The notes: generated by a model from the sequence alone, not told the origin. A stretch of 64,000 bases of DNA from Desulfobacterales bacterium (GCA_034520365.1 JAXHNP010000005.1:6474-70473), one strand, 5' to 3'; shown: positions 1 to 64,000, numbered from the stretch's first letter. Numbers and translations are program-made.

Positions 1-465
1 CATGACGATAAGCACCGGCGCCAGGATATCATGGATCAGGCGCCAGGCCTCGAACTGCAGCTTTAACCGGTATGAATAAAGACTGATGGCGATATTGGCC
101 AAAAGCAGCAGCAGGCCGATCTTTCCCAGCCAAATGAACCAGGGCTGATCCAGCGAAATCAATAGATCCACGCGGCCCGAGCCGGCGGCCAGAAGCAGCG
201 GATGCAGCACCAGAAAGGCGACGGCCGTCATTCCCATGTATTTGTGAAACCGGAGCAGAATATCCAGGCCGAACGGGCGTTCGATCCATTTAATCCGGGC
301 GGCCAGCAGCACCTGGCCGAAAATGAGCATAAACGCCGCAAGCGCCGTATTTCGGCCCAGTTCATAGACGATCCCCTGGGTAACCCCGCCCGCGATCGTG
401 ACGATCACCATCGGAAGAATGATGATACCGATATAAAGCAGTATCCGAGATACTCCCCCAACCAT
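1..465 (-). CDS. Ferric-reductase-like transmembrane domain protein, N-terminal part (CDS runs off the left edge)
   Basis: Absent from the ORF track because it has no stop in the window. Hand translation from ATG 465-463 gives MVGGVSRILLYIGIIILPMVIVTIAGG...RFHKYMGMTAVAFLVLHPLLLAAG.... It has several TM helices and an H-x13-H pair typical of FRD/Nox-type haem-binding membrane domains. The frame stays open to nt 1. Confidence 0.55.
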   Translation of the reverse strand, partial: MVGGVSRILLYIGIIILPMVIVTIAGGVTQGIVYELGRNTALAAFMLIFGQVLLAARIKWIERPFGLDILLRFHKYMGMTAVAFLVLHPLLLAAGSGRVDLLISLDQPWFIWLGKIGLLLLLANIAISLYSYRLKLQFEAWRLIHDILAPVLIVM

Positions 466-497
466 AAAGACTCCTCTTCCTCTTTTACGAACTGACT

Positions 498-1307
498 CTA
501 TTCAGAGGACCACGGACTTCGAAAATCCGGGTAAAGCGTCAGCCCGCCGTCCACATAAAGGGTCTGCCCGGTGATATAGGCGGCGTCATCCGAGGCCAGA
601 AAGGCAGCCGCAGCCCCCATTTCATCAGCTTCACCCGCCCGGCCCATGGGAATGTGGCTGAGCACCTGATCCCGCTTGTCCGGATCATCCACCCAAGCGC
701 GGTTGATGGGCGTAATCGTGGCGCCCGGGGCCACCGCATTGACCCGGATGCCGCGGTCGGCAAACTCAAGAGCCAGGGTGCGCGTCAGGTTCTGCATCCC
801 GCCCTTGCTCATTGAGTAGCCGAGATAACGGGGCTTGGGGATTACCTGGTGCACACTGGATATATTGATAATCACGCCGGGTTTGCCGGTATCCAAAAAA
901 TGGCGGATGGCCTCCTGTGCGCAGTAAACCGCACCCTTGAGGTTCACATCCAGAACCGCCGCGATGTTTTCCGGCTTTGCCGCATCCGAGTTTTCGGATA
1001 TCTGAATGCCCGCATTGTTGATCAGCACATCAATGCCCCCCAGGCTGTCAACAGCAGTGGCAAACATGGCCGCCACCTGGTCCGGACTGGCGACATCCGC
1101 CTGGACGAGCGCGTCGCGGACGCCCTGCTGATTAACCTTGTTGACGCAGTCTTGGATCTGCTGTTCGGTTTCGGCGGCTTCTTCCGGCTGCTTGCGGTAA
1201 TTAATGGCGATATTGGTCCCGTATTCCGAAAACCGGACGGCGATGGCCTGTCCGATGCCCGAGGTGCCGCCGGTAACCAGCACGTTTTTCCCTTTGAGTC
1301 CCCGCAT
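498..1307 (-). CDS. Short-chain dehydrogenase/reductase (glucose 1-dehydrogenase-like)
   Basis: TGGTSGIGQAIA cofactor motif, NNAG, and YSMSKGG (YxxxK). Start trimmed to ATG 1307 (MRGLKGK), which follows a GAGGGG Shine-Dalgarno-like run. Confidence 0.9.
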   Translation of the reverse strand: MRGLKGKNVLVTGGTSGIGQAIAVRFSEYGTNIAINYRKQPEEAAETEQQIQDCVNKVNQQGVRDALVQADVASPDQVAAMFATAVDSLGGIDVLINNAGIQISENSDAAKPENIAAVLDVNLKGAVYCAQEAIRHFLDTGKPGVIINISSVHQVIPKPRYLGYSMSKGGMQNLTRTLALEFADRGIRVNAVAPGATITPINRAWVDDPDKRDQVLSHIPMGRAGEADEMGAAAAFLASDDAAYITGQTLYVDGGLTLYPDFRSPWSSE

Positions 1308-1317
1308 TTTTTCCCCT

Positions 1318-2727
1318 CTAATACTGCTCCCCCACCCGGATCGCACATCCGATCACATCACTGTCTGTTTCAAATGCAAGTGGCGCCAGCTTTTCCGGTG
1401 ATTGAAGAATGGAAAAGGCCGCGACATAGCCCGCGCAGGTCCATGTCTGGTAGCACCGGGCTTCCCGGCCCACCAGGCGGCTTTTTCTGCCGTCGTAATA
1501 TTCCGGCCATTCGTCGGCTTCCAGGCGCTTTTCCGCAATTTCCAGGGCGCTCCGGCAATCCTCTGCTCTGCCGGCTTTAACCCCGGCCGCCGCCAAAAGC
1601 CACAGCAAAAAGGGCCAGGCACCGCCGTTGTGATACGACCAGGAAATGTTTTTCAAATCAGACCCGGTCACGGCCTCCCAATGGGTTCCTGTGATGGCCG
1701 GATAGCAGACTTTAACCGGCATATGTCCGATCAGGTCCGCCCACCGGGCCTGGAAAAGATTCATCACCGCATCCGCTTTTTCCGAATCCGCTAGGGATGA
1801 AATCACCGCCATGAGATTGCCCGCGGTAAAAAACCGGAAATCCATCCGGCCCGGCCCCAGGTTGCCGGCAAAATAGCCCGCCTCCGCGGGCAGCCATTCA
1901 AACAGCCAGTCCGGGATGGAATCCGGATAGATATTGAACTGATTGACCGTGTCCGCGCCGTAGCCTTCCACCGCGTAGCGGTACATGGCAGAAAGCTGGC
2001 GGAAATCCATCCAGTAATTATTGCGGATGTGATAGGTCAAATGCCCCAACCGCTCCCGGACGGCTTCCGCATAGACCTCGTTTTCCGCATCATCTGCTTC
2101 CAAAAGCTCCCGGGCCGCGCGCAAAGCCATGTAAAATAGGGCCTGAATATCCATGGGATAGCCGTATACGCCCATGCGGCGGTCGATCATGAATGAACCG
2201 TCCGGCACAAACAGGGTGGGGAACATATCAAACCGGTTGGTAAGGGCCAGTTCCAGTATCAGCCGGATGGCCCGCTGAAATTCCGGGCGGCTTGAAAGCT
2301 CCCGGTCGCCGGTCGCACTCACATAAACCCGCAGGATATAGAGCCACCAGAATCCGGAATCTACGGGCGCCACCCGGGCAATCGCCTTTTCCCCGAAATC
2401 CGGGATGAGGTGCTCTTTCCCGGACGCATCCGTGTCCACCTTGAAGCTTGCCGGCATCAAACCTTCCCCGGCCCGGAAGCAGTCCAACTGCTTTTCCCGG
2501 CTCTGCAGCTCCACCGCAATGGAGAGGAAGTTTTTCACAACATCCGCTCTGCCGTTTAAGAGAAAGGCAATGGCGGATACGGCAAAATCCCGGGTGAACA
2601 CCTGGTCGTAATTCAATGCCGAAACCGCCGGATCCCTTGCCGCCACTGTGCCCACGGGTTTTCCATCATAGGCGACGACCGCATCTTCCAGTATGCGCCA
2701 CGCCTTATTGAAAAGCTCCGTATCCAT
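1318..2727 (-). CDS. GH100 alkaline/neutral invertase-like glycoside hydrolase
   Basis: Signature blocks NYDQVFTRDF and YHNGGAWPFLLW, as in cyanobacterial/plant neutral invertases. 469 aa. Confidence 0.8.
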   Translation of the reverse strand: MDTELFNKAWRILEDAVVAYDGKPVGTVAARDPAVSALNYDQVFTRDFAVSAIAFLLNGRADVVKNFLSIAVELQSREKQLDCFRAGEGLMPASFKVDTDASGKEHLIPDFGEKAIARVAPVDSGFWWLYILRVYVSATGDRELSSRPEFQRAIRLILELALTNRFDMFPTLFVPDGSFMIDRRMGVYGYPMDIQALFYMALRAARELLEADDAENEVYAEAVRERLGHLTYHIRNNYWMDFRQLSAMYRYAVEGYGADTVNQFNIYPDSIPDWLFEWLPAEAGYFAGNLGPGRMDFRFFTAGNLMAVISSLADSEKADAVMNLFQARWADLIGHMPVKVCYPAITGTHWEAVTGSDLKNISWSYHNGGAWPFLLWLLAAAGVKAGRAEDCRSALEIAEKRLEADEWPEYYDGRKSRLVGREARCYQTWTCAGYVAAFSILQSPEKLAPLAFETDSDVIGCAIRVGEQY

Positions 2728-2731
2728 AAAG

Positions 2732-3367
2732 CTATAAGGCCCTCACCACCGCCCTTACCGGGGCGCCGTCGCTTTCTGCCAGCCGGATGGGCAGACAGAT
2801 CATTTCATAGTTACCGGGCGAAACGGCGTCCATGTAAAGCCCTTCAATTACCCAGATACCGGCCCCGAGCAGCGCCCGGTGCGCTTCGGCCTCGTTTTTG
2901 CCATACCCGGCGACAGACAGGTAATCCACACCGATGGTCCGAACCCTGCTTTCGGCCAGAAAGCGGGCGGCATCTGTTTCCAGGTAAACAAAGTCGGCTG
3001 TAAACGGCTCATCCGGCCAGTTTCGGGTCGAATTACGGGTTTTAAACAAAATCCGCTCGCCTGGCAGAATATTTTCTTCTGCCAGGACTTCCTCCCGGAC
3101 TAATTCCGGGTCGGTGATCTCTATAACCCGGGCCGGCCCGATCAATGCGGAAAACGGGATTTCCTCAATACTTTTTCCGTTTTCATAGAAATGCAGCGGC
3201 GCGTCCACATGGGTCCCGGAATGGGCGCTCATATTGATTTGGGTAAGATTTGCGCCGTCGCCGTTTTCCATATCCGAGACCCGTGTAATGCGCACCGGCG
3301 GATCCCCCGGCCAGGAGGCCATACCGGTGCGCAGCGGGACTGAAATGTCAATCCATTCGGACATCAC
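2732..3367 (-). CDS. Cyclase-family protein (kynurenine formamidase-like)
   Basis: HSGTHVDAPLHF matches the HxGTHxDxPxH metal-binding motif of the putative cyclase family. About 210 aa. Confidence 0.8.
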   Translation of the reverse strand: MMSEWIDISVPLRTGMASWPGDPPVRITRVSDMENGDGANLTQINMSAHSGTHVDAPLHFYENGKSIEEIPFSALIGPARVIEITDPELVREEVLAEENILPGERILFKTRNSTRNWPDEPFTADFVYLETDAARFLAESRVRTIGVDYLSVAGYGKNEAEAHRALLGAGIWVIEGLYMDAVSPGNYEMICLPIRLAESDGAPVRAVVRAL

Positions 3368-3370
3368 GGA

Positions 3371-3874
3371 CTACTTCGGCTCGGTCACCACGTAGTCGCC
3401 GCCGCCCATTGATTCGTGGCAGGAAATGCAGCCCGCGACCTTGCCGGCCTTCATGACGCTGCCGTCCGACCCCAGTTTCGCCCAGTGCCAGTCATCGGCA
3501 TTGGGATCATACCCGGCGGCCTTGTACATGGTGGTAATGGCCATCAAGGACTTCTTGTCCTTGCCATAATTTTCCTTGACCAGTATCGCCCCGTCCGGCA
3601 TGGGCTCACCGTTTTTGGCCGCCTGATAGGCCGCATCATTGGCATAGAGCTTCAAATACGCCCCGTGCGGGCTTTGTCCCGGATACATCCCTTCATAACC
3701 CGGAAAGAATTTCCAATCCGTGTAGTCATGGGTCTTTGTAATGTAGCTCCATACAGAATCCGCATCCGGAGACGGCATGCCGCCGCCGGTATGGGCGGTG
3801 TTCTGGAAGGCAAGCACCGCAAAACCGGCCATAAAAATAACAGCAAGTACAGAGATTTTCTTTTTCATGATCAT
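3371..3874 (-). CDS. Cytochrome P460-family haem protein, secreted
   Basis: N-terminal signal peptide (MKKKISVLAVIFMAGFAVLAF) and a single CISCH haem-c motif near the C-terminus. The size (about 165 aa) and the PDGAILVKENY block resemble P460 / cytochrome c-prime-beta proteins. Confidence 0.65.
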   Translation of the reverse strand: MIMKKKISVLAVIFMAGFAVLAFQNTAHTGGGMPSPDADSVWSYITKTHDYTDWKFFPGYEGMYPGQSPHGAYLKLYANDAAYQAAKNGEPMPDGAILVKENYGKDKKSLMAITTMYKAAGYDPNADDWHWAKLGSDGSVMKAGKVAGCISCHESMGGGDYVVTEPK

Positions 3875-3920
3875 ACCTCCTTTAGTTTAGACTCTCTCGG
3901 GCTATCAGTTTTAGGCGGGG

Positions 3921-5297
3921 CTATTCCAGCGGCTCCATCTGACCCAGCACCGTGGGGACCAGTTCCGAAACCGTGGGATGAATGTGCACCGCCCGTTGAA
4001 CAACCTTATAAGATACATCCGCATACATGATATCCGTTATCAAATGTATCGCCTCATCCCCGCCGACGCCTAATATGGCGGCGCCGAGGATTTTTTCCGT
4101 TTCCGCATCCACGAGTACCTTAATAAAGCCGCGAGTATCCCCTTTTGCCTGAGCGCGGTTAACCCGGGTCATCGGGCGTTTGCCGACCAGCGCTTTTCGG
4201 CCCGAATCCCGGACCTGCTGCTCGGTCATACCCACACGGCCTAAAGGCGGTTCGGTATAAAGCGCGTAAGTGGGGATTCGGTCGGTCACACGCCGGGGAT
4301 CACTGTCCAGCAGGTTGGCTGATACGATTTCGCTGTCATTGTAGGCCGTATGTGTAAATGCGCCTTGGCCGTTGCAGTCGCCCAGCGCCCAGATGCCGGC
4401 CACAGATGTGCGAAGCTGGTCATCCACCACAACATAGCCCCGCTCATCAAGTTCCAGCCTGACTTTTTCGCCGCCCAGGTCATCCGTGTTGGGCCTGCGG
4501 CCGACGGCGACCAGCAGGTGCGAGCCATTCACCTCTTTTCCCCCGTTTCGACAATCAAGCTGAAGGGAAACCTCGTCTCCCTTTTTGCCGACCCCGATGC
4601 ATTCGGCGTTCAACCGGACGTTCACGCCTTCCCCGGCAAGAATGTCATGCACGGCATCCGACACATCCTTATCTTCACGGCCGATCAGCCTCGGGCCTTT
4701 TTCGATCACGGTCACTTCGCTGCCGAAACGGCGAAACATCTGGGCGAATTCCAGGCCCACGTAGCTGCCGCCGATGATCACCAGGTGCGCGGGCAGCTCT
4801 TCCAGCCGCATCATGTCCGAATTGGTCAGATAATCCACTTCCGAAAGGCCCGGCAGTGGAGGGACAAAGGCCCGGGCCCCGACATTGATAAATATCTTAT
4901 CCGCGCTCAGACGCTGTTCACCGACCCTTACGGTGCGGGTATCTTCAAACCGGGCGTGCCCCTTGTAAACGCTCAGGTTCGGCAGATCCGTCATCCACTG
5001 CGGAATCTGATCGTTTGTCGTACCCACGATGGCGTCTTTTCTCGCCTTGACCTGTTTCAAATCCACCCGGACATCGCCATTCACCGTCACCCCGTAATCC
5101 GCGGCGTGCCTGGCCATATGGGCGGCCTTTGCGCTGGCGATCATGGTTTTGGTGGGGATGCACCCCGTGTTCACGCAGGTGCCGTAAAAAAGGTGGCGCT
5201 CTATGATGGCGGTCCGATACCCCGCCTGTGTCAGCCGCACGGCTAGCGCAGGCCCCGCCTGACCGGTCCCGATAATGATGGCGTCAAACTGCTCCAT
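3921..5297 (-). CDS. Class I pyridine nucleotide-disulfide oxidoreductase (mercuric-reductase-like core, no NmerA domain)
   Basis: GTGQAGP FAD fold, redox-active CVNTGCIPTK, second Rossmann IIGGSYVGLEFA, and a C-terminal dimerisation region ending HIHPTVSE. Confidence 0.85.
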   Translation of the reverse strand: MEQFDAIIIGTGQAGPALAVRLTQAGYRTAIIERHLFYGTCVNTGCIPTKTMIASAKAAHMARHAADYGVTVNGDVRVDLKQVKARKDAIVGTTNDQIPQWMTDLPNLSVYKGHARFEDTRTVRVGEQRLSADKIFINVGARAFVPPLPGLSEVDYLTNSDMMRLEELPAHLVIIGGSYVGLEFAQMFRRFGSEVTVIEKGPRLIGREDKDVSDAVHDILAGEGVNVRLNAECIGVGKKGDEVSLQLDCRNGGKEVNGSHLLVAVGRRPNTDDLGGEKVRLELDERGYVVVDDQLRTSVAGIWALGDCNGQGAFTHTAYNDSEIVSANLLDSDPRRVTDRIPTYALYTEPPLGRVGMTEQQVRDSGRKALVGKRPMTRVNRAQAKGDTRGFIKVLVDAETEKILGAAILGVGGDEAIHLITDIMYADVSYKVVQRAVHIHPTVSELVPTVLGQMEPLE

Positions 5298-5644
5298 TGC
5301 TCCCCCTCGAGCGTTTTATTGGATCGATCATCAAGGATAAATCTTTGCTGCTGTAAATATCGGTAATCCCAAACATTAAAAATGCAATGCCTATGGGAGA
5401 AAATGAATACTATTTGCAGTTATATGGCTCATCAGATGGCTCTCAAAAACAATAACGTGATTGTATACCTGAGATTAATCATCGCGCCAGAAATTACCAA
5501 TATTTTAGAATCATTTTTCCAAAAAAATATATAACAAGCTAAAAAATCGATAAATAATAAATATCCATAATTGACAGGCCAAATGTTTTTCGCGTGAACA
5601 ATAGTCTATTGACAATTACGTAAGCGTATGCTTAATTTTAAGAT

Positions 5645-6124
5645 ATGGAACATACAACAAACAAACATCTAAATCAAATTGGGGAAATTGCGGAAAAAGC
5701 CGGTGTTACGCCCCGGACCGTCAGGTATTACATGGAAGAAGGGTTTATTGAACCCGCGGGAAGGAGTGCCGGCGGATTCTACTTGTTTACCCCGGAGACC
5801 GCGGAAACCGTTTTCCTCGTGCAGAGACTGAAAGACGCCGGACTGGCGTTAAAGGACATTAAAGCCATTTACCGGGCCCGGCAAAACGGACAGACCGGGA
5901 GCGAGGCGTACAGAGAAGTCTTCGCCCATCTTAAAAAACAAAAGGCATTGGTTGAACAGAAAATCGCGGACTACCGGCAGCTGAAGGCGGAAATCGAGGA
6001 AGCGATGGAAATGGTGGCCCACTGCGACGGCTGCCAGCTTAAACCAACGCGCGAAAACTGTGCATCCTGTCCAGTAGTGAAAAACGCAAAAAAAATCCCG
6101 CTTCCGGTAAAGGCCATCTTATGA
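5645..6124 (+). CDS. MerR-family transcriptional regulator with Cys-rich C-terminus
   Basis: HTH IGEIAEKAGVTPRTVRYYMEEG, a coiled-coil region, and C-terminal HCDGCQLKPTRENCASCP. Divergent from the flavoprotein operon. Confidence 0.85.
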   Translation: MEHTTNKHLNQIGEIAEKAGVTPRTVRYYMEEGFIEPAGRSAGGFYLFTPETAETVFLVQRLKDAGLALKDIKAIYRARQNGQTGSEAYREVFAHLKKQKALVEQKIADYRQLKAEIEEAMEMVAHCDGCQLKPTRENCASCPVVKNAKKIPLPVKAIL

Positions 6125-6195
6125 CTCCCGGGAGCAGAATAAGGCGTTAAATCTTTTTTACCGTCGTCGGTATCAAGACGATTTTTATTCGGCTA

Positions 6196-6237
6196 TCGAA
6201 ATCTTTGGGGCTATTTCCCCAATAGCCCCAATTTCGA
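6196..6237 (+). terminator. Compound GC-rich hairpin downstream of the MerR gene (possible terminator; no clear U-tract)
   Basis: TCGAAAT(6196-6202)...GGGGCTATT(6207-6215) tcccc AATAGCCCC(6221-6229) a ATTTCGA(6231-6237). This is a 9 bp perfect inner stem plus a 7 bp outer stem. Confidence 0.35.
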
Positions 6238-6397
6238 GCATATTTGCCAACGCATCTCCCCTCACCATTTTTTCAACTTGACGCTTTTCACACAATTCTC
6301 TATTTTTACGGATCTTGAAGATTTACGGATTTTTGGAAGATTTAACAAGCTATGTAATCAAGGGCTCATTTGAGAGCCTCGCTGAATTTAGAGAATA

Positions 6398-7288
6398 ATG
6401 AACGCCTTTTATCGCAACTGGTTTCTTGCCAGCCGGCCGTGGTCCTTTATCATGACCGCCATCTCTATCGGGGTGGGCGGCGCGATTGCTGCCATTGACG
6501 GCCATTTTTTCTGGGGGCTTTTCGGGCTGACGCTTCTGGGCGGGGTCTTTCTGCATGCGGCCACCAACCTGATCAATGACTACTACGACGTCCGAAGCGG
6601 GGTCGATACCGTGGATGTCTCAACCGCCATATACCGGCCCCATCCCCTGGTGGAGGGAAAAATCCTGGCATCCAGCGTGCACATGGCCGCCTATATTCTC
6701 TTTTTCGCGGGCGCGGTCATCGGTTTTTGGCTGGCCGCCACCCGGGGCTGGCCGATTCTTATCATCGGCGCGGTCGGCGTTGCCGCCAGCATCGCCTACA
6801 CAGCCCCGCCGATCAGCTATAAATACATCGGCCTTGGGGAGTTCTCCGTCTTTCTGATGTGGGGGCCGCTGATGGTTGAAGGCACCTATTATGTGCAGCA
6901 GCAGGCCTTTAGTTCTGAGGCGCTCTGGATCAGCATTCCCTTCGGCGTGATCGTGGCCCTGGTGCTGCTGGCCAATAACCTGCGTGATATCGCGCACGAC
7001 AAAAGCCGCCATATCCGAACCATCGCTATTGTCCTGGGCGCACAAAAAGGCTTCTATCTTTATACCGGTTTGGTCTGCCTGGCCTATGCCTGCATTCTGC
7101 TGCTGATTATCGCCGGAGTGCTGTCTTTTTGGTCTTTGATTGTCTTTCTCTCCCTGCCGATTGCGGTCAAGCTACTTCGCCTTATGCGGGAAAAGATCCC
7201 TGATGATGCCGATGCCCGGACCGCGCAGCTGGATACGGCATTCGGCATACTGCTCCTTATCTCCCTGGTTCTGGAGGCCCTGATTTGA
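6398..7288 (+). CDS. menA: UbiA-family prenyltransferase, MenA-like (1,4-dihydroxy-2-naphthoate prenyltransferase)
   Basis: Polytopic membrane protein. NLINDYYDVRSGVDT resembles the MenA NxxxDxxxG.D motif. Confidence 0.6.
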   Translation: MNAFYRNWFLASRPWSFIMTAISIGVGGAIAAIDGHFFWGLFGLTLLGGVFLHAATNLINDYYDVRSGVDTVDVSTAIYRPHPLVEGKILASSVHMAAYILFFAGAVIGFWLAATRGWPILIIGAVGVAASIAYTAPPISYKYIGLGEFSVFLMWGPLMVEGTYYVQQQAFSSEALWISIPFGVIVALVLLANNLRDIAHDKSRHIRTIAIVLGAQKGFYLYTGLVCLAYACILLLIIAGVLSFWSLIVFLSLPIAVKLLRLMREKIPDDADARTAQLDTAFGILLLISLVLEALI

Positions 7289-7911
7289 GCACATCGCCAT
7301 TTAACTGGAAACCGGTCGCCGGCACCGTACTTTTGGCAGCCGGCCTCTGGTTTGTCACCTTCTACCTGGACTGGGGGGTGTTCTGGTTCAAGATTTCTGT
7401 ATCCGCGCTGCTGCTGGCCGCGCTCTCCTTTCTGCTCCAGCCGAGGGGGGCGTTCCGGTTTTCGCTGAACCTTAAATCCATCGGCCTGGGGCTTTTCTCC
7501 GCCATCCTGCTCTATCTCATATTCTGGGCGGGCAAATCCGTCTCCACCATGATCTTTCCGTTTGCCGGCGATCAGATCGGCGCCATCTACGGCAAGGGTG
7601 AAGGCACGCCGGTATGGGTGATTTCTTTATTACTCTTTTTTGTGACCGGCCCATGCGAGGAGATTTACTGGCGGAATTTTCTTCAGAAAAAACTCATGCT
7701 CCGATTCGGCGGCTTAGGCGGCTGGCTTCTGGCCACCCTCCTCTATGCAGGCGTGCACATCTGGTCGTTCAACTTCATGCTGACCGGGGCGGCGGCGGTG
7801 GCCGGCGCCTTCTGGGGGGCCATGTACTGGCGGCTAAATGACATTTCGCCGGTCATTATCTCGCACGCCATCTGGAGTACGTTTATCTTCGCGGTTATGC
7901 CGATTCCTTAA
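7285..7911 (+). CDS. CPBP-family intramembrane metalloprotease (CAAX protease/Abi-like)
   Basis: EExxxR motif (CEEIYWRNF) and later His motifs (GVHIWSFN, SHAIWS). ATGA start/stop overlap with the upstream gene. Confidence 0.8.
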   Translation: MSTSPFNWKPVAGTVLLAAGLWFVTFYLDWGVFWFKISVSALLLAALSFLLQPRGAFRFSLNLKSIGLGLFSAILLYLIFWAGKSVSTMIFPFAGDQIGAIYGKGEGTPVWVISLLLFFVTGPCEEIYWRNFLQKKLMLRFGGLGGWLLATLLYAGVHIWSFNFMLTGAAAVAGAFWGAMYWRLNDISPVIISHAIWSTFIFAVMPIP

Positions 7912-9065
7912 GTCGAAGTCTTCCGAAGCCCGATATAGACGGTAAACACCAGCGGCAGCAGGGAGACGGCGGCACCGGCAAAAAATGAAGTGCGGACGAC
8001 GGCATCCTTTACAAAAAGGGCGAAAAACGGCGGGGAGACGGTCTGGCCCAGATATATCAAAAGCGTAAACACGGAAAGCACCCCGGCCCGCAGCTCCGTT
8101 GAAACCAGCCCGGCGGCGGCCGTGTTGAGCGTCGGCATAAGCGTGCCGAAGCCAAGCCCCCAGACGCCCATGCAGAGCAGCAGCACCGAATAGCTGTCCG
8201 CAAACCCCACCAGTAAATGGCTCAGCCCGCAGCCGATAAAACCTAAAAACACTCGCCACGCTTCTGAAAGAACCCCGCTCAACCGTCCGCTCTGGGAGGC
8301 AGTTAGTGCCGAGACCCCGGCGGCCGAAGATATGGCGAGGCCAGAGTGCAGCGTGCTAAGCCCGAACTGCTGAACCACCAATATCGGCATGTACACCACA
8401 ATCCCATAGAGGAGCACAAACCCTATAAAATTTGAAAAAAACAGCCATATGGCGCGGGCATTGGCCAAGGCACGCATGGCCTTCACCATATACTGCTGGG
8501 TTTTTCCGCTGCCTGCCGGCTCTTTTAACTTCCAGGCGGCAAGCAGGGATAGAAAAATGGCCATGGCATGGATATAGAAAGGCAGAAACCATGCCATAGT
8601 GGCGATGGCGCCGGAGATGAACGGCACCGTAGCATTGGTCAGCGACTGCACGGTGACCCGATAGCCCATGGCCCGGCTTCGCTCCGGCTCCTGATACATA
8701 TCCCCGATGGCGGCCACCACCGTATTCATCATCCCGCCCACGCCGATGCCCTGAAGTGCCCGCCAGACAAGCACCAGCCAGAAGGATCGGGTAAATGAAA
8801 TCAGCAGACCGCCCACGCCGAAAAGCATGACCGCCGGGACAATAACGTTTTTTCTGCCGAACCGGTCCGCCACCGGCCCCAGCAGCGGCGTTGCCACCAT
8901 GGCACAAAAGGTGTAGGCGCTCAAGGCCAGACCAATGTTTTTGCTGGTCGCCCCCTCAAGGGCCAGCATCTCCGGCAGAATAGGCCCGACCAGGCTGCCG
9001 CCGGTGACCGCAAACATCACTACGGCCAGAAGGATCAATAGGTTCGGATCTCTTAAAATGCGCAT
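7908..9065 (-). CDS. MFS transporter
   Basis: About 12 predicted TM helices. GPVADRFGRKN loop motif between TM2 and TM3. Confidence 0.85.
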   Translation of the reverse strand: MRILRDPNLLILLAVVMFAVTGGSLVGPILPEMLALEGATSKNIGLALSAYTFCAMVATPLLGPVADRFGRKNVIVPAVMLFGVGGLLISFTRSFWLVLVWRALQGIGVGGMMNTVVAAIGDMYQEPERSRAMGYRVTVQSLTNATVPFISGAIATMAWFLPFYIHAMAIFLSLLAAWKLKEPAGSGKTQQYMVKAMRALANARAIWLFFSNFIGFVLLYGIVVYMPILVVQQFGLSTLHSGLAISSAAGVSALTASQSGRLSGVLSEAWRVFLGFIGCGLSHLLVGFADSYSVLLLCMGVWGLGFGTLMPTLNTAAAGLVSTELRAGVLSVFTLLIYLGQTVSPPFFALFVKDAVVRTSFFAGAAVSLLPLVFTVYIGLRKTST

Positions 9066-9078
9066 GGATTCATCCAGC

Positions 9079-9645
9079 CTAACGGATCAAACACATCCGG
9101 TAGTTATCCAGTTCCCTATCGACCTGCCGGGCGCTTGGTACGTATTTTTCAAGCTCCGCCCAGAAGGCGGGGCTGTGGTTTTTAATCCGGGTATGCACCA
9201 GTTCATGCAAAATGGCGTAATCCATCAGGTGATCGGGCAGGCGCACCAGGTTGACGTTTAAATTGATGTTGTTTTGATGGGAACAGCTCCCCCAGCGAGT
9301 TTTCTGGTTCCGCACGAATGCCTTATGAAAGGAAAATCCATATTGGTCAACCAGCTCATGCAGCCTGTCGATAATCCGCCGGCGGGCTGCCTGGCGGTTT
9401 ATCGGCGCGGTCCGATTCAGATAATCGGCCATTTCTTCATCAGACTGGACCCTTGAAAGGTGCTTGCAAATCCATTCCTTTTTGGATTCAGCAAAGGCTT
9501 TGGCCGCCTGAAACGACATGCCCCTGGGCACCGCCACCCGGACCCCCCTTAGCGGCCGCACGGAAATGTTCACATACTTGGCCCGCTTGCTGCGTTCAAG
9601 CAGAATTTCGCCCACGCCTTTTAAATTAACGGTTTTTGATTCCAT
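9079..9645 (-). CDS. M48/DUF45 (YgjP-like) metallohydrolase
   Basis: HELVH zinc motif in ILHELVHTRIKNHSPAFW. The size and layout are typical of DUF45. Confidence 0.8.
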   Translation of the reverse strand: MESKTVNLKGVGEILLERSKRAKYVNISVRPLRGVRVAVPRGMSFQAAKAFAESKKEWICKHLSRVQSDEEMADYLNRTAPINRQAARRRIIDRLHELVDQYGFSFHKAFVRNQKTRWGSCSHQNNINLNVNLVRLPDHLMDYAILHELVHTRIKNHSPAFWAELEKYVPSARQVDRELDNYRMCLIR

Positions 9646-9738
9646 GGCGCCCTTTTTATATAAAGGAAGGTTTTTTGGTTAAATTAAGATTAAGATTATG
9701 ACGGCTGGTGGCATAAACCGATTTTTCCGAAGCTTTAC

Positions 9739-10626
9739 TTATCCCCGGAATCGGATCAGCCCCTGCTGGGAGGTTGAGGCGACCAACGTTCCATCCCGGG
9801 CGTAGATATGGCCGTGGTTCAGGCCCAGGGCCCGGCTGGCATTCGGGCTGTACATGGCATACAGCAGCCAGTCGTCCATCCGGAAATCCCGGTGAAACCA
9901 CATGGCATGATCCAGGCTGGCCACCTGCATTTTCGGATCCCAGAAGGTGCGGCCATGGGGGTATAAAGACGTGCCCACCAGCCCGAAATCCGAAGCATAT
10001 GCCAGCATATAGCGATGCACGGCCATGTCATCCGGCATTTTGTGGATAGCCCGGAACCAGCTGTAGCGTTCGGGATTTTCCTTTTTCGGGGCAAAGGGAT
10101 TGACCGGGTTAACCGGGCGGACTTCAATCGGTTTTTCACATAAAATGCGGTTTCGGATCGGCTCGGGGATTTTGTCCTGAACCCGCCGCGCCCGCTCCAT
10201 CTCGGATTCAATGCCCTCCGGACCCGGGATATCAGGCATTTCCGCCTGATGGTTAAACCCGGTTTCCGCCACCTTGAAAGAGGCGGACATGGTAAAAATC
10301 GCCCGGCCCTTCTGAATGGCTGTTACCCGGCGGGTGGTAAAACTTCTGCCATCCCGGATGCAGTCCACGGTATAGACGATCGGCCGGGCGGGGTCCCCTG
10401 GGCGCATAAAATAGGCGTGAAGGCTGTGCCCCTGCCGGTCATCCGGCACGGTCTGAGAGGCGGCGGACATGGCCTGGCCCAGCACCTGGCCGCCGAATAT
10501 ATTGCCGAATCCCAGATCCTGGCTCTTGCCCCGGAAAATATTCTCCTCAATCATCTCAAGCTCTAAAAGTTCCAGCAGTTCATCGAGTACGTTACTGATC
10601 GGCGTACATGTGGTCGATTCTGTCAT
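9739..10626 (-). CDS. tesB: Acyl-CoA thioesterase II
   Basis: Double hot-dog TesB pattern: LLELEMIEENIFRGKSQDLGFGNIFGGQVLGQA...HSLHAYFMRPGD. Confidence 0.9.
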   Translation of the reverse strand: MTESTTCTPISNVLDELLELLELEMIEENIFRGKSQDLGFGNIFGGQVLGQAMSAASQTVPDDRQGHSLHAYFMRPGDPARPIVYTVDCIRDGRSFTTRRVTAIQKGRAIFTMSASFKVAETGFNHQAEMPDIPGPEGIESEMERARRVQDKIPEPIRNRILCEKPIEVRPVNPVNPFAPKKENPERYSWFRAIHKMPDDMAVHRYMLAYASDFGLVGTSLYPHGRTFWDPKMQVASLDHAMWFHRDFRMDDWLLYAMYSPNASRALGLNHGHIYARDGTLVASTSQQGLIRFRG

Positions 10627-10730
10627 GAAGGCTGACTCCCGGGGACTTTGATAGGTCCCCCAATTCTGATAGTCTCGTAAAAAGTCAGTATAACGAACTT
10701 TACCGCTATATTCAAATAATGTGAAACGCC

Positions 10731-10964
10731 ATGCTTACCCTGAAATGCGCGGCATGCAAAAAGAAGCTCTGGCGCTACGACAAAATCGGGCCGGGTGAGG
10801 TGCTGCGGTGCCACAAGTCGCGGATCGATAAAATGTACCAGCCGATTGAACTCACCGGTAAGGTCTCCTGCCAGTGCGGCAATGTGGTGGGAATTGACAA
10901 GGGCCGGTTTATCAAAATGGTGGCCAAGGCCTTCACCTATTCGGGCACCAAACGGAACGTCTGA
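10731..10964 (+). CDS. Small zinc-ribbon-like hypothetical protein
   Basis: 77 aa with CAAC...CQC cysteine pairs. No family recognised. Confidence 0.4.
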   Translation: MLTLKCAACKKKLWRYDKIGPGEVLRCHKSRIDKMYQPIELTGKVSCQCGNVVGIDKGRFIKMVAKAFTYSGTKRNV

Positions 10965-11072
10965 ACGGCAAGAAATGCAGGAGATATTAAAAACCGTAAA
11001 CACCGTCTTAGAAACCCGTAACATGGAATCTCTGAACCCCAAACATAGGCGGGGGCGCTAAATCCGTTACGC

Positions 11073-11288
11073 CTATTCGACCACCGGAATGCCTCTCTGC
11101 TTGAAATCCGCCAGAATATCCGCCAGCTGGGCGGCCGTGCAGTCGTCAATCTCGTAGACATTTTTCACGCCGTCCTGGAAATACAGCACAAACCGGCCCT
11201 GGTCATCCAGGTAGGCCTGCCGGATATAATCGCCGTCCAGCCAGGGCTTAACGGCCTCCATAAAATTGTTCAAACTGCAAGTGATCAT
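11073..11288 (-). CDS. Hypothetical small protein
   Basis: 71-aa ORF directly downstream of the lipoprotein gene on the same strand. No family recognised. Confidence 0.4.
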   Translation of the reverse strand: MITCSLNNFMEAVKPWLDGDYIRQAYLDDQGRFVLYFQDGVKNVYEIDDCTAAQLADILADFKQRGIPVVE

Positions 11289-11309
11289 TTACACCCTCTG
11301 ATTTGGTTT

Positions 11310-11885
11310 TTAGTCCACCGTATTAATCGGTATGGTTATCAACGGCAGGGCCAGTGAATCATTGCGGACCCGCGTCTGGATCACATCGCTTTTGGCGATG
11401 ATCTGCTCCCTGTCATCCACAATATAATAGTAAAGTTCCGTGATGCCATGAAACATTTCAAGGGCGAGCAGATCAATGGAGGACAGGCCCATGCCCGGTA
11501 TGGCGATCCCCGGGGTGCTCAGCCCGAATTTATCCGAGTCCGTGCCAAGAGAGGTAAAGAACACATATACCTCCATCTCGGCATCCACCGGATCCGAAAC
11601 CAGCCGGCACTGATATTTGTCCATAAGTTCCAGCTCCAGCCGTTTTTTGGCATAGGCGATCGGTTCGATATCGTTTAGAAAATAACATTCCAAGTAGACC
11701 GGTTTATTCTTAAGCCGGGAAAAATCCGTCTCCGGTATCGCCGCGATCATATCGTTTACGCTGTGCGAGGTTAAGCGCTGGGCTGTGGAGCCCTGATACC
11801 GCTCGATCACCTGCCTGGTGGAGCACGCCGTCATCAGAACCAGAAAAATAATGAACAGAAGTCCAATTGCCGATCTTTTTCTCAT
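11310..11885 (-). CDS. Hypothetical lipoprotein
   Basis: Signal peptide with lipobox LMTAC. Confidence 0.65.
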   Translation of the reverse strand: MRKRSAIGLLFIIFLVLMTACSTRQVIERYQGSTAQRLTSHSVNDMIAAIPETDFSRLKNKPVYLECYFLNDIEPIAYAKKRLELELMDKYQCRLVSDPVDAEMEVYVFFTSLGTDSDKFGLSTPGIAIPGMGLSSIDLLALEMFHGITELYYYIVDDREQIIAKSDVIQTRVRNDSLALPLITIPINTVD

Positions 11886-11911
11886 CGATTTTTTTTTGCC
11901 TTTCGCGATTT

Positions 11912-14900
11912 TTAGTTCAAATTCAGCTCCACCCGGGATGCTTTGAATTTCTCAACCCTGGGCGGCGTAAGGCTTTCTGCCTCCCGTGTGAACAGACGCT
12001 TGCCCGCAATCCGGTCGTCATTCAGGAGATAACCCTTTACCGCCTGCACCCGATTCTCTGCCAGAAGCCGGAGCCTGGCATCCTCTATTTCAATCCGCTG
12101 CCGGATCTCTGCCGCCATCTCTTCGGCTGTCAATGGTTCATCATCCAGCGGCTTGGCGTCTTCCGGGGCGTCCGAGGCATCAAGCACCTCAGCCTTATAA
12201 ACCCGTCGGAGATATTTAACGTGTTCTTCCGCTGTCAACTCAATCTCTTCAAACGGAATGGTTTCGGTCTCGGTCTTCTTGGTGGTTTTGGCCCATTTGG
12301 CGGCCCGGATTTTGCGCTCAAGCGCCGCCGCCTTAAGCGCCGCCCGGTCATCTTCCGGCGCCACATAGCCGGTCAGCTCCAGATTAAGGGCCGGCCGCTC
12401 ATAGAGCAGCTTGATAATAGCATCCAGCTTGTCTTTGGATGCCCCGTCCAGATCCGTACTCCCGGCCTCAAACTCAATGTATCTGAGTTCCTCGCCGCCG
12501 GACACAATCGAGCTTACCAGGGCAAACGGCGAGGTGGCCGCCTTGGTGAACAGACTTCTCAACGACTGAATGATCACGCCGGTTAAACTGAACTGCGGGT
12601 CATCCAGCCGGCCGGATACCGGCAGATCCAGCTCGATTCGGCCCTTTCTGTCTTTTAAAAGGGCGATCGCCAGGCCTATCGGCAGATTCACGGCCGTGTC
12701 GCTTTCAACCCGGTGCCCCAGGTTGAACTGATCGAGCAGCACGTGGTTTTCAGCTTCCAGTTTTTTATTCTCAATCAAGTATTTCAGATCCAGGTTGAGC
12801 TTTCCCTTTTCAATGGCCTTTCCGATATATTTTCCCGAATAGGCGGAAACCGGGCTTAACTCCAAATTTTGCAGCTTAAAGGTAATATCTAAGAGCAGAT
12901 CCGCCAGGAGCGGATTGATCCGGCCGGAAATATCGATCGGCGCGCGTTCATTAACCGCGCCCTTGAGCGAGACCTTCGCCCCTTCAAACGCCTCGGTGGA
13001 AAGCCCCGTAATGCTGCCTTCATCAAATGTCACCCGGGCGGAATAATTGGGCTCAATACTGTAATCCGCAAAGGAGACGCCGATATCCCGGAGTTTGATT
13101 TCCCCGATGGAGACCGGAAACGGCGCAGATGGGGCCTCGGTTTGCTCTGGTTCCGATTTTTTCGCCCCCGCCTTTTTATCTTCTGCTGCGGATTTTTCCG
13201 GCGCCTCGGATTCGGCCGCCTCTGCGGTATAGATCTGGTTCACGTTCAGCCGGCCGTTTTCCTGCACAATAAGGTTCTGCTTTAAGCCGTTAATCTCCAG
13301 CGTTTTCAACCGAATGCGGGTGGGATTCCAGGACACGTCGATTCCGTTTAAATCAAGCGCCTGGCATTTGAGAAACTTCTCCTCGGCTTGACTTTCCAGA
13401 AGCGTCAGCTCCTTCATCCCGGCATCGCCATTAAAGTGCGCACTCAATCCGGCCTCCGGATCCGAGTTCATCCGGGCATTGCCGGAAAGATCAAAGCTTC
13501 CGCTGGTGACGGCCAGTTTCAACGGATCGGGGAAATAGGGCTGGGCGAGATTAAGGGGCACGTCCTCAATGTTGACCGTCGTATCCACGGTCAGGGGCGT
13601 TATTCCGAATTTGCCGTTAACCGATAACGCGGCATCCGGATCAAGCCCGGCGGACAAATCCACCTGTGCGGTCTGATCCTTCTGTGTGGTAAAGCCGGTA
13701 ACAGTTAGGTTGAGATCATTTACGGTCATTTGCACCGGCCCGCCGTGCGGCGTGGCGGATGCCCCGGGGGCGGCGAAATCCTGATAATTTAGGGTGCCGG
13801 ATGAGAGGTTTAATTCGTCCAATTCAAATATAAAGGGGTCCTCTTCAGAGGCCGCTTCCTCGGCTTCCGCTTTCTCTTTGTCCGCCTGAGCCTGCGATTC
13901 AGCCTTTGATTCGTCTGCACCCGATTCGCTGCTTGACCTGTTTTCTGACTGCGGCCCGAGCCGGGCAAGATTCAGGCTGCCGTTAAAATCGCGCACCAGG
14001 GTCACCACCGGCTCGGTGAGCGAGACCGTGGCCAGGCGAATCTGCTTTTCCAGCGGCCGGGACGGCGCCATTTCCACATGGAGACCCGACAATGCCAGTA
14101 TTTCATCCGCCGCCGTATCGGTTACCTGAAGATCCGCCAGATCGGCAACTGCGGAAACTTCAAGATTGGTTTTTCCCTCGGAGGCTTTTTTAAAGCGAAT
14201 TTTGGATTCCAGGTTGAGATGGCCGCCGGTGATGTCCAGGCCTAAGTCAGCCGGGACATAATCAAAATAATACGGCAGATCAACCCCGGCTAAATTGATA
14301 TCCACAACCGTTTCCAGGGATTCGGCAAACGGTTTGGTGGATACATCCACTTTGAGCTGCGTATTATTTAACTCGCCCGCCAGCACGGGCTGGGAATAGG
14401 CGTCGATATGGGCCTCAAAATTGGAAAGCATGGGCACCGTGAAGCTTACCCTGTCAAAGCGGTGGGTTTTATCCATGGGCCGGTCATGGAACTCAAATTC
14501 GCCGTTGATGATCTGGATATTGGACAGGCGGAATCGAAACGGCTCAGACGGCGCCTCATCTTCCGGCGCCGGACTCGGTTCTTCTTTATCCGCCGGCATC
14601 AGATCGGAAAAATTAAACTCGGTTTCCGAAATCCGGGCCACCCGGACAAACGGCGCCTTCAGGCGAAGCTCCTGGGCTACCAGCCCCAGCTTAAAAAGCG
14701 AGGCCCACTGGATATCGGCGAAAAACTCATCAAATGAGACAAAATCCGTATCCCCGGATTTTTCCCCAACTTTTAATCCCTGAACCGCCAGGGTGAGCGT
14801 ATAGGGGTTTAGCGAAATGTTTTCCACGCTGACCGGCCGGTCCAGCTGCGCCGAGAGTTTGTCCGGCAGAATGGCTTCCGTGACCATGGGGATCACCAGA

Positions 14901-14983
14901 AAACCGGCAAGGGTGTAGAGTAGAATCAGAATACCCAGAATAATCCCCGTCTTTTTTTTCCAGCCCATCCTTTTCCAGCCCAT
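11912..14983 (-). CDS. DUF748 domain-containing large envelope protein (AsmA-like)
   Basis: N-terminal TM anchor, then LDRPVSVENISLNPYTLTLAVQGLKV-type DUF748 repeats. Acidic low-complexity linkers. Confidence 0.7.
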   Translation of the reverse strand: MGWKRMGWKKKTGIILGILILLYTLAGFLVIPMVTEAILPDKLSAQLDRPVSVENISLNPYTLTLAVQGLKVGEKSGDTDFVSFDEFFADIQWASLFKLGLVAQELRLKAPFVRVARISETEFNFSDLMPADKEEPSPAPEDEAPSEPFRFRLSNIQIINGEFEFHDRPMDKTHRFDRVSFTVPMLSNFEAHIDAYSQPVLAGELNNTQLKVDVSTKPFAESLETVVDINLAGVDLPYYFDYVPADLGLDITGGHLNLESKIRFKKASEGKTNLEVSAVADLADLQVTDTAADEILALSGLHVEMAPSRPLEKQIRLATVSLTEPVVTLVRDFNGSLNLARLGPQSENRSSSESGADESKAESQAQADKEKAEAEEAASEEDPFIFELDELNLSSGTLNYQDFAAPGASATPHGGPVQMTVNDLNLTVTGFTTQKDQTAQVDLSAGLDPDAALSVNGKFGITPLTVDTTVNIEDVPLNLAQPYFPDPLKLAVTSGSFDLSGNARMNSDPEAGLSAHFNGDAGMKELTLLESQAEEKFLKCQALDLNGIDVSWNPTRIRLKTLEINGLKQNLIVQENGRLNVNQIYTAEAAESEAPEKSAAEDKKAGAKKSEPEQTEAPSAPFPVSIGEIKLRDIGVSFADYSIEPNYSARVTFDEGSITGLSTEAFEGAKVSLKGAVNERAPIDISGRINPLLADLLLDITFKLQNLELSPVSAYSGKYIGKAIEKGKLNLDLKYLIENKKLEAENHVLLDQFNLGHRVESDTAVNLPIGLAIALLKDRKGRIELDLPVSGRLDDPQFSLTGVIIQSLRSLFTKAATSPFALVSSIVSGGEELRYIEFEAGSTDLDGASKDKLDAIIKLLYERPALNLELTGYVAPEDDRAALKAAALERKIRAAKWAKTTKKTETETIPFEEIELTAEEHVKYLRRVYKAEVLDASDAPEDAKPLDDEPLTAEEMAAEIRQRIEIEDARLRLLAENRVQAVKGYLLNDDRIAGKRLFTREAESLTPPRVEKFKASRVELNLN

Positions 14984-15336
14984 TTTTCACCTTCTTTTCG
15001 AGCGCCGGCATCCGGCGGCAGCTTGCTAAGTTCACTTGACGGCTTCGCAAAAAGTCCAAAAAAATCTCAAATATTTTTTAATATTAACGTGAGTTGAAAA
15101 AATTTCAAGCCATACCCGGGGCAGCTTGCTTCTCCTAAGAGACTGCTTATTTATTATAAATGTGGATCAGGCGTAACCAATCGCCGCAAGCAAACCACTA
15201 ACATAACAGAAAGCGGTTGAATAAGGCCATCCGGGATTACCAGGATGTAGAGGAATAAACCCCGGCCGCCGCGTGAAAACAGGCAGCCAAGGCTGCAACA
15301 GCGGGACAGGAAAGAAGGCAAGTAGCAATAAAAAAA

Positions 15337-15369
15337 GGGCATTTCAAAGCAAAACGCTTTGAAATGCCC
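15337..15369 (-). terminator. Rho-independent terminator of csp
   Basis: Perfect 14-bp stem GGGCATTTCAAAGC / GCTTTGAAATGCCC (15337-15350 / 15356-15369). It is followed on the minus strand by a T7 run (plus-strand A run 15330-15336). Confidence 0.85.
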
Positions 15370-15392
15370 TTACAGTTTTTTACTGAATCAAG

Positions 15393-15593
15393 TTATTCGA
15401 CGGTAACGTCTACTGCCGCCGGGCCTTTTTGGCCCTGCTCAACAGTAAAGGAAACCCTGTCGCCTTCGTTCAGCGTCTTGAAACCGGATCCGTTGATGCC
15501 GGAAAAATGAACAAATACATCAGATCCATCTTCCTGCTCAATGAACCCATAGCCTTTTTTTTCGTTAAACCACTTTACGGTGCCTTTAGCCAT
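15393..15593 (-). CDS. cspA: Cold-shock protein (CspA family)
   Basis: [15 protein letters not shown] (RNP1) and VFVHFSGI (RNP2). 66 aa. Confidence 0.95.
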
Positions 15594-15722
15594 AGTGTCG
15601 CCCCTCCTTTCTTACAAAATTCTCAAAGTTCCAACCGACCAGGGCTTCACTATCTAACAATAATGCTCCCTTTCGAACGAAACCGGCCCGCAGTCAGCCA
15701 AGGCCTTTCTAGATTATCTGGG

Positions 15723-15750
15723 ATTTTAACGGTTATTTTATCAATGTCAA
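15723..15750 (-). promoter_or_regulatory. Candidate sigma70 promoter of csp (long 5' UTR)
   Basis: On the minus strand: TTGACA (15750-15745), 16-nt spacer, TAAAAT (15728-15723). This predicts a leader of about 120 nt, as is common for csp genes. Confidence 0.5.
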
Positions 15751-15882
15751 GCATAGATCGATCAAAAATTAGGTGGGGATCAAATTTTTTTCCTGAGGCC
15801 CGAACGCCGGAAGCACCTGAATAAAGCTAAAAACATCCCGCAGAGCCGCGGAAAACGCAAAGAAATATGGCTCTTGGCGCAC

Positions 15883-17409
15883 TCAGCGACCGCTGCGAGA
15901 CAAAAAAAACGGCGCGTGATTGGAGGTAAAAAACAAGGGATCTTTTTTCAAAATCTCCCGGATGGGCCCCGGCCGCTTAAACTCCTTGACCAGAAACCGC
16001 CGCACCCGGCTGCGGTCCCAGCCGCGGGGGTGGACAAACTCCCGGTACAGGGACAAATCCCCGGGATAAAAATCCACGGTATCCAGGGCATCCGCCTCCG
16101 GGCTGCCCACGGGCAGATTGAAGATGGCCAGGTTTAAAAAATCGATGCAGTCCGCATGGGCCAGTATAAAGGATCGCGTCTGGCAAGCGGCTTCATAATC
16201 TTCGGCCGGCGTGCCGAAAAGTAGGTATCCGTAGATTAAAATGCCGGCTTCGCTGACGGTTTTTAACGCCCGGGATACGGTGTCAATGGATATCCCCTTA
16301 TTCAATGCATCCAACACATGCTGGGCGCCGGACTCGATGCCAAGCTTCAGCATCACACAGCCGGAATCTTTTAAGCCCCTGGCAAACGCCGGGTCGGTAA
16401 GATGATCGGTGATCCGGACGAACCCATACCAGGGCGCCCCGGGCGGATCAGCGATCAGGGCTTTTAAGAATGCCGGAGACAGGGCATTGTCCAGAAAATG
16501 GATGAGCGAGGGACGGGTTTCTTTTTGCAGCCGATTCAGATCGCTTCGGATGGCGGATCGATCAAAAGCCTGGTACCGGGTGTTTTCAAATTTTTCCGGG
16601 CAGAACCGGCATTTCTGCCAGTAGCAGCCGCGGGAGGCGGCATAAGGGAGCACCCGGCCGGGAGAGAGATACAAATTCATCGGGAAATCGGCATAGTCAA
16701 ACCCGGGCTGAGGCGCGGCCGGGGTCTCTGAAAATCCAGCCATGGAGAAAAGGCGCCCCTCTCCCGGCCCGCAGACCAGCTCATCTATTACTGAAGCAAA
16801 CGGGTTGTCAAAGCCTTTGACGGCCAACCACGAGGTTACCAGCCCGCCGCCCATAATAATGCGGATATTCGGCCAATGGTTTCTTATAAACCCCGCCATG
16901 GCGAATGCGCAGACCGCCTGGCTTATAAAGTTGACCGAAAAACCGACAATCCGGGGATGGCTCTTATCAATCAACTCGGGCAGGCGTTTTTTAAAAAAGG
17001 AATAAAAGGGGTTTTCGTGAAACCGGGCCGCCGCGTCCAGCAGATCTTTGCTCTTAACCGGCGAAAATCGGGCGTCCCCATAGTTTGCCAGGGTGATATG
17101 GCTGCCCGCGGCTTTTCCCGCCATCTGCAGCACCCGGTTGATATCCATGACCGCCCGCTTGTAACGGTCCAGGCTACGAGAGATTTCCGGTGATCGAAGC
17201 GCGGCCAGATTTTCAGTCACACGGGCCACCGCCCGGCGGGTCCAGGTATCCCGGGCAGCAACCGGCCGACCCAGGAGATCCAGCAAACCTTCCAGGTTGG
17301 CATCCCAAACCCGGCAGCCAATCCCCCGGGATCTTAACGCAAATGCCAGCCGGGCCGGGCCAGCCGGGGGTTCGCCCGGCTTGGCGACCGGCGGATGGAT
17401 CAGAAGCAT
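15883..17409 (-). CDS. B12-binding-domain radical SAM protein
   Basis: N-terminal cobalamin-binding-like domain and a Cys cluster RGCYWQKCRFC (16600-16626). A 3-nt gap to the amidase gene upstream suggests an operon. Confidence 0.75.
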   Translation of the reverse strand: MLLIHPPVAKPGEPPAGPARLAFALRSRGIGCRVWDANLEGLLDLLGRPVAARDTWTRRAVARVTENLAALRSPEISRSLDRYKRAVMDINRVLQMAGKAAGSHITLANYGDARFSPVKSKDLLDAAARFHENPFYSFFKKRLPELIDKSHPRIVGFSVNFISQAVCAFAMAGFIRNHWPNIRIIMGGGLVTSWLAVKGFDNPFASVIDELVCGPGEGRLFSMAGFSETPAAPQPGFDYADFPMNLYLSPGRVLPYAASRGCYWQKCRFCPEKFENTRYQAFDRSAIRSDLNRLQKETRPSLIHFLDNALSPAFLKALIADPPGAPWYGFVRITDHLTDPAFARGLKDSGCVMLKLGIESGAQHVLDALNKGISIDTVSRALKTVSEAGILIYGYLLFGTPAEDYEAACQTRSFILAHADCIDFLNLAIFNLPVGSPEADALDTVDFYPGDLSLYREFVHPRGWDRSRVRRFLVKEFKRPGPIREILKKDPLFFTSNHAPFFLSRSGR

Positions 17410-17412
17410 ATA

Positions 17413-18879
17413 TTAGAAGCCGGGCGGCGGCACGAATCCGCCGATAATTTCACTGATCAGCCGGGCCACATGAATCGGGGTGCGGTCCTCCAAATACGGC
17501 CCGATTACCTGCATGCCAACGGGCAGGCCACCGGACGTTCGACCCACAGGCAAAACCGTTGCCGGGAGCTTGGCTACGCTCGCCAGATTCGACCAGCCCA
17601 TGATATCCATATACGGCCGGTCATGCCCGTTAACCGGGAGCGTGCGGTCAAAAATATAGCCGTGATCATGGGCAAATGATGGCAGGATCGCCGGCGGGCA
17701 GATCAGTACATCATAGGTTTTGAAATAATCCGCCCACTTCTGGCGCAACAGCTCCCGCATGCCGTCCTGTTCGATCCAGCTCCGGTGCCGCTGGGTAGCC
17801 CCGCGGATCTGGCTTGCCAGGTAGGAGCGGTCCTCAGGCGAGAGGTTTTCCGCTTTCTCCGCCCATTTCTTAAACATCTTTTCCGGCACGGCAGCGCCCA
17901 TGACCGCCGCATTCAGAATTAAAAATGCCTCATAGCTGCCGTTAAAATCGACTTCCGGACGCACCTCGGAAACTGCGGCCCCGTTTTGAGTCAATTGATC
18001 CACCGCCGCCTGGATCGTATCCCCCACGCCGGAATCCACGGGGCATGCCGGATCATCCAGCCACAGGCCGATTTTATAATCCGCAAGCGTCTGTCTGCGG
18101 GGCGGGGGCAGCTTGACGGTCCAGGCTCGCTGATCCGGCGCCTCCGGACCGACGATAATCTCTAAGGCCAGCTCCACATCCTCAATATTCCGGGCCAGCG
18201 GCCCGGCCGCCATCATATCGATAGCCAGGCTATACTCGCCGGTAAATATGCCCGGCGGCGGGGGGACATGGCCTTTCTGGGGCACGATCCCGTAGCTCGG
18301 CTTATGCCCGTAGAGGCCGCAGAAATGGGCCGGCACCCGGATGGAGCCGCCCAGATCGCTGCCGATCTCAAGGGCGCTGAGCCCGGCCGCCAGGGCGGCC
18401 GCCGCCCCGCCGGATGAACCGCCCGGAGTTTTGCGGATATCCCATGGATTGTTGGTCTGGCCGTAAATATCATTGAAACTCTGAAAATCCCCGGCATAAA
18501 GCGGCACATTGGTTTTTCCAAACACAATGGCGCCCGCATCGACCAGCGCCTGAACCACCGCCGCGTGTTTTTGCGGCACATGGTCTTTCAAAGGCGGCGC
18601 CCCGGCTGTGCACGGCATACCCGCCACCTCCAGTGTGTCCTTAATCGTCATGGGCAGACCATGGAGCAGACCCCATGTTTCATTTCTGGCCAACGCCGCA
18701 TCCGCAGCCCGGGCCTGCTCCCGGGCCTTTTCAACATCTGTACAGACAATGGCGTTCAAATCCGGATTCCATTTATCAATCCGCTCCAGGTAATGGTCCA
18801 ACAGCTCGCTTGATGAGATTTTTCCCGACTTGATCGCCCCGACCTGCTCAATTGCCGATTGAAATTCAATTTTACTCAT
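17413..18879 (-). CDS. Amidase (amidase-signature family)
   Basis: GGSSGGAAAALAAG AS-signature with the upstream K and S-cisS context. Confidence 0.9.
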   Translation of the reverse strand: MSKIEFQSAIEQVGAIKSGKISSSELLDHYLERIDKWNPDLNAIVCTDVEKAREQARAADAALARNETWGLLHGLPMTIKDTLEVAGMPCTAGAPPLKDHVPQKHAAVVQALVDAGAIVFGKTNVPLYAGDFQSFNDIYGQTNNPWDIRKTPGGSSGGAAAALAAGLSALEIGSDLGGSIRVPAHFCGLYGHKPSYGIVPQKGHVPPPPGIFTGEYSLAIDMMAAGPLARNIEDVELALEIIVGPEAPDQRAWTVKLPPPRRQTLADYKIGLWLDDPACPVDSGVGDTIQAAVDQLTQNGAAVSEVRPEVDFNGSYEAFLILNAAVMGAAVPEKMFKKWAEKAENLSPEDRSYLASQIRGATQRHRSWIEQDGMRELLRQKWADYFKTYDVLICPPAILPSFAHDHGYIFDRTLPVNGHDRPYMDIMGWSNLASVAKLPATVLPVGRTSGGLPVGMQVIGPYLEDRTPIHVARLISEIIGGFVPPPGF

Positions 18880-19035
18880 TTGATATTCCCTGATTTTTAA
18901 GGTATTGAAAACATGGTTTGATGTGTTTGGTAAAAAAATTTATCAGGTCAAACGTCATTTTCCAGTCCTGAAATTTCATACAAAAGAGGCGTTTGCCAGT
19001 GAAAACGGATCTTGAAGCTTTTACCACCTTAATCG

Positions 19036-19065
19036 TTGGTCTGCTTTAAATTGGTCTGCTTTAAA
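19036..19065. repeat. Perfect tandem duplication 2 x 15 bp (TTGGTCTGCTTTAAA)
   Basis: 19036-19050 is identical to 19051-19065. It sits where visibly AT-rich island DNA meets the GC-rich amidase flank. Confidence 0.9.
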
Positions 19066-19158
19066 CTTGACAAAAACATAATAATAGGTATCATATATAT
19101 AGTCTCATCTGCCACGTGTAGAAGGAGCAATCGAAGCCGTCAAAACAATTTGGCGGCT

Positions 19159-19632
19159 TTAGCCTTTTTTGGCCCTCCAATAATTTTCATATTCCCTCTG
19201 CAAACTCGCTTTGCGGTGTGATTTTGTAACATTATACGCGGTTTTTAAAAGATAATAATTCCGCCGTTTAGCCAAAATGACCGCGAATTCATGCGATTCC
19301 AGCCATAACACCACATGAGTGTTATTCCGCCTTTTATTCTCCCACCATTTAATTCTATCATCTGTATCAGCCATTCGAATAACCCAGCTAATCCACCGTA
19401 TTCTTTCGCAACGGCGAAAATCGGGCAGCCTATCTTCTTCAACGGGGCCATCGGAAATCACATGCCAGAAACCATACCCTTTACCGTCGGTGGGTGGCCG
19501 ATACTGACTTTTCACCGGCAGACCTTTAAAGGTAATTCCGCTATGAACAATCTCATTGAGATAAATTTCATAGAGTTGTTCAATATATGCAGACCAATCG
19601 CCGTGAAACGGAAAAAGTTCAGGTAAACCCAT
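19159..19632 (-). CDS. Hypothetical protein (no family recognised), coupled to the DUF3800 gene
   Basis: The track start at 19638 is GTG. ATG at 19632 overlaps the upstream stop as TAATG. The product MGLPELFPFHGDWSAYIEQLYEIYLNE... comes from AT-rich DNA. Confidence 0.6.
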   Translation of the reverse strand: MGLPELFPFHGDWSAYIEQLYEIYLNEIVHSGITFKGLPVKSQYRPPTDGKGYGFWHVISDGPVEEDRLPDFRRCERIRWISWVIRMADTDDRIKWWENKRRNNTHVVLWLESHEFAVILAKRRNYYLLKTAYNVTKSHRKASLQREYENYWRAKKG

Positions 19633-20351
19633 TACCACTCCCGCGCAGTCCAGATGAGCAGGTTAAACTTTTCCTCTCTGGGCAAGGTGGTATGGAGCAG
19701 ACTAAAATTTGTTTTTTGGCGAACTCTTTCAATCAAATTCAACTTAGCCTGATTGGTTTTCAGACCCCGATGCAGATAGCCCAGCATGCCGATCAATAAG
19801 TCTGTGAGTTGAAGTATTTCTACTTCATTAGAACGAACATGCTGCACCTTATTGATAATAGATTTGTCAAAATCATAAATATTACTGCCTAAAATATCAT
19901 GCAGGATTTCCACTTTTTTTTGACTGCGGGTATCCTTGATATCCAGATAGATATTATAGTTGGCTTCGGGGGATAGAATTTGCTTCAATAGGACAAAAAA
20001 CATTTTATAATACCATGAATCATGATCCTGTTTAAACGCTGCATGGTCCAGTTTACGTTTATCCGGAATCACCACTGCCCGAAAATGCAGATCCGGTTCA
20101 TCAAAAAAATAATCCACCATAGCCCGATAAAACGAATATTTCGCATTGGATATCTTTGTCCACTTGATTTCAAAACTCCTGGCAAGTCCGTACGCCTCCT
20201 TAAGACTTCTAATTTTTTCAGATATTTCCCTGACTCTATCTTTCGGGCACCAGACGGCACCAACGACCATGGCCGGAATTCGATCAGCTTCAAGATGACA
20301 GGATTCATCACAATAGATATTATAAGTTATCGCCATTACGAAATTCCCCAT
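19632..20351 (-). CDS. DUF3800 domain protein
   Basis: N-terminal YNIYCDES block (DUF3800 [FY]xDESG-like) and a typical length. An alternative start is ATG 20336. The gene overlaps the radC 3' end. Confidence 0.65.
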   Translation of the reverse strand: MGNFVMAITYNIYCDESCHLEADRIPAMVVGAVWCPKDRVREISEKIRSLKEAYGLARSFEIKWTKISNAKYSFYRAMVDYFFDEPDLHFRAVVIPDKRKLDHAAFKQDHDSWYYKMFFVLLKQILSPEANYNIYLDIKDTRSQKKVEILHDILGSNIYDFDKSIINKVQHVRSNEVEILQLTDLLIGMLGYLHRGLKTNQAKLNLIERVRQKTNFSLLHTTLPREEKFNLLIWTAREW

Positions 20352-20997
20352 TCTCCATGAAACTATAATAGCCGCGATGGTTGAATATGATATGATCCAA
20401 AAGGCTTATACCCAGGGTATCGCCGGCCGCTTTGAGCTGGCGGGTCACGGTGATATCCTCGTCGCTGGGCTCAAGGGTGCCGGCCGGATGATTGTGGGCC
20501 ACGATCACAGCGGCGGCCCGGTCGGTGATGGGATCGGCAAAGACTTCCCGGGGATGAACCTGGGTTTTGTTGACCAGGCCCACGGAGACAGTGCGCACGG
20601 CGATCACCTCATGGCCGCCGTTTAATGAAATGCAGAGGAAATGCTCCTGCTTCCGGTCTGCCAGGTGCTGGATCAAAGGAAGCACATCCGGCGGAAACGC
20701 CACCTTGAAGCCCTCGGGCTGGATGCGCCGGCGGGCGAATTCCAGGGCGGCGGCGATCAGGCCGGCCTTGGCCGGGCCGATGCCGTCTATGGTGGTCAAA
20801 TCCTCAACCGATGGCCTGGCATTGGTTTCATCGGTTTTTTTCACCACCTTTTCCGCCAGGGTCATCACATCCTGCCGGGGCGTGCCGCTGCCCAGCAATA
20901 CAGCCATCAATTCAAGATCAGACAACGCCTGTGCGCCCTTATTCTGCAGCTTCTCCCGCGGCCGGTCCCATTTGGAAAGGGTTTTAATTTTTCCCAT
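20320..20997 (-). CDS. radC: RadC-family JAB/MPN domain protein
   Basis: N-terminal KWDRPREKL...LSDLELMAVLLGSG (HhH) and the JAMM motif HNHPAGTLEPSDED. Confidence 0.9.
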   Translation of the reverse strand: MGKIKTLSKWDRPREKLQNKGAQALSDLELMAVLLGSGTPRQDVMTLAEKVVKKTDETNARPSVEDLTTIDGIGPAKAGLIAAALEFARRRIQPEGFKVAFPPDVLPLIQHLADRKQEHFLCISLNGGHEVIAVRTVSVGLVNKTQVHPREVFADPITDRAAAVIVAHNHPAGTLEPSDEDITVTRQLKAAGDTLGISLLDHIIFNHRGYYSFMENGEFRNGDNL

Positions 20998-21025
20998 CTA
21001 ACTTTATCCCTATGTTGAAAAGCGA

Positions 21026-21199
21026 TCAGCCCTTATTTTTAAACGCCGGCGGCGGATCTATGGGGTAATGGATGTCTTCATATTTTTCCACCATTTCCGC
21101 CAGCCGCATCAATTCATCAGCTTCAGGACTGCCGGCTTCCGAATCCATCAACACTTCGATCCGTGCCAGGGCCGTTTCGTATTCGGCTTCGGTTTCCAT
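21026..21199 (-). pseudogene. Short ORF equal to the N-terminal segment of a COG5499/HigA-like antitoxin, with the HTH domain missing (probable remnant)
   Basis: METEAEYETALARIEVLMDSEAGSPEADELMRLAEMVEKYEDIHYPIDPP matches the conserved N-terminal extension of that family, but the ORF stops before any HTH. The track start at 21211 is TTG. Confidence 0.45.
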
Positions 21200-21207
21200 T
21201 GAATCTT

Positions 21208-22641
21208 TCAAACTGCCGCCTTTTTACTTGCCCGTCCCTTTTTGGCTTTGGGCTTGCGATTGGGTTTGCTTTCCGCTTCCTGCCGGGCTTTTCCCGCCTT
21301 GATGCGCTTTAACAGCTCGGATGCGGGCTCGTCATTCGGGTCCTGGGGCACCAGTTCCCCCCGAAACGCCTTGGCCAGGATGGATTGGGTGAGGTGGTCG
21401 ATGTGGGTTTTAGCTTTTTGGTAGCGGTGGTCGAGCTGATCGGCGATTTGAAAAAGCTGCCTTGTGCGTTCAGTAATTAACTCCCTTTCTTCTGCTGGCG
21501 GGATATTTACGCTTATTGTTCGGATGTTATCCAAATTCAGGCCGGGCTTTCCGGCACCATAGGCATCTTTCAGTAACTTCTGGCGGCCATGCTTGGGGCT
21601 TACTATCCATAAATAAAGGTATTCGGACAAACCTGTATCTTTCGGCCGGATCAAAGCAACATGCTGATTAACATAAGCCTCCCCGATATCTGAATCCACA
21701 AGCGCTGTCTTTGTAACATTAGCGCCGGTAATTGTGACAAGAATATCTCCCTTTTGGACCTTTGTGCGCTTCCCCTCTATGTGCTCCGGCAATTCAACAT
21801 GGGCCGCATTTTCAAGATTAAGAGAATCGGCTTTAATGTCCTGTGCACGTATAAAGTATGGACCTTTGTCGGAATAATATTTCGCCCATCCCCTTGATCC
21901 ACTTGTTACATAGTGGGATAAATCTTTAATCTTGTGCTCTTCCCAATCAACAGGCGCATCAGGACTACCATCCCTATCCTGATTATGTTTTTTGAGGCGC
22001 CACTCCCTTGTCAATCCTCCGGAACAAGCCGCGGCAAGCACTGCCATTCGAAATTGTTTGAGAATGCCCGGAATTTTTTCCAGCCGGGCCTGGGCTTGAT
22101 CGACTTTGGCCAGTAATTTTTCCAGTTTGGCGACGATGCGATCTCTCTCTTTATCAGGTGCAATGACTATTTGCATTGATTTCGCTCGACCTGAAGTAAG
22201 ATGAACACCTGAGACAGCCTTCTGAATTTCTTTTAAACCCATTTTCGAAGAGAAAAAGAAATACAGCCATTTTGCAAGACTCTCATCTGAGCAGCTGCGA
22301 ATATTTAATAATTCACCTGTGAAATAAAAATTAGCATACTTTTCAGGCATATTTTTAACTATCGCACACTTTTTACCAATGTTTTCTCCAGAATGTGCTG
22401 CCGAAGTAATCAGAATATCGTTTAAGTTTAATCTTCTTAAAGATTTTAATAAATTTGAATCATTAAGCACAAAGCCTTCTTTATTATTATCAAAATCTAC
22501 TTGACCTTGTTTTATGTCACGAAATTTGATTATCTTATTATTACCCTCTGAAAGGTATTGGCTTTTTTTGGGTGTCTTACCTAAAAAAACCTCGGCCACA
22601 TCACTGACACTACATTTTTCCCAGTTTATCGGCCAATTCAA
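21208..22641 (-). CDS. hsdS: Type I restriction-modification specificity subunit
   Basis: Two target-recognition domains separated and followed by conserved helices (LEKLLAKVDQAQARLEKIPGILKQF...; ...LTQSILAKAFRGELV). 4-nt overlap with hsdM. Unusually basic C-terminal tail. Confidence 0.9.
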   Translation of the reverse strand: MNWPINWEKCSVSDVAEVFLGKTPKKSQYLSEGNNKIIKFRDIKQGQVDFDNNKEGFVLNDSNLLKSLRRLNLNDILITSAAHSGENIGKKCAIVKNMPEKYANFYFTGELLNIRSCSDESLAKWLYFFFSSKMGLKEIQKAVSGVHLTSGRAKSMQIVIAPDKERDRIVAKLEKLLAKVDQAQARLEKIPGILKQFRMAVLAAACSGGLTREWRLKKHNQDRDGSPDAPVDWEEHKIKDLSHYVTSGSRGWAKYYSDKGPYFIRAQDIKADSLNLENAAHVELPEHIEGKRTKVQKGDILVTITGANVTKTALVDSDIGEAYVNQHVALIRPKDTGLSEYLYLWIVSPKHGRQKLLKDAYGAGKPGLNLDNIRTISVNIPPAEERELITERTRQLFQIADQLDHRYQKAKTHIDHLTQSILAKAFRGELVPQDPNDEPASELLKRIKAGKARQEAESKPNRKPKAKKGRASKKAAV

Positions 22642-24050
22642 GGTTCTACCCCATTATTTTCAGCAAGTTGCAAAATATCCCTTAAATCATCCACCACCGC
22701 TTCCAACTCGGTAATCGCCTCGGAGACCAGCACCTCGGGCTCGGGCAGGTCATTGGCATCTTCCAGGGATTCATCCCGGAGCCAGGTGATGTCCAGCTTG
22801 TACTCCCGCTCCTTGATTTCGCTGATGTGGAACTTCCGGAACCGGCCCTCCGGGCCGAGGTCGGTTCGGTCGCTTCTGCCGTCCGGGTCGGCACCGAAAC
22901 ATTTTTCAAATTCCGCAAAATGGTCCGGGGTCAGGGGCCGCTCCTTTTTGGTGATCCCGGGCACATTGGACCGGGCATCGAAAATCCAGGTGTTTTCCGT
23001 GGGCAGCCCCTTCTGAAAAAAGACCACGTTGGCCTTGACCCCCGGACTGTAGGGGGTGAACGTGCCCCGGGGCAGGCGCAGGATGGTGTGCACGTTGCAG
23101 TCCTGCATAAGGATCTCAAACACCTCTCCGGCCTTGCCCTCGAACAGACAGTTGTCCGGCAGAACAATGGCGCACCGGCCGCCGGGCTTTAAGATGTTCA
23201 TGCAGTGCTGGACAAAATTGAGCTGCTTGTTGCTGGTGGCAATGGTGAAATCATCCCGCTCCGGCACCTGGTTGGCGCCCTTGGTGCCGAAGGGCGGGTT
23301 GGTGAGCACGCAGTCGTAACGCTCGCCCCGGTCCGGCTCGTAAATGGTGTCCCCGTAATAGATGGTGGCCTCAATGCCGTGGAGAAACAGGTTCATCAGG
23401 GCCAGGCGCCTGGGCCGGGGAACGAATTCCTGGCCGTAATAGGTTTTCTGGCGGATGCGCTGAATCTCGCTGATGGGCAGGGCGGCGCGGGTCCGGTCCA
23501 TCAACCATTCATAGGCCGCCACCAGAAAACCGCCGGTGCCGCAGGCCGGATCGCAGATAGTGTAAATCTTTTCATTTCGGGGATCCGGCCGGGTCACCCG
23601 GACGATGGACTTGATCAGTTCCCGGGGCGTGAAATACTGGCCTGCACCTTTTTTCCCCTCGCTGGCGGAGCGCTCCAAAAGCCCCTCAAACGCCGCTCCT
23701 TTGACATCCACATCCATGGCCGACCAGTTCTCCTTGTCGATCATGGTGATGAGCTGCTTTAGGTTCACCGGATTGTTGAACCGGGCCATGGCCTGGGTAA
23801 AAATGTCGCCCAGCAGGCCGGGCTGCTCCCGGAGATGGCGCAGGATATCCGCATAATGATCCAGCAGGGCCTGGCCGGATTCCTTTTTCAGGGTTTCCCA
23901 GTTGTATGCCTTGGGAATGGCCACGCCCCGTTCATCCGCCATCTTGAGAAACAGCAGGTAGGTGAGCTGCTCGATGTAGTCGCCGTAATCAATGCCGTCA
24001 TGGCGGAGGGTATGGCAGAAGCCCCACAGCTTGTTAACAATATCAGACAT
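22638..24050 (-). CDS. hsdM: Type I restriction-modification DNA methyltransferase subunit
   Basis: HsdM N-terminal domain (LWGFCHTLRHDG), motif I DPACGTGGF, motif IV NPPFG. Confidence 0.95.
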   Translation of the reverse strand: MSDIVNKLWGFCHTLRHDGIDYGDYIEQLTYLLFLKMADERGVAIPKAYNWETLKKESGQALLDHYADILRHLREQPGLLGDIFTQAMARFNNPVNLKQLITMIDKENWSAMDVDVKGAAFEGLLERSASEGKKGAGQYFTPRELIKSIVRVTRPDPRNEKIYTICDPACGTGGFLVAAYEWLMDRTRAALPISEIQRIRQKTYYGQEFVPRPRRLALMNLFLHGIEATIYYGDTIYEPDRGERYDCVLTNPPFGTKGANQVPERDDFTIATSNKQLNFVQHCMNILKPGGRCAIVLPDNCLFEGKAGEVFEILMQDCNVHTILRLPRGTFTPYSPGVKANVVFFQKGLPTENTWIFDARSNVPGITKKERPLTPDHFAEFEKCFGADPDGRSDRTDLGPEGRFRKFHISEIKEREYKLDITWLRDESLEDANDLPEPEVLVSEAITELEAVVDDLRDILQLAENNGVEP

Positions 24051-24084
24051 TGGGTATCCTTAGAAAAAGGCAATTGTCGCCGCG

Positions 24085-26772
24085 TCAGGCGGCCACTTCG
24101 TAGTTGAGATCCGCAACCAGGCGCTCCAGGTCCGCCTCAAACAGGGTGCGGGCCCTGCCCAGGCCGCCCTTTCGCTCAAAGATGGGGGCTATATCAAAGT
24201 GCTGAAGTTCAATGGCCAGGTTCACAATCATGTGCTCTCGGATCAAATCCAGCCACTGCTGCTGCTCAGCGGTGAAGGTGCGCCCCGCGGTCACCCGGGC
24301 CATGGCCCGGTCCACCCTCTCCTCTGCAGTCAGGAGCGGCTGCGTTTCATTGGCGCTGTGCTTGACCATGGAGATGATATCCGCCAGGGCCTTGTTATAG
24401 ACCAACTGGTGCGCCCGCTGAAGGTCCGTTTCATCAAACCGGTGGCGACGAAGGGTCTTTCGCAGTTCATCCAGGGCATCCGTCCGCCACTGCCGGGGCC
24501 GTTCCAAAAGAATGCGGATGGCCTCGACCTGCTCCGGATTTTCTGTCACAAACCGGGCAAAGGCGTCAAGATAGTCTTCGGGTTTTTGATAGGTCCCGCC
24601 GGATTGAAACACGGTTTCTGAGGATACGGTATCTTCGGCCTCATAGGCAACCAGAAAGCTCCGCTTGGCCCGGGGATAGTTGACCAAAAGCTCCTGAAAG
24701 GTGTTGTTTCGCAGGATCTGCATGGTATCCATGAACGCATCCTGCAGGCGCTTGGGCAGCTCGGAGGCGAACCGGCCCATGTCGCCCTCCGGAATAAAGG
24801 CGGCAAACTGTTCCCGGGCCTGACCGCTCATGGTCCGGTCAATGCGGCGGAGCCGCCGGACCAGGACCTTGGTATAATAGGCCCGGTCGACGTTCTGATA
24901 GATGTTTTCGATTACCCGGGCGATGGACACCGGCTCTTTTTGCGGCGGTTCGACCCTGAAATCCGTAGTGTTCTGAAAGTACTGAATCAAGGTCCCGTCA
25001 AAGCAGTCGAAAATGGCAAATTTTTCCTTATGGATTTCCGGACAGCGCCGTGTGCCGCGGCCCAGCATCTGTACCCAGAGGATGCGGGATTTGACCGGCC
25101 GGAGAAACACCAGAAACTCCAGCGGCGGAATATCCACCCCGGTGGTCAGCATATCCACGGTGACCACGATCTTGGGATTCGGCCGGTTGCGGAATTCCCG
25201 GATTTTCTGAAGCGGCCGGTCCACGCTGGGGCTCCCGGTGATCTTTTTGACGGATTCATCCCCCAGCCCGAATTCCTCCTTGCAGATCTGCACCAGCTGG
25301 TCGCAGTGGGAGGTGTGGGGCAGATCGTTGGCGGCAAAAATCAGGATCTTGGGAAACCGGCCAGTCTCTTCCTGATACTGATACGCATACCTGGCAATCT
25401 CACGAATGATTTGCCGGTTGCTTTCCGGTGCGGTGACTTTCTGCTCGATCTCCTGGGTGCCGAATTCCCGCTCATCCTCCAATTCGTCATAGGCTTCATC
25501 CCCGGTTTCCGTGTCCACAATGCCTACGGATTCGCCGGGCTTCAGGAAGACCCCGTTCATGCGGATATTAGAGGCGATTTTGACCGCATCATAATCCACC
25601 AGGTAGCCATCCTGGATGGCCTGCTCCGTGGTATACCGATAGGCCACCTCCCGGAACAGAGCCAGTGTATGGGCCGCCGGCGTGGCGGTGAGGCCGATCT
25701 TGACGGCATCAAAATAGTTCATGGTTTGTCGGCGCACCGCGGTTTCCCGGGCGGTATAGCCCCGGTGGCATTCATCCGCGATGATCACGTCAAACGCATG
25801 GATGGGGATATCGAGCTGGCTCGTATCCGCCTCATAATCCGGATCGCTTTCAGACTGGGAAAAGGCATTTTCCCAGCCGAACAGATTGATGGTCATCCGC
25901 TGGATGGTGCAGACATACACAAAGGTATGCGCCGCATTGGGCGCGGTGAGATACTCATTGGGAAGCACCCGGCAGTCAAAGGGTTTGTCGTCATCCAAGT
26001 CCTCCTTGCGGAACCGCTGGCTGTAAACTTCGTATTCCTTGTTGAATTTGCTGCCCTTGGGAGTGGTAAATGCGGTCAGTTCCCGAACCGCCTGGGCGGC
26101 CAGGGCCCGGCGGTCCACCAGAAACAGGATGCGGCGGGCGGCCCTGGCTTCAAGCAGCCGGTAAATCAGGGAAACAATGGTGAAGGTTTTGCCGGTGCCG
26201 GTGGCCATGGCCAGGAGCATGGCGCGTTTGCGCTTGGCGATGGCGGTTTCAATGGCTTCGACAGCGTCCAACTGATAGGGACGAAGATTTTTTATGGTTG
26301 GGGGATGGTTTTGGAGCGCGTCATACCCGGCAATGATGTCATCATCAAAACATTCCGTGAGGGCCTCGGGGGTATGAAAGGCGCTGATCTGACGGGCGAT
26401 ATTTTTGGGATCACGGACATCCAGAAACCAGATGACCTCGCCGTTGGAAGCATAGAGAAAAGGCACCTTGTACCCGTTCCAGGCGCCGATGTTGTTGAAG
26501 ACGCCTTTGGCATAACGCTTGGCCTGCTCCAGAACATTCTGGGGGCCGACCTTGACTTTTTTGGCTTCAATGATGCCCAGCAGCCGGCCGTCAACAATAA
26601 GGGCGTAATCAGCCGGGCCGTTCGCGGTGGGATATTCTTCCACCGCATGGCGGTCAAGGGTTTCGAGATCCAATTCATCCGTATACTTGATAATCGACCA
26701 CGGCGGATTGAGCGACTGTAGCCGCTTGTTAATTCGGTCCCGGCGGGTCTGCCATTCCAACTCATCGACCAT
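24085..26772 (-). CDS. hsdR: Type I restriction enzyme endonuclease/translocase subunit
   Basis: PD-(D/E)xK nuclease region (ADYALIVDGRLLGIIEAKK), Walker A MATGTGKT, DEAH-like ADECHR, and helicase C motifs. Confidence 0.9.
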   Translation of the reverse strand: MVDELEWQTRRDRINKRLQSLNPPWSIIKYTDELDLETLDRHAVEEYPTANGPADYALIVDGRLLGIIEAKKVKVGPQNVLEQAKRYAKGVFNNIGAWNGYKVPFLYASNGEVIWFLDVRDPKNIARQISAFHTPEALTECFDDDIIAGYDALQNHPPTIKNLRPYQLDAVEAIETAIAKRKRAMLLAMATGTGKTFTIVSLIYRLLEARAARRILFLVDRRALAAQAVRELTAFTTPKGSKFNKEYEVYSQRFRKEDLDDDKPFDCRVLPNEYLTAPNAAHTFVYVCTIQRMTINLFGWENAFSQSESDPDYEADTSQLDIPIHAFDVIIADECHRGYTARETAVRRQTMNYFDAVKIGLTATPAAHTLALFREVAYRYTTEQAIQDGYLVDYDAVKIASNIRMNGVFLKPGESVGIVDTETGDEAYDELEDEREFGTQEIEQKVTAPESNRQIIREIARYAYQYQEETGRFPKILIFAANDLPHTSHCDQLVQICKEEFGLGDESVKKITGSPSVDRPLQKIREFRNRPNPKIVVTVDMLTTGVDIPPLEFLVFLRPVKSRILWVQMLGRGTRRCPEIHKEKFAIFDCFDGTLIQYFQNTTDFRVEPPQKEPVSIARVIENIYQNVDRAYYTKVLVRRLRRIDRTMSGQAREQFAAFIPEGDMGRFASELPKRLQDAFMDTMQILRNNTFQELLVNYPRAKRSFLVAYEAEDTVSSETVFQSGGTYQKPEDYLDAFARFVTENPEQVEAIRILLERPRQWRTDALDELRKTLRRHRFDETDLQRAHQLVYNKALADIISMVKHSANETQPLLTAEERVDRAMARVTAGRTFTAEQQQWLDLIREHMIVNLAIELQHFDIAPIFERKGGLGRARTLFEADLERLVADLNYEVAA

Positions 26773-27080
26773 TGGATGCCCACCTGTTCAGTTTCAAGAT
26801 AGTCATCAAATTTTATCCAGGTAAAGCCTATCAAAACAAAAAGCTTTATCCCCGCAACCATGATACGGAATTTTCTACTTTGTCAAAAAAACGACCAAAT
26901 GTAAAGCCTGTTCATTTTTTAACAAGCCGAAATTTTAAGACAAATAAAAATACTTGCAAATTTCGGCGTAAAAACCGAACTTTGTATGAAAATTATCCAG
27001 CATTTAAAGAAATCGTTGAATTGATTGCTGAAAAGTTATAGATAATAACATTGGATTTAAAAAATATTTAGGAGAAAACC

Positions 27081-27998
27081 ATGAGGGCCATATACAAATT
27101 TGTGCTGATTCTATTTATATCACTGGCAATTGCCTTGCCGGGACAGAGCTATGCGGCCGGCACCTCGGATGCCTGTGCCACCAAATACCCCATAATTCTG
27201 GCCCACGGCACGGGCGGTGCGGCGGAGATGATGGGAATTGTGGATTACTGGTGGGGGATACCCGAGGCCCTGCGCAATGAAGGGGCGGAAGTGTATGTGA
27301 CCTCGGTCAACGGCATGGACGGAACCGATGATAAAGCCGAACAGTTCAAAAAGAAATTCTTCGAAATTAAAGCGGCCCTTGAAAAGGACCTGCCGACCGA
27401 GAGCGCCCCAAAATTCAATATTATCGGCCACTCCCACGGGGCCCTGTACACCCGGTATGCGATCAGCAACCTGGGAATTGCTGAAAATGTCGCCAGCTAC
27501 ACGAGCATTGCCGGTCCGCACCATGGGATGTTTCTGGCGGATGCCCTTGTTCAAGCAACACCGGAACTGATTCAACAGCTGACCGGCAAAACCCTGGATT
27601 TTGTTTACGCCTATTTTTTCGGCAATACCCAACCGGACTCGCTGGATAACGTCTATGACGTCACCCGGGCTCAGATGGACTTTTTCAATGACAATTGTCC
27701 CAATGATGAAAATATTTATTACCAGAGCTATGCCGCCCGGGTGAAGCTGACCTGCCCCAATCCTGTGCTGGAGCCCACATGGCTCTTTCTCTTATCCCAT
27801 GAAGGCCCCAATGACGGTCTGGTCAGCGTAGAAAGCGCCCAATGGGGCACATTCAAAGGATCAGAATCCGGAGCCTGGTGGAGCCCCGGATGTGACCACC
27901 TGGCCATTATCGGCCACCTGTTCGGCATGACCCCGGGATTCAACGCACCGGAATTTTACATCGACATTGTCAGTGAGCTGAAACGTAAAGGATTCTAA
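27081..27998 (+). CDS. Secreted triacylglycerol lipase (family I-like alpha/beta hydrolase)
   Basis: Signal peptide, oxyanion region PIILAHGTGG, nucleophile elbow GHSHG. AGGAG Shine-Dalgarno before the ATG. Confidence 0.85.
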   Translation: MRAIYKFVLILFISLAIALPGQSYAAGTSDACATKYPIILAHGTGGAAEMMGIVDYWWGIPEALRNEGAEVYVTSVNGMDGTDDKAEQFKKKFFEIKAALEKDLPTESAPKFNIIGHSHGALYTRYAISNLGIAENVASYTSIAGPHHGMFLADALVQATPELIQQLTGKTLDFVYAYFFGNTQPDSLDNVYDVTRAQMDFFNDNCPNDENIYYQSYAARVKLTCPNPVLEPTWLFLLSHEGPNDGLVSVESAQWGTFKGSESGAWWSPGCDHLAIIGHLFGMTPGFNAPEFYIDIVSELKRKGF

Positions 27999-28266
27999 AT
28001 CAACCTGCCTCTCCACGCTCCGTATCGCCCCAATCTCAATGCCATTAATACTTAAGGAGTAGTAATCCCGCCCCAATGACATACCCCGCTGCAATACCGG
28101 CAGAATTAATTGCCTTCAACTTCTCCAGCGAAAAACACTAGTTATTACCTGACAAAAATACCGTTGCCTTTTAGTATTGAATAACGATCAGAGTTTGTCA
28201 TTATACCCATGTTAGTTTCTGTAAACGTCGTTTAACAATTTTTTCATCATCTAAGGAGGTTGCGTA

Positions 28267-30021
28267 ATGGACGGCATCAGTGGCGCCTATCCCGAGTTTG
28301 TCGATTCCATTGACAGCTTTTCCGAACTGCTTCAATACCGGGCAAAAGATGCCCCGGACCGGCTTTTGTTCACCTACCTGGAAGACGGGGAGAATGAATC
28401 CGCGCAAATGACCTACCGGGATCTTGACCAAAAAGCCCGGGCGATTGCGGCCGAGCTTCTTTCCGTCTGCCGCCCGGGAGACCGGGCGCTTCTGCTGTAC
28501 CTGCCCGACCTGAACTATATCGCGGGTTTCATGGGATGCCTGTATGCCGGCATTATCGCCGTTCCCGCCTATCCGCCGGACCCCTCGCGCCTGGCCCAGA
28601 CACTTCCGAGATTAAAAGGAATTATTGAGGATTCCGGTGCAAAAATCGCGCTCAGCACCCAACTGGTGGTTGGCTTTGCCCAGGACCTTTTTGAAAAAGA
28701 GGCTGCCTTAAAAAACATTCAGTGGCTGGCAACCGACGACCTGCCGGCAGAGCCCGTATCTTCGTATGAATTGCCCGCACTCACCCCGGATTACCTGGCC
28801 TTTCTGCAATATACCTCCGGCTCCACCGGAATTCCTAAAGGGGTGATGGTCAGCCACGGCAATCTTCTGAAAAACGCCGCCCTGATTCAGGCCGGATTTG
28901 AGGATACGCCGGAGACTTTCGGTGTGTCCTGGCTGCCGCCCTATCATGACATGGGGCTGATCGGAGGCATCCTCCAGCCCATCTATCTCGGCGCGGGCAC
29001 CGTTTTGATGTCCCCCATGATGTTTCTTCAAAAACCCTTCCGCTGGCTTTCCGCCATTTCCAAATACCGCGCCACCACCAGCGGGGGGCCCAACTTTGCC
29101 TATGACCTGTGCGCAAGGAAGGTTACGCCTGAAGAGAAAAAACAGCTGGATTTAAGCTGCTGGCAACTGGCCTTCAACGGCGCCGAACCGGTCCGCGAAG
29201 AAACGCTGACCGCTTTTGCCGAGGCGTTTTCCGAATGCGGATTCAAAATGGAAGCGTTTTATCCCTGTTACGGAATGGCTGAAACGACCCTGTTTGTCGC
29301 CGGCGGCCAAAAAGGCGTCCGGCCGAGACAGACCGCAATTAACAGCAGCGCCCTGCAATGCCACCGGGCGGAAAAAAATCCGGAATCCGGCGATGCCAAA
29401 AAGACACTGGTCAGCAGCGGGCAGGCAAAATCACCGGAACAAATCATCATCGCAGACCCGGAAACCTTCAGGCGATGCCCGGATGGAGCGGTCGGAGAAA
29501 TCTGGGTGGCCGGTCCCAACGTGGCCCGGGGCTACTGGAATCAGCCCATCGCGACCGAAGAGACATTTCATGCCTATCTTGCCGACACCGGCGAAGGGCC
29601 GTTTCTGCGAACCGGGGATTTGGGATTTCTGGAAGGCGAAGATCTTTATGTAACCGGCCGGATAAAGGACCTGATCATTATCCGGGGGCGCAATTATTAC
29701 CCCCAGGATGTGGAGCTGATCGCCGAAAAAAGCCATACGGTGCTCCGCCCGGGATGCGGGGCGGCCTTTCCGGTGGATGTGGAAGGCGAAGAACGGCTGG
29801 CATTGGCCTATGAAATAAGAGACAAGGAAATCGGTCAGCAGGAAACAAATGAAATCATCAACGCGATTCATCAGGCCGTCCTTGATGCAGCGGCATTGAA
29901 TGTCTATGCCATCTGGCTTCTTCAGCCCCGAAGCATACCAAAGACCTCCAGCGGCAAACTCCGACGGCATGCCTGCCGGGAAGGCTATCTGAGCGATACC
30001 CTTGACGTGATTGCCAAATGG
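28267..30021 (+). other. PKS domain: fatty acyl-AMP ligase (FAAL) loading domain (approximate limits)
   Basis: Adenylation motifs FLQYTSGSTGIPKGVMVSH, YGMAETT, TGDLG, and the PKTSSGKLRR-like end. Confidence 0.8.
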
Positions 30022-33000
30022 CGGGAATCCGATGGCCTGAAATCCACGGTGCCGGATCAGGCGCCCCAGCATCAAAGCCGGCCCCATGCCCCGGCCGGCA
30101 ATCTCCGGACAGCGGAAGCCATTGAAAAATGGCTGAAAGAACGGCTGGCAAAAACCCTGCGGATTCTGCCGGAAGAAATTGATATTCGAACACCGTTTTC
30201 CCGCTACGGCCTGGACTCCGTCGAGGCGGTGGGTCTTGCCGGCGAACTTGAAACCCAGTTGAACAGACGTCTGCCGCCCACTCTGGCCTATGATTATCCG
30301 ACCATTGAAGCGCTTTCCAAACACCTGGCGGAGGGCCCGGAAACGGCTCCAGACCGCCAACAGCAGCCGGATTCCCATGCCGCGGCGAATCCGAGCATCG
30401 CCATTATCGGCATGGGCTGCCGCTTTCCCGGCGCGGACGGTCCGAAGGCCTTCTGGGATCTGATCCTCAATAAAATCAACGCGGTCACCGAAGTGCCGGC
30501 CGACCGCTGGGACCGGGAGGCGTTTTATGCTGAACAGGCCGGCACACCGGGCAAAATGAACACCCGGTGGGGCGGATTTTTAACGGATGTGGATCAATTT
30601 GATCCGAAATTCTTCGGCATTTCGCCGAGAGAGGCCACCCACATGGACCCCCAGCAGCGGCTTTTGCTGGAAACCGCCTGGGAAGCCCTGGAAAATGCCG
30701 CTCTTCCCGAAGAAAAAGTGGATGACACCCTGACCGGCGTATTTATCGGTATCAGCGGCAGCGACTACTCCCGGAATAATTTTAACACGCCGGCCGCCAT
30801 GGATGCCTATGCCGGCCCGGGAAACGCCCTTTGTATCGCCGCCAACCGGATTTCCTACTGGTTAAACCTCCATGGGCCCAGCTGGGCGGTGGACACCGCC
30901 TGTTCATCCTCCCTGGTCGCGCTTCACCAAGCCTGCCGGAGCCTTCGCACCGGCGAATGCGACATGGCCATTGCCGGGGGCGCCAACATGATTTTAAGCC
31001 CCCAGATTACCGTGAGTTTTTCGCAGGCCGGCATGATGGCGCCGGATGGCCGGTGCAAAAGCTTTGACGCGGATGCTGACGGATATGTGCGGGGCGAGGG
31101 CTGCGGGGTGGTGATCCTGAAGCGGTTTTCAGACGCGCTCGCAGATGGCGACGAAATCCTGGCGGTCATCCGCGGAACCGCCGTCAACCAGGACGGCCGC
31201 AGCAACAGCCTGACCGCGCCCAGCGGGCCGGCCCAGCAGCGCGTACTTAAAACCGCTCTTGCCGATGCGGGCGTTGACGCCCGCGAACTCGGCTATATCG
31301 AAGCCCACGGCACGGGAACCGCCATCGGCGATCCGATTGAACTGGGGAGCCTGAAAAACGTCGTTGCCAATGGTAGAAGCCCTGAGGATAGATGCTGGAT
31401 CGGATCCGTAAAATCAAACATCGGCCACCTTGAGGCCGCCTCCGGCACCGCCAGCTTGGCCAAGGCGGTGATGAGCATTCAAAACGGAATCATCCCGCCC
31501 AACCTGAATTACCGGACCCCCACCCCCCATGTCCCCCTTGACGATTCGCCGATTGACGTCCCCACCGAGAACCAATCATGGCCGGCGGACAGGCGCCGTT
31601 TGGCCGGAATCAGCAGCTTCGGCTTCGGCGGAACCAATGCCCACGTTATCATTGAAGAGGCCCCGATCCGGCGCAAGACAAAAACCGCCGCAGTACGCCC
31701 GTTTCACCTTTTAACCCTTTCGGCAAAAACCGATGCCGCGCTGCTTGAACTGGCCGACCGATACAGCCGCAGACTTTCCAAGCATCCGGATACATCTATC
31801 GGGGATTTATGCTATTCGGCAAACACCGGCCGAACCCATTTTGCCAACCGATTGGCCATAGGGGCTGCAACTGCCGGTGAATTAAAAGACAAACTGGCGG
31901 CTGCGGCCGCCGGCAATGCCGATACCGGCATCCTCTCCGGAAGCGCCGCCAAAAACAGCTCTTTGTCCGTGGTTTTTCTGTTTACCGGCCAGGGGGCCCA
32001 GTATCCCGGCATGGCCAAATCGCTTTTTGGCTCCCAGCCGGTCTTCCGGGAACATATCACGGCATGCGACGCCCTGCTTCGCCCGTATCTTGACGGATCG
32101 CTGATGGATGTAATTTTCGCCTCGTCTGAGGCGGCCGAAGAAATCCATCAGACCGGCTATACCCAGCCGGCGCTGTTTGCCGTTGAATACAGCCTGGCCC
32201 GGCTCTGGGAGTCCTGGGGGATCTTTCCCGCGGCCGTAATGGGGCACAGTGTGGGGGAATACGTGGCAGCCTGCCTTGCCGGCGTGTTTAGCCTTGAAGA
32301 CGGTTTGCGATTGATCGCGGCAAGGGGCCGGCTGATGCAGAGTTTGCCGGAAAACGGGGCGATGGCCGCCGTCATGGCAACCCGCGAGGCGGTTTCCCCG
32401 ATTCTGGAAAAATATGCGGACGATGTTTGCGTCGCTGCCTATAACGGGCCGAAAAGCATGGTTATTTCAGGCGTACAAAAACGCGTGGAAGCCGTTGTTC
32501 GTGAACTTTCCGCAGAAGGCATCCGATCTAAGCCCCTGTCCGTGTCACACGCGTTCCATTCTCCGCTGATGGCGCCGATTTTGGATGAATTCTCTGAAAC
32601 AGCAGCCGATATACAGTACGGTCCGCCGCAGATGCCATTGATTTCAAACCGGACGGGACGGCCCGTGGATGAAAACATCGCTTCGCCGCAATACTGGCGC
32701 CGCCATATCATGGAGCCGGTACAGTTCGCCCGGAGCATGGAGACCCTTTATGAATCCGGGCACCGGATGTTTCTCGAATGCGGGCCACATCCCGTGCTGC
32801 TGGGAATGGGGAGACAATGCATTCCGGACAAAGACTGCCTGTGGCTGCCAAGCCTCCGGCGGGGGCGTGCGGACTGGCAGCAGATGCTGACCAGCCTTGG
32901 CGAACTCTATGTGCGCGGCGCACGGATCAATTGGGACCAGGTGGACCAGGCCCATGCCGAACGGCGGGTGAATCTGCCGAATTACCCGTTTCAACGCAAA

Positions 33001-36000
33001 CGATACTGGCTTGAAGCCCGGCAGAATCCCGCCTCCGCCGCCCCGGACCATCAAGCCGACACCGTGCACCCCCTCCTGGGAAGGCAGGTCCCCACCGCTT
33101 TGTTAAAGAAAGAAGAAAGCCTTTACGAGTCCGTCATCAGTCCGGACAATCCGCCCTATCTCAAGGATCACAGGATCTTTGACCAGGTGATCTTTCCGGC
33201 GGCCGCTTATCTTGAAATGGGACTTTCCGCAGGCGCCCGGGCGCTTGACACCCAGTTCCTGTGCCTGGAAAACGTCTCGTTCCACCAGGCCTTGTTTCTG
33301 GACGAGAATGCCCCGCGGACGCTGCAGGTAGTGTTATCAGAAAATCCGGATGCCGCCGGCTACGGGTTCACCATCTATAGCCGTTCGCAACAAAACGGAG
33401 ATAATGCGCATTCGGATCAAGGCGACTGGATGCTTCATGCCGAGGGCGAAGTCCGCGAACTTCAGAGGGATGAATCAAACGAAAATATCGAAAACTGGGG
33501 ACAGGTCAAAACCGCTTTTACCGAGGAGGTCCCGATCCCCGCATTTTACTCCCGGCTGCGGCAACAGGGATTAAACTACGGCATCAATTTCCGGGGGATT
33601 GAACAATTATGGCGTAAAAACGGCAATGCCCTGGGCAAAATCGGGCTGCCGGCAAAACATCAGCAGCCGCCCGGCAGTTATATCTTCCCGCCCGCTCTTC
33701 TGGATGCCTGCTTTCAGTCCCTGGGCGGTGCCATGAATGGCGATACCGAGGCGACCCTTTTGCCGGTCGGTATAAAGCGGATGAATGTGCGCAAAATAAA
33801 CAGCGACGGTCTGTGGTGCCGGACGGGGCAAATTGCGGAAGCGGAGAAAAACAGTTTCAAAGCGGATCTCGATGTTCTGGATGACAGCGGCAATACCGCG
33901 GCCCGGGTCGAGGGGTTGACCCTGCGCAAGGTAGCACCCGAGATGCTGTTTACCGGCAGCCGGCCGAATACGGAGAACTGGCTCTATGAATTAAGCTGGA
34001 CAGGGCAGGAAAACCCGCTTGGTGAATCCCCCTTTGCCGAAGCGCCCGGCTTTTGGCTGCTTTTTGCAGACAGCACCCAATCGGTGCGAGAAGTTGCAGA
34101 CCGCTTGGAAACACGGGGCGCCGCATGCCTTTGCGTGACCCCGGGTAAAAATTTCAAGTACGATGCAAAGCGCTGTCACGCTACTGTTAATCCGGAATCA
34201 CCGGAGGATTTTAATCAGCTTCTTAGCCGGGCCGGCAAGCAGGAACTGCCGATTCAGGGCATTGTTTATATGTGGCAGGCCAAACCGGCTTCCGATGTTT
34301 CCGAAATTTTGACCCAAAACCCCCTGCTTGGCTGCGACAGTCTGCTGTACCTGGTCCGCTCACTGGCAACCACAGCCCATTCTCCCCGGCTCTGGATCAT
34401 CACACGCGGCAGCCAGGCCCCTGACGCACAAATGGACGCCCAAACGGACGCCCAAACGGAAGTTCCGGATCCCGGCCAGGCCCCCCTATGGGGACTGGGG
34501 CGGGTGATCGCCCTTGAACATCCGTCTCTTCACTGCACCCGGATTGACCTGGATCCAAATGAAAAATCCACAGATTCCGAAACCCTGGTCAACGCGCTGT
34601 GGCACCCGGATGCAGAGGACCAGATCGCTTTTCGCGGCGGCAGCCGTTTCGCGGCCCGCCTAACAGAATACCATAAAAATGACGGAAATAAAGCGGACAG
34701 CCTGTCTATTCCGGAATCCGCGTCGTATCGGCTGGCCACCCGTCAATACGGTATTCTGGAAAATCTGTACCTGGCGCCGCAGGACCGAGCCCAACCCGGG
34801 CCGGAGGAAGTCGAAATCCGGGTCTGCTCGGCCGGCTTAAACTTCCGGGATGTGTTAAATGCGCTTGGCATGTTGCAGCAGGCCGCCGAAGAACTCGGCA
34901 TTGAATCCGCGGAAGCCCTGCCGTTCGGCGGGGAATGCACCGGCGTTGTCGCCGCGGTGGGCAGGAATGTCAAACGGTTCAAGCCCGGGGATGAAGTCAT
35001 CGGGGCCTTTGCCGTAGGCAGCCTTGCCCGGTTTGTCTGTGTGGATCAGGCGTATGTGGCCTTAAAGCCGGAGAATATAACCTTTGACGAAGCCGCCACC
35101 CTTCCCGTCACGTTCCTGACGGCATGGTACGGCTTGTACCGGCTGGCCGGATTAAAGTCCGGGGAGAGCGTTCTGATTCATTCCGCCGCCGGCGGGGTGG
35201 GCCAGGCCGCCATCCAGCTGGCCCAAAAGGCGGGCGCCGAAATATTTGCAACAGCCAGCCCGGGCAAATGGGAGTTCTTAAAATCCAGGGGCGTAGCGCA
35301 CGTAATGAATTCCCGCACCCTTGATTTTGCCGATGAAATCCAAACCCTGACAAACGGCAGGGGCGTTGATGTGGTATTTAACAGTCTGAACGGGGACTTC
35401 ATTGAAAAATCGCTTTCCGTTGCCGCCGAAGGCGCGCGGTTCGTGGAGATCGGCAAAATCGGTATCTGGGATGAGGCCCGGATGAACCGGGCGCGTCCGG
35501 ATGTCGCCTATTATCCGTTCGACCTGATTGAAGTTGCCGGAAAACGCCCGGAAGCAGTCACTGACATGCTATCCGAAATAATGGCCCGTATAACCGAAGA
35601 ACAACTCAATGCATTGCCCTGCAAGGTGTATCCCCTGGAAAACACGGTAAACGCCTTCCGGTTCATGGCCCAGGCCAAGCACATCGGAAAAGTCGTCATC
35701 TCGCTTGCCCCCAAAGATGTTGAGTCAGAAAAAGCAATGGTTCATGATACCGCCTGCTACCTGATTACCGGCGGCTATGGCGCCATCGGTCTTCAGGCCG
35801 CCCGTTGGCTTGCGGAAAAAGGGGCGCGGCATCTGGTGCTTATCGGCCGCAGCGGGCCATCACCAGAAGCGGAAAAGGAAATCGAAGGATTGACCCAGGC
35901 CGGGGTGCACGTTTTCCAGGCCCGGGCGGATGTCTCCCGCCGCGAGGATCTCTACGGTGTTCTGGCATCGATAAAAACAAATATGCCGCCGCTTAAGGGA

Positions 36001-37611
36001 ATCATCCATGCCGCCGGCCTGCTGGAAGACGGCATGCTGGCCAACCTGTCCAGGGATGCATTTGACCGTGTGATGGCGCCGAAAGTGGCCGGCGCCTGGC
36101 ACTTGCATCAGCTTACCCGCGAGATGGGACTCGATTTTTTTGTTCTTTTCTCATCCGCGGCAGCCCTTCTGGGGTCACCGGGCCAGGGCAACTATGCCGC
36201 AGCCAATGCCTTCATGGATGCACTGGCCCATTATCGGAAAAGCCAGGGACGGCCCGCATTAAGCGTGAATTGGGGCCCCTGGGCCGGGGCCGGGATGGCG
36301 GCGGATAGCTCCGGAGCGGCATTTTCAGGAATGGATAGAATCCCCCCGGACAATGGATTGGACATACTGGACCGGCTGCTTGCCGAGGATGCGGTCCAGG
36401 CCGGTGTCCTGCCCATCAATTGGCCCGAGTTTCTGGACCGGTTTCCCGAAAATCTGACGCCGCCGGTTTTCAAAAATTTCACCAACCGCCGAAAGCAAAA
36501 GAGCACCGGCAACTCCGCCGTTGTTCAGGAAATATCCGAGGCCCCGCCGGCGGCGCGCCGGGATATCATCGCCCGGTACCTGACGGATCGCGTATCCCAC
36601 GTGCTGGGTCTTTCCGATGATGTCCCGCTTGACCCTGAACAGCCGTTAAAGGAAACCGGCCTGGATTCATTGATGGCGGTTGAACTCAACAATATAATCC
36701 AGACCGATCTCGATGTGGGCCTGACAGCTGAAAATTTTATGGAGAACCCGAGCATCGCCATGCTCTCGGAAACCATTCACCAGCTTCTCGAGTCCGCGGG
36801 CCGGTTCAAATCCGATGCGCCCAAAGAAAATGATCAAACAACACCGCACGGGCAGACGGCTTCAACCCCCGAATCAAACGGCTGGCTGGCCTACCGCAAG
36901 GAGAAACCGGACGCCCTGATCAACCTCTTCTGCTTCCACCATATGGGGGGCGCGGCCTCCCTGTTTCAGGGCTGGCCGGAGGAATTGGCGGATGCCATTG
37001 ATGTGTGCCCGGTACAGCTCCCGGGACGGGAGGGGAGACGGCATGAAAAAACCTTCGACAGGTTCGACCATCTAATCGAGGCCCTGCTGGAGATGATTCA
37101 ACCCCACCTCGACCGGCCTTTTGCATTTTTCGGCCACAGTATGGGGACATGGATCGCCTATGAACTCACTCATGCCATCAGACAAAAGATCGGCCAATCC
37201 CCCGTCCACCTTTTTGCTGCCGCTATGCCGCCGCCTTGCGAAAACGGGGCATTTATGAAGAATAGACCCATTGATGAATCCTTGATGCCGCACATGGAAA
37301 TTCCCGAGCCGTTGCGGGGTGATGATACTTTCATGAACGAATGGCTGAACCTTTTTAATGCCGATGCCGGATTGTTTCAAACCTACCACTGCCAGGTTAA
37401 GCCGGCGCTTGACTGCCCGATAACCGCTTTTGGGGGGGCATCGGATGAACTGGTGAGCCGTGCGGATCTTTCCGCCTGGCACCAGTATACCTCGGATACC
37501 TTCAGGCTTCAGCTTATGCCCGGCCAGCACATGTTTCCCGTCGGAAGCAGAAACCGCTTAATGGCGGCGATTAAGCAGGATTTGACGCCGTTTCTCTATT
37601 CCGGGCATTAA
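28267..37611 (+). CDS. Type I polyketide/fatty-acid megasynthase: FAAL-ACP-KS-AT-DH-ER-KR-ACP-TE (3114 aa)
   Basis: All domains were identified from motifs in frame. AMP-binding YTSGSTGIPKG (about 28810). ACP1 GLDS Ser 30217-30219. KS DTACSSS Cys 30901-30903 plus EAHGTGT and KSNIGH. AT GHSVG Ser 32248-32250 and HAFH 32548-32559. DH HxxxGxxxxP His 33169-33171. ER HSAAGGVGQAA (about 35179). KR TGGYGAIG (35767-35790) and catalytic Tyr 36193-36195. ACP2 GLDS Ser 36667-36669. TE GHSMG Ser 37138-37140. Strong AAGGAGG Shine-Dalgarno. Confidence 0.95.
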   Translation: MDGISGAYPEFVDSIDSFSELLQYRAKDAPDRLLFTYLEDGENESAQMTYRDLDQKARAIAAELLSVCRPGDRALLLYLPDLNYIAGFMGCLYAGIIAVPAYPPDPSRLAQTLPRLKGIIEDSGAKIALSTQLVVGFAQDLFEKEAALKNIQWLATDDLPAEPVSSYELPALTPDYLAFLQYTSGSTGIPKGVMVSHGNLLKNAALIQAGFEDTPETFGVSWLPPYHDMGLIGGILQPIYLGAGTVLMSPMMFLQKPFRWLSAISKYRATTSGGPNFAYDLCARKVTPEEKKQLDLSCWQLAFNGAEPVREETLTAFAEAFSECGFKMEAFYPCYGMAETTLFVAGGQKGVRPRQTAINSSALQCHRAEKNPESGDAKKTLVSSGQAKSPEQIIIADPETFRRCPDGAVGEIWVAGPNVARGYWNQPIATEETFHAYLADTGEGPFLRTGDLGFLEGEDLYVTGRIKDLIIIRGRNYYPQDVELIAEKSHTVLRPGCGAAFPVDVEGEERLALAYEIRDKEIGQQETNEIINAIHQAVLDAAALNVYAIWLLQPRSIPKTSSGKLRRHACREGYLSDTLDVIAKWRESDGLKSTVPDQAPQHQSRPHAPAGNLRTAEAIEKWLKERLAKTLRILPEEIDIRTPFSRYGLDSVEAVGLAGELETQLNRRLPPTLAYDYPTIEALSKHLAEGPETAPDRQQQPDSHAAANPSIAIIGMGCRFPGADGPKAFWDLILNKINAVTEVPADRWDREAFYAEQAGTPGKMNTRWGGFLTDVDQFDPKFFGISPREATHMDPQQRLLLETAWEALENAALPEEKVDDTLTGVFIGISGSDYSRNNFNTPAAMDAYAGPGNALCIAANRISYWLNLHGPSWAVDTACSSSLVALHQACRSLRTGECDMAIAGGANMILSPQITVSFSQAGMMAPDGRCKSFDADADGYVRGEGCGVVILKRFSDALADGDEILAVIRGTAVNQDGRSNSLTAPSGPAQQRVLKTALADAGVDARELGYIEAHGTGTAIGDPIELGSLKNVVANGRSPEDRCWIGSVKSNIGHLEAASGTASLAKAVMSIQNGIIPPNLNYRTPTPHVPLDDSPIDVPTENQSWPADRRRLAGISSFGFGGTNAHVIIEEAPIRRKTKTAAVRPFHLLTLSAKTDAALLELADRYSRRLSKHPDTSIGDLCYSANTGRTHFANRLAIGAATAGELKDKLAAAAAGNADTGILSGSAAKNSSLSVVFLFTGQGAQYPGMAKSLFGSQPVFREHITACDALLRPYLDGSLMDVIFASSEAAEEIHQTGYTQPALFAVEYSLARLWESWGIFPAAVMGHSVGEYVAACLAGVFSLEDGLRLIAARGRLMQSLPENGAMAAVMATREAVSPILEKYADDVCVAAYNGPKSMVISGVQKRVEAVVRELSAEGIRSKPLSVSHAFHSPLMAPILDEFSETAADIQYGPPQMPLISNRTGRPVDENIASPQYWRRHIMEPVQFARSMETLYESGHRMFLECGPHPVLLGMGRQCIPDKDCLWLPSLRRGRADWQQMLTSLGELYVRGARINWDQVDQAHAERRVNLPNYPFQRKRYWLEARQNPASAAPDHQADTVHPLLGRQVPTALLKKEESLYESVISPDNPPYLKDHRIFDQVIFPAAAYLEMGLSAGARALDTQFLCLENVSFHQALFLDENAPRTLQVVLSENPDAAGYGFTIYSRSQQNGDNAHSDQGDWMLHAEGEVRELQRDESNENIENWGQVKTAFTEEVPIPAFYSRLRQQGLNYGINFRGIEQLWRKNGNALGKIGLPAKHQQPPGSYIFPPALLDACFQSLGGAMNGDTEATLLPVGIKRMNVRKINSDGLWCRTGQIAEAEKNSFKADLDVLDDSGNTAARVEGLTLRKVAPEMLFTGSRPNTENWLYELSWTGQENPLGESPFAEAPGFWLLFADSTQSVREVADRLETRGAACLCVTPGKNFKYDAKRCHATVNPESPEDFNQLLSRAGKQELPIQGIVYMWQAKPASDVSEILTQNPLLGCDSLLYLVRSLATTAHSPRLWIITRGSQAPDAQMDAQTDAQTEVPDPGQAPLWGLGRVIALEHPSLHCTRIDLDPNEKSTDSETLVNALWHPDAEDQIAFRGGSRFAARLTEYHKNDGNKADSLSIPESASYRLATRQYGILENLYLAPQDRAQPGPEEVEIRVCSAGLNFRDVLNALGMLQQAAEELGIESAEALPFGGECTGVVAAVGRNVKRFKPGDEVIGAFAVGSLARFVCVDQAYVALKPENITFDEAATLPVTFLTAWYGLYRLAGLKSGESVLIHSAAGGVGQAAIQLAQKAGAEIFATASPGKWEFLKSRGVAHVMNSRTLDFADEIQTLTNGRGVDVVFNSLNGDFIEKSLSVAAEGARFVEIGKIGIWDEARMNRARPDVAYYPFDLIEVAGKRPEAVTDMLSEIMARITEEQLNALPCKVYPLENTVNAFRFMAQAKHIGKVVISLAPKDVESEKAMVHDTACYLITGGYGAIGLQAARWLAEKGARHLVLIGRSGPSPEAEKEIEGLTQAGVHVFQARADVSRREDLYGVLASIKTNMPPLKGIIHAAGLLEDGMLANLSRDAFDRVMAPKVAGAWHLHQLTREMGLDFFVLFSSAAALLGSPGQGNYAAANAFMDALAHYRKSQGRPALSVNWGPWAGAGMAADSSGAAFSGMDRIPPDNGLDILDRLLAEDAVQAGVLPINWPEFLDRFPENLTPPVFKNFTNRRKQKSTGNSAVVQEISEAPPAARRDIIARYLTDRVSHVLGLSDDVPLDPEQPLKETGLDSLMAVELNNIIQTDLDVGLTAENFMENPSIAMLSETIHQLLESAGRFKSDAPKENDQTTPHGQTASTPESNGWLAYRKEKPDALINLFCFHHMGGAASLFQGWPEELADAIDVCPVQLPGREGRRHEKTFDRFDHLIEALLEMIQPHLDRPFAFFGHSMGTWIAYELTHAIRQKIGQSPVHLFAAAMPPPCENGAFMKNRPIDESLMPHMEIPEPLRGDDTFMNEWLNLFNADAGLFQTYHCQVKPALDCPITAFGGASDELVSRADLSAWHQYTSDTFRLQLMPGQHMFPVGSRNRLMAAIKQDLTPFLYSGH
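30118..30352 (+). other. PKS domain: ACP1 (approximate limits)
   Basis: RYGLDSVEAVGL phosphopantetheine site. Confidence 0.8.
30397..31665 (+). other. PKS domain: ketosynthase
   Basis: IAIIGMGCRFPG start, C-H-H triad motifs, GTNAHVIIEE end. Confidence 0.9.
31969..32990 (+). other. PKS domain: acyltransferase (malonyl-type HAFH motif)
   Basis: FLFTGQGAQYPGM, GHSVGEY, SHAFHS. Confidence 0.85.
33067..33950 (+). other. PKS domain: dehydratase (approximate limits)
   Basis: HPLLG...LKDHRIFDQVIFPAAAYLEM. Confidence 0.75.
34740..35715 (+). other. PKS domain: enoylreductase (MDR type)
   Basis: EVEIRVCSAGLNFRDV, LIHSAAGGVGQAAIQLAQ, IGKVVISL. Confidence 0.85.
35758..36290 (+). other. PKS domain: ketoreductase (catalytic subdomain)
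   Basis: YLITGGYGAIGL, SSAAALLGSPGQGNYAAANAF. Confidence 0.85.
36559..36787 (+). other. PKS domain: ACP2 (approximate limits)
   Basis: ETGLDSLMAVEL. Confidence 0.8.
36900..37608 (+). other. PKS domain: C-terminal thioesterase (type II/GrsT-like alpha/beta hydrolase)
   Basis: LFCFHHMGGAASLF, FFGHSMGTWIAYE, and a C-terminal GQHMF His region. Confidence 0.8.
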
Positions 37612-37619
37612 AAAGCAGC

Positions 37620-38231
37620 CTACGCCCGGGCCTGGGAAAAACTTTTGGGCACGCCTTCATAGGGGGTTCGCTTCTTGGATTTGAGCGTCCTGGGATCCCG
37701 CATGGTTTTAAGAATTTCGATGCTGTCCTTTAAGCCTTTATGAAGCCTTGCCATATCAATAGCCATAGCGGTCATATTAGCCACCGCCTGGACAAAATTC
37801 ACGTCATCCATGTCAAAATCCACCGGCTCCGCGGTATACACCCGAAGCGCGCCGATAATCCGGTCGGCAGTGGTCATGGGCACTGAAAGTATGGACGCAA
37901 TCCCCTCCTTTTTAGCCTCATCCGGATACTGAATCCGCGGATCATCCGATACATCGCCGATGGCCACCGGACCTTCGCTCAAAGATTCGGCAATGGAATG
38001 CATGGCGCTGACCGGGCCTTTGTTGAGATACTCCTTGCTAAGACCAAAGGATGCGGCGATTTCCAGTTCATTGGTATGCCGATTGATCAGAAAAATGCTG
38101 CATCCCTTGACATTCAGCGCATGGGCAATGCTTTCTGCAGTCAACAGCACCACTTCCTCCGGGTCCCGGGAATGGGAGATGGAATTGGTGATTTTGAGCA
38201 GGGTTTCGTAATTGACGACTTGTTTTTTCAT
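37620..38231 (-). CDS. Stand-alone GAF domain protein
   Basis: A single GAF fold (LLKITNSISHSRDPEEVV...GALRVYTAEP) with no output domain. Start trimmed to ATG 38231 (MKKQ), preceded by GGAGG. Convergent with the PKS; the stops are 8 nt apart. Confidence 0.75.
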   Translation of the reverse strand: MKKQVVNYETLLKITNSISHSRDPEEVVLLTAESIAHALNVKGCSIFLINRHTNELEIAASFGLSKEYLNKGPVSAMHSIAESLSEGPVAIGDVSDDPRIQYPDEAKKEGIASILSVPMTTADRIIGALRVYTAEPVDFDMDDVNFVQAVANMTAMAIDMARLHKGLKDSIEILKTMRDPRTLKSKKRTPYEGVPKSFSQARA

Positions 38232-38424
38232 GGTGTGACCTCCTTGTGGACGGTTGCAATTTATGGCTTGAGCCATAAACCGGATAAAAATCTTTCATGT
38301 GGCAGCCGCTGGGCCAATACGGATCAGAACAAAACAGAACCAACCGGAAACCCTCAGCCGGTTAAACAGAAGAAGCAAAGAAAGCTTCGGATTCAGAATC
38401 CGGAGAAGAAGAGCTGATTGAGAA

Positions 38425-38883
38425 TTATGAAGAAAAGACTTTTGTCAAATAAAACACGTACAAACCAGCCAGAAAGCCTTGGAACGTGCCCCATGAGATA
38501 TCAATCAGCGTAATCGGCAGCGGGTAGTCCTTTACAAACGAAAGGTTGGTGAGATCATAGGTACAGTAGAGCACGAATCCGGCGAAGGCCCCAACCCCCA
38601 GGGCTGCGCCCAGGGTATTTTGTATAAGCAGGATTAGGGAAATAAAAACCACCAGTCCAAGCGCGATAATCACCTGGACAAGCAGTCCCGCCGGCAGATT
38701 GAAAACGATCCGTCCATTTTCCACTGCGGCCAGATAGCCCAAATGCTTGAAATAAATGCCCCGGGCCACCACGGAGAGCCAGAGCAGATCCAGGATGATG
38801 AAAATGGGAATGGATAAAATGGCCACCTTGAAAAATGTTGACGTCAAAAAATACTGCATGGCTTTTTCCTCGGCCCGGTTCAT
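38425..38883 (-). CDS. DUF2177-family membrane protein
   Basis: Four TM helices and an ILDLLWLSVVARGIY motif. An alternative, better-placed start is ATG 38859 (MQYFL), after GAGGA. Confidence 0.65.
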   Translation of the reverse strand: MNRAEEKAMQYFLTSTFFKVAILSIPIFIILDLLWLSVVARGIYFKHLGYLAAVENGRIVFNLPAGLLVQVIIALGLVVFISLILLIQNTLGAALGVGAFAGFVLYCTYDLTNLSFVKDYPLPITLIDISWGTFQGFLAGLYVFYLTKVFSS

Positions 38884-39047
38884 GGTTTATATCTTTAATA
38901 TATTCCTGTCTGCCGGACCGGTCAAATTTTACGCATTTTAATTCGATTATACAAAAATTTCGCATGCTGATGCATTATTTCGGTTTGACCTTTAAGCCGA
39001 CGGATCTACATTATAATAAATGTCATTAATTTTAGCCTTCCGCCGCT

Positions 39048-39127
39048 GTCATTTCGAGGAACGACAGTGACGAGAAATCTTAAAAAATCATCAAATTATA
39101 AAATTTCTCGCTGGCGCTCGAAATGAC
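39048..39127. repeat. Nested imperfect palindrome (REP/MITE-like) in a divergent intergenic region
   Basis: Outer arms GTCATTTCGAG (39048-39058) / CTCGAAATGAC (39117-39127). Inner arms CGAGAAAT (39071-39078) / ATTTCTCG (39103-39110). AT-rich loop. Confidence 0.8.
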
Positions 39128-39294
39128 AACCGAGCCGATTTTCAACCTTAAATCAATGTGGCATTGACATTATACTCAATGTCGTGAACTGGAGAAGGTC
39201 GGGATGAGGGTAAAAATGGCTTAAGCGAATGGTTTTGACATTATACCTGAATACGCCCTCAATTTAGGGGCAAATATTAATGTGTGAGGCGCGG

Positions 39295-39861
39295 ATGCAT
39301 AAATTTTTCGTGATGTTGATTGTTTTTGGTTTCCTGGCGGCGGCTGCCGTCCCCTTGACCGGTGCAGCGGAAATCGAGGGGGTGACATTTGAAGAGCGCA
39401 TTCGCGTTGACGGCAAAGACCTGCAATTGCGCGGAACTGCGCTATTGAAGCACCTGATTGTGATCAAGGCCTATGTGGGGGCACTTTACCTGCCGAAGGA
39501 GACGGCCGCCGCAAAGGTGCTCTCGGATGTCCCCAAGGTCCTGGTGCTGCATTATTTTCACGAAATTCCGGCGGCGGATTTTGCCAAGGCGACCACGAAA
39601 ATGATTGAAAAAAACGTGGATGAGGCCGAATTTCAAAAGTTAAAGCCCCGGATCGAACAGATGAATGCCCTTTACCGGACGGTTTCGCCCGGCGATGAAT
39701 ATCAGGCGGCATATATCCCGGGCAGCGGCACCTCTCTTGCCTTAAACGGCGAAAGACTCGGCGTGGTTCCCGGCGAACAGTTCGCCCGGGCCTATTTTGC
39801 CATGTGGCTGGGCAAAAACCCCATCAGCAAATCCTTCCGGGATCGGCTACTGGACCGGTAA
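39295..39861 (+). CDS. Chalcone-isomerase-like (Chalcone_3) secreted protein
   Basis: Signal peptide MHKFFVMLIVFGFLAAAAVPLTGAAE, then the IKAYVGALYLP...ARAYFAMWLG pattern of bacterial CHI-like/fatty-acid-binding relatives. The track start at 39280 is also possible. Confidence 0.7.
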   Translation: MHKFFVMLIVFGFLAAAAVPLTGAAEIEGVTFEERIRVDGKDLQLRGTALLKHLIVIKAYVGALYLPKETAAAKVLSDVPKVLVLHYFHEIPAADFAKATTKMIEKNVDEAEFQKLKPRIEQMNALYRTVSPGDEYQAAYIPGSGTSLALNGERLGVVPGEQFARAYFAMWLGKNPISKSFRDRLLDR

Positions 39862-39867
39862 ACGGGC

Positions 39868-41265
39868 ATGAAGACGCTTTCCGCCGGCAAAAAGATCGCC
39901 TACTCGGCCCCGGCATTCGCCCTGGCCGTGGTGGGGATTCCGGTATACGTCTACCTCCCGAAATTCTATACCGACGTGGTGGGCGTGCACATCTCCGCCC
40001 TGGGCGTGATCCTGCTTTTGGTACGGCTCTTTGATGCGGTGACGGACCCGGCCATCGGGCTGATCTCGGATCGCATCCAGACCCCGTGGGGCCGGCGCCG
40101 GCCGTTCATCCTGGGCGGGGCGGTGTTTACCGCCATGGCCATCATTCTGCTATTCAACCCGCCGGATGTGGGACCGGATGCCGCCACCCTGTGGTTTTTG
40201 ATGCTTATTTTCGCGCTTTTTCTCTTCTGGACGGTGGTGATCGTCCCCTACGAATCCCTGGGTCCGGAGCTTACCTTTGACTATGATGAGCGTACCACCC
40301 TTTTTTCCATGCGCGACGGGGCCCTGATTGCCGGAACCCTCGTGGCCGCCGCCTCGCCGGCGGCCGTGAAATGGTTGTTTACCATTCCCGAAGGCGGGGC
40401 CGGTGAACGCGAAACGTTTTTTATTCTGTCGCTGGTCTATACGCCCCTGATCATCCTCACGGCTGTCTGGTGCGTTCTGGCCTTCAGGGAAAAAGCCGTG
40501 GAAATCAGCGCCAGAACTGAAAATATTTTTTCCCGTGTGCTATCCAGCCTGCAGAACCGGCCCTTTCGGATTCTGCTTATCTCCTATACCATCAGTGCCA
40601 TCGGCAACAACCTGCCGGCCACCCTGATCCTCTATTACGTGGAATATGTGCTCCACTCCCCGCGGGCAGATCTATATCTGCTGCTCTACTTTGTGACCGG
40701 CATCCTGTTTCTCCCCATGTGGGTGGCGGGCTCCGGCCGCTTCGGCAAGAAAGCCGTGTGGCTGGTCTCCATGGCGGTCAACACCGGCGCCTTTTTCTGG
40801 GTGTTTTTTCTGGGCCCCGGCGATGAAATGATTTACGGCATCCTGGTCTTTATCTCCGGCATCGGGTTCGGGGCGACTCTGGCGATTCCGTCGGCCATCC
40901 AGGCGGATGTAATTGACTATGACGAGTTAAAATCCGGTGAGCGGCGGGAAGGGCTGTATATCGGCCTCTGGTCTATTGCCAAAAAGCTGGCCGCCGCCCT
41001 GGGGGTGGGCGCAGGTCTTGCGCTTCTGGGCGCATCCGGATATGTGCCCAATATTCAGCAAACCGAATCCGTGGTGTTTACCCTGCGAATGCTCTATGCC
41101 CTGGTACCGTGTCTCTGCAATGCCGTCGCATTCGTGATTGCCCTTTACTACCCGATTTCGGGCGATCTGCACCGGGCCATCCGGGAGGCCATTGCGAGAC
41201 AGGCTGAAGGCGAAAGCGTCCATGATCCGCTGGCACCCGGGCATTTGATTCATCAGGAGGATTAA
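39868..41265 (+). CDS. MFS_2 / glycoside-pentoside-hexuronide (GPH) family transporter
   Basis: LFDAVTDPAIGLISDRIQTPWGRRRPF signature and 12 TM helices. Confidence 0.8.
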   Translation: MKTLSAGKKIAYSAPAFALAVVGIPVYVYLPKFYTDVVGVHISALGVILLLVRLFDAVTDPAIGLISDRIQTPWGRRRPFILGGAVFTAMAIILLFNPPDVGPDAATLWFLMLIFALFLFWTVVIVPYESLGPELTFDYDERTTLFSMRDGALIAGTLVAAASPAAVKWLFTIPEGGAGERETFFILSLVYTPLIILTAVWCVLAFREKAVEISARTENIFSRVLSSLQNRPFRILLISYTISAIGNNLPATLILYYVEYVLHSPRADLYLLLYFVTGILFLPMWVAGSGRFGKKAVWLVSMAVNTGAFFWVFFLGPGDEMIYGILVFISGIGFGATLAIPSAIQADVIDYDELKSGERREGLYIGLWSIAKKLAAALGVGAGLALLGASGYVPNIQQTESVVFTLRMLYALVPCLCNAVAFVIALYYPISGDLHRAIREAIARQAEGESVHDPLAPGHLIHQED

Positions 41266-41271
41266 GACGCA

Positions 41272-42054
41272 ATGGAAAACTTATGGATTTTCGGGGTCAA
41301 CCTGTTGGCGGCGGCCGGTCTTATGGTGATCGGCTGGCTGATCAGCCTGGCGAATAAAAATGTGACCATTGCCGACAGCTTCTGGGGGCTGGGGTTTATC
41401 CTGATCGCCTGGCTCACCTTTTTTGCCGCAGACGGCTATTTTGCCAGAAAGCTGATTCTCTCGCTCCTGGTGACTGCATGGGGCGTCCGGCTTTTTATTC
41501 ACATGAGCCTCCGCAGCTGGGGCAAGGGCGAAGACCCCCGCTATGCCGAGTGGCGGAAAAAACACGGGGAGAACTTCTGGATAGTCAGCCTGTTCAAGGT
41601 ATTTCTGATCCAGGCGCTCTTTCAGTGGATCATATCGCTGGGGGTCCAATACGGGCAGCTATCTGCCGTGCCGGCAAATCTCACATGGCTGGATTTTCTG
41701 GGCATGGGAATCTGGGCCGCGGGCTTTGTCATTGAGACCGCGGCGGACCGACAGCTGGTCCGCTTTAACGCTGATCCGGCCAATAAGGGCAAAGTCATGG
41801 ACCAAAAGCTCTGGCGATACAGCCGGCATCCCAATTATTTCGGTGAAGCCCTGGTCTGGTGGGGACTGTTTTTAATAGTGCTGGCCGTGCCCGGGGGCGT
41901 CTGGACAATCGTCAGTCCCATGGTGATCACCTATACGCTGCTGCGCATCACCGGCGTGACCCTGATGGAGCAAACGGAATTTTCAGAAAACCCGGAGTAT
42001 CAGGCTTATATCCGAAAAACCAGCGCATTTATTCCGTGGCCTCCCAAAAAATAA
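41272..42054 (+). CDS. DUF1295 (steroid 5-alpha-reductase-like) membrane protein
   Basis: WRYSRHPNYFGEALVWWGLF C-terminal motif. Polytopic. Confidence 0.8.
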   Translation: MENLWIFGVNLLAAAGLMVIGWLISLANKNVTIADSFWGLGFILIAWLTFFAADGYFARKLILSLLVTAWGVRLFIHMSLRSWGKGEDPRYAEWRKKHGENFWIVSLFKVFLIQALFQWIISLGVQYGQLSAVPANLTWLDFLGMGIWAAGFVIETAADRQLVRFNADPANKGKVMDQKLWRYSRHPNYFGEALVWWGLFLIVLAVPGGVWTIVSPMVITYTLLRITGVTLMEQTEFSENPEYQAYIRKTSAFIPWPPKK

Positions 42055-42659
42055 GCGCTTTGATCGCTCACAAAGGTAGCACCAGGAAAGGATTCAGGAA
42101 ATTGCAGCCAGATTCCCGCCCTTGAATTTAATTCTGCCTGACCTCGGCCGGGCCACCTGCCCGGATGACCCCATGCCGCACCCAATTTATTGTGGTCTAT
42201 TTAAAACTCGAAAAATGAGGATTCTGTTTGAGTTTGTTGAGCGGATAATAAAATGCCCGCATAACTGAAGCTTCATCGCCGCATGGTGCATAATTGTCCA
42301 AGCGGATCAGAGAGTCATGCCGGTTTTATTGTTATTGACTTGCTCATAATGCTTTGATATAAATCTCAAAAATATTTTTAACCGGATAAGCGAATCGTTT
42401 CGGTCGTCTTCGCCTTCATATTCCTATTAGCATTCTTCCCGTCAGCGATCTTGCGGACCGTATCATAAACCCGTTTTCTCGTACCGCGGGCAAAGCACAT
42501 GAGGATGCCCGGACTTATTGGCGTTTGTAAACCGTCATCGGCTTCTCATGGTCGGCCCACCCTATACAATCCAGAAAGGATTCGCGGGCAATCTTCGAAC
42601 AGACAGCGATTTATCCATAATCCTTTTCCACTCTCTGATTTTTGAAAAAGGGGAAAAGC

Positions 42660-45377
42660 ATGACAGATTCCCAAACATCTGAAGAGGAAGCCCGGGAATA
42701 CGCAGAGAGCATCATCAACACCGTGCGTGAACCCTTGATCGTACTGGATCAAGATTTAAAGGTGGTTTCCGCCAGTCGGTCTTTTTATGACGCCTTTAAG
42801 GTAAAGCCTGAAGAGACCGAGGGGCAACTGATTTATGACCTGGGCAACAAACAATGGGATATCCCCAAGCTGCGAGAACTGCTCGAAACCCTCCTTCCCC
42901 AAAAAACAACCCTTGATGACTATAAGATTGAACACGAATTTGCCGACCTCGGCAGGCGTACCATGCTTGTCAATGCCCGGGAAATTCACAAAAAGTCCGG
43001 AAAAGATCGGCTTATCCTTCTTGCCATAGAAGACATCACCGAGCGCAAAAAGGCCGAAAAGCAATTAGAGGAAAGTAAAGAAAAAAGCGAGGAAAAAGAA
43101 AGATGTTATCGCCTGTTGTTCGAGCAGTCCCCTCTCGGCGTGTTTCATACCGACAAAAAAGGCGTTATCGTTTCATGCAATGACAATTTTATCAAAATTA
43201 TCGGTTCATCTAAAAAAGCGCTGATCGGCCTGGATATGAACACGCTGCCCGACCAAAAAATCGTTAGGAATCTGCGCAAGGCCCTGGATGGCAGTCGTGG
43301 TTATTACGAAGATGTTTATCATTCCGTGACGGCAAAACAATCCACGCCGGTGAGAGTTTATTTTTCGCCATTGAGGGCTGAAGACGGCACAGTTATCGGC
43401 TGTACGGGTATTGTTGAAGATATTACAGAACAAACACAGTCTGAACAAGCCCTTCGCCGATCTGAGAACTACTATCGCGCCATATTTGAGACCACCGGCG
43501 CAGCAATGTTTATTATTGAAGAAGACACTATTATTTCGCATGTTAACACCAATTTCGAAACCCTGGCCGGATATTCCAAGCAGGAGGTGGAAGGGAAAAA
43601 ATCCTGGACCGAATTTATTCACGCCGATGATGTTGCCCGGATGAAGGAATACCATTATTTGCGCCGGAGCGACCCTCGCACAGCACCTCTTAATTATGAG
43701 TTCCGTTTCTTTGTCCGCAATGGCGGGTTGCGCCACGGCTTTCTGACCGTCGACATGATTCCCGACACTACACAGACCGTGGTTTCTCTTATAGACATCA
43801 CCGAGCGCAAGCGGGCCGAGGATGCACTGCGCCAGCGGGAAAGCCTGCTGCAGAGAATTTTTGATATCCTCCCGATTGGACTCTGGTTCGCTGACGAAAA
43901 GGGCAGACTCCTGCGGGGTAACCCTGCAGGAGTGGAAATATGGGGTGCAGAGCCCTTAGTTGATCCGTCTGAATACGGTGTTTTCGCGGCCAGGAGATAT
44001 CCTTCCGGAGAAGCTATCACACCGGACACCTGGGCTCTTGCCCACACGATTCGAGGCGGCGCTACCATTCTGGATGAGTTGCTGGAAATCGACGCATTTG
44101 ACGGGAAGAAAAAAATTATTCTCAATTCCACTGCGCCGGTTCTGGATGAAAAGGGAAATATTGAAGGGGCCGTGGTTATCAACCAGGATGTGACAGAGCG
44201 TGAGAAACTTCAATCTCAGCTAAATCAGGCCCAGAAGATGGAATCCGTGGGCCGGCTTGCAGGCGGGGTGGCCCATGATTTTAACAACAAGCTTGCCATC
44301 ATCAACGGATATGCCGAAATGGCCATCGACATGATGGACCCGTCAGATCCCCTCCGCGAAACGATCCGGGAAATATATACCGCTGGAAAAAAATCCGCCG
44401 ACATCGTCCGGCAGCTAATGGCTTTTGCCCGGCAGCAGACCATCAATCCGGTGCAGCTCGATTTAAATGAGACCATTTCCGGCATGCTGAAAATGCTGCA
44501 ACGCTTGATCGGCGAAAATATTGAGCTTGTGTGGCACCCGGGCAACAACCTCTGGCCGGTAAAATTAGACCCCTCCCAGGCGGACCAGACCATGACCAAT
44601 CTTGCCGTCAATGCGCGGGATGCAATTGCCGATGTGGGCAAAATTAAAATAGAAACAAACAATGTCGAGGTTGATGAAAATTATTGTACACTTTATCCTT
44701 ATTTTGTTCCCGGACAATACGTCATGCTTTCCGTAAGCGATGATGGTTCGGGCATGGACAAGGAGACGCTGACGAATCTGTTTGAACCGTTTTTTACCAC
44801 CAAAGAGATCGGGAAAGGAACCGGACTCGGCCTGGCTATGATATACGGCATTGTCAAACAGAACAACGGCTTTATCAATGTAGACAGCGAACCCGGAAAG
44901 GGAACGACTGTTAAAATATACCTGCCCCGTCTTGAAACGGAAGAATCCGCTTTGGAGCCCGCAAAAGAATCCACACCCACACGGCAATTACCTACGGGAA
45001 CGGAAACCATCCTGATCGTCGAAGATGAAATACCGGTGCTGCAAATGTCCAGACAGATCCTCGAAAGGCTGGGTTACACCGTTCAGACTGCTGGGAATCC
45101 ATCTGCGGCATTGCAACTATTTGAAGCATATAATGGAACAATTCATTTGCTCATCACCGACGTGATTATGCCGGAGATGAATGGGCGGGATCTGGCCTCG
45201 CAAATGGCCATGAGCCGGCCCGGACTCAAAATTTTATACATGTCGGGCTATACGGCTGATGTGATTGCCCATAAAGGGGTGATAGATGAAGGCGTTCAAT
45301 TCATCCAGAAACCGTTTTCGATGCAGGAATTAGCGGTCAAGGTGCGCAAAGCGATAGAGCCGGGCTCGGCGTATTGA
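42660..45377 (+). CDS. Multi-PAS hybrid sensor histidine kinase with C-terminal receiver
   Basis: Several PAS repeats each ending in ITERK-like linkers. H-box GGVAHDFNNKL, N/G boxes (NLAVNARDA, GTGLGL), and receiver ILIVEDE...DVIMPEMNG...KPF. The track start at 42642 is TTG; ATG 42660 follows AAGGGGA. Confidence 0.9.
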   Translation: MTDSQTSEEEAREYAESIINTVREPLIVLDQDLKVVSASRSFYDAFKVKPEETEGQLIYDLGNKQWDIPKLRELLETLLPQKTTLDDYKIEHEFADLGRRTMLVNAREIHKKSGKDRLILLAIEDITERKKAEKQLEESKEKSEEKERCYRLLFEQSPLGVFHTDKKGVIVSCNDNFIKIIGSSKKALIGLDMNTLPDQKIVRNLRKALDGSRGYYEDVYHSVTAKQSTPVRVYFSPLRAEDGTVIGCTGIVEDITEQTQSEQALRRSENYYRAIFETTGAAMFIIEEDTIISHVNTNFETLAGYSKQEVEGKKSWTEFIHADDVARMKEYHYLRRSDPRTAPLNYEFRFFVRNGGLRHGFLTVDMIPDTTQTVVSLIDITERKRAEDALRQRESLLQRIFDILPIGLWFADEKGRLLRGNPAGVEIWGAEPLVDPSEYGVFAARRYPSGEAITPDTWALAHTIRGGATILDELLEIDAFDGKKKIILNSTAPVLDEKGNIEGAVVINQDVTEREKLQSQLNQAQKMESVGRLAGGVAHDFNNKLAIINGYAEMAIDMMDPSDPLRETIREIYTAGKKSADIVRQLMAFARQQTINPVQLDLNETISGMLKMLQRLIGENIELVWHPGNNLWPVKLDPSQADQTMTNLAVNARDAIADVGKIKIETNNVEVDENYCTLYPYFVPGQYVMLSVSDDGSGMDKETLTNLFEPFFTTKEIGKGTGLGLAMIYGIVKQNNGFINVDSEPGKGTTVKIYLPRLETEESALEPAKESTPTRQLPTGTETILIVEDEIPVLQMSRQILERLGYTVQTAGNPSAALQLFEAYNGTIHLLITDVIMPEMNGRDLASQMAMSRPGLKILYMSGYTADVIAHKGVIDEGVQFIQKPFSMQELAVKVRKAIEPGSAY

Positions 45378-45667
45378 CCTGGTATAGGGTACGAATGCAA
45401 CTTGCCATAATGTTGATCAATAATTTCAATAGGTGACTGAAGACTGTAAAAAGCTATACGTAGCTATCCGCCCAAAACCCGACATGCAAGATGTTGGGGC
45501 ATGTTCTTCGCGCAATGCCCGGCGCAGTTTGTGATTCAGGATCTGGATAGCGGTGGGGTTGGGTTTGTTTGAAGTCGCCTGTTTGCTGTAACTTGACACG
45601 TAAAATTAGAAAAATTTGCAAATGAAAATAGAAAAATAAAGTGGGGCTGTCAATAGGACGTAAAAAA

Positions 45668-45700
45668 CCTGTCCGATGCGGGGGTGTATCATCGGTCAGG
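45668..45700 (-). terminator. Rho-independent terminator closing the prophage late/moron operon
   Basis: The minus strand reads CCTGACCGATG-atacacccccg-CATCGGACAGG (11-bp stem, one mismatch), followed by a T6 run (plus-strand A run 45662-45667). Confidence 0.75.
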
Positions 45701-45726
45701 CTTTGGTTAGCTCGTTTTAGGGTAAA

Positions 45727-46359
45727 CTAAAAGCGCCAGCCGGCGCCCAACGTTAAGGCGCTGCGCTCCATTCTTATTTCTCGCCCACCATTCGGCCCTG
45801 GGACCCTTTGGTCAAACCGGGCAATCGTGCTGCGCATGTATGCCAGCCAGTTCTTATAAAACCGGTATTTAAACGTGGCTGAGTAACCGTATGTGTTGTT
45901 TTCCGTGTCATCTGGCCAATAGTACGAGGCGTATGCCGCCCAGGTTTCACCATTCCAGCCGGCGCTAACTGCCGGGCCCCAGTCACCCTTCTCCCAGGTT
46001 GACCTGTCTCCCTTCGATTTATATCCGGAATAACCCAAACTACCACCAACAAATATATCGCGCCACGGGTATATTCTGATTCCGGCCCCGTACCACTCAT
46101 GGTGGCCGGAGTCGTGCGGCGTCTTGTGTATCCAGGCATATTGGCCATACCCGCGAACTGATGCCCATTTGATCGGCCGGCATTCGATTTCCGCCCGGCT
46201 GGCCGGTCCGGGATCAAAACCCAGATCCCCGCCCATGAAAAGCCCGTAAACCTCGGCCGTGGTTTCGGCCTGGCAAAGTTTAAAGCCCGCTATTCCCGCG
46301 ATTAAAAAACATACCAGCCCAATGATCAGGCAGTTTTTCTGGAACCTGGATTTTTTCAT
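45727..46359 (-). CDS. Small outer-membrane beta-barrel protein (Ail/Lom/OmpX-like, tentative)
   Basis: Signal peptide, alternating aromatic-rich beta-strand pattern, and a C-terminal GAGWRF with terminal Phe. Confidence 0.6.
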   Translation of the reverse strand: MKKSRFQKNCLIIGLVCFLIAGIAGFKLCQAETTAEVYGLFMGGDLGFDPGPASRAEIECRPIKWASVRGYGQYAWIHKTPHDSGHHEWYGAGIRIYPWRDIFVGGSLGYSGYKSKGDRSTWEKGDWGPAVSAGWNGETWAAYASYYWPDDTENNTYGYSATFKYRFYKNWLAYMRSTIARFDQRVPGPNGGREIRMERSALTLGAGWRF

Positions 46360-46772
46360 TTTTTTTGGGGCTCCAGGGTTTCCACGGCCTCAAAGTCCTG
46401 TACTTTTTTGTCCGCCGCAGCCTTTAGCTCTGTCACCCGGTCCTCCTCGATGGCGCGCACTACGGTCTCAAGGTCGCCATAGCTCAGCTCGTAAAGATAC
46501 CGTTTATTCTCCTTTACAAACTGAGACCGGTTTTGATGCACCTTCTGCCCTACATCCTTCACGTGGTAAAGGGTGCACTTCCAGTTGGTTGTCACCCCGC
46601 CGTCATCGTGGCGGATCGTCACCTCTTTAATGTCGGCCGGAAACAGGATCGCGCCCTGGAGCCGCTGGATTTTAGGGTAATGATCAAAATAGGCAACCTC
46701 CTCGGCCGGGGCTGCGGTTGCCGTAAAAATCAGTAGCGATAATATAATAACCGTCCGCACGATTGGCCTCAT
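46356..46772 (-). CDS. Secreted hypothetical protein
   Basis: Signal peptide MRPIVRTVIILSLLIFTATAAPA. GGAGG Shine-Dalgarno. ATGA overlap with the downstream OMP gene. Confidence 0.6.
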   Translation of the reverse strand: MRPIVRTVIILSLLIFTATAAPAEEVAYFDHYPKIQRLQGAILFPADIKEVTIRHDDGGVTTNWKCTLYHVKDVGQKVHQNRSQFVKENKRYLYELSYGDLETVVRAIEEDRVTELKAAADKKVQDFEAVETLEPQKK

Positions 46773-46785
46773 GGTAAAACCTCCG

Positions 46786-47115
46786 TCATGTCAGTAGATA
46801 ATAACGATCCACACGCTTTATGGTCGCCAGAAAAGGTAGTTTTTCGTGGTATTTTTCAAGTTGGTTGATCAGCACGTCGGACCCGGTAAACACCACCCGT
46901 CGCTCGCCGGTTTTCGGGTCGATAAACTGCAAGGTCAGACACTTGCCGCTTTTATTTTTTGAAAACTTGCTTTCAGCGATCTTGCTGCCAATAAACTCGA
47001 TTTCCTGATTTAATATATCGTCAATCCGGGCTTTTGCCCCATCCAGTATTTTCGGTTCATCGGCAAACTCGGAAAACCGCTTTTTTCGCTTCGAATTAAT
47101 TTCAGTTACCTGCAT
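46786..47115 (-). CDS. Small basic protein of unknown family immediately downstream of the DGR RT
   Basis: Start trimmed to ATG 47115 (MQVTEINSKRKKRF...), preceded by GGAAGGA, 16 nt after the RT stop. 109 aa. Not Avd-like by eye. Confidence 0.6.
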   Translation of the reverse strand: MQVTEINSKRKKRFSEFADEPKILDGAKARIDDILNQEIEFIGSKIAESKFSKNKSGKCLTLQFIDPKTGERRVVFTGSDVLINQLEKYHEKLPFLATIKRVDRYYLLT

Positions 47116-47131
47116 TACATCCTTCCCATTT

Positions 47132-48193
47132 TTAAAAAACACATTTACTAAGGGGGTCGGCCGTGCCGCCGGTCGTCGCCGCATTGGCCACAGCTGCTCT
47201 CAGTCTATCGTCAAAATATGCCTTTTTAAGATTCAGGCAGTTGGCGTGCCGCATCCAGCCCTCGTAGCTCATTACGCTGCTCATGACAGACACCGGGGCC
47301 ATCTGGCGGTGATGCCTTTTAATAAAATCCATTTTCTTTTGAAATTTCCGGGCGATGGATTTTCTCAAAAGGGTATAGCCGTGAAAAAACCGATAACCCA
47401 GAAAATCAATGCCGCGGGCATCCACCGGAAACACCTGCCAGTTTTTCTTAAGCTTTAATTTCAGCCTACCGGACCAGTAGGCGTCGGTCATGGCCTTTAA
47501 CTCATGCAGCCATTGCTTGTCGGCGCCTAACACCACCACATCATCGCAATACCGAAAATAGTATCGGCACTTGTTTATTTCCTTCATCCAGTGATCATAT
47601 CCAGACAAATAAAGATTTCCGAAAAACTGGCTCAAATAGTTGCCAATGGGCACGCCCGGCCGGAAACTGTCAATAATTTCAAAAATTAAAGCCAAAAGGT
47701 CCGGATCCTTTATCTTTTTTTGGATAATGCACTTTAAAACCTCGTGGTCCATGCTCGGATAGAATTTTTTCACATCCATTTTAAGGCAGTAGCGGGTTCC
47801 AAAGACATCGCGCAAAGCCTTTTTAATCCGCCGGGCCCCGTCGTGGATGCCGCGGCCGCGGATGCAGGCGTATGTATCCCGGATCAGCGTTTTATCCCAG
47901 ACAGGAATAATTACCTGAACAATGGCATGGTGCACGATCCGGTCCGGAAAATAAGGCAATTTGTGAATAGCCCGGGGTTTTCCGTACTCATTTTTATTGA
48001 TGGCGGTGTATGTGGAGGTCTGAAAAAACCCGTCCATAAGCTTTTCTTGTATCTGCCGCAGATACGCTTCCGGATCCGCGTCCACCATCTTTACCTCCCG
48101 GTAATGGCGTTTGCCGCGCCTGGCATTTTCATGCGCCCTGGCCAGGTTTTCCAGGCTGCACACATCTTTAAATAAATTGCCGTATCGTTTCAT
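47132..48193 (-). CDS. DGR-type reverse transcriptase
   Basis: RT motifs including IGNYLSQFFGNLYL (the DGR-typical [IL]GxxxSQ block) and YCDD (DD codons 47540-47545). About 350 aa, like Brt. The cognate TR lies 120 nt upstream. Confidence 0.9.
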   Translation of the reverse strand: MKRYGNLFKDVCSLENLARAHENARRGKRHYREVKMVDADPEAYLRQIQEKLMDGFFQTSTYTAINKNEYGKPRAIHKLPYFPDRIVHHAIVQVIIPVWDKTLIRDTYACIRGRGIHDGARRIKKALRDVFGTRYCLKMDVKKFYPSMDHEVLKCIIQKKIKDPDLLALIFEIIDSFRPGVPIGNYLSQFFGNLYLSGYDHWMKEINKCRYYFRYCDDVVVLGADKQWLHELKAMTDAYWSGRLKLKLKKNWQVFPVDARGIDFLGYRFFHGYTLLRKSIARKFQKKMDFIKRHHRQMAPVSVMSSVMSYEGWMRHANCLNLKKAYFDDRLRAAVANAATTGGTADPLSKCVF

Positions 48194-48313
48194 AATCTGC
48201 TTATTTCACCCCGAAGCCTTCCGTTTTGTACCAGCATCTATGGGGCTTTGCTTTGTGTTTTGCCAAGCGGCAGGGACCGGGCCGCCATCGCAGCGTAAAG
48301 TTTAAACCGAAAC

Positions 48314-48429
48314 AAGCTGAGCTGCCTGCCGATATTCGAATTCGAATTCGACGAGCCGTTATTCGAGTTCACGTAGAACGGACCTGCGTTCGTGCCGTTA
48401 TTCACGTTCCCGCCGAAATGAGCGACCCG
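48314..48429 (-). repeat. DGR template repeat (TR)
   Basis: 116 nt, non-coding, located between the target gene and the RT. It contains 28 adenines on the minus strand, including 10 AAY codons in the VR frame. Confidence 0.9.
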
Positions 48430-48468
48430 AAACAGCCCGGCCCCAAAAAAATCGCGACGCATACGCAT

Positions 48469-49965
48469 TTAAAAGCAGAGCCGCCCGCCGAAATGCGAAA
48501 TCGAAAACGACGAGCCGATAGACGAGTACACGCAGAACGGACCCGCGGGCGCGCCGTAATACACGTACCCGCCGAAAGGAGCGACCCGCCAGCCGGAATC
48601 TGCATCACTGTCGTAAAAAGTGTAATAATAATCGCACAAATAAGTCGCTGACCCGCCGCCAGTTGATACCGGCCAGAACCCGACCGCATCCACCACGTCC
48701 GTAATGTAGCCGTCAGACTCGGCCAGGCTGCCGGCCAATGTATAATTGGTATCCGTGTCATCCGCATAATTTTCATAATTGCCGCATGTATAGAGCCGCG
48801 ATCCATTGGCTGCGCTGTTGTGGATATTGGCCGCGTCAATAAACTGCCAAATGTGGCCATACCAGTTTTCGATGCCCCGATAGCTCATGTACTGCGTGGT
48901 TCTGACGCATTCCCACGTAACCGCGCCGTCAACCACCGTATTGCCCAGGGTGGTCGGCCAGGTCGGCTCAGTCGCCCCGGTGGTCCCGGCAGATGTCACG
49001 CGGTAGGTATAGCCGGTCTGCGAGGCGTCCGGAATGCACTCATCCCCTAAGCTGTACGCTGTCTCCGCGCTCCATTTATTTACGGCCCACGTATCGTTTC
49101 CGGTAGCGTTGCCGATACCGTTTGAGTTGCCGCCCAACGCCTGCGGCCCACCTGGCCAGGCAGCATAATCCGTGATGCCCGCGCCGATTTTATCCTGGGC
49201 GTTAAGATCCGCGTACTCTGTAACGTAGAGCAGATTTACCGCCGCCCACAAATTGGCATCTAATTGATGCCAGCCGCTGCCCCGGTTTTCCGCCAATGTG
49301 CGGCCATCGCCGCGATCGAAATCAACGGCCGGCAGAACACCGGATACAGACGCCATCTGATCGTTAGCTGTGTCCCAGCCCACGTCGCCGCCCACATAGC
49401 CGGATGCCGAATCATCGTATATATTGGCCTGATATGCGCCCACATAACGATAATCAACCGAGGCCCCGGCCTTGGTAAACGCCGGGTGTAGAGATGCCTC
49501 CACCTCGGAACTATCCGGCAGAGTCAGCGTAAACGGCCCGTCAGCCACGAAAAAATAGCGGTAGTCGCTGTATTGCGCCTGGACATAGTAAAAGTCCGGA
49601 ATCTCCACCATCACCTGGCCGTCCGTGCCATCCAGCGTGGCCGCATCGCCATTGGCTTTTTTAGTGGAGTCCGAAGCGCCCAAATAATAGTTTACCGTGC
49701 CGCTGTCCTGCAGCACGCAGCGGCGCATCTGCTCCTGCACCGGAAAGGTCGTCACGTCCTGGCCGATAAACGTGCCGGAGTCGATTATTCCCTCGGTGTA
49801 CGTGTCGTTTGCCTGGTCCCAGCGGACGCCGTATGCGATCGCAGACTCCTCGGCACTGCTCTCATGCCAGCGCGTCCCGTGCCATCCGCTCTCCCCGTTC
49901 CAGGCCGCGGCCTGAAACGCGGCGGCAAATACTAAAAAAATTGATAAACATATAATTTTCCGCAT
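48469..49965 (-). CDS. DGR target (variable) protein with C-terminal C-type-lectin-like VR region
   Basis: The VR occupies the last ~38 codons (RVAPFGGYVYYGAPAGPFCVYSSIGSSFSISHFGGRLCF). N-terminal hydrophobic signal-like segment MRKIICLSIFLVFAAAFQAAAW. TAATG coupling to the upstream gene. Confidence 0.85.
   Translation of the reverse strand: MRKIICLSIFLVFAAAFQAAAWNGESGWHGTRWHESSAEESAIAYGVRWDQANDTYTEGIIDSGTFIGQDVTTFPVQEQMRRCVLQDSGTVNYYLGASDSTKKANGDAATLDGTDGQVMVEIPDFYYVQAQYSDYRYFFVADGPFTLTLPDSSEVEASLHPAFTKAGASVDYRYVGAYQANIYDDSASGYVGGDVGWDTANDQMASVSGVLPAVDFDRGDGRTLAENRGSGWHQLDANLWAAVNLLYVTEYADLNAQDKIGAGITDYAAWPGGPQALGGNSNGIGNATGNDTWAVNKWSAETAYSLGDECIPDASQTGYTYRVTSAGTTGATEPTWPTTLGNTVVDGAVTWECVRTTQYMSYRGIENWYGHIWQFIDAANIHNSAANGSRLYTCGNYENYADDTDTNYTLAGSLAESDGYITDVVDAVGFWPVSTGGGSATYLCDYYYTFYDSDADSGWRVAPFGGYVYYGAPAGPFCVYSSIGSSFSISHFGGRLCF
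48473..48588 (-). repeat. DGR variable repeat (VR), the 3' end of the target gene
   Basis: Gap-free alignment to the TR at an offset of 159 nt, with 21 mismatches, all at TR adenines. Confidence 0.9.
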
Positions 49966-50852
49966 TACTGCACCCCCAGTCGCGTGGTCAGGGTTACGCT
50001 GTCAGATAAGCCCGTCTCGGTCGCGTTGATTTGAATATATGGGGCCAGCATCAGATCCGAAATCGGAAACGCGTCGTTTCCGTCCGAGGCCGTTCCGGCG
50101 GTATTGGTAAGCCCGGTCTCGATGTCGTTTCCCTCGGAGGGCTCCACAAACGTCCCGTCTTCCCCGGTCATTGAGACCAAATACTCAAATTTAACCGTGC
50201 CGTCTCCGGTGATAGCCACCTGCAAAGAAAAATATCCGGCCGCCTTGCCCACGTAGATGGCATCCGAGGTGGCTGAGCCGCCCGCCGCGATTGTGGTTCC
50301 ATCAAACAGCGTATAAACGGTGGTGCGCGGGCCGGTGTCAAAATTGCCGATGTCCAGGCCCTGGCCCCGGCGGTCCAGTTGCAGCACGCGAATTTGTCCG
50401 TCGGAAACGGTCTCATCAAAATCGATGATCAATTTATCCGCCACCGCCCGGATATCGTCAAAATTCCAGCGCGAGTCGGCCGGTATCGGTGTGGCCGGCG
50501 TGTTTGTCCGGCTGCCCCAATATACTGACAACGCCGCGTCCGAATCGTTTATCACCACAACCGTATCAGCGGCCGTATCAACAGATACTTCGGTGCCGGA
50601 TGCGGTGATCGACGCCTGGGCGATCACCGGATTATAGCGCGGCGCATCGCTCGTTTTGGTTAAATTGTCGATGTCATAGTATTGGTAGGTCTGGCCGGAT
50701 TCGCCCGGGGCGAGCTGTATAGTGCGGCCGTCGGTTGACTCGATGCTGATATAGCCGTTCGAGTCGTTTCGGTAGGTGGCCGCGTCCGCCATGCCGGCGC
50801 CGAAAACCATAATCAGCGCCAAAATAAGTATTAAATATCTGCTGTTTTTCAT
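49965..50852 (-). CDS. Hypothetical beta-rich protein with signal-peptide-like N-terminus (tail-distal module)
   Basis: ATG 50852 (MKNSRYLILILALIMVFGAGMADA) follows GGAGG. The track start at 50864 abuts the upstream stop. Confidence 0.6.
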   Translation of the reverse strand: MKNSRYLILILALIMVFGAGMADAATYRNDSNGYISIESTDGRTIQLAPGESGQTYQYYDIDNLTKTSDAPRYNPVIAQASITASGTEVSVDTAADTVVVINDSDAALSVYWGSRTNTPATPIPADSRWNFDDIRAVADKLIIDFDETVSDGQIRVLQLDRRGQGLDIGNFDTGPRTTVYTLFDGTTIAAGGSATSDAIYVGKAAGYFSLQVAITGDGTVKFEYLVSMTGEDGTFVEPSEGNDIETGLTNTAGTASDGNDAFPISDLMLAPYIQINATETGLSDSVTLTTRLGVQ

Positions 50853-50864
50853 AAACGCCTCCAT

Positions 50865-53573
50865 TTATATTTCGATCATCTCAAACTGTTTGGCGGCATC
50901 CGAGCGGTCGCGACGGTCGATGACGCGGAATTTATCGGTTTCGGATGTCACCAGGTTTAAAAGCGCGTTGTCTAAGGCGGAGCCCGAATCAAACGAGAAC
51001 TGCACCACGTCGCCCGGCTCCAGGGCGGTCAGAAAATAGCCGCCGGCAAACTCGATCACCAGCTTTTGCGCGGCCCGGCGCGAGACCTCCCAGTCCAGCA
51101 CATCCTGGGCCTGGGCCTCGGACCCCTCCGGAATGTATGGGTAGCTCCGCTCATCGCCGTATAACGTGCCGTATTTGGTCACGCTGGCGCTGTCAGTTTT
51201 GGTGACGGTTTTTCGGTCCGCCTCCCGGTCATCCGAGAACCCGGACCAGTCGCGCGCATAGCGGGCGGTTGCGGTATTTACGATATCGGCCCGGTTGGTG
51301 CGCTTGACCCAAATCTGCCCCAGGTCGATCATGTGCTCGTAGATGATTTTATCCACCGAGGGCGCATCCGCGGCATAAACCAGCTTGTGCACGCCCGCGG
51401 CCCAGAACTGGACGGATTTGGCCTGGTGCGCCACCCGGTTCAGCAGTTTGGGCAAGCTCGGCGGCTGCAGGATGGGAAACGCCAGTTTATAGCCCTCGGT
51501 GTTATAGGTGCTGCCGGCGGCCGCATACGCGGTAGCGTCAATCCGGGCGGCGGCCAGGCCGCACCGGTCGGTCAGCATGTGCTCGGCAATGTGGTCCGGC
51601 CGCTCGATCAGGGCGCCCGCCGTGCCCGTGATCGTGCCGCTGCCGTCATCTAAAAATCCGTCCACGTCCGCGGACACCCGGCCCCCCAGCTTGGCATCAG
51701 CCATTGAGTTGCCGCTGAGCTCGTAATCCGCCGAAAAGTCGTCCGTGCGGCAGCGCTGCACCGCGGACAGGATCACGAACTCCTCGCCCCGGCCGAACTC
51801 ATCCAGCCGGCTTTTGGTTTTAGCGATCGATGTCTGCCAGGCGGACTGGGGCAGGTATATGGTGCCGGCCATCAAGTTGTAGCTAAGCGTTTGCCCCAAA
51901 ATTTTTACGGGCTGCCCGCCGATTGAATACACTCGGGGTTTATCGCTTGTGATCCGATCCCCGGTAATGGTTAACGCCCAGCGCACCTCGATCACAATGT
52001 CTGACAAATTGCCGGACGGCGCGGCCGGAAACGAAACAGACGCGCTGTCATCCACCGTGGTTTGGCTGGTATGGGCGCCCACCGGCAAACTCGACGCCTC
52101 TTTTTCCACAGTTTTTCCCTGCTGCTCAAGCTCGGATACGGTGGATACGCAGGTAATCTCCGCTTTTTGAATAATCAGCGCATACGTGCCATATCCGCTG
52201 TGCCGCCAGGTTTTGGTTTTTTCCGCACTGGCTGGCCAGGAATCTTTGGGCACTTTTAAAGGGGAGCTGGTTTCCTGGACCAGATCCCCGGCCTCATCCA
52301 CGTATGCCACCTTTTGGCCGTCAATGTAGAAGGGCAGGCCGCCCTTTGGGATTTTGCCGGACGAGCTAAAGAGCTTCAAGGTGCGCAGCTCGAAATAGTA
52401 ATTCACCACGATTTCGGATAGGGTCCCGGACGGCGAATCCGGAAACGTGATGGTCGTGGTGTCGTCAAAATCGGCCACCACCCCGTTTTTATCGACCGCT
52501 TTAATATAGCCGATGGGAAGCCCCGCCACCCGGCGCGACAGTGCAAACCCCGTGTTATTTGACAGGGATGTCGGGTCCGCGGTTAGTATTTTGGAGAGCT
52601 CGTCGAACACCACGCAGCCCATGCCGGGGTGGCTGACGTGCTCATCTCCGCTTTGCCCCGTATAGACCGTATATTCCGAGGCCATCTGCCGCACGTCCGC
52701 CACATACACATCATTTATGGCCTTTATCGCATGGCCCAGGGCAAACACGTATTCGCTCTTTTTCTCCCCGATCATGGCGCCCCATTTGTGGGCAACCGCC
52801 TCGGTGCTGTTTGCGCCCCGGGTAATGCCGGTCAACTGCTTGCCGGATTTTCCGGTCCAGGTGATTTCCTCAGAATCAATCACCGCGGTGCCGGATGCGG
52901 AAAACCGGTCGATATCCCCGGTCAGCTCAAAAATCACATCATCTGCGCCCACCGCCTCGGCCAGGCGCGTGATCGGCCCCACGTCAATGGCCATCATGGG
53001 CACCCGCCGGGCGCTGCCATAGACCTGTGGCAGCATCTTGCCGATGTCATCCGGATCGGCTGACGGATACGTGTCCGCATCCACCATGTCATGGGCAAAT
53101 TTGGGTGAGAGCCCGGCGGAAAACCCCGTGACAGAAAGCGTCACCCGGGGCTGATCCATGTTGATCAGGTCCTCGATATGGCCGGCAAAAATATCCACGG
53201 CATCCCCGGCCGCATCCGCGCCCTCAAAAATCTCAAAAATTTTTAGATCGGCAAACGTCAAATCGTAATCGGCCAAAAGCCCCACAAACCGGTCCGCCCC
53301 GCCAACTGGCGTATTGTTGTCAATCACCAGGTCCGTCTCCGTGGCCTGGGTATCGAAAAACGGGGGCCGCATTTCGCCGCACCGAATCGCGCCCCAGGAA
53401 ATGACCAGGGGCTCATAGACCGCGCCGTTATATACGCACTCGCTGCCCGCCGCGCCAAACACCCGGTCGCAAAGCCGCAGCGTCAGGCCGGAAAGCGTAA
53501 TCTCGCACAGCCGGACAATGGAGATACCGGGCGCATCCAAAGCGGTTTCGGTATTTGCGGACAGGGTTTTCAT
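50865..53573 (-). CDS. Large phage tail tip / central fibre (host-specificity-like) protein
   Basis: 902 aa, positioned after the tape measure and small tail proteins. The N-terminus (TETALDAPGISIVRLCEITLSG...LRLCDR) resembles the conserved N-domain of siphovirus tip proteins. Confidence 0.55.
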   Translation of the reverse strand: MKTLSANTETALDAPGISIVRLCEITLSGLTLRLCDRVFGAAGSECVYNGAVYEPLVISWGAIRCGEMRPPFFDTQATETDLVIDNNTPVGGADRFVGLLADYDLTFADLKIFEIFEGADAAGDAVDIFAGHIEDLINMDQPRVTLSVTGFSAGLSPKFAHDMVDADTYPSADPDDIGKMLPQVYGSARRVPMMAIDVGPITRLAEAVGADDVIFELTGDIDRFSASGTAVIDSEEITWTGKSGKQLTGITRGANSTEAVAHKWGAMIGEKKSEYVFALGHAIKAINDVYVADVRQMASEYTVYTGQSGDEHVSHPGMGCVVFDELSKILTADPTSLSNNTGFALSRRVAGLPIGYIKAVDKNGVVADFDDTTTITFPDSPSGTLSEIVVNYYFELRTLKLFSSSGKIPKGGLPFYIDGQKVAYVDEAGDLVQETSSPLKVPKDSWPASAEKTKTWRHSGYGTYALIIQKAEITCVSTVSELEQQGKTVEKEASSLPVGAHTSQTTVDDSASVSFPAAPSGNLSDIVIEVRWALTITGDRITSDKPRVYSIGGQPVKILGQTLSYNLMAGTIYLPQSAWQTSIAKTKSRLDEFGRGEEFVILSAVQRCRTDDFSADYELSGNSMADAKLGGRVSADVDGFLDDGSGTITGTAGALIERPDHIAEHMLTDRCGLAAARIDATAYAAAGSTYNTEGYKLAFPILQPPSLPKLLNRVAHQAKSVQFWAAGVHKLVYAADAPSVDKIIYEHMIDLGQIWVKRTNRADIVNTATARYARDWSGFSDDREADRKTVTKTDSASVTKYGTLYGDERSYPYIPEGSEAQAQDVLDWEVSRRAAQKLVIEFAGGYFLTALEPGDVVQFSFDSGSALDNALLNLVTSETDKFRVIDRRDRSDAAKQFEMIEI

Positions 53574-54026
53574 TTATGACACCGTCCCCACGGCGCGAAA
53601 ATACACGTGGTAAGTGCTCCCCCCGTCAAAATTTACTATTTGCCAGTTGGCCGTGCCGTCCGTGTCCGTTGCGATAAGCCGCACCTCAATGGGCAGGGTG
53701 ATCGCTGTGGTAATCATGCCTTTTCCACTAAAAGACGACATGCTCCAGTCTGTCTCCGCTTTGATGTCAACCCATGATCCGCCGGATTCCCGGTACTGGA
53801 GCTTAATGGAATCAAATTTTTCACCAGTAGCGTTGTTGTCTTCGACTTTAAAACTAAAATCATATTCTAAAAATATAGTCGACCCGTCGTGGCCCGGATT
53901 AAAAACCGATTGAAAAAACACATGGTCTGTAAACCCGGAATCAATATCCTCGCTTGCATAAGTAGCATCGCCTAACTTTAACGCGGCCGGCTCCACAGAT
54001 TCATAAAAATCGAAAAAAACAGTCAT
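53574..54026 (-). CDS. Phage tail-associated hypothetical protein
   Basis: 150 aa, start/stop-coupled on both sides within the tail module. Confidence 0.5.
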   Translation of the reverse strand: MTVFFDFYESVEPAALKLGDATYASEDIDSGFTDHVFFQSVFNPGHDGSTIFLEYDFSFKVEDNNATGEKFDSIKLQYRESGGSWVDIKAETDWSMSSFSGKGMITTAITLPIEVRLIATDTDGTANWQIVNFDGGSTYHVYFRAVGTVS

Positions 54027-54757
54027 AGCAGCTCCTCCACGCTCGCCTGCACCCAGGTGTGCGTCTTGTTGGAATAGATTTTTCGGGGCGGCTCAACAAA
54101 TTTGGCCAGAAACCAGTCGCCAGCATGGTCACAGAAATAAAACGGCAAACTGTACTCATCCAAATCATCCATTGCGGATAAAAACGCGGTCAAATTCGCC
54201 GCGGAAAGCGCCATCTGATAACTCCGCCGCCGCCGGGCCTCGCCCATTTTCGTGGAGCGGGTAAGCCCGCCCGCGGTCTTTTGCCAGCGCACGTTCGGGG
54301 CCGCCTCCGCCTCGGGCGCGGGCGTTGCCAAAATATCGTGGGTCCACTTTTCCCCCATCCAGATTTCGCCGCATCTTGGGTTTTCCATGCTGGACAGGGT
54401 CACCCGCCAGTAGCGGTGTGTGGCCGCCGCGGAAAGGGTTTTTATGATCCGGGTGTTATCCCCCTGGGTCCAGCCGGCGACCGCGTTTGACCAGGCCGCG
54501 TCATCGTCTGAGTATTCCCAGGTCAGATCCTCGCCGGAAAAATTGTGCCGGAATATGGCCAGAAAATCCGCATCCAGGATATCCGCCGCCCCCTGGTCCG
54601 CGTGAAAGGTGATTGCCCCGGTGCCGGTCCATTTCCAGTACAGGCTCACCTGGCGGTCGTAGAGGCGCGCCTCGGGAAACCCCGTGTCCGGGTCGCCCGT
54701 CACCGTGATGGTGGCGTCTTCCAGCAGATTTTTGGTGACAAATGATATGTTCGCCAT
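54023..54757 (-). CDS. Putative distal tail protein
   Basis: 244 aa, the first gene after the tape measure. Assigned by position only. Confidence 0.45.
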   Translation of the reverse strand: MANISFVTKNLLEDATITVTGDPDTGFPEARLYDRQVSLYWKWTGTGAITFHADQGAADILDADFLAIFRHNFSGEDLTWEYSDDDAAWSNAVAGWTQGDNTRIIKTLSAAATHRYWRVTLSSMENPRCGEIWMGEKWTHDILATPAPEAEAAPNVRWQKTAGGLTRSTKMGEARRRRSYQMALSAANLTAFLSAMDDLDEYSLPFYFCDHAGDWFLAKFVEPPRKIYSNKTHTWVQASVEELL

Positions 54758-54781
54758 ATCGTCTTAATCCTACCCTTTTAT

Positions 54782-54805
54782 GGCGGGCACGGTGGCCCGC
54801 CCTAC
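54782..54805. repeat. Hairpin repeat family A (GGCGGGCACGGTGGCCCGCC+CTAC)
   Basis: 7-bp GC stem GGCGGGC/GCCCGCC with loop ACGGTG. Further copies are listed separately. Confidence 0.85.
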
Positions 54806-54829
54806 AAAATACGTCCGCCCCGGCCCTCG

Positions 54830-54874
54830 CCCTCTCCGCCGCCGGCGGGGAGGGTTGGGGTGGGGTGGGTGAGG
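54830..54874. repeat. Hairpin repeat family D (CCCTCTCC...GGAGAGGG + TTGGGGTG(R)GG tail)
   Basis: CCCTCTCCGCCG/CGGCGGGGAGGG stem followed by TTGGGGTGGGGTGGGTGAGG. Confidence 0.75.
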
Positions 54875-54886
54875 TGGCCCGCCCTG

Positions 54887-57655
54887 CTAATTCTTCCGCC
54901 GCTCATCCTCGTCCAGGGCCTGCCGGATCTCCCGGGCCACGGCCCGGGCGGCAAACGCATCCCCGCTCATAAACGTCGGGGCCACGGTGACGTTAATATC
55001 CCCGCCGCCCATTATGCTGCCGGCCGATCCATTGGTTTGGCCCTTGCCACCGCCTAAAGAACCGGCTGACACCGCGGGCTTTATCTCGTTTCGCTCCCGT
55101 ACCAAAGAGCTGCCCTCGCGAAGCGCCCGGCTCTGATCCGGGTTTAAGACGATTTCGCCCTTGTGGCCCTCAAACGCACCGGTCCGGGGAAGGCCCACAA
55201 GGCCGGTACCGGTCTGAAAGCTAAAAAAATCTGATAACCTGTTCCCGCCCTCAAAACCCATATCAGACAGCTTCTCTTTATCTTCTTTTGAAAAATCGCC
55301 GCCGCCGGCTTGTTTAGCCCACAATCTTTGCTGGATTCCCCTTTCGGCGTTTGAAAACCAGCCGCTCATTTTATTCATAGCTTCTTGCCCGGACTGCCGG
55401 GTGTTATACTCGGCCCAGGGGCTGATCTGCGATGCCTGGGATACGGCCAGGGCGTAGTCGTGCTGGAGCTGGGCCATAACGCCTGCGTGCTGCTGCTTTA
55501 GTTTTTCCAGGGCGGAGATGGCCGGATCGATATTGACGTTGACATCCATGATTTTGGTCACCGATCGCCGGGTGTTTTCCGCTTCGGCCTGCACCTCTTC
55601 TTCCGCCTGTTTGGCCTGGCTGTTGTCAACCTCGGGGTTTATGGGTTCGCCTTCGACCTTATGCTTAACATCGTCGTACCACCCGCCGATGGCGTTGATC
55701 GGTTTTTTTAAATCTTTTAAATGCCCTTCGGTTTCTTCCGCGCCTTTTTTGGCAGAGCTTCCCATTTTTTCGGCCGCATCGCCGACACTGTTCACGCTGT
55801 CTGCCACCTTGTCCGTTTCCTTGTTCAGCCGCCCAAACTTGTCAATGGTGCCCCCGGCCTGCTCGCCCACGGATTTTATCCACTTCTCAAGCGAGGAGAG
55901 CTTTTCCTCCGCGGCCGAGGTGTCCGCATCCACGGTCAGCACCCGGCGCTCGCCTTCAACATAATAGACCAGCTCCTCCACCTTTTTTTTGCCGGCCGTA
56001 GTGTCCGCCGTGACGTTGGCCTCGGCAAGCAAATCTTCGGTTTTGTTTTTAAACTGGTATACTTCGGCCTCGGCATCCGAGGTGTCCGCGGTAACATTGG
56101 CTTTGGCATCAAGATCCTGGGTTTTGTCCTTTAACCGGCCCACTTCAGCCTCGGCATCCGAGGTGTCCGCGGTGACTTCAATGGGGTTTTTCTTTACGGT
56201 TGCGGCTGTCTCTGCGTGCTTGCCGGCGATTTTATCCGATCCGGCCATCACGTCCTGCACCAGGCCCTGATAGTCCCGGGAAATAATTTTCCAGGCAAAC
56301 CCCATTTTTTCGGCCCAGGAGTTGGCTTTTTTTATCGCTTTATCCAATACGCCGAGCAGCTTTCCCGCCGCTTCGGCCACCGTGCCGATGTCTTTGGCCA
56401 TCGTGCTTAGCGCATTGATCAGCTTGTCGCCTTTTTCAGCCACCACCGCAAAGTCCAGCTTGGACAAATCGATTTTATCGATCCACTGGGTAATTCCGGA
56501 CAGCCAGTCCGAGATTTTGACGGTGATGAGCTCTTTGTTAACCTTCAGCCATTCACTGGTTTGCGTCACCAGGTTTTTAACCGTCGGCGCCAGATCCTCG
56601 CCGATCTCAATGGCGATCCGGCCCACGGTGTTTTTAAACGTGTCCCAGATGGCGTTAAGCGTATCTTTGAATGTATTCCAGGTCTCTTCCAGCGCCCCTG
56701 CCTTATTTTTCTGCGCGTCCAGGGCGTCATTAAAATATTGCATATTTTTAGATAACAGCGAGGTGGCTGCGGCTGCGGCCTCGGCAGACCCGAACAGCTT
56801 TTCAATTTTTACCGCTGACCCGCCGGTTGCCTTTTCAATCCGCTCAAGCACGCCGGCTAAACCCACTTGTTCGATGGCCCGCATGGTCCCGCCCATGTCT
56901 TTAAACAGCTCATTAAGTTCATCGGTTGGACTGATAAGCTCCCGGAACAATGCTCTTAACTGAGTCGCGCCTTTTTCCGTCGTGCCGGACATCTGGGACA
57001 CCGCCGCAAGGGCGGACGATGTCTCTTCAAGCTTCAAGTTCATCGCGTCTGCCTGCCCGGCTATTTCTCCGAAATAATTGGCTAAAAGTCTGACTTCCGT
57101 CATACCGGTCTGCTCAATTTTCATCAGCGAGTTGGCTGTTTCCTTGGCGCTTGTATCAAACGCCTTCATACCTGAGGTCACCGCCTTAACCGCCGTGGCC
57201 TGGTCAAGGTGGGCGGCCTTGGCCAGCTTGGCCGAGGTAACGAGCACATCAATGGCGTTTTTGCCTTTTTTAATCCCGGCAGATAATACCTGATAATAGC
57301 CGGCGACCATTTCCGTGGCAGATCCCAGCTCAGACGGCAGCGCCATAATCTGGTCTTTAATCGCGCCCAAAGAATCCACGCCCAAATTTTTAAGTTTGGC
57401 CAACTGGGTCTCAAAGGTGGCAAACTGGCCGATGGCCTTTTTTATGCCCCAGCCCGCAAACGCGGCTGCGCCGGCCGCGCCCACGGCAGTCAGCTTTCCG
57501 GCCAGCTTGGCCGCCTTTCCGGCAATGCCGCCGATTTTTCCGGAAACCGTGGACGCTTTGCGCCCGGCCGTATCCAGGCTGGAGTTAAAGCTTTTAATCG
57601 AGGCCGTGCCCTTGTCATCGACCACGAGCTCGTATCTGAGTTTTGGGTCAGCCAT
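54887..57655 (-). CDS. Tail tape measure protein
   Basis: Long helical protein with a TMP core (GSATEMVAGYYQVLSAGIKKG...) and an internal tandem segment (VTADTSDAEAEV... x2). Start trimmed to ATG 57655 (MADPKLRYE), because the track ORF runs into the heptamer array. Confidence 0.85.
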   Translation of the reverse strand: MADPKLRYELVVDDKGTASIKSFNSSLDTAGRKASTVSGKIGGIAGKAAKLAGKLTAVGAAGAAAFAGWGIKKAIGQFATFETQLAKLKNLGVDSLGAIKDQIMALPSELGSATEMVAGYYQVLSAGIKKGKNAIDVLVTSAKLAKAAHLDQATAVKAVTSGMKAFDTSAKETANSLMKIEQTGMTEVRLLANYFGEIAGQADAMNLKLEETSSALAAVSQMSGTTEKGATQLRALFRELISPTDELNELFKDMGGTMRAIEQVGLAGVLERIEKATGGSAVKIEKLFGSAEAAAAATSLLSKNMQYFNDALDAQKNKAGALEETWNTFKDTLNAIWDTFKNTVGRIAIEIGEDLAPTVKNLVTQTSEWLKVNKELITVKISDWLSGITQWIDKIDLSKLDFAVVAEKGDKLINALSTMAKDIGTVAEAAGKLLGVLDKAIKKANSWAEKMGFAWKIISRDYQGLVQDVMAGSDKIAGKHAETAATVKKNPIEVTADTSDAEAEVGRLKDKTQDLDAKANVTADTSDAEAEVYQFKNKTEDLLAEANVTADTTAGKKKVEELVYYVEGERRVLTVDADTSAAEEKLSSLEKWIKSVGEQAGGTIDKFGRLNKETDKVADSVNSVGDAAEKMGSSAKKGAEETEGHLKDLKKPINAIGGWYDDVKHKVEGEPINPEVDNSQAKQAEEEVQAEAENTRRSVTKIMDVNVNIDPAISALEKLKQQHAGVMAQLQHDYALAVSQASQISPWAEYNTRQSGQEAMNKMSGWFSNAERGIQQRLWAKQAGGGDFSKEDKEKLSDMGFEGGNRLSDFFSFQTGTGLVGLPRTGAFEGHKGEIVLNPDQSRALREGSSLVRERNEIKPAVSAGSLGGGKGQTNGSAGSIMGGGDINVTVAPTFMSGDAFAARAVAREIRQALDEDERRKN

Positions 57656-57679
57656 TGTCGCTACGCTCCGCTTCGCTCC

Positions 57680-57819
57680 GGTGGTCGGTGGTCGGTGGTC
57701 GGTAAACGGTGGTCGGTAGTCGGTGGACCACTGACCACTGACCACTGACCACTGACTACCGCCCACTGACCACTGACTACCGCCCACTGACTACTGACTA
57801 CCGACAACTGACTACCGTT
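57680..57819. repeat. Heptanucleotide tandem array with a polarity switch (about 7 x GGTGGTC-like, then about 13 x CACTGAC-like)
   Basis: Strict 7-nt register from 57680. GGTGGTC units run to 57728, and CACTGAC/TACCGCC units run from 57729. The two halves are near reverse complements (GGTCGGT vs GGTCAGT). Confidence 0.85.
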
Positions 57820-58067
57820 CAACTGCCCTTCGTCTTCATATCCTCCCGCACCGCGGCGATCCAGACGCGGACCTTGGCGAGGATCCCGGGCTTTTCGATA
57901 TCGTCCACGCAATTTTCCGCGCAGGCCAGCTCGATGGCCCGGGCATCCACCGCCCCGCCGGCCCGCCACATGATGGGGTCTGCCGCCTCGATCACATCCA
58001 CGGCCCGGCGGTTCTCCGGGGCAAGGACGACGGTTTTGCAGTGTTCGCAGTCCTGACATGCGATCAT
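57819..58067 (-). CDS. Tail assembly chaperone -1 frame extension (gpT-like part of a G/GT pair)
   Basis: Same frame as the -1 frame downstream of slippery site 58145-58151, and open all the way. Contains CEEC...CQDCEHC cysteine pairs. Confidence 0.6.
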   Translation of the reverse strand: MIACQDCEHCKTVVLAPENRRAVDVIEAADPIMWRAGGAVDARAIELACAENCVDDIEKPGILAKVRVWIAAVREDMKTKGS

Positions 58068-58558
58068 CCCGTCTTTCCAGGCTTTGCCGCATTCTTCGCA
58101 CGGGTCCCGGCCGAGCTTGATGATTTGCCGGGCCCAGCTTCGGAGTTTTTTTCCTGCACCGCCTGGGTTTGCTCCCGGTAGGCGGTGACATCAGAGAGCT
58201 GCTCGCGCAGCCAGTTGGCCAGGCCGTAGGTTTCTTTAACCAGCACCGCGCGGTTTTCATCGGTGCACTCCACGGCGGTCTCCGGGTCCATGTCCCCGAT
58301 ATCAATGTTGATTAGATCCGCGAGCTTGCCGATGGTCAGATCCCAGTCCCGGATTTTTTGGCTGAGCTGGGCGGCAAACTTATCATCGTCAAAATCCTCC
58401 ACCGGCTGGTGCTTTTCCCAGCGCTTTTTTTTGGAGCGCTCAAGCATCTTTTGCATCTCGCCCTTTTCGGCGTACTCGATTAAAAAATTAACGTCCTGGA
58501 ATTCCATCCAGGCGGACAGACGGGTTTTCTTTTCATCGATCAGTTGCTTTAGGTCCAT
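58064..58558 (-). CDS. Tail assembly chaperone (gpG-like)
   Basis: Lies between the tail tube and tape measure genes. Start trimmed to ATG 58558 (MDLKQ), after AAAGGAG. The track start at 58585 is GTG inside a repeat hairpin. Confidence 0.7.
   Translation of the reverse strand: MDLKQLIDEKKTRLSAWMEFQDVNFLIEYAEKGEMQKMLERSKKKRWEKHQPVEDFDDDKFAAQLSQKIRDWDLTIGKLADLINIDIGDMDPETAVECTDENRAVLVKETYGLANWLREQLSDVTAYREQTQAVQEKNSEAGPGKSSSSAGTRAKNAAKPGKTG
58145..58151 (-). promoter_or_regulatory. Programmed -1 ribosomal frameshift slippery heptamer A AAA AAC
   Basis: The zero-frame codons GAA AAA AAC (58153-58145) give X XXY YYZ in the correct phase. The -1 frame continues without a stop into ORF 57819-58067. 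Confidence 0.65.
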
Positions 58559-58576
58559 ATATGCTCCTTTGTTATA

Positions 58577-58600
58577 GGCGGGCACGGTGGCCCGCCCTAC
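58577..58600. repeat. Hairpin repeat family A copy
   Basis: GGCGGGCACGGTGGCCCGCCCTAC, identical to 54782-54805. Confidence 0.85.
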
Positions 58601-58723
58601 GCTTGATCTTATCGGCGGATGCGCTGTCGCTTATCCGCCCTACGCTTAATCTTATCGGCGGATGCGCTGTCGCTTATCCGCCCTACGCTTGATCTTATCG
58701 GCGGATGCGCTGTCGCTTATCCG
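58595..58723. repeat. Tandem array, 3 x 43 bp, each unit carrying a family B hairpin (GGCGGATGCGCTGTCGCTTATCCGCC)
   Basis: Units are 58595-58637, 58638-58680 and 58681-58723. They differ at one position (G/A in GCTTGATC vs GCTTAATC). Confidence 0.9.
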
Positions 58724-58752
58724 CCCTACTATTGGCTACTTATTTGCCCTAC

Positions 58753-58776
58753 GTAGGGTCGGCCACCGTGCCGACC
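58753..58776. repeat. Hairpin repeat family A variant, inverted orientation
   Basis: GTAGGGTCGGCCACCGTGCCGACC (stem GTCGGC/GCCGAC). Confidence 0.7.
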
Positions 58777-58777
58777 G

Positions 58778-59674
58778 TTATGCGTTCGGCACAAACGCCG
58801 GCGCGCCCTGGCCCTGAAAATTGATGGACTCGCCCACGATCGCATCCTTGTTGGCCGACGTGTTAAAGCTCGTGAACGTGGCCCAACAGATAAAGTGGTC
58901 CCCGGTCTGGTCATTGTCCGGATCATAACTGAAAAGCTGGAGCAGAAAATGCACGCGCGTGCCGTCAATGGCGTTCTCTATTGCGGCAAACCACTTGCTG
59001 CTCGCGAAATAGCCCTCAGCCCCGCCGGAGAATTCCGCCAGGCCCGGCTTGTGGGTTTTCCAGTCATCCTGGAACGCGCTGATCTCAGCCAGATCCACGC
59101 TGCCGTCAAGCTTCCAGTCATACATATACCCGCATTTCTCAAGCGCCGCGGCCGGCACGTGGGATCCCTCGCCCGTGACCGTCACCGTTCCGCAGGCCGC
59201 GTCAAAATAGGCGATGCCCCGGGCATAGTCGATGGATAGGACGTTTGCGCCGCCGGAGTCCGTAAACGTGGGCGGGTTTTCCGGATCCAGCATCCGCCGG
59301 GTGGCATCTGTTATCTGGGCCTGGTCGTCGGTGACTGTGCAGGCCTCGTCATACAGGTTGCCCCGGGCCCATTGGTCGTTTAGCGTGTGCCCGGTGGTGG
59401 CCGCAAATGTCACGATCTGGTCGCCGTTTACGCCGGATAACGTCTGGGCGGATCCGGTGATATCCACGTTTTCGGTCCAGGCCCCGCCGTTTTCCCGCCA
59501 CTTGAAAGTATCCACCGAGCCGGTGCCGCCTTCCTCGGAATCGATCGCCACCTCGAAATAGGCCGAATCCGAGGCGCTTGAAAAAACGCCCCAGGTGAGA
59601 TCATCCAGACCGGCGCCGGCAAAGCCGTTGTGGTTGTGCCGAAACACATTGCCCTGCTTGCCATGATTAGGCAT
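58778..59674 (-). CDS. Tail tube paralogue with a ~160-aa N-terminal extension
   Basis: The C-terminal half aligns by eye with the 135-aa tube protein (DDWKTHKPGLAEFSGG vs DDWKKHLPGMAGASGK; GDHFICWATF vs GDIFITSFGT). Strong AAGGAGG Shine-Dalgarno. Confidence 0.55.
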   Translation of the reverse strand: MPNHGKQGNVFRHNHNGFAGAGLDDLTWGVFSSASDSAYFEVAIDSEEGGTGSVDTFKWRENGGAWTENVDITGSAQTLSGVNGDQIVTFAATTGHTLNDQWARGNLYDEACTVTDDQAQITDATRRMLDPENPPTFTDSGGANVLSIDYARGIAYFDAACGTVTVTGEGSHVPAAALEKCGYMYDWKLDGSVDLAEISAFQDDWKTHKPGLAEFSGGAEGYFASSKWFAAIENAIDGTRVHFLLQLFSYDPDNDQTGDHFICWATFTSFNTSANKDAIVGESINFQGQGAPAFVPNA

Positions 59675-59686
59675 GGGTCACCTCCT

Positions 59687-60094
59687 TTAGGCGGCGATGG
59701 TGAGCGAAAGCGCCCCGTCCACCACAAAGTTAAAGCTCCCGGTCACCTTGCCGGAGATATTGGCCACCGTGCCAAAGCTTGTGATAAAGATGTCGCCGCC
59801 AAAATAGTCGTCCGAATCCTCCAGCGCGAACTTGACATCTGTCAGCTTGGTGCCGGGCGTGGCCGCCACGATGTTGTCAATCAGCGCTTTTTGCTCGGTG
59901 TTTGACGGATCCAGAATAAAGTCCATCTTTCCGGACGCGCCCGCCATACCGGGCAGATGCTTTTTCCAGTCATCGCCCTGAACGGATGCGTCATCCATGT
60001 CCAGCTCCACATTTAAGTCAAACCCGATGCGGGAGCCCGCGGCCACATCGTTTTTTAAGATACTGGCCACCTTGCCGTGAATTGGATATGCCAT
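59687..60094 (-). CDS. Major tail tube protein
   Basis: 135 aa, located between the neck genes and the chaperones. Strong AAGGAGG Shine-Dalgarno. Assigned by position and size. Confidence 0.6.
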   Translation of the reverse strand: MAYPIHGKVASILKNDVAAGSRIGFDLNVELDMDDASVQGDDWKKHLPGMAGASGKMDFILDPSNTEQKALIDNIVAATPGTKLTDVKFALEDSDDYFGGDIFITSFGTVANISGKVTGSFNFVVDGALSLTIAA

Positions 60095-60125
60095 TTTGTC
60101 TCCTCCTTGGTTTGTTTTCCCTTAA

Positions 60126-60177
60126 CCCCCCTTTGAAAAAGGGCCTCCGCCCTTAACCCCCCTTTGCAAAAGGGGGG
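60126..60177. repeat. Two family C hairpins (CCCCCCTTTGCAAAAGGGGGG type)
   Basis: Degenerate copy at 60126-60143 and a perfect 6-bp G/C stem copy at 60157-60177. Confidence 0.8.
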
Positions 60178-60198
60178 ATTGGGGGGATTTGTGAAATT

Positions 60199-60636
60199 TT
60201 AATAATCGCTTAACGCCTCATACCGCAGCGTCAACACCTTCATCTGCGCCATGTCGGTCTCGGTGAATATGGTTTTACTGGCCCCGGCAGACTCTGCCAC
60301 GGCCAGGGTGTAGCCGGATAAACTCAAGGTGTTGTCATTTAACGCCGACCGGATGGCGGCATAAAGCCTCAACACCCCGTCCGCGCCCACGATCGCCTCA
60401 CCCTCTTTCCAGACCTGCACCAGGGCGGCCACATCCACATACCGCTCGATCTCCTCGCCGTCCTGGTATCCCGGGGCAAAGGTCTCCCGGCCGTCCTTTA
60501 CCGCCACCGCCGGAAAGGTCACAAACTCCGGAATGATAATGGGGTTTAACGACTCCGCCGCCCAGATGGCGCTTGCCCGCACCGTAGTGAGGGTGCCCTG
60601 GAGTTCTGTGATGATGGCGTTTATGAGGTCTTCCAT
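60199..60636 (-). CDS. Putative tail terminator / neck protein
   Basis: 145 aa, located between the gpG-like gene and the tail tube gene. Assigned by position only. Confidence 0.45.
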   Translation of the reverse strand: MEDLINAIITELQGTLTTVRASAIWAAESLNPIIIPEFVTFPAVAVKDGRETFAPGYQDGEEIERYVDVAALVQVWKEGEAIVGADGVLRLYAAIRSALNDNTLSLSGYTLAVAESAGASKTIFTETDMAQMKVLTLRYEALSDY

Positions 60637-60665
60637 AGTTTTCCCGTCTTAATCTTACTCTTATC

Positions 60666-60691
60666 GGCGGATGCGCTGGCGCTTATCCGCC
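60666..60691. repeat. Hairpin repeat family B copy
   Basis: GGCGGATGCGCTGGCGCTTATCCGCC, followed by a partial duplicate CGCTTATCCGCCCTAC (60696-60711). Confidence 0.85.
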
Positions 60692-60728
60692 CTACCGCTT
60701 ATCCGCCCTACGATTGACCCGGCGCTGC

Positions 60729-60752
60729 GTAGGGCGGGCCACCGTGCCCGCC
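60729..60752. repeat. Hairpin repeat family A copy, inverted orientation
   Basis: GTAGGGCGGGCCACCGTGCCCGCC, abutting the stop codon at 60753. Confidence 0.85.
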
Positions 60753-61193
60753 TTATCTGTCCTCCAAATGATCGCGCAGCGTCTCGCCGAATTCTTCCAT
60801 ATCCGCTGCCGCAATCCCTAAATATGGCCGGGCCGGGATCGTGACTTTCCGCCCCCGGCCGGCCTTGCCGCCAAACTGGTGGATGGCGCCGTATATTTTG
60901 TTGGTGCCGTAGGCGAACCGTTCCGGCTTGGCGGAATAAATAATGCTGTTTCGAAGCTGCCCGGACTCGGTCAGAATTTTTGCGCCCTTTTTGCTCTCCA
61001 GGGTTTCCGGGGACAGCGGCTGCCAGGCCCGGCCCTCGGGGCTGTGCTCGCCTGAGAACCGATCGCCCGTAACATTTAGCATGTACTCGCCAAACGCCTT
61101 GTACGCCGGCGACAGATCCCCCGCCTGGCGCATGAAGGCCTTGAGGTCGCGCCGGACTTCCCGGTCGTTTAATTTAAAGTAGGTTCCCGCCAA
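60753..61193 (-). CDS. Phage virion morphogenesis protein (Mu gpG-like tail completion)
   Basis: The FGEYMLNVTGDRFSGEHSPEGRAWQPLSPETL...IHQFGG...IPARPYLG pattern is typical of the Mu G family. Apparent TTG start. Confidence 0.75.
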   Translation of the reverse strand: MAGTYFKLNDREVRRDLKAFMRQAGDLSPAYKAFGEYMLNVTGDRFSGEHSPEGRAWQPLSPETLESKKGAKILTESGQLRNSIIYSAKPERFAYGTNKIYGAIHQFGGKAGRGRKVTIPARPYLGIAAADMEEFGETLRDHLEDR

Positions 61194-61214
61194 TTTTTAA
61201 AATCCCCCTTGCAT

Positions 61215-61233
61215 CCCCCTTTTTCAAAGGGGG
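61215..61233. repeat. Hairpin repeat family C copy
   Basis: CCCCCTTTTTCAAAGGGGG. Confidence 0.8.
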
Positions 61234-61272
61234 AAAAGCGTGCTGATGCCATCCGTCTTTTGAAAAATTATA

Positions 61273-61329
61273 GTAGGGCGGATAAGCGCCAGCGCATCCG
61301 CCGATGAAATAAGCGCCAGCGCATCCGCC
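61273..61329. repeat. Family B hairpin (inverted orientation) plus a partial second copy
   Basis: GTAGGGCGGATAAGCGCCAGCGCATCCGCC (61273-61302) and ATAAGCGCCAGCGCATCCGCC (61309-61329). Confidence 0.85.
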
Positions 61330-61332
61330 GAA

Positions 61333-61758
61333 CTACCAGTTTTTCAAAGAGTCCCGGTCAAAGATCCGGTCCGCGCTCTCAATCTCCGGCGCATGGCTGG
61401 ACTGCGGCACGTCCGCCGGATCATCCTCGCCAAGCGTCGCATTGCCCTTACTCACCTCTTTTAAAAACTTGATCGCGTCCTCGTAATCCTGGCGCCTGGA
61501 GTCGGGCGCACCGCGGCGCCGGGCAAACAGGTTTTTGATCGCGATCACAACGGAGAATTTACGGATCAGATCCGGCACCGGGGAAAACGGCACCTCGTAT
61601 TTCTTGCCGCAGTAGCCGTCGATTTCCGCGTCCGCATCCGCGATCGCGCGGGTGACCACGTCATCATCCACGGAGCCGGTGCCCGCATCGTCGGTCAGGC
61701 TCACCAGCGTGGTCTCGTCGATCTGATCCAATATGTCTGACTGGGTGCTGTATGGCAT
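61333..61758 (-). CDS. DUF1320 (Mu gp36-like) head-tail connector protein
   Basis: The pattern MPYSTQSDILDQIDETTLVSLTDD...DADAEIDGYCGKKYEVPF...IAIKNLFARR is characteristic of DUF1320. Confidence 0.75.
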   Translation of the reverse strand: MPYSTQSDILDQIDETTLVSLTDDAGTGSVDDDVVTRAIADADAEIDGYCGKKYEVPFSPVPDLIRKFSVVIAIKNLFARRRGAPDSRRQDYEDAIKFLKEVSKGNATLGEDDPADVPQSSHAPEIESADRIFDRDSLKNW

Positions 61759-61790
61759 CTCTTAAACCCGTCTTACGCTTGATCTGTTTT

Positions 61791-61814
61791 GGCGGGCACG
61801 GTGGCCCGCCCTAC
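61791..61814. repeat. Hairpin repeat family A copy
   Basis: GGCGGGCACGGTGGCCCGCCCTAC, identical to the copies at 54782 and 58577. Confidence 0.85.
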
Positions 61815-61816
61815 GC

Positions 61817-62002
61817 TTATTCTTTTTTCCCGCCGGACTTGGCCGCCTTCTCCTCGGTCACCACCAGGCGCGGCTCGGCTTTTAAAATTTCAAGCTGGGC
61901 TTTGGTGAATTTGTTGTCCGCGAAGGTCTCGCCCTCCGGGACAAACCGCACCCCGCACCGGCGGAAGGGTCTGTTTTTTGTGCTTTTAATCGTAACTGCC
62001 AT
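61817..62002 (-). CDS. Small phage head-module protein (possibly HI1506/FluMu N-terminal-domain-like)
   Basis: 61 aa, directly downstream of the major capsid gene. RCGVRFVPEGETF...AQLEILKAEPRLVV. The family call is tentative. Confidence 0.4.
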   Translation of the reverse strand: MAVTIKSTKNRPFRRCGVRFVPEGETFADNKFTKAQLEILKAEPRLVVTEEKAAKSGGKKE

Positions 62003-62024
62003 TTTGTATGCCCCCTCTCCCTGA

Positions 62025-62051
62025 CCCTCTCCCCCGGTGCGGGGGAGAGGG
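62025..62051. repeat. Hairpin repeat family D-like copy
   Basis: CCCTCTCCCCC ggtgc GGGGGAGAGGG, an 11-bp perfect stem. Confidence 0.85.
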
Positions 62052-62112
62052 GATCGGGCCGAATAATGGTTAATCGTTTAAATATTTTAGCCCTGCCTCG
62101 GCTGCTCCGCCG

Positions 62113-62148
62113 CCCTCTCCACCATCAGTGGAGAGGGTTGGGGTGAGG
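62113..62148. repeat. Hairpin repeat family D copy
   Basis: CCCTCTCCAC catcag GTGGAGAGGG followed by TTGGGGTGAGG. It abuts the capsid stop codon. Confidence 0.85.
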
Positions 62149-63054
62149 TTATGCCGCGCCGGTGCTCCCGTAGCTTAGCTGCCACAGGCCGTAGCCGGCG
62201 TTGCCCCGCGCCTCGGCGCCGTACTTGAACAGCGCCTTATTGAAAACGTCGTCATTGTTTTCATTGGTCTGGGAGACGAAGACCGGGGCTTTGCGCTCCT
62301 GAAAAATAAAGGGTTTCACCGGCCGGCTGGTTACATGCAGAAACCAGTTGCTGGAGTCCGTGATCCGGGGATTCACAAACACCTCGGCCGTGCCCTTGTA
62401 GGGGTTGCTGGAGCCGTCCACCAGAAAGTCCCCGTGGCAAATCAGCTTTGCCGTTGCCTCAAGCGCCGGCGGCACTTCCAGCAGATCCGGCACCAGGTTC
62501 AGGGGCCGGGATTCGTCGTCGGTAAAGTTCATGATCGCGGCCCGGCCCGCGCCGTAGGAGTTCTGGGCGGCGGAAAGCGTGGCCGCGGAGAGCGCGGCGG
62601 TTCCCTTGTTGGAGACGCTGGCGCCGGCCACCTCGTGGTCCGTGTCATAAAAATACTGGCCGTCAAAGCATTCGGCCGCGAACGCACCGTTTAAGAGATC
62701 CGCGATCAGCTCGTCCGGCCACTGCTTGGCAGAGAACCCGGCGTCCTGGGCCATCGGCCCGTAGATGCCCAGCTGGTCATCCTCAATATCGTTTCGAAGC
62801 ACCCCGACGGTGGCCTCAAAGTCCTTGTTTTTGATGGTGTACTCGTGGGCCTTTAAGGCTTTCACCACCTTGTCGCCCACCCACTCGATCATTTTGGGAA
62901 ACCGGTCGATCCAGTCATAGTTATTGGTCGCGCTGGTGGACGGCACCCGCATGGCCACCTTTTGCCAGTTGGCCGGGGCCGACTCGAACGCCTTGTTGAA
63001 GGTCGTTTTCAAATTCAGGAAAACGGCCGTCAGGTTGTTTTTATTAATCAGCAT
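62149..63054 (-). CDS. Mu-like major capsid protein (gpT family)
   Basis: The N-terminal LNLKTTFNKAFESAPANWQKVAMRVPSTSATNNYDWIDRFPKMIEWVGDK pattern is typical of the Mu_gpT family. 301 aa. Confidence 0.8.
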   Translation of the reverse strand: MLINKNNLTAVFLNLKTTFNKAFESAPANWQKVAMRVPSTSATNNYDWIDRFPKMIEWVGDKVVKALKAHEYTIKNKDFEATVGVLRNDIEDDQLGIYGPMAQDAGFSAKQWPDELIADLLNGAFAAECFDGQYFYDTDHEVAGASVSNKGTAALSAATLSAAQNSYGAGRAAIMNFTDDESRPLNLVPDLLEVPPALEATAKLICHGDFLVDGSSNPYKGTAEVFVNPRITDSSNWFLHVTSRPVKPFIFQERKAPVFVSQTNENNDDVFNKALFKYGAEARGNAGYGLWQLSYGSTGAA

Positions 63055-63091
63055 GGGTTAACCTCCCGTATCATTAAAATCGTTTCATTTG

Positions 63092-63116
63092 GGCCGCCTG
63101 AGCGCTTCAGGCGGCC
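63092..63116. repeat. Unique GC-rich hairpin upstream of the capsid gene
   Basis: GGCCGCCTGA gcgct TCAGGCGGCC, a 10-bp perfect stem. Confidence 0.8.
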
Positions 63117-63135
63117 GGTTTAAATCCTTCTTAAT

Positions 63136-63152
63136 CCCCCTTTTTCAAAGGG
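63136..63152. repeat. Hairpin repeat family C copy (partial)
   Basis: CCCCCTTTTTCAAAGGG. Confidence 0.7.
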
Positions 63153-63161
63153 AGAATTGGT

Positions 63162-64000
63162 TTAGCTGTCCAGCGTGGCCGGGGTGTATTCGAGCCAGAC
63201 GCCCACGATGACCACGTCATCCGTGTCCAGCGTGCCGTCTGTCGGCTGGATGGTCAGCGTCAAAACGCTCGGCGAAGCGGCCACGTCGCTGGCGGCAATG
63301 GTCACGGTCTCCTCCTGCAGGGTTTTTGCCGTGGCATCCCCGGTCATTGCGGTGGTGGTGCCGCCCGCATCCGCGTCCGCGTCATATAGCGCGCCGTCTG
63401 TCAGAAAAAACGCGCCCACGTCGAATGTCGTGTCATCTGCGTCTGTATTCCCGGTTTTGGCGGCCAGCACGTGCACCACCACGTCTTTGGACGTATCCAG
63501 CTCAGACGGCAGGTAGATATTTGTTATCACAGGGTCCGGGTTTGCGTGGTTGTTCCAGCGGAGGCCGATGGCCTCGTTGCCCAGGACGTCCAGGCCCGGG
63601 GTGGTGGAGGCGCCGTCTGAGAATGCGGTCACATACGTGCCGTCAAGCTCCAGCGCCCCCCGCAAATCCACCTCCACCATATGCTGCGCGGACAAAATGT
63701 GCTGGTATATCTCGTCCAGCGACGCGTCCACGTCCGTCTCGGTGGTGTGGGTATCATCATCGTTATACCCGATGGCGTCCGCATCATGGGCGGCCGAGGT
63801 GTCCGCGATGTGGGTATCGACCGAGCTCTTTTTGGTGGCCGGTTCGATATCCACCCAGGCCTCGTCCGAGTCGATGTATTTAACGATCACCCCCACCATA
63901 ATGTCATTGCTGGTGTCGCCCGCAAGATCCACGGTCTGGTCATCCACCAGGTAGGCCTCATCGCCCACGTTGCTCTGGGAAATCGAGGTGTTAAAATCCA
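63162..64000 (-). CDS. Acidic phage head-module protein, partial (frame open to the window edge)
   Basis: The track start at 63968 is GTG. The same frame continues without a stop to nt 64000, so the true start is probably outside the window. Function unknown (decoration/scaffold by position). Confidence 0.5.
   Translation of the reverse strand, partial: DFNTSISQSNVGDEAYLVDDQTVDLAGDTSNDIMVGVIVKYIDSDEAWVDIEPATKKSSVDTHIADTSAAHDADAIGYNDDDTHTTETDVDASLDEIYQHILSAQHMVEVDLRGALELDGTYVTAFSDGASTTPGLDVLGNEAIGLRWNNHANPDPVITNIYLPSELDTSKDVVVHVLAAKTGNTDADDTTFDVGAFFLTDGALYDADADAGGTTTAMTGDATAKTLQEETVTIAASDVAASPSVLTLTIQPTDGTLDTDDVVIVGVWLEYTPATLDS

Follow-up and report, generated by a model that had tools for sequence, protein, structure and literature searches.

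The window, a 64,000-nucleotide stretch of DNA from a Desulfobacterales bacterium, contains a complete gene for a 3114-residue PKS in which a FAAL, a loading ACP, a fully reducing module and a C-terminal thioesterase (TE) are fused in one chain. We rate as somewhat better than even the chance that this protein is a self-sufficient, fatty-acid-primed, FAS-like type I PKS, taking in a fatty acid and giving out a longer saturated acid after at least one round. Its domains, intact residues, evolutionary constraint and independence from neighbouring genes were computed directly. The enzyme is like a hybrid whose front end is that of an olefin synthase (Ols), whose reductive core is that of MAS/FAS and whose release domain is of the TE II kind, and its sequence would place it in none of the Ols, MAS or discrete TE II families. 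The layout is rare and uncharacterised, its parts are well known, and to a specialist it is not very surprising. The features, numbered from the first nucleotide of the window, are as follows.

28149..28177, plus strand: putative sigma-70-type promoter, CTGACA-17 nt-TAGTAT (consensus scan, orthologue upstream alignment)
28195..28207, plus strand: leader/operator-like 13-mer TTGTCATTATACC, 3′ of the putative promoter (orthologue conservation)
28267..37611, plus strand: PKS gene, complete, 3114 aa, FAAL-ACP-KS-AT-DH-psiKR-ER-KR-ACP-TE (ORF, Pfam and NCBIfam)
28309..30036, plus strand: FAAL domain, aa 15-590 (match to 7R7E, from the Ols of PCC 7002)
30127..30327, plus strand: loading ACP1, aa 621-687, Ser651 (Pfam PP-binding)
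30394..31512, plus strand: KS, aa 710-1082, with C879, H1014 and H1054 (Pfam, motif alignment)
31972..32922, plus strand: AT, malonyl-type, aa 1236-1552, with GHSVGE and HAFH (Pfam, motif alignment)
33067..33936, plus strand: DH, aa 1601-1890, with H1635 and D1813 (Pfam PKS_DH_N and PS-DH)
aa 1931-2046 of the PKS: psiKR segment (Pfam)
34798..35700, plus strand: ER, aa 2178-2478, with NADPH motif HSAAGGVG at 2305-2312 (Pfam ADH_N / ADH_zinc_N, MDR-type)
35752..36285, plus strand: KR, B-type, aa 2496-2673, with K2606, Y2643 and N2647 (Pfam, motif alignment)
36562..36795, plus strand: elongation ACP2, aa 2766-2843, Ser2801 (Pfam, motif alignment)
36925..37563, plus strand: C-terminal type II-like TE, aa 2887-3099, with S2958, D3060 and H3088 (Pfam PF00975)

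The frame opens with ATG and runs for 9.3 kb with zero internal stops, and all Pfam domain scores are well over their cut-offs. The sequence-only reading that preceded this analysis had placed FAAL-ACP-KS-AT-DH-ER-KR-ACP-TE in one ORF of this length; Pfam recovers that order and adds the psiKR segment. Within the FAAL, an AMP-binding region (aa 23-424) is followed by a DIP2-like C-terminal subdomain (aa 468-583), with the P-loop TSGSTG at aa 183-188. The GHSVGE motif of the AT contains S1328, its HAFH occupies aa 1428-1431, and the KR combines a GGYGAIG Rossmann motif with a B-type L-E-D (LxD) motif. Pfam finds neither a sulfotransferase nor a methyltransferase domain in the ORF, and the full reductive loop and missing sulfotransferase that had been read from the sequence are thus confirmed.

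Ten proteins with this layout were aligned, seven from Desulfobacterales together with P0123, P0124 and P0153, and the catalytic motifs, earlier claimed to be intact, are common to all ten with the exception of the AT HAFH. That motif, on which a malonyl-type AT had been proposed, is present in nine, and the alphaproteobacterial protein reads VASH. The DH, ER and KR active-site residues are kept in all ten proteins, the TE triad of S2958, D3060 and H3088 is invariant, and the LDS motif of ACP1 is universal, as GLDS in nine and DLDS in P0153. In the DH of the Desulfobacterales clade, HxxxD/E/N replaces the HxxxG of HxxxGxxxxP and YG(I/L/M) replaces YGP, with the catalytic His and Asp retained in each case. 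Pairwise codon-level comparisons of the window gene with four orthologues give a dN/dS of 0.17-0.22 over the whole PKS, whose frame is intact in seven genomes, and of 0.09-0.36 across every catalytic and carrier domain, indicating purifying selection. The values are 0.13-0.20 for the FAAL, 0.13-0.19 for the DH, 0.14-0.16 for the ER and 0.13-0.17 for the TE; the 35-residue linker between ACP2 and TE has a dN/dS near 1, in the closest pair only. DH and ER, whose absence or inactivation would have counted against the earlier description, are both Pfam-confirmed and constrained, and, with domains and motifs verified, that description is right wherever it was checked. Its overall interpretation is partly supported as a whole: the architecture, the motifs, the AT type and the likeness to Ols and FadD/Pks systems stand.

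The FAAL is closest to that of an olefin synthase. Its best solved relative is 7R7E, which is this domain of the Ols from PCC 7002 (PMC11837247). The match reaches 629 bits, with 51% identity across 565 aligned residues, and runs end to end, FAAL-specific insertion region included, with only four gaps, each of 1-3 residues. All 15 of the top solved-structure matches to the N-terminal domain are FAALs, and those ranked after 7R7E include Legionella and E. coli FAALs, FadD23, FadD28 and FadD32. The FAAL models of NCBIfam give 370-430 bits and a typical FACL model gives 148, the FAAL scores lying under whole-protein cut-offs because the query is one domain of a larger protein. The N-terminal domain is best assigned as a FAAL, not an acyl-CoA ligase, and the fused ACP1 suggests that it would hand its acyl group to a carrier protein without CoA ligation. 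The Ols FAAL has been shown experimentally to use a free C18 acid freed from membrane lipids (PMC11730487). Nearness to that FAAL points to a fatty acid as the probable starter here too, with the proviso that the substrate range of a FAAL is not readable from sequence (PMC11837247, section 4.2).

The condensing and reducing domains have different nearest relatives. The best solved match to the KS-AT is CurL 4mz0 from curacin biosynthesis, at 977 bits, and the KS-AT of the iterative MAS scores far lower, at 589 bits. The reducing module as a whole (aa 710-2837) aligns with full-length mycocerosic acid synthase 9d2z at 1139 bits. The top NCBIfam model overall is NF045894 PKS_plus_SDR, and the next best over the reducing module (711-2824) is Pks2 NF041183, which scores 1351 against an equivalog cut-off of 2400. 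HAFH and GHSxG mark malonyl-specific ATs, and by this rule the AT is predicted to select malonyl.

Sequence and model comparisons both place the fused TE with the type II-like enzymes (RifR, RedJ, TesA type), and with neither the Ols/CurM nor the DEBS type. Its strongest solved-structure matches (E <= 1e-12) are RifR, at E = 7e-38, RedJ, BorB, human TE2, ClbQ, TesA, YbtT and SrfAD; no DEBS/Pik-type TE occurs among the solved-structure sequence matches at E < 1e-3, and the Pks13 TE is absent from both the sequence and the Foldseek matches. Modelled with AlphaFold from ten orthologues, the domain reaches a pLDDT of 85; each of the 23 best Foldseek matches to the model is a type II TE, the first of them at a TM of about 0.8. 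The domain is an alpha/beta-hydrolase with the Ser-Asp-His triad of the type II class and departs from that class in being fused at the synthase C-terminus, not free-standing. In the Ols-type protein, the TE instead matches Abhydrolase_1 and is placed after a sulfotransferase domain. Type II TEs include the acyl-ACP-releasing enzymes RedJ, TesA and human TE2, and many others of the class edit rather than release. Since the TE belongs with the hydrolytic type II enzymes, plain hydrolysis is favoured over the transfer to an acceptor that the sequence-only reading had also considered, and release would probably be hydrolytic.

The place of the front half in the FAAL-PKS family was examined with a maximum-likelihood tree of the FAAL-to-AT region of 33 FAAL-primed synthases, built by 'quick' IQ-TREE runs in which taxon sampling was limited and the Ols type had one representative. 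The seven Desulfobacterales proteins fall in a single clade (support 100), whose sister is a cyanobacterial Ols-type protein from Elainellaceae (SH-aLRT 96, and 94 after removal of two long branches). This sister, L024_3, has the layout FAAL-ACP-KS-AT-KR-ACP-ST-TE, with a Sulfotransfer domain. The loading logic had been likened to that of Ols and of mycobacterial FadD/Pks pairs; the tree and the 7R7E match make the Ols link stronger than was supposed. Three further proteins with the window's domain order are placed elsewhere in the tree: P0123 and P0124 cluster with a protein of Planctomycetota and are probably themselves from Planctomycetota, judging by their neighbours and tree position, and P0153 is from an alphaproteobacterial MAG. 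A single origin of the ten same-layout proteins, for the FAAL-to-AT half, is rejected by the AU test (p = 2e-5). This rejection and the scattered positions in the tree imply that the layout, or at least its front half, was assembled more than once. About eight clusters at 90% identity have this layout among 5.8 billion clustered proteins, and in cyanobacteria longer assembly lines begin with a TE-less FAAL-ACP-KS-AT-DH-ER-KR-ACP module.

Compared with Ols of Picosynechococcus sp. PCC 7002 and the CurM-type terminal module (FAAL-ACP-KS-AT-KR-ACP-ST-TE), the window PKS has the same fusion of FAAL-ACP to a malonyl KS-AT, in a single polypeptide loaded with free fatty acid, and diverges behind it. 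It adds DH and ER, whereas Ols has the KR only and retains the beta-hydroxyl; it lacks the sulfotransferase that precedes the TE of Ols; and its TE is a PF00975 type II-like hydrolase, whereas the Ols/CurM TE is Abhydrolase_1-type and decarboxylating. The expected product is an acid, where Ols gives a terminal alkene. With MAS and the MAS-like PKSs (Mas, Pks2, Pks5) it has in common the fatty-acid-primed KS-AT-DH-psiKR-ER-KR-ACP module, and 9d2z is the best full-length solved match for its reducing module. The MAS-like enzymes, however, rely on trans FAALs (FadD28, FadD23), a methylmalonyl-type AT and off-loading by a trans acyltransferase, in place of the cis FAAL and loading ACP, malonyl-type AT and cis TE found here; the window PKS also falls under the Pks2 equivalog cut-off, and its KS-AT is nearer to cyanobacterial modular KS-ATs.

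Animal-type FAS I (KS-MAT-DH-psiME-psiKR-ER-KR-ACP-TE) is alike in the order of its condensing, modifying, carrier and TE domains, and a free saturated acid is the expected product likewise. It is primed with acetyl through MAT, whereas the window PKS would be primed with a preformed fatty acid through FAAL-ACP; the TE of the latter is nearest to the discrete TE II class, including human TE2 (4xjv), and matches to FAS extend over no more than KS-AT-DH, with scores of about 600 bits. Pks13/FadD32, the mycolic acid condensase, also passes a chain from a FAAL to an N-terminal ACP and on to a KS, with a C-terminal TE in the same polypeptide as the KS. Pks13, however, lacks a reductive loop, with an AT that takes a long carboxyacyl chain and a TE that passes the product to trehalose, and the window protein scores 867 with the NCBIfam Pks13 model, against a cut-off of 2100. 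MicC of micacocidin biosynthesis is an earlier case of one PKS module, primed through FAAL-ACP, that works iteratively; its partial reduction, its aromatic alkylsalicylate product and its feeding of an NRPS set it apart. MicC is among the FAAL-PKS fusions listed in a 2025 FAAL review, which names no characterised protein with the window's layout (PMC11837247), and we found none in the literature searched. Nor did protein clusters or solved structures yield a close characterised homologue, which the sequence-only reading had allowed might already explain the product.

True orthologues of the PKS, restricted to MAGs and metagenome contigs of uncultured Desulfobacterales, have the same layout at 93%, 74%, 62-64% and 58-59% identity and are publicly annotated as 'SDR family oxidoreductase' or 'AMP-binding protein'. 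The gene is present in four of the nine genomes of the window's genus and is the sole type I PKS of its own genome at E <= 1e-50. It occupies at least four different loci across Desulfobacterales MAGs. In the PKS-less genomes G002 and G005, a GAF gene directly adjoins a radical-SAM gene, whereas in the window about 20 kb part the GAF gene (37620-38276) from the radical-SAM gene (15883-17409), and this segment is therefore variable. It holds an amidase, DUF3800, RadC, a type I R-M system, a lipase and the PKS; at the same position G004 has the amidase, RadC, an hsdS remnant and the PKS, without the lipase. At three further loci, in other genera, the neighbours are NAD_binding_4 (L001), DAO (L002) and lactamase_B (L004), the first two of which are core genes, found on contig C7 in the window's genome. 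A PPTase gene lies directly 3′ of the PKS in L001 and L004; the window's genome has a single Sfp-like PPTase, a 191-aa ORF on contig C6, not beside the PKS.

A biosynthetic gene cluster around the PKS is rejected, as no biosynthetic neighbour is conserved. The convergent GAF gene, 8 nt from the PKS stop, is core in ten of ten genomes, PKS-bearing or not; the DUF2177 / CHI-like / MFS_2 / DUF1295 cluster occurs in PKS-less G003, G005 and G007, and the G006 assembly, which bears the PKS, lacks MFS_2. As a dedicated partner, the lipase is unsupported as a conserved feature: it is one more paralogue within a family-wide group of lipases and adjoins the PKS in G000 and G008 alone. Phyletic pattern does not link the surrounding 'lipid-handling' genes to the PKS. 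The GC3 of the PKS, 0.655, is typical of the genome (mean 0.632 +/- 0.082), so that composition gives no sign of recent import and recent horizontal transfer is unsupported on this measure. About 90 nt 5′ of the start codon lies the predicted promoter, whose hexamers match the invariant alignment columns, CTG..A and TAG.AT, of seven orthologue upstream regions from four genomic contexts; this conservation makes it probable that 28149..28177 works as a promoter. The conserved, mobile unit is the promoter and the PKS, at times with the PPTase gene. Because the PKS travels alone or with a PPTase only, keeping its own promoter, its product should need no dedicated partner enzyme, and the enzyme must use common metabolites and release its own product.

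These observations suggest the following scheme, in which the order of the domain steps follows established PKS/FAS biochemistry. After holo-activation by the genome's lone Sfp-like PPTase, the FAAL would adenylate a free long-chain fatty acid and put the acyl group on ACP1. The KS would receive the chain and condense it with malonyl that the AT has charged onto ACP2, and the B-type KR, the DH and the ER would take the beta-carbon to full reduction. The cis type II-like TE would then hydrolyse the saturated chain off ACP2, as a free fatty acid longer than the starter. That an enzyme of 340 kDa should end in a free saturated acid is biologically odd, which counts against this explanation, our preferred one.

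How many rounds the synthase performs divides the preferred explanation. We lean slightly towards more than one, giving a very-long-chain saturated acid, because a single C2 addition gives nothing beyond what the cell's own fatty acid synthesis provides, and because fully reducing single-module bacterial synthases (MAS-like, SgaA-type, Sup-type) are generally iterative. The fullest version of this idea, a portable one-gene elongase that takes C14-C18 primers through several reducing rounds to C22+ acids, with the cis TE setting chain length, is tentative and on the unlikely side. Equally doubtful is a strict single pass, a sub-case of the preferred explanation in which one malonyl is added to a particular free fatty acid and the C(n+2) acid is released, the starter possibly being one that FAS II cannot elongate (exogenous, branched or hydroxylated). 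Iteration is argued against by the single-pass Ols-type sister of the FAAL-to-AT half and by a KS-AT nearer to modular cis-AT CurL than to MAS, and the separate loading and elongation ACPs form the usual modular layout of loading plus one module. The secreted-lipase paralogue directly 5′ of the PKS in G000 and G008 could supply free fatty acids for such a pass, but other PKS loci have no lipase, and the gain from one saturated C2 addition is as hard to see as before.

The remaining alternatives change the release step, the starter or the activity itself. The TE might be mainly an editor or housekeeping hydrolase, with the acyl chain passing from ACP2 to an acyltransferase encoded elsewhere and into an (outer-)membrane lipid, in the manner of the MAS/PapA5 or sulfolipid pathways. 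Its type II class, often an editing one, would fit, and complex-lipid use is suggested by the surroundings of proteins with the same domain order outside Desulfobacterales: sulfotransferase, MMPL and hydrolase genes cluster with it at two loci of probable Planctomycetota origin (L102, L103), and a PlsC-like acyltransferase gene stands beside it in an alphaproteobacterium (L101). The window's genome, however, has only weak matches (about 25% identity) to these partner genes, none of the seven Desulfobacterales loci has a conserved adjacent acyltransferase, transporter or sulfotransferase, and the strong constraint on the cis C-terminal TE fits release, which leaves this alternative clearly unlikely. 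We give still less weight to a FAAL-like domain that activates a non-fatty-acid or functionalised starter for a specialised signalling or bioactive metabolite, and regard it as improbable. The patchy, accessory distribution among congeners is typical of secondary metabolism, and FAAL-ACP didomains that load unusual acids are known, for example AmbG (PMC11837247), but the nearest FAAL is the C18-activating one of Ols, at the identity and with the small gaps given above, tailoring genes are absent, and full reduction would erase the functionality. That the PKS is an inactive relic whose expression has been lost is hardly credible: the distance of the PPTase gene from the PKS in the window's genome would agree with it, whereas the unbroken frame, the intact motifs, the low dN/dS across orthologues and the conserved promoter block all speak for a working gene.

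At present the protein is an orphan enzyme with a plausible predicted product, of worth mainly as a well-defined expression target. If the preferred prediction is true, one gene and a PPTase would suffice to convert ordinary free fatty acids into longer saturated acids. The synthase would then offer lipid engineering a compact part and would be the natural counterpart of olefin synthase, with a common front end and a different back end, in which an assembly-line module has become a FAS-like enzyme by the exchange of ST-TE for DH-ER and a type II TE. If it is iterative, uncultured marine Desulfobacterales could make very-long-chain saturated fatty acids (C22 and longer) and would be an anaerobic bacterial source of the long-chain n-alkanoic acids in sediments, which are usually ascribed to plant waxes.

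The upstream regions of the PKS also have in common the element TTGTCATTATAC, conserved downstream of the promoter hexamers. The 13-mer at 28195..28207 is kept 5′ of the PKS in G000, G008, G004 and L003, and partly in L004. The copy on the side of the CHI operon is missing in G008 and present in PKS-less G001. The degenerate form of the 13-mer has five copies in the 4.33-Mb genome, two intragenic and three intergenic, and all three intergenic copies fall inside the 64-kb window.

A core radical-SAM gene and a core GAF gene bound a hotspot of variable gene content (window 15883-38276). The interval between these two genes is empty in the congeners G002 and G005. In the related genome G004 it is occupied by an amidase gene, RadC, the remnant of an hsdS gene and the PKS, and in the window it contains an amidase, a DUF3800 gene with an unknown gene, RadC, a full type I restriction-modification system, a lipase and the PKS. 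The lipase (window 27081-27998) is a secreted, family I-type enzyme with a signal peptide and a GHSHG nucleophile motif. It is an additional paralogue: the same genome carries a second copy at C6:1007823, with which it shares 56% identity. Lipases of this kind are widespread across the window's bacterial family. At the other end of the PKS gene, 8 nt lie between its stop and the stop of a convergent GAF-only gene (window 37611-37620), with no terminator-like hairpin between the two stops; going by the sequence, the transcripts of these genes would be predicted to overlap in antisense.

Across the 4.33-Mb genome there are 5 copies of the 13-mer TTGWCATTATACY, where about 0.5 would be expected. 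Three of the copies are intergenic, and all of these are in the window:

28195-28207, upstream of the PKS
39164-39176, in the DUF2177/CHI-like divergent region
39235-39247, in the same divergent region

The CHI-side copy is found in the PKS-less genome G001 and is absent from G008, another related genome.

A genome-wide search with PF01648 gave a single match, at C6:479662-480237 (L100:1249-1824 in locus coordinates), which encodes a short Sfp-like PPTase of 191 aa. Since this search found no separate AcpS-type enzyme, the single Sfp-like PPTase may, on gene content, act on the PKS as well as in fatty acid synthesis.

Tandem FAAL domains ahead of the loading ACP are common among the nearest FAAL-primed PKSs: there are three in P0002 and two in P0003, P0004, P0006, P0007, P0008, P0011 and P0012. 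This layout is not known to have been discussed before.

In L001, a locus from another Desulfobacterales genus, a gene pair encoding an LPG_synthase_C-like (DUF2156) protein and an NAD_binding_4 reductase (L001:5653-9659) is flanked by a sulfotransferase and the PKS orthologue, an arrangement hinting that L001 may encode fatty alcohol or sulfated lipid chemistry. The pair is also present in the window's genome (C7:652241-654622), at 65-67% identity.

Proteins with the domain order of the window PKS are also encoded elsewhere. The one in an alphaproteobacterial MAG (L101:8609-19168) has the AT motif VASH, of methylmalonyl type. Its gene comes immediately downstream of one for a PlsC-like acyltransferase, and genes for an O-methyltransferase and for an outer-membrane efflux protein are nearby. 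Two metagenome contigs, probably from Planctomycetota (L102:4360-25828 and L103:8269-26325), each encode such a protein within a conserved cluster, whose common genes, 37-59% identical from one contig to the other, encode a sulfotransferase, FAAL-PKS-TE, a PPTase, an alpha/beta-hydrolase, an MMPL transporter and a GH3-family acyl-acid amido synthetase. This set resembles the mycobacterial sulfolipid-1 locus (Pks2, FadD23, MmpL8 and Stf0), and the product may be an exported sulfated lipid.
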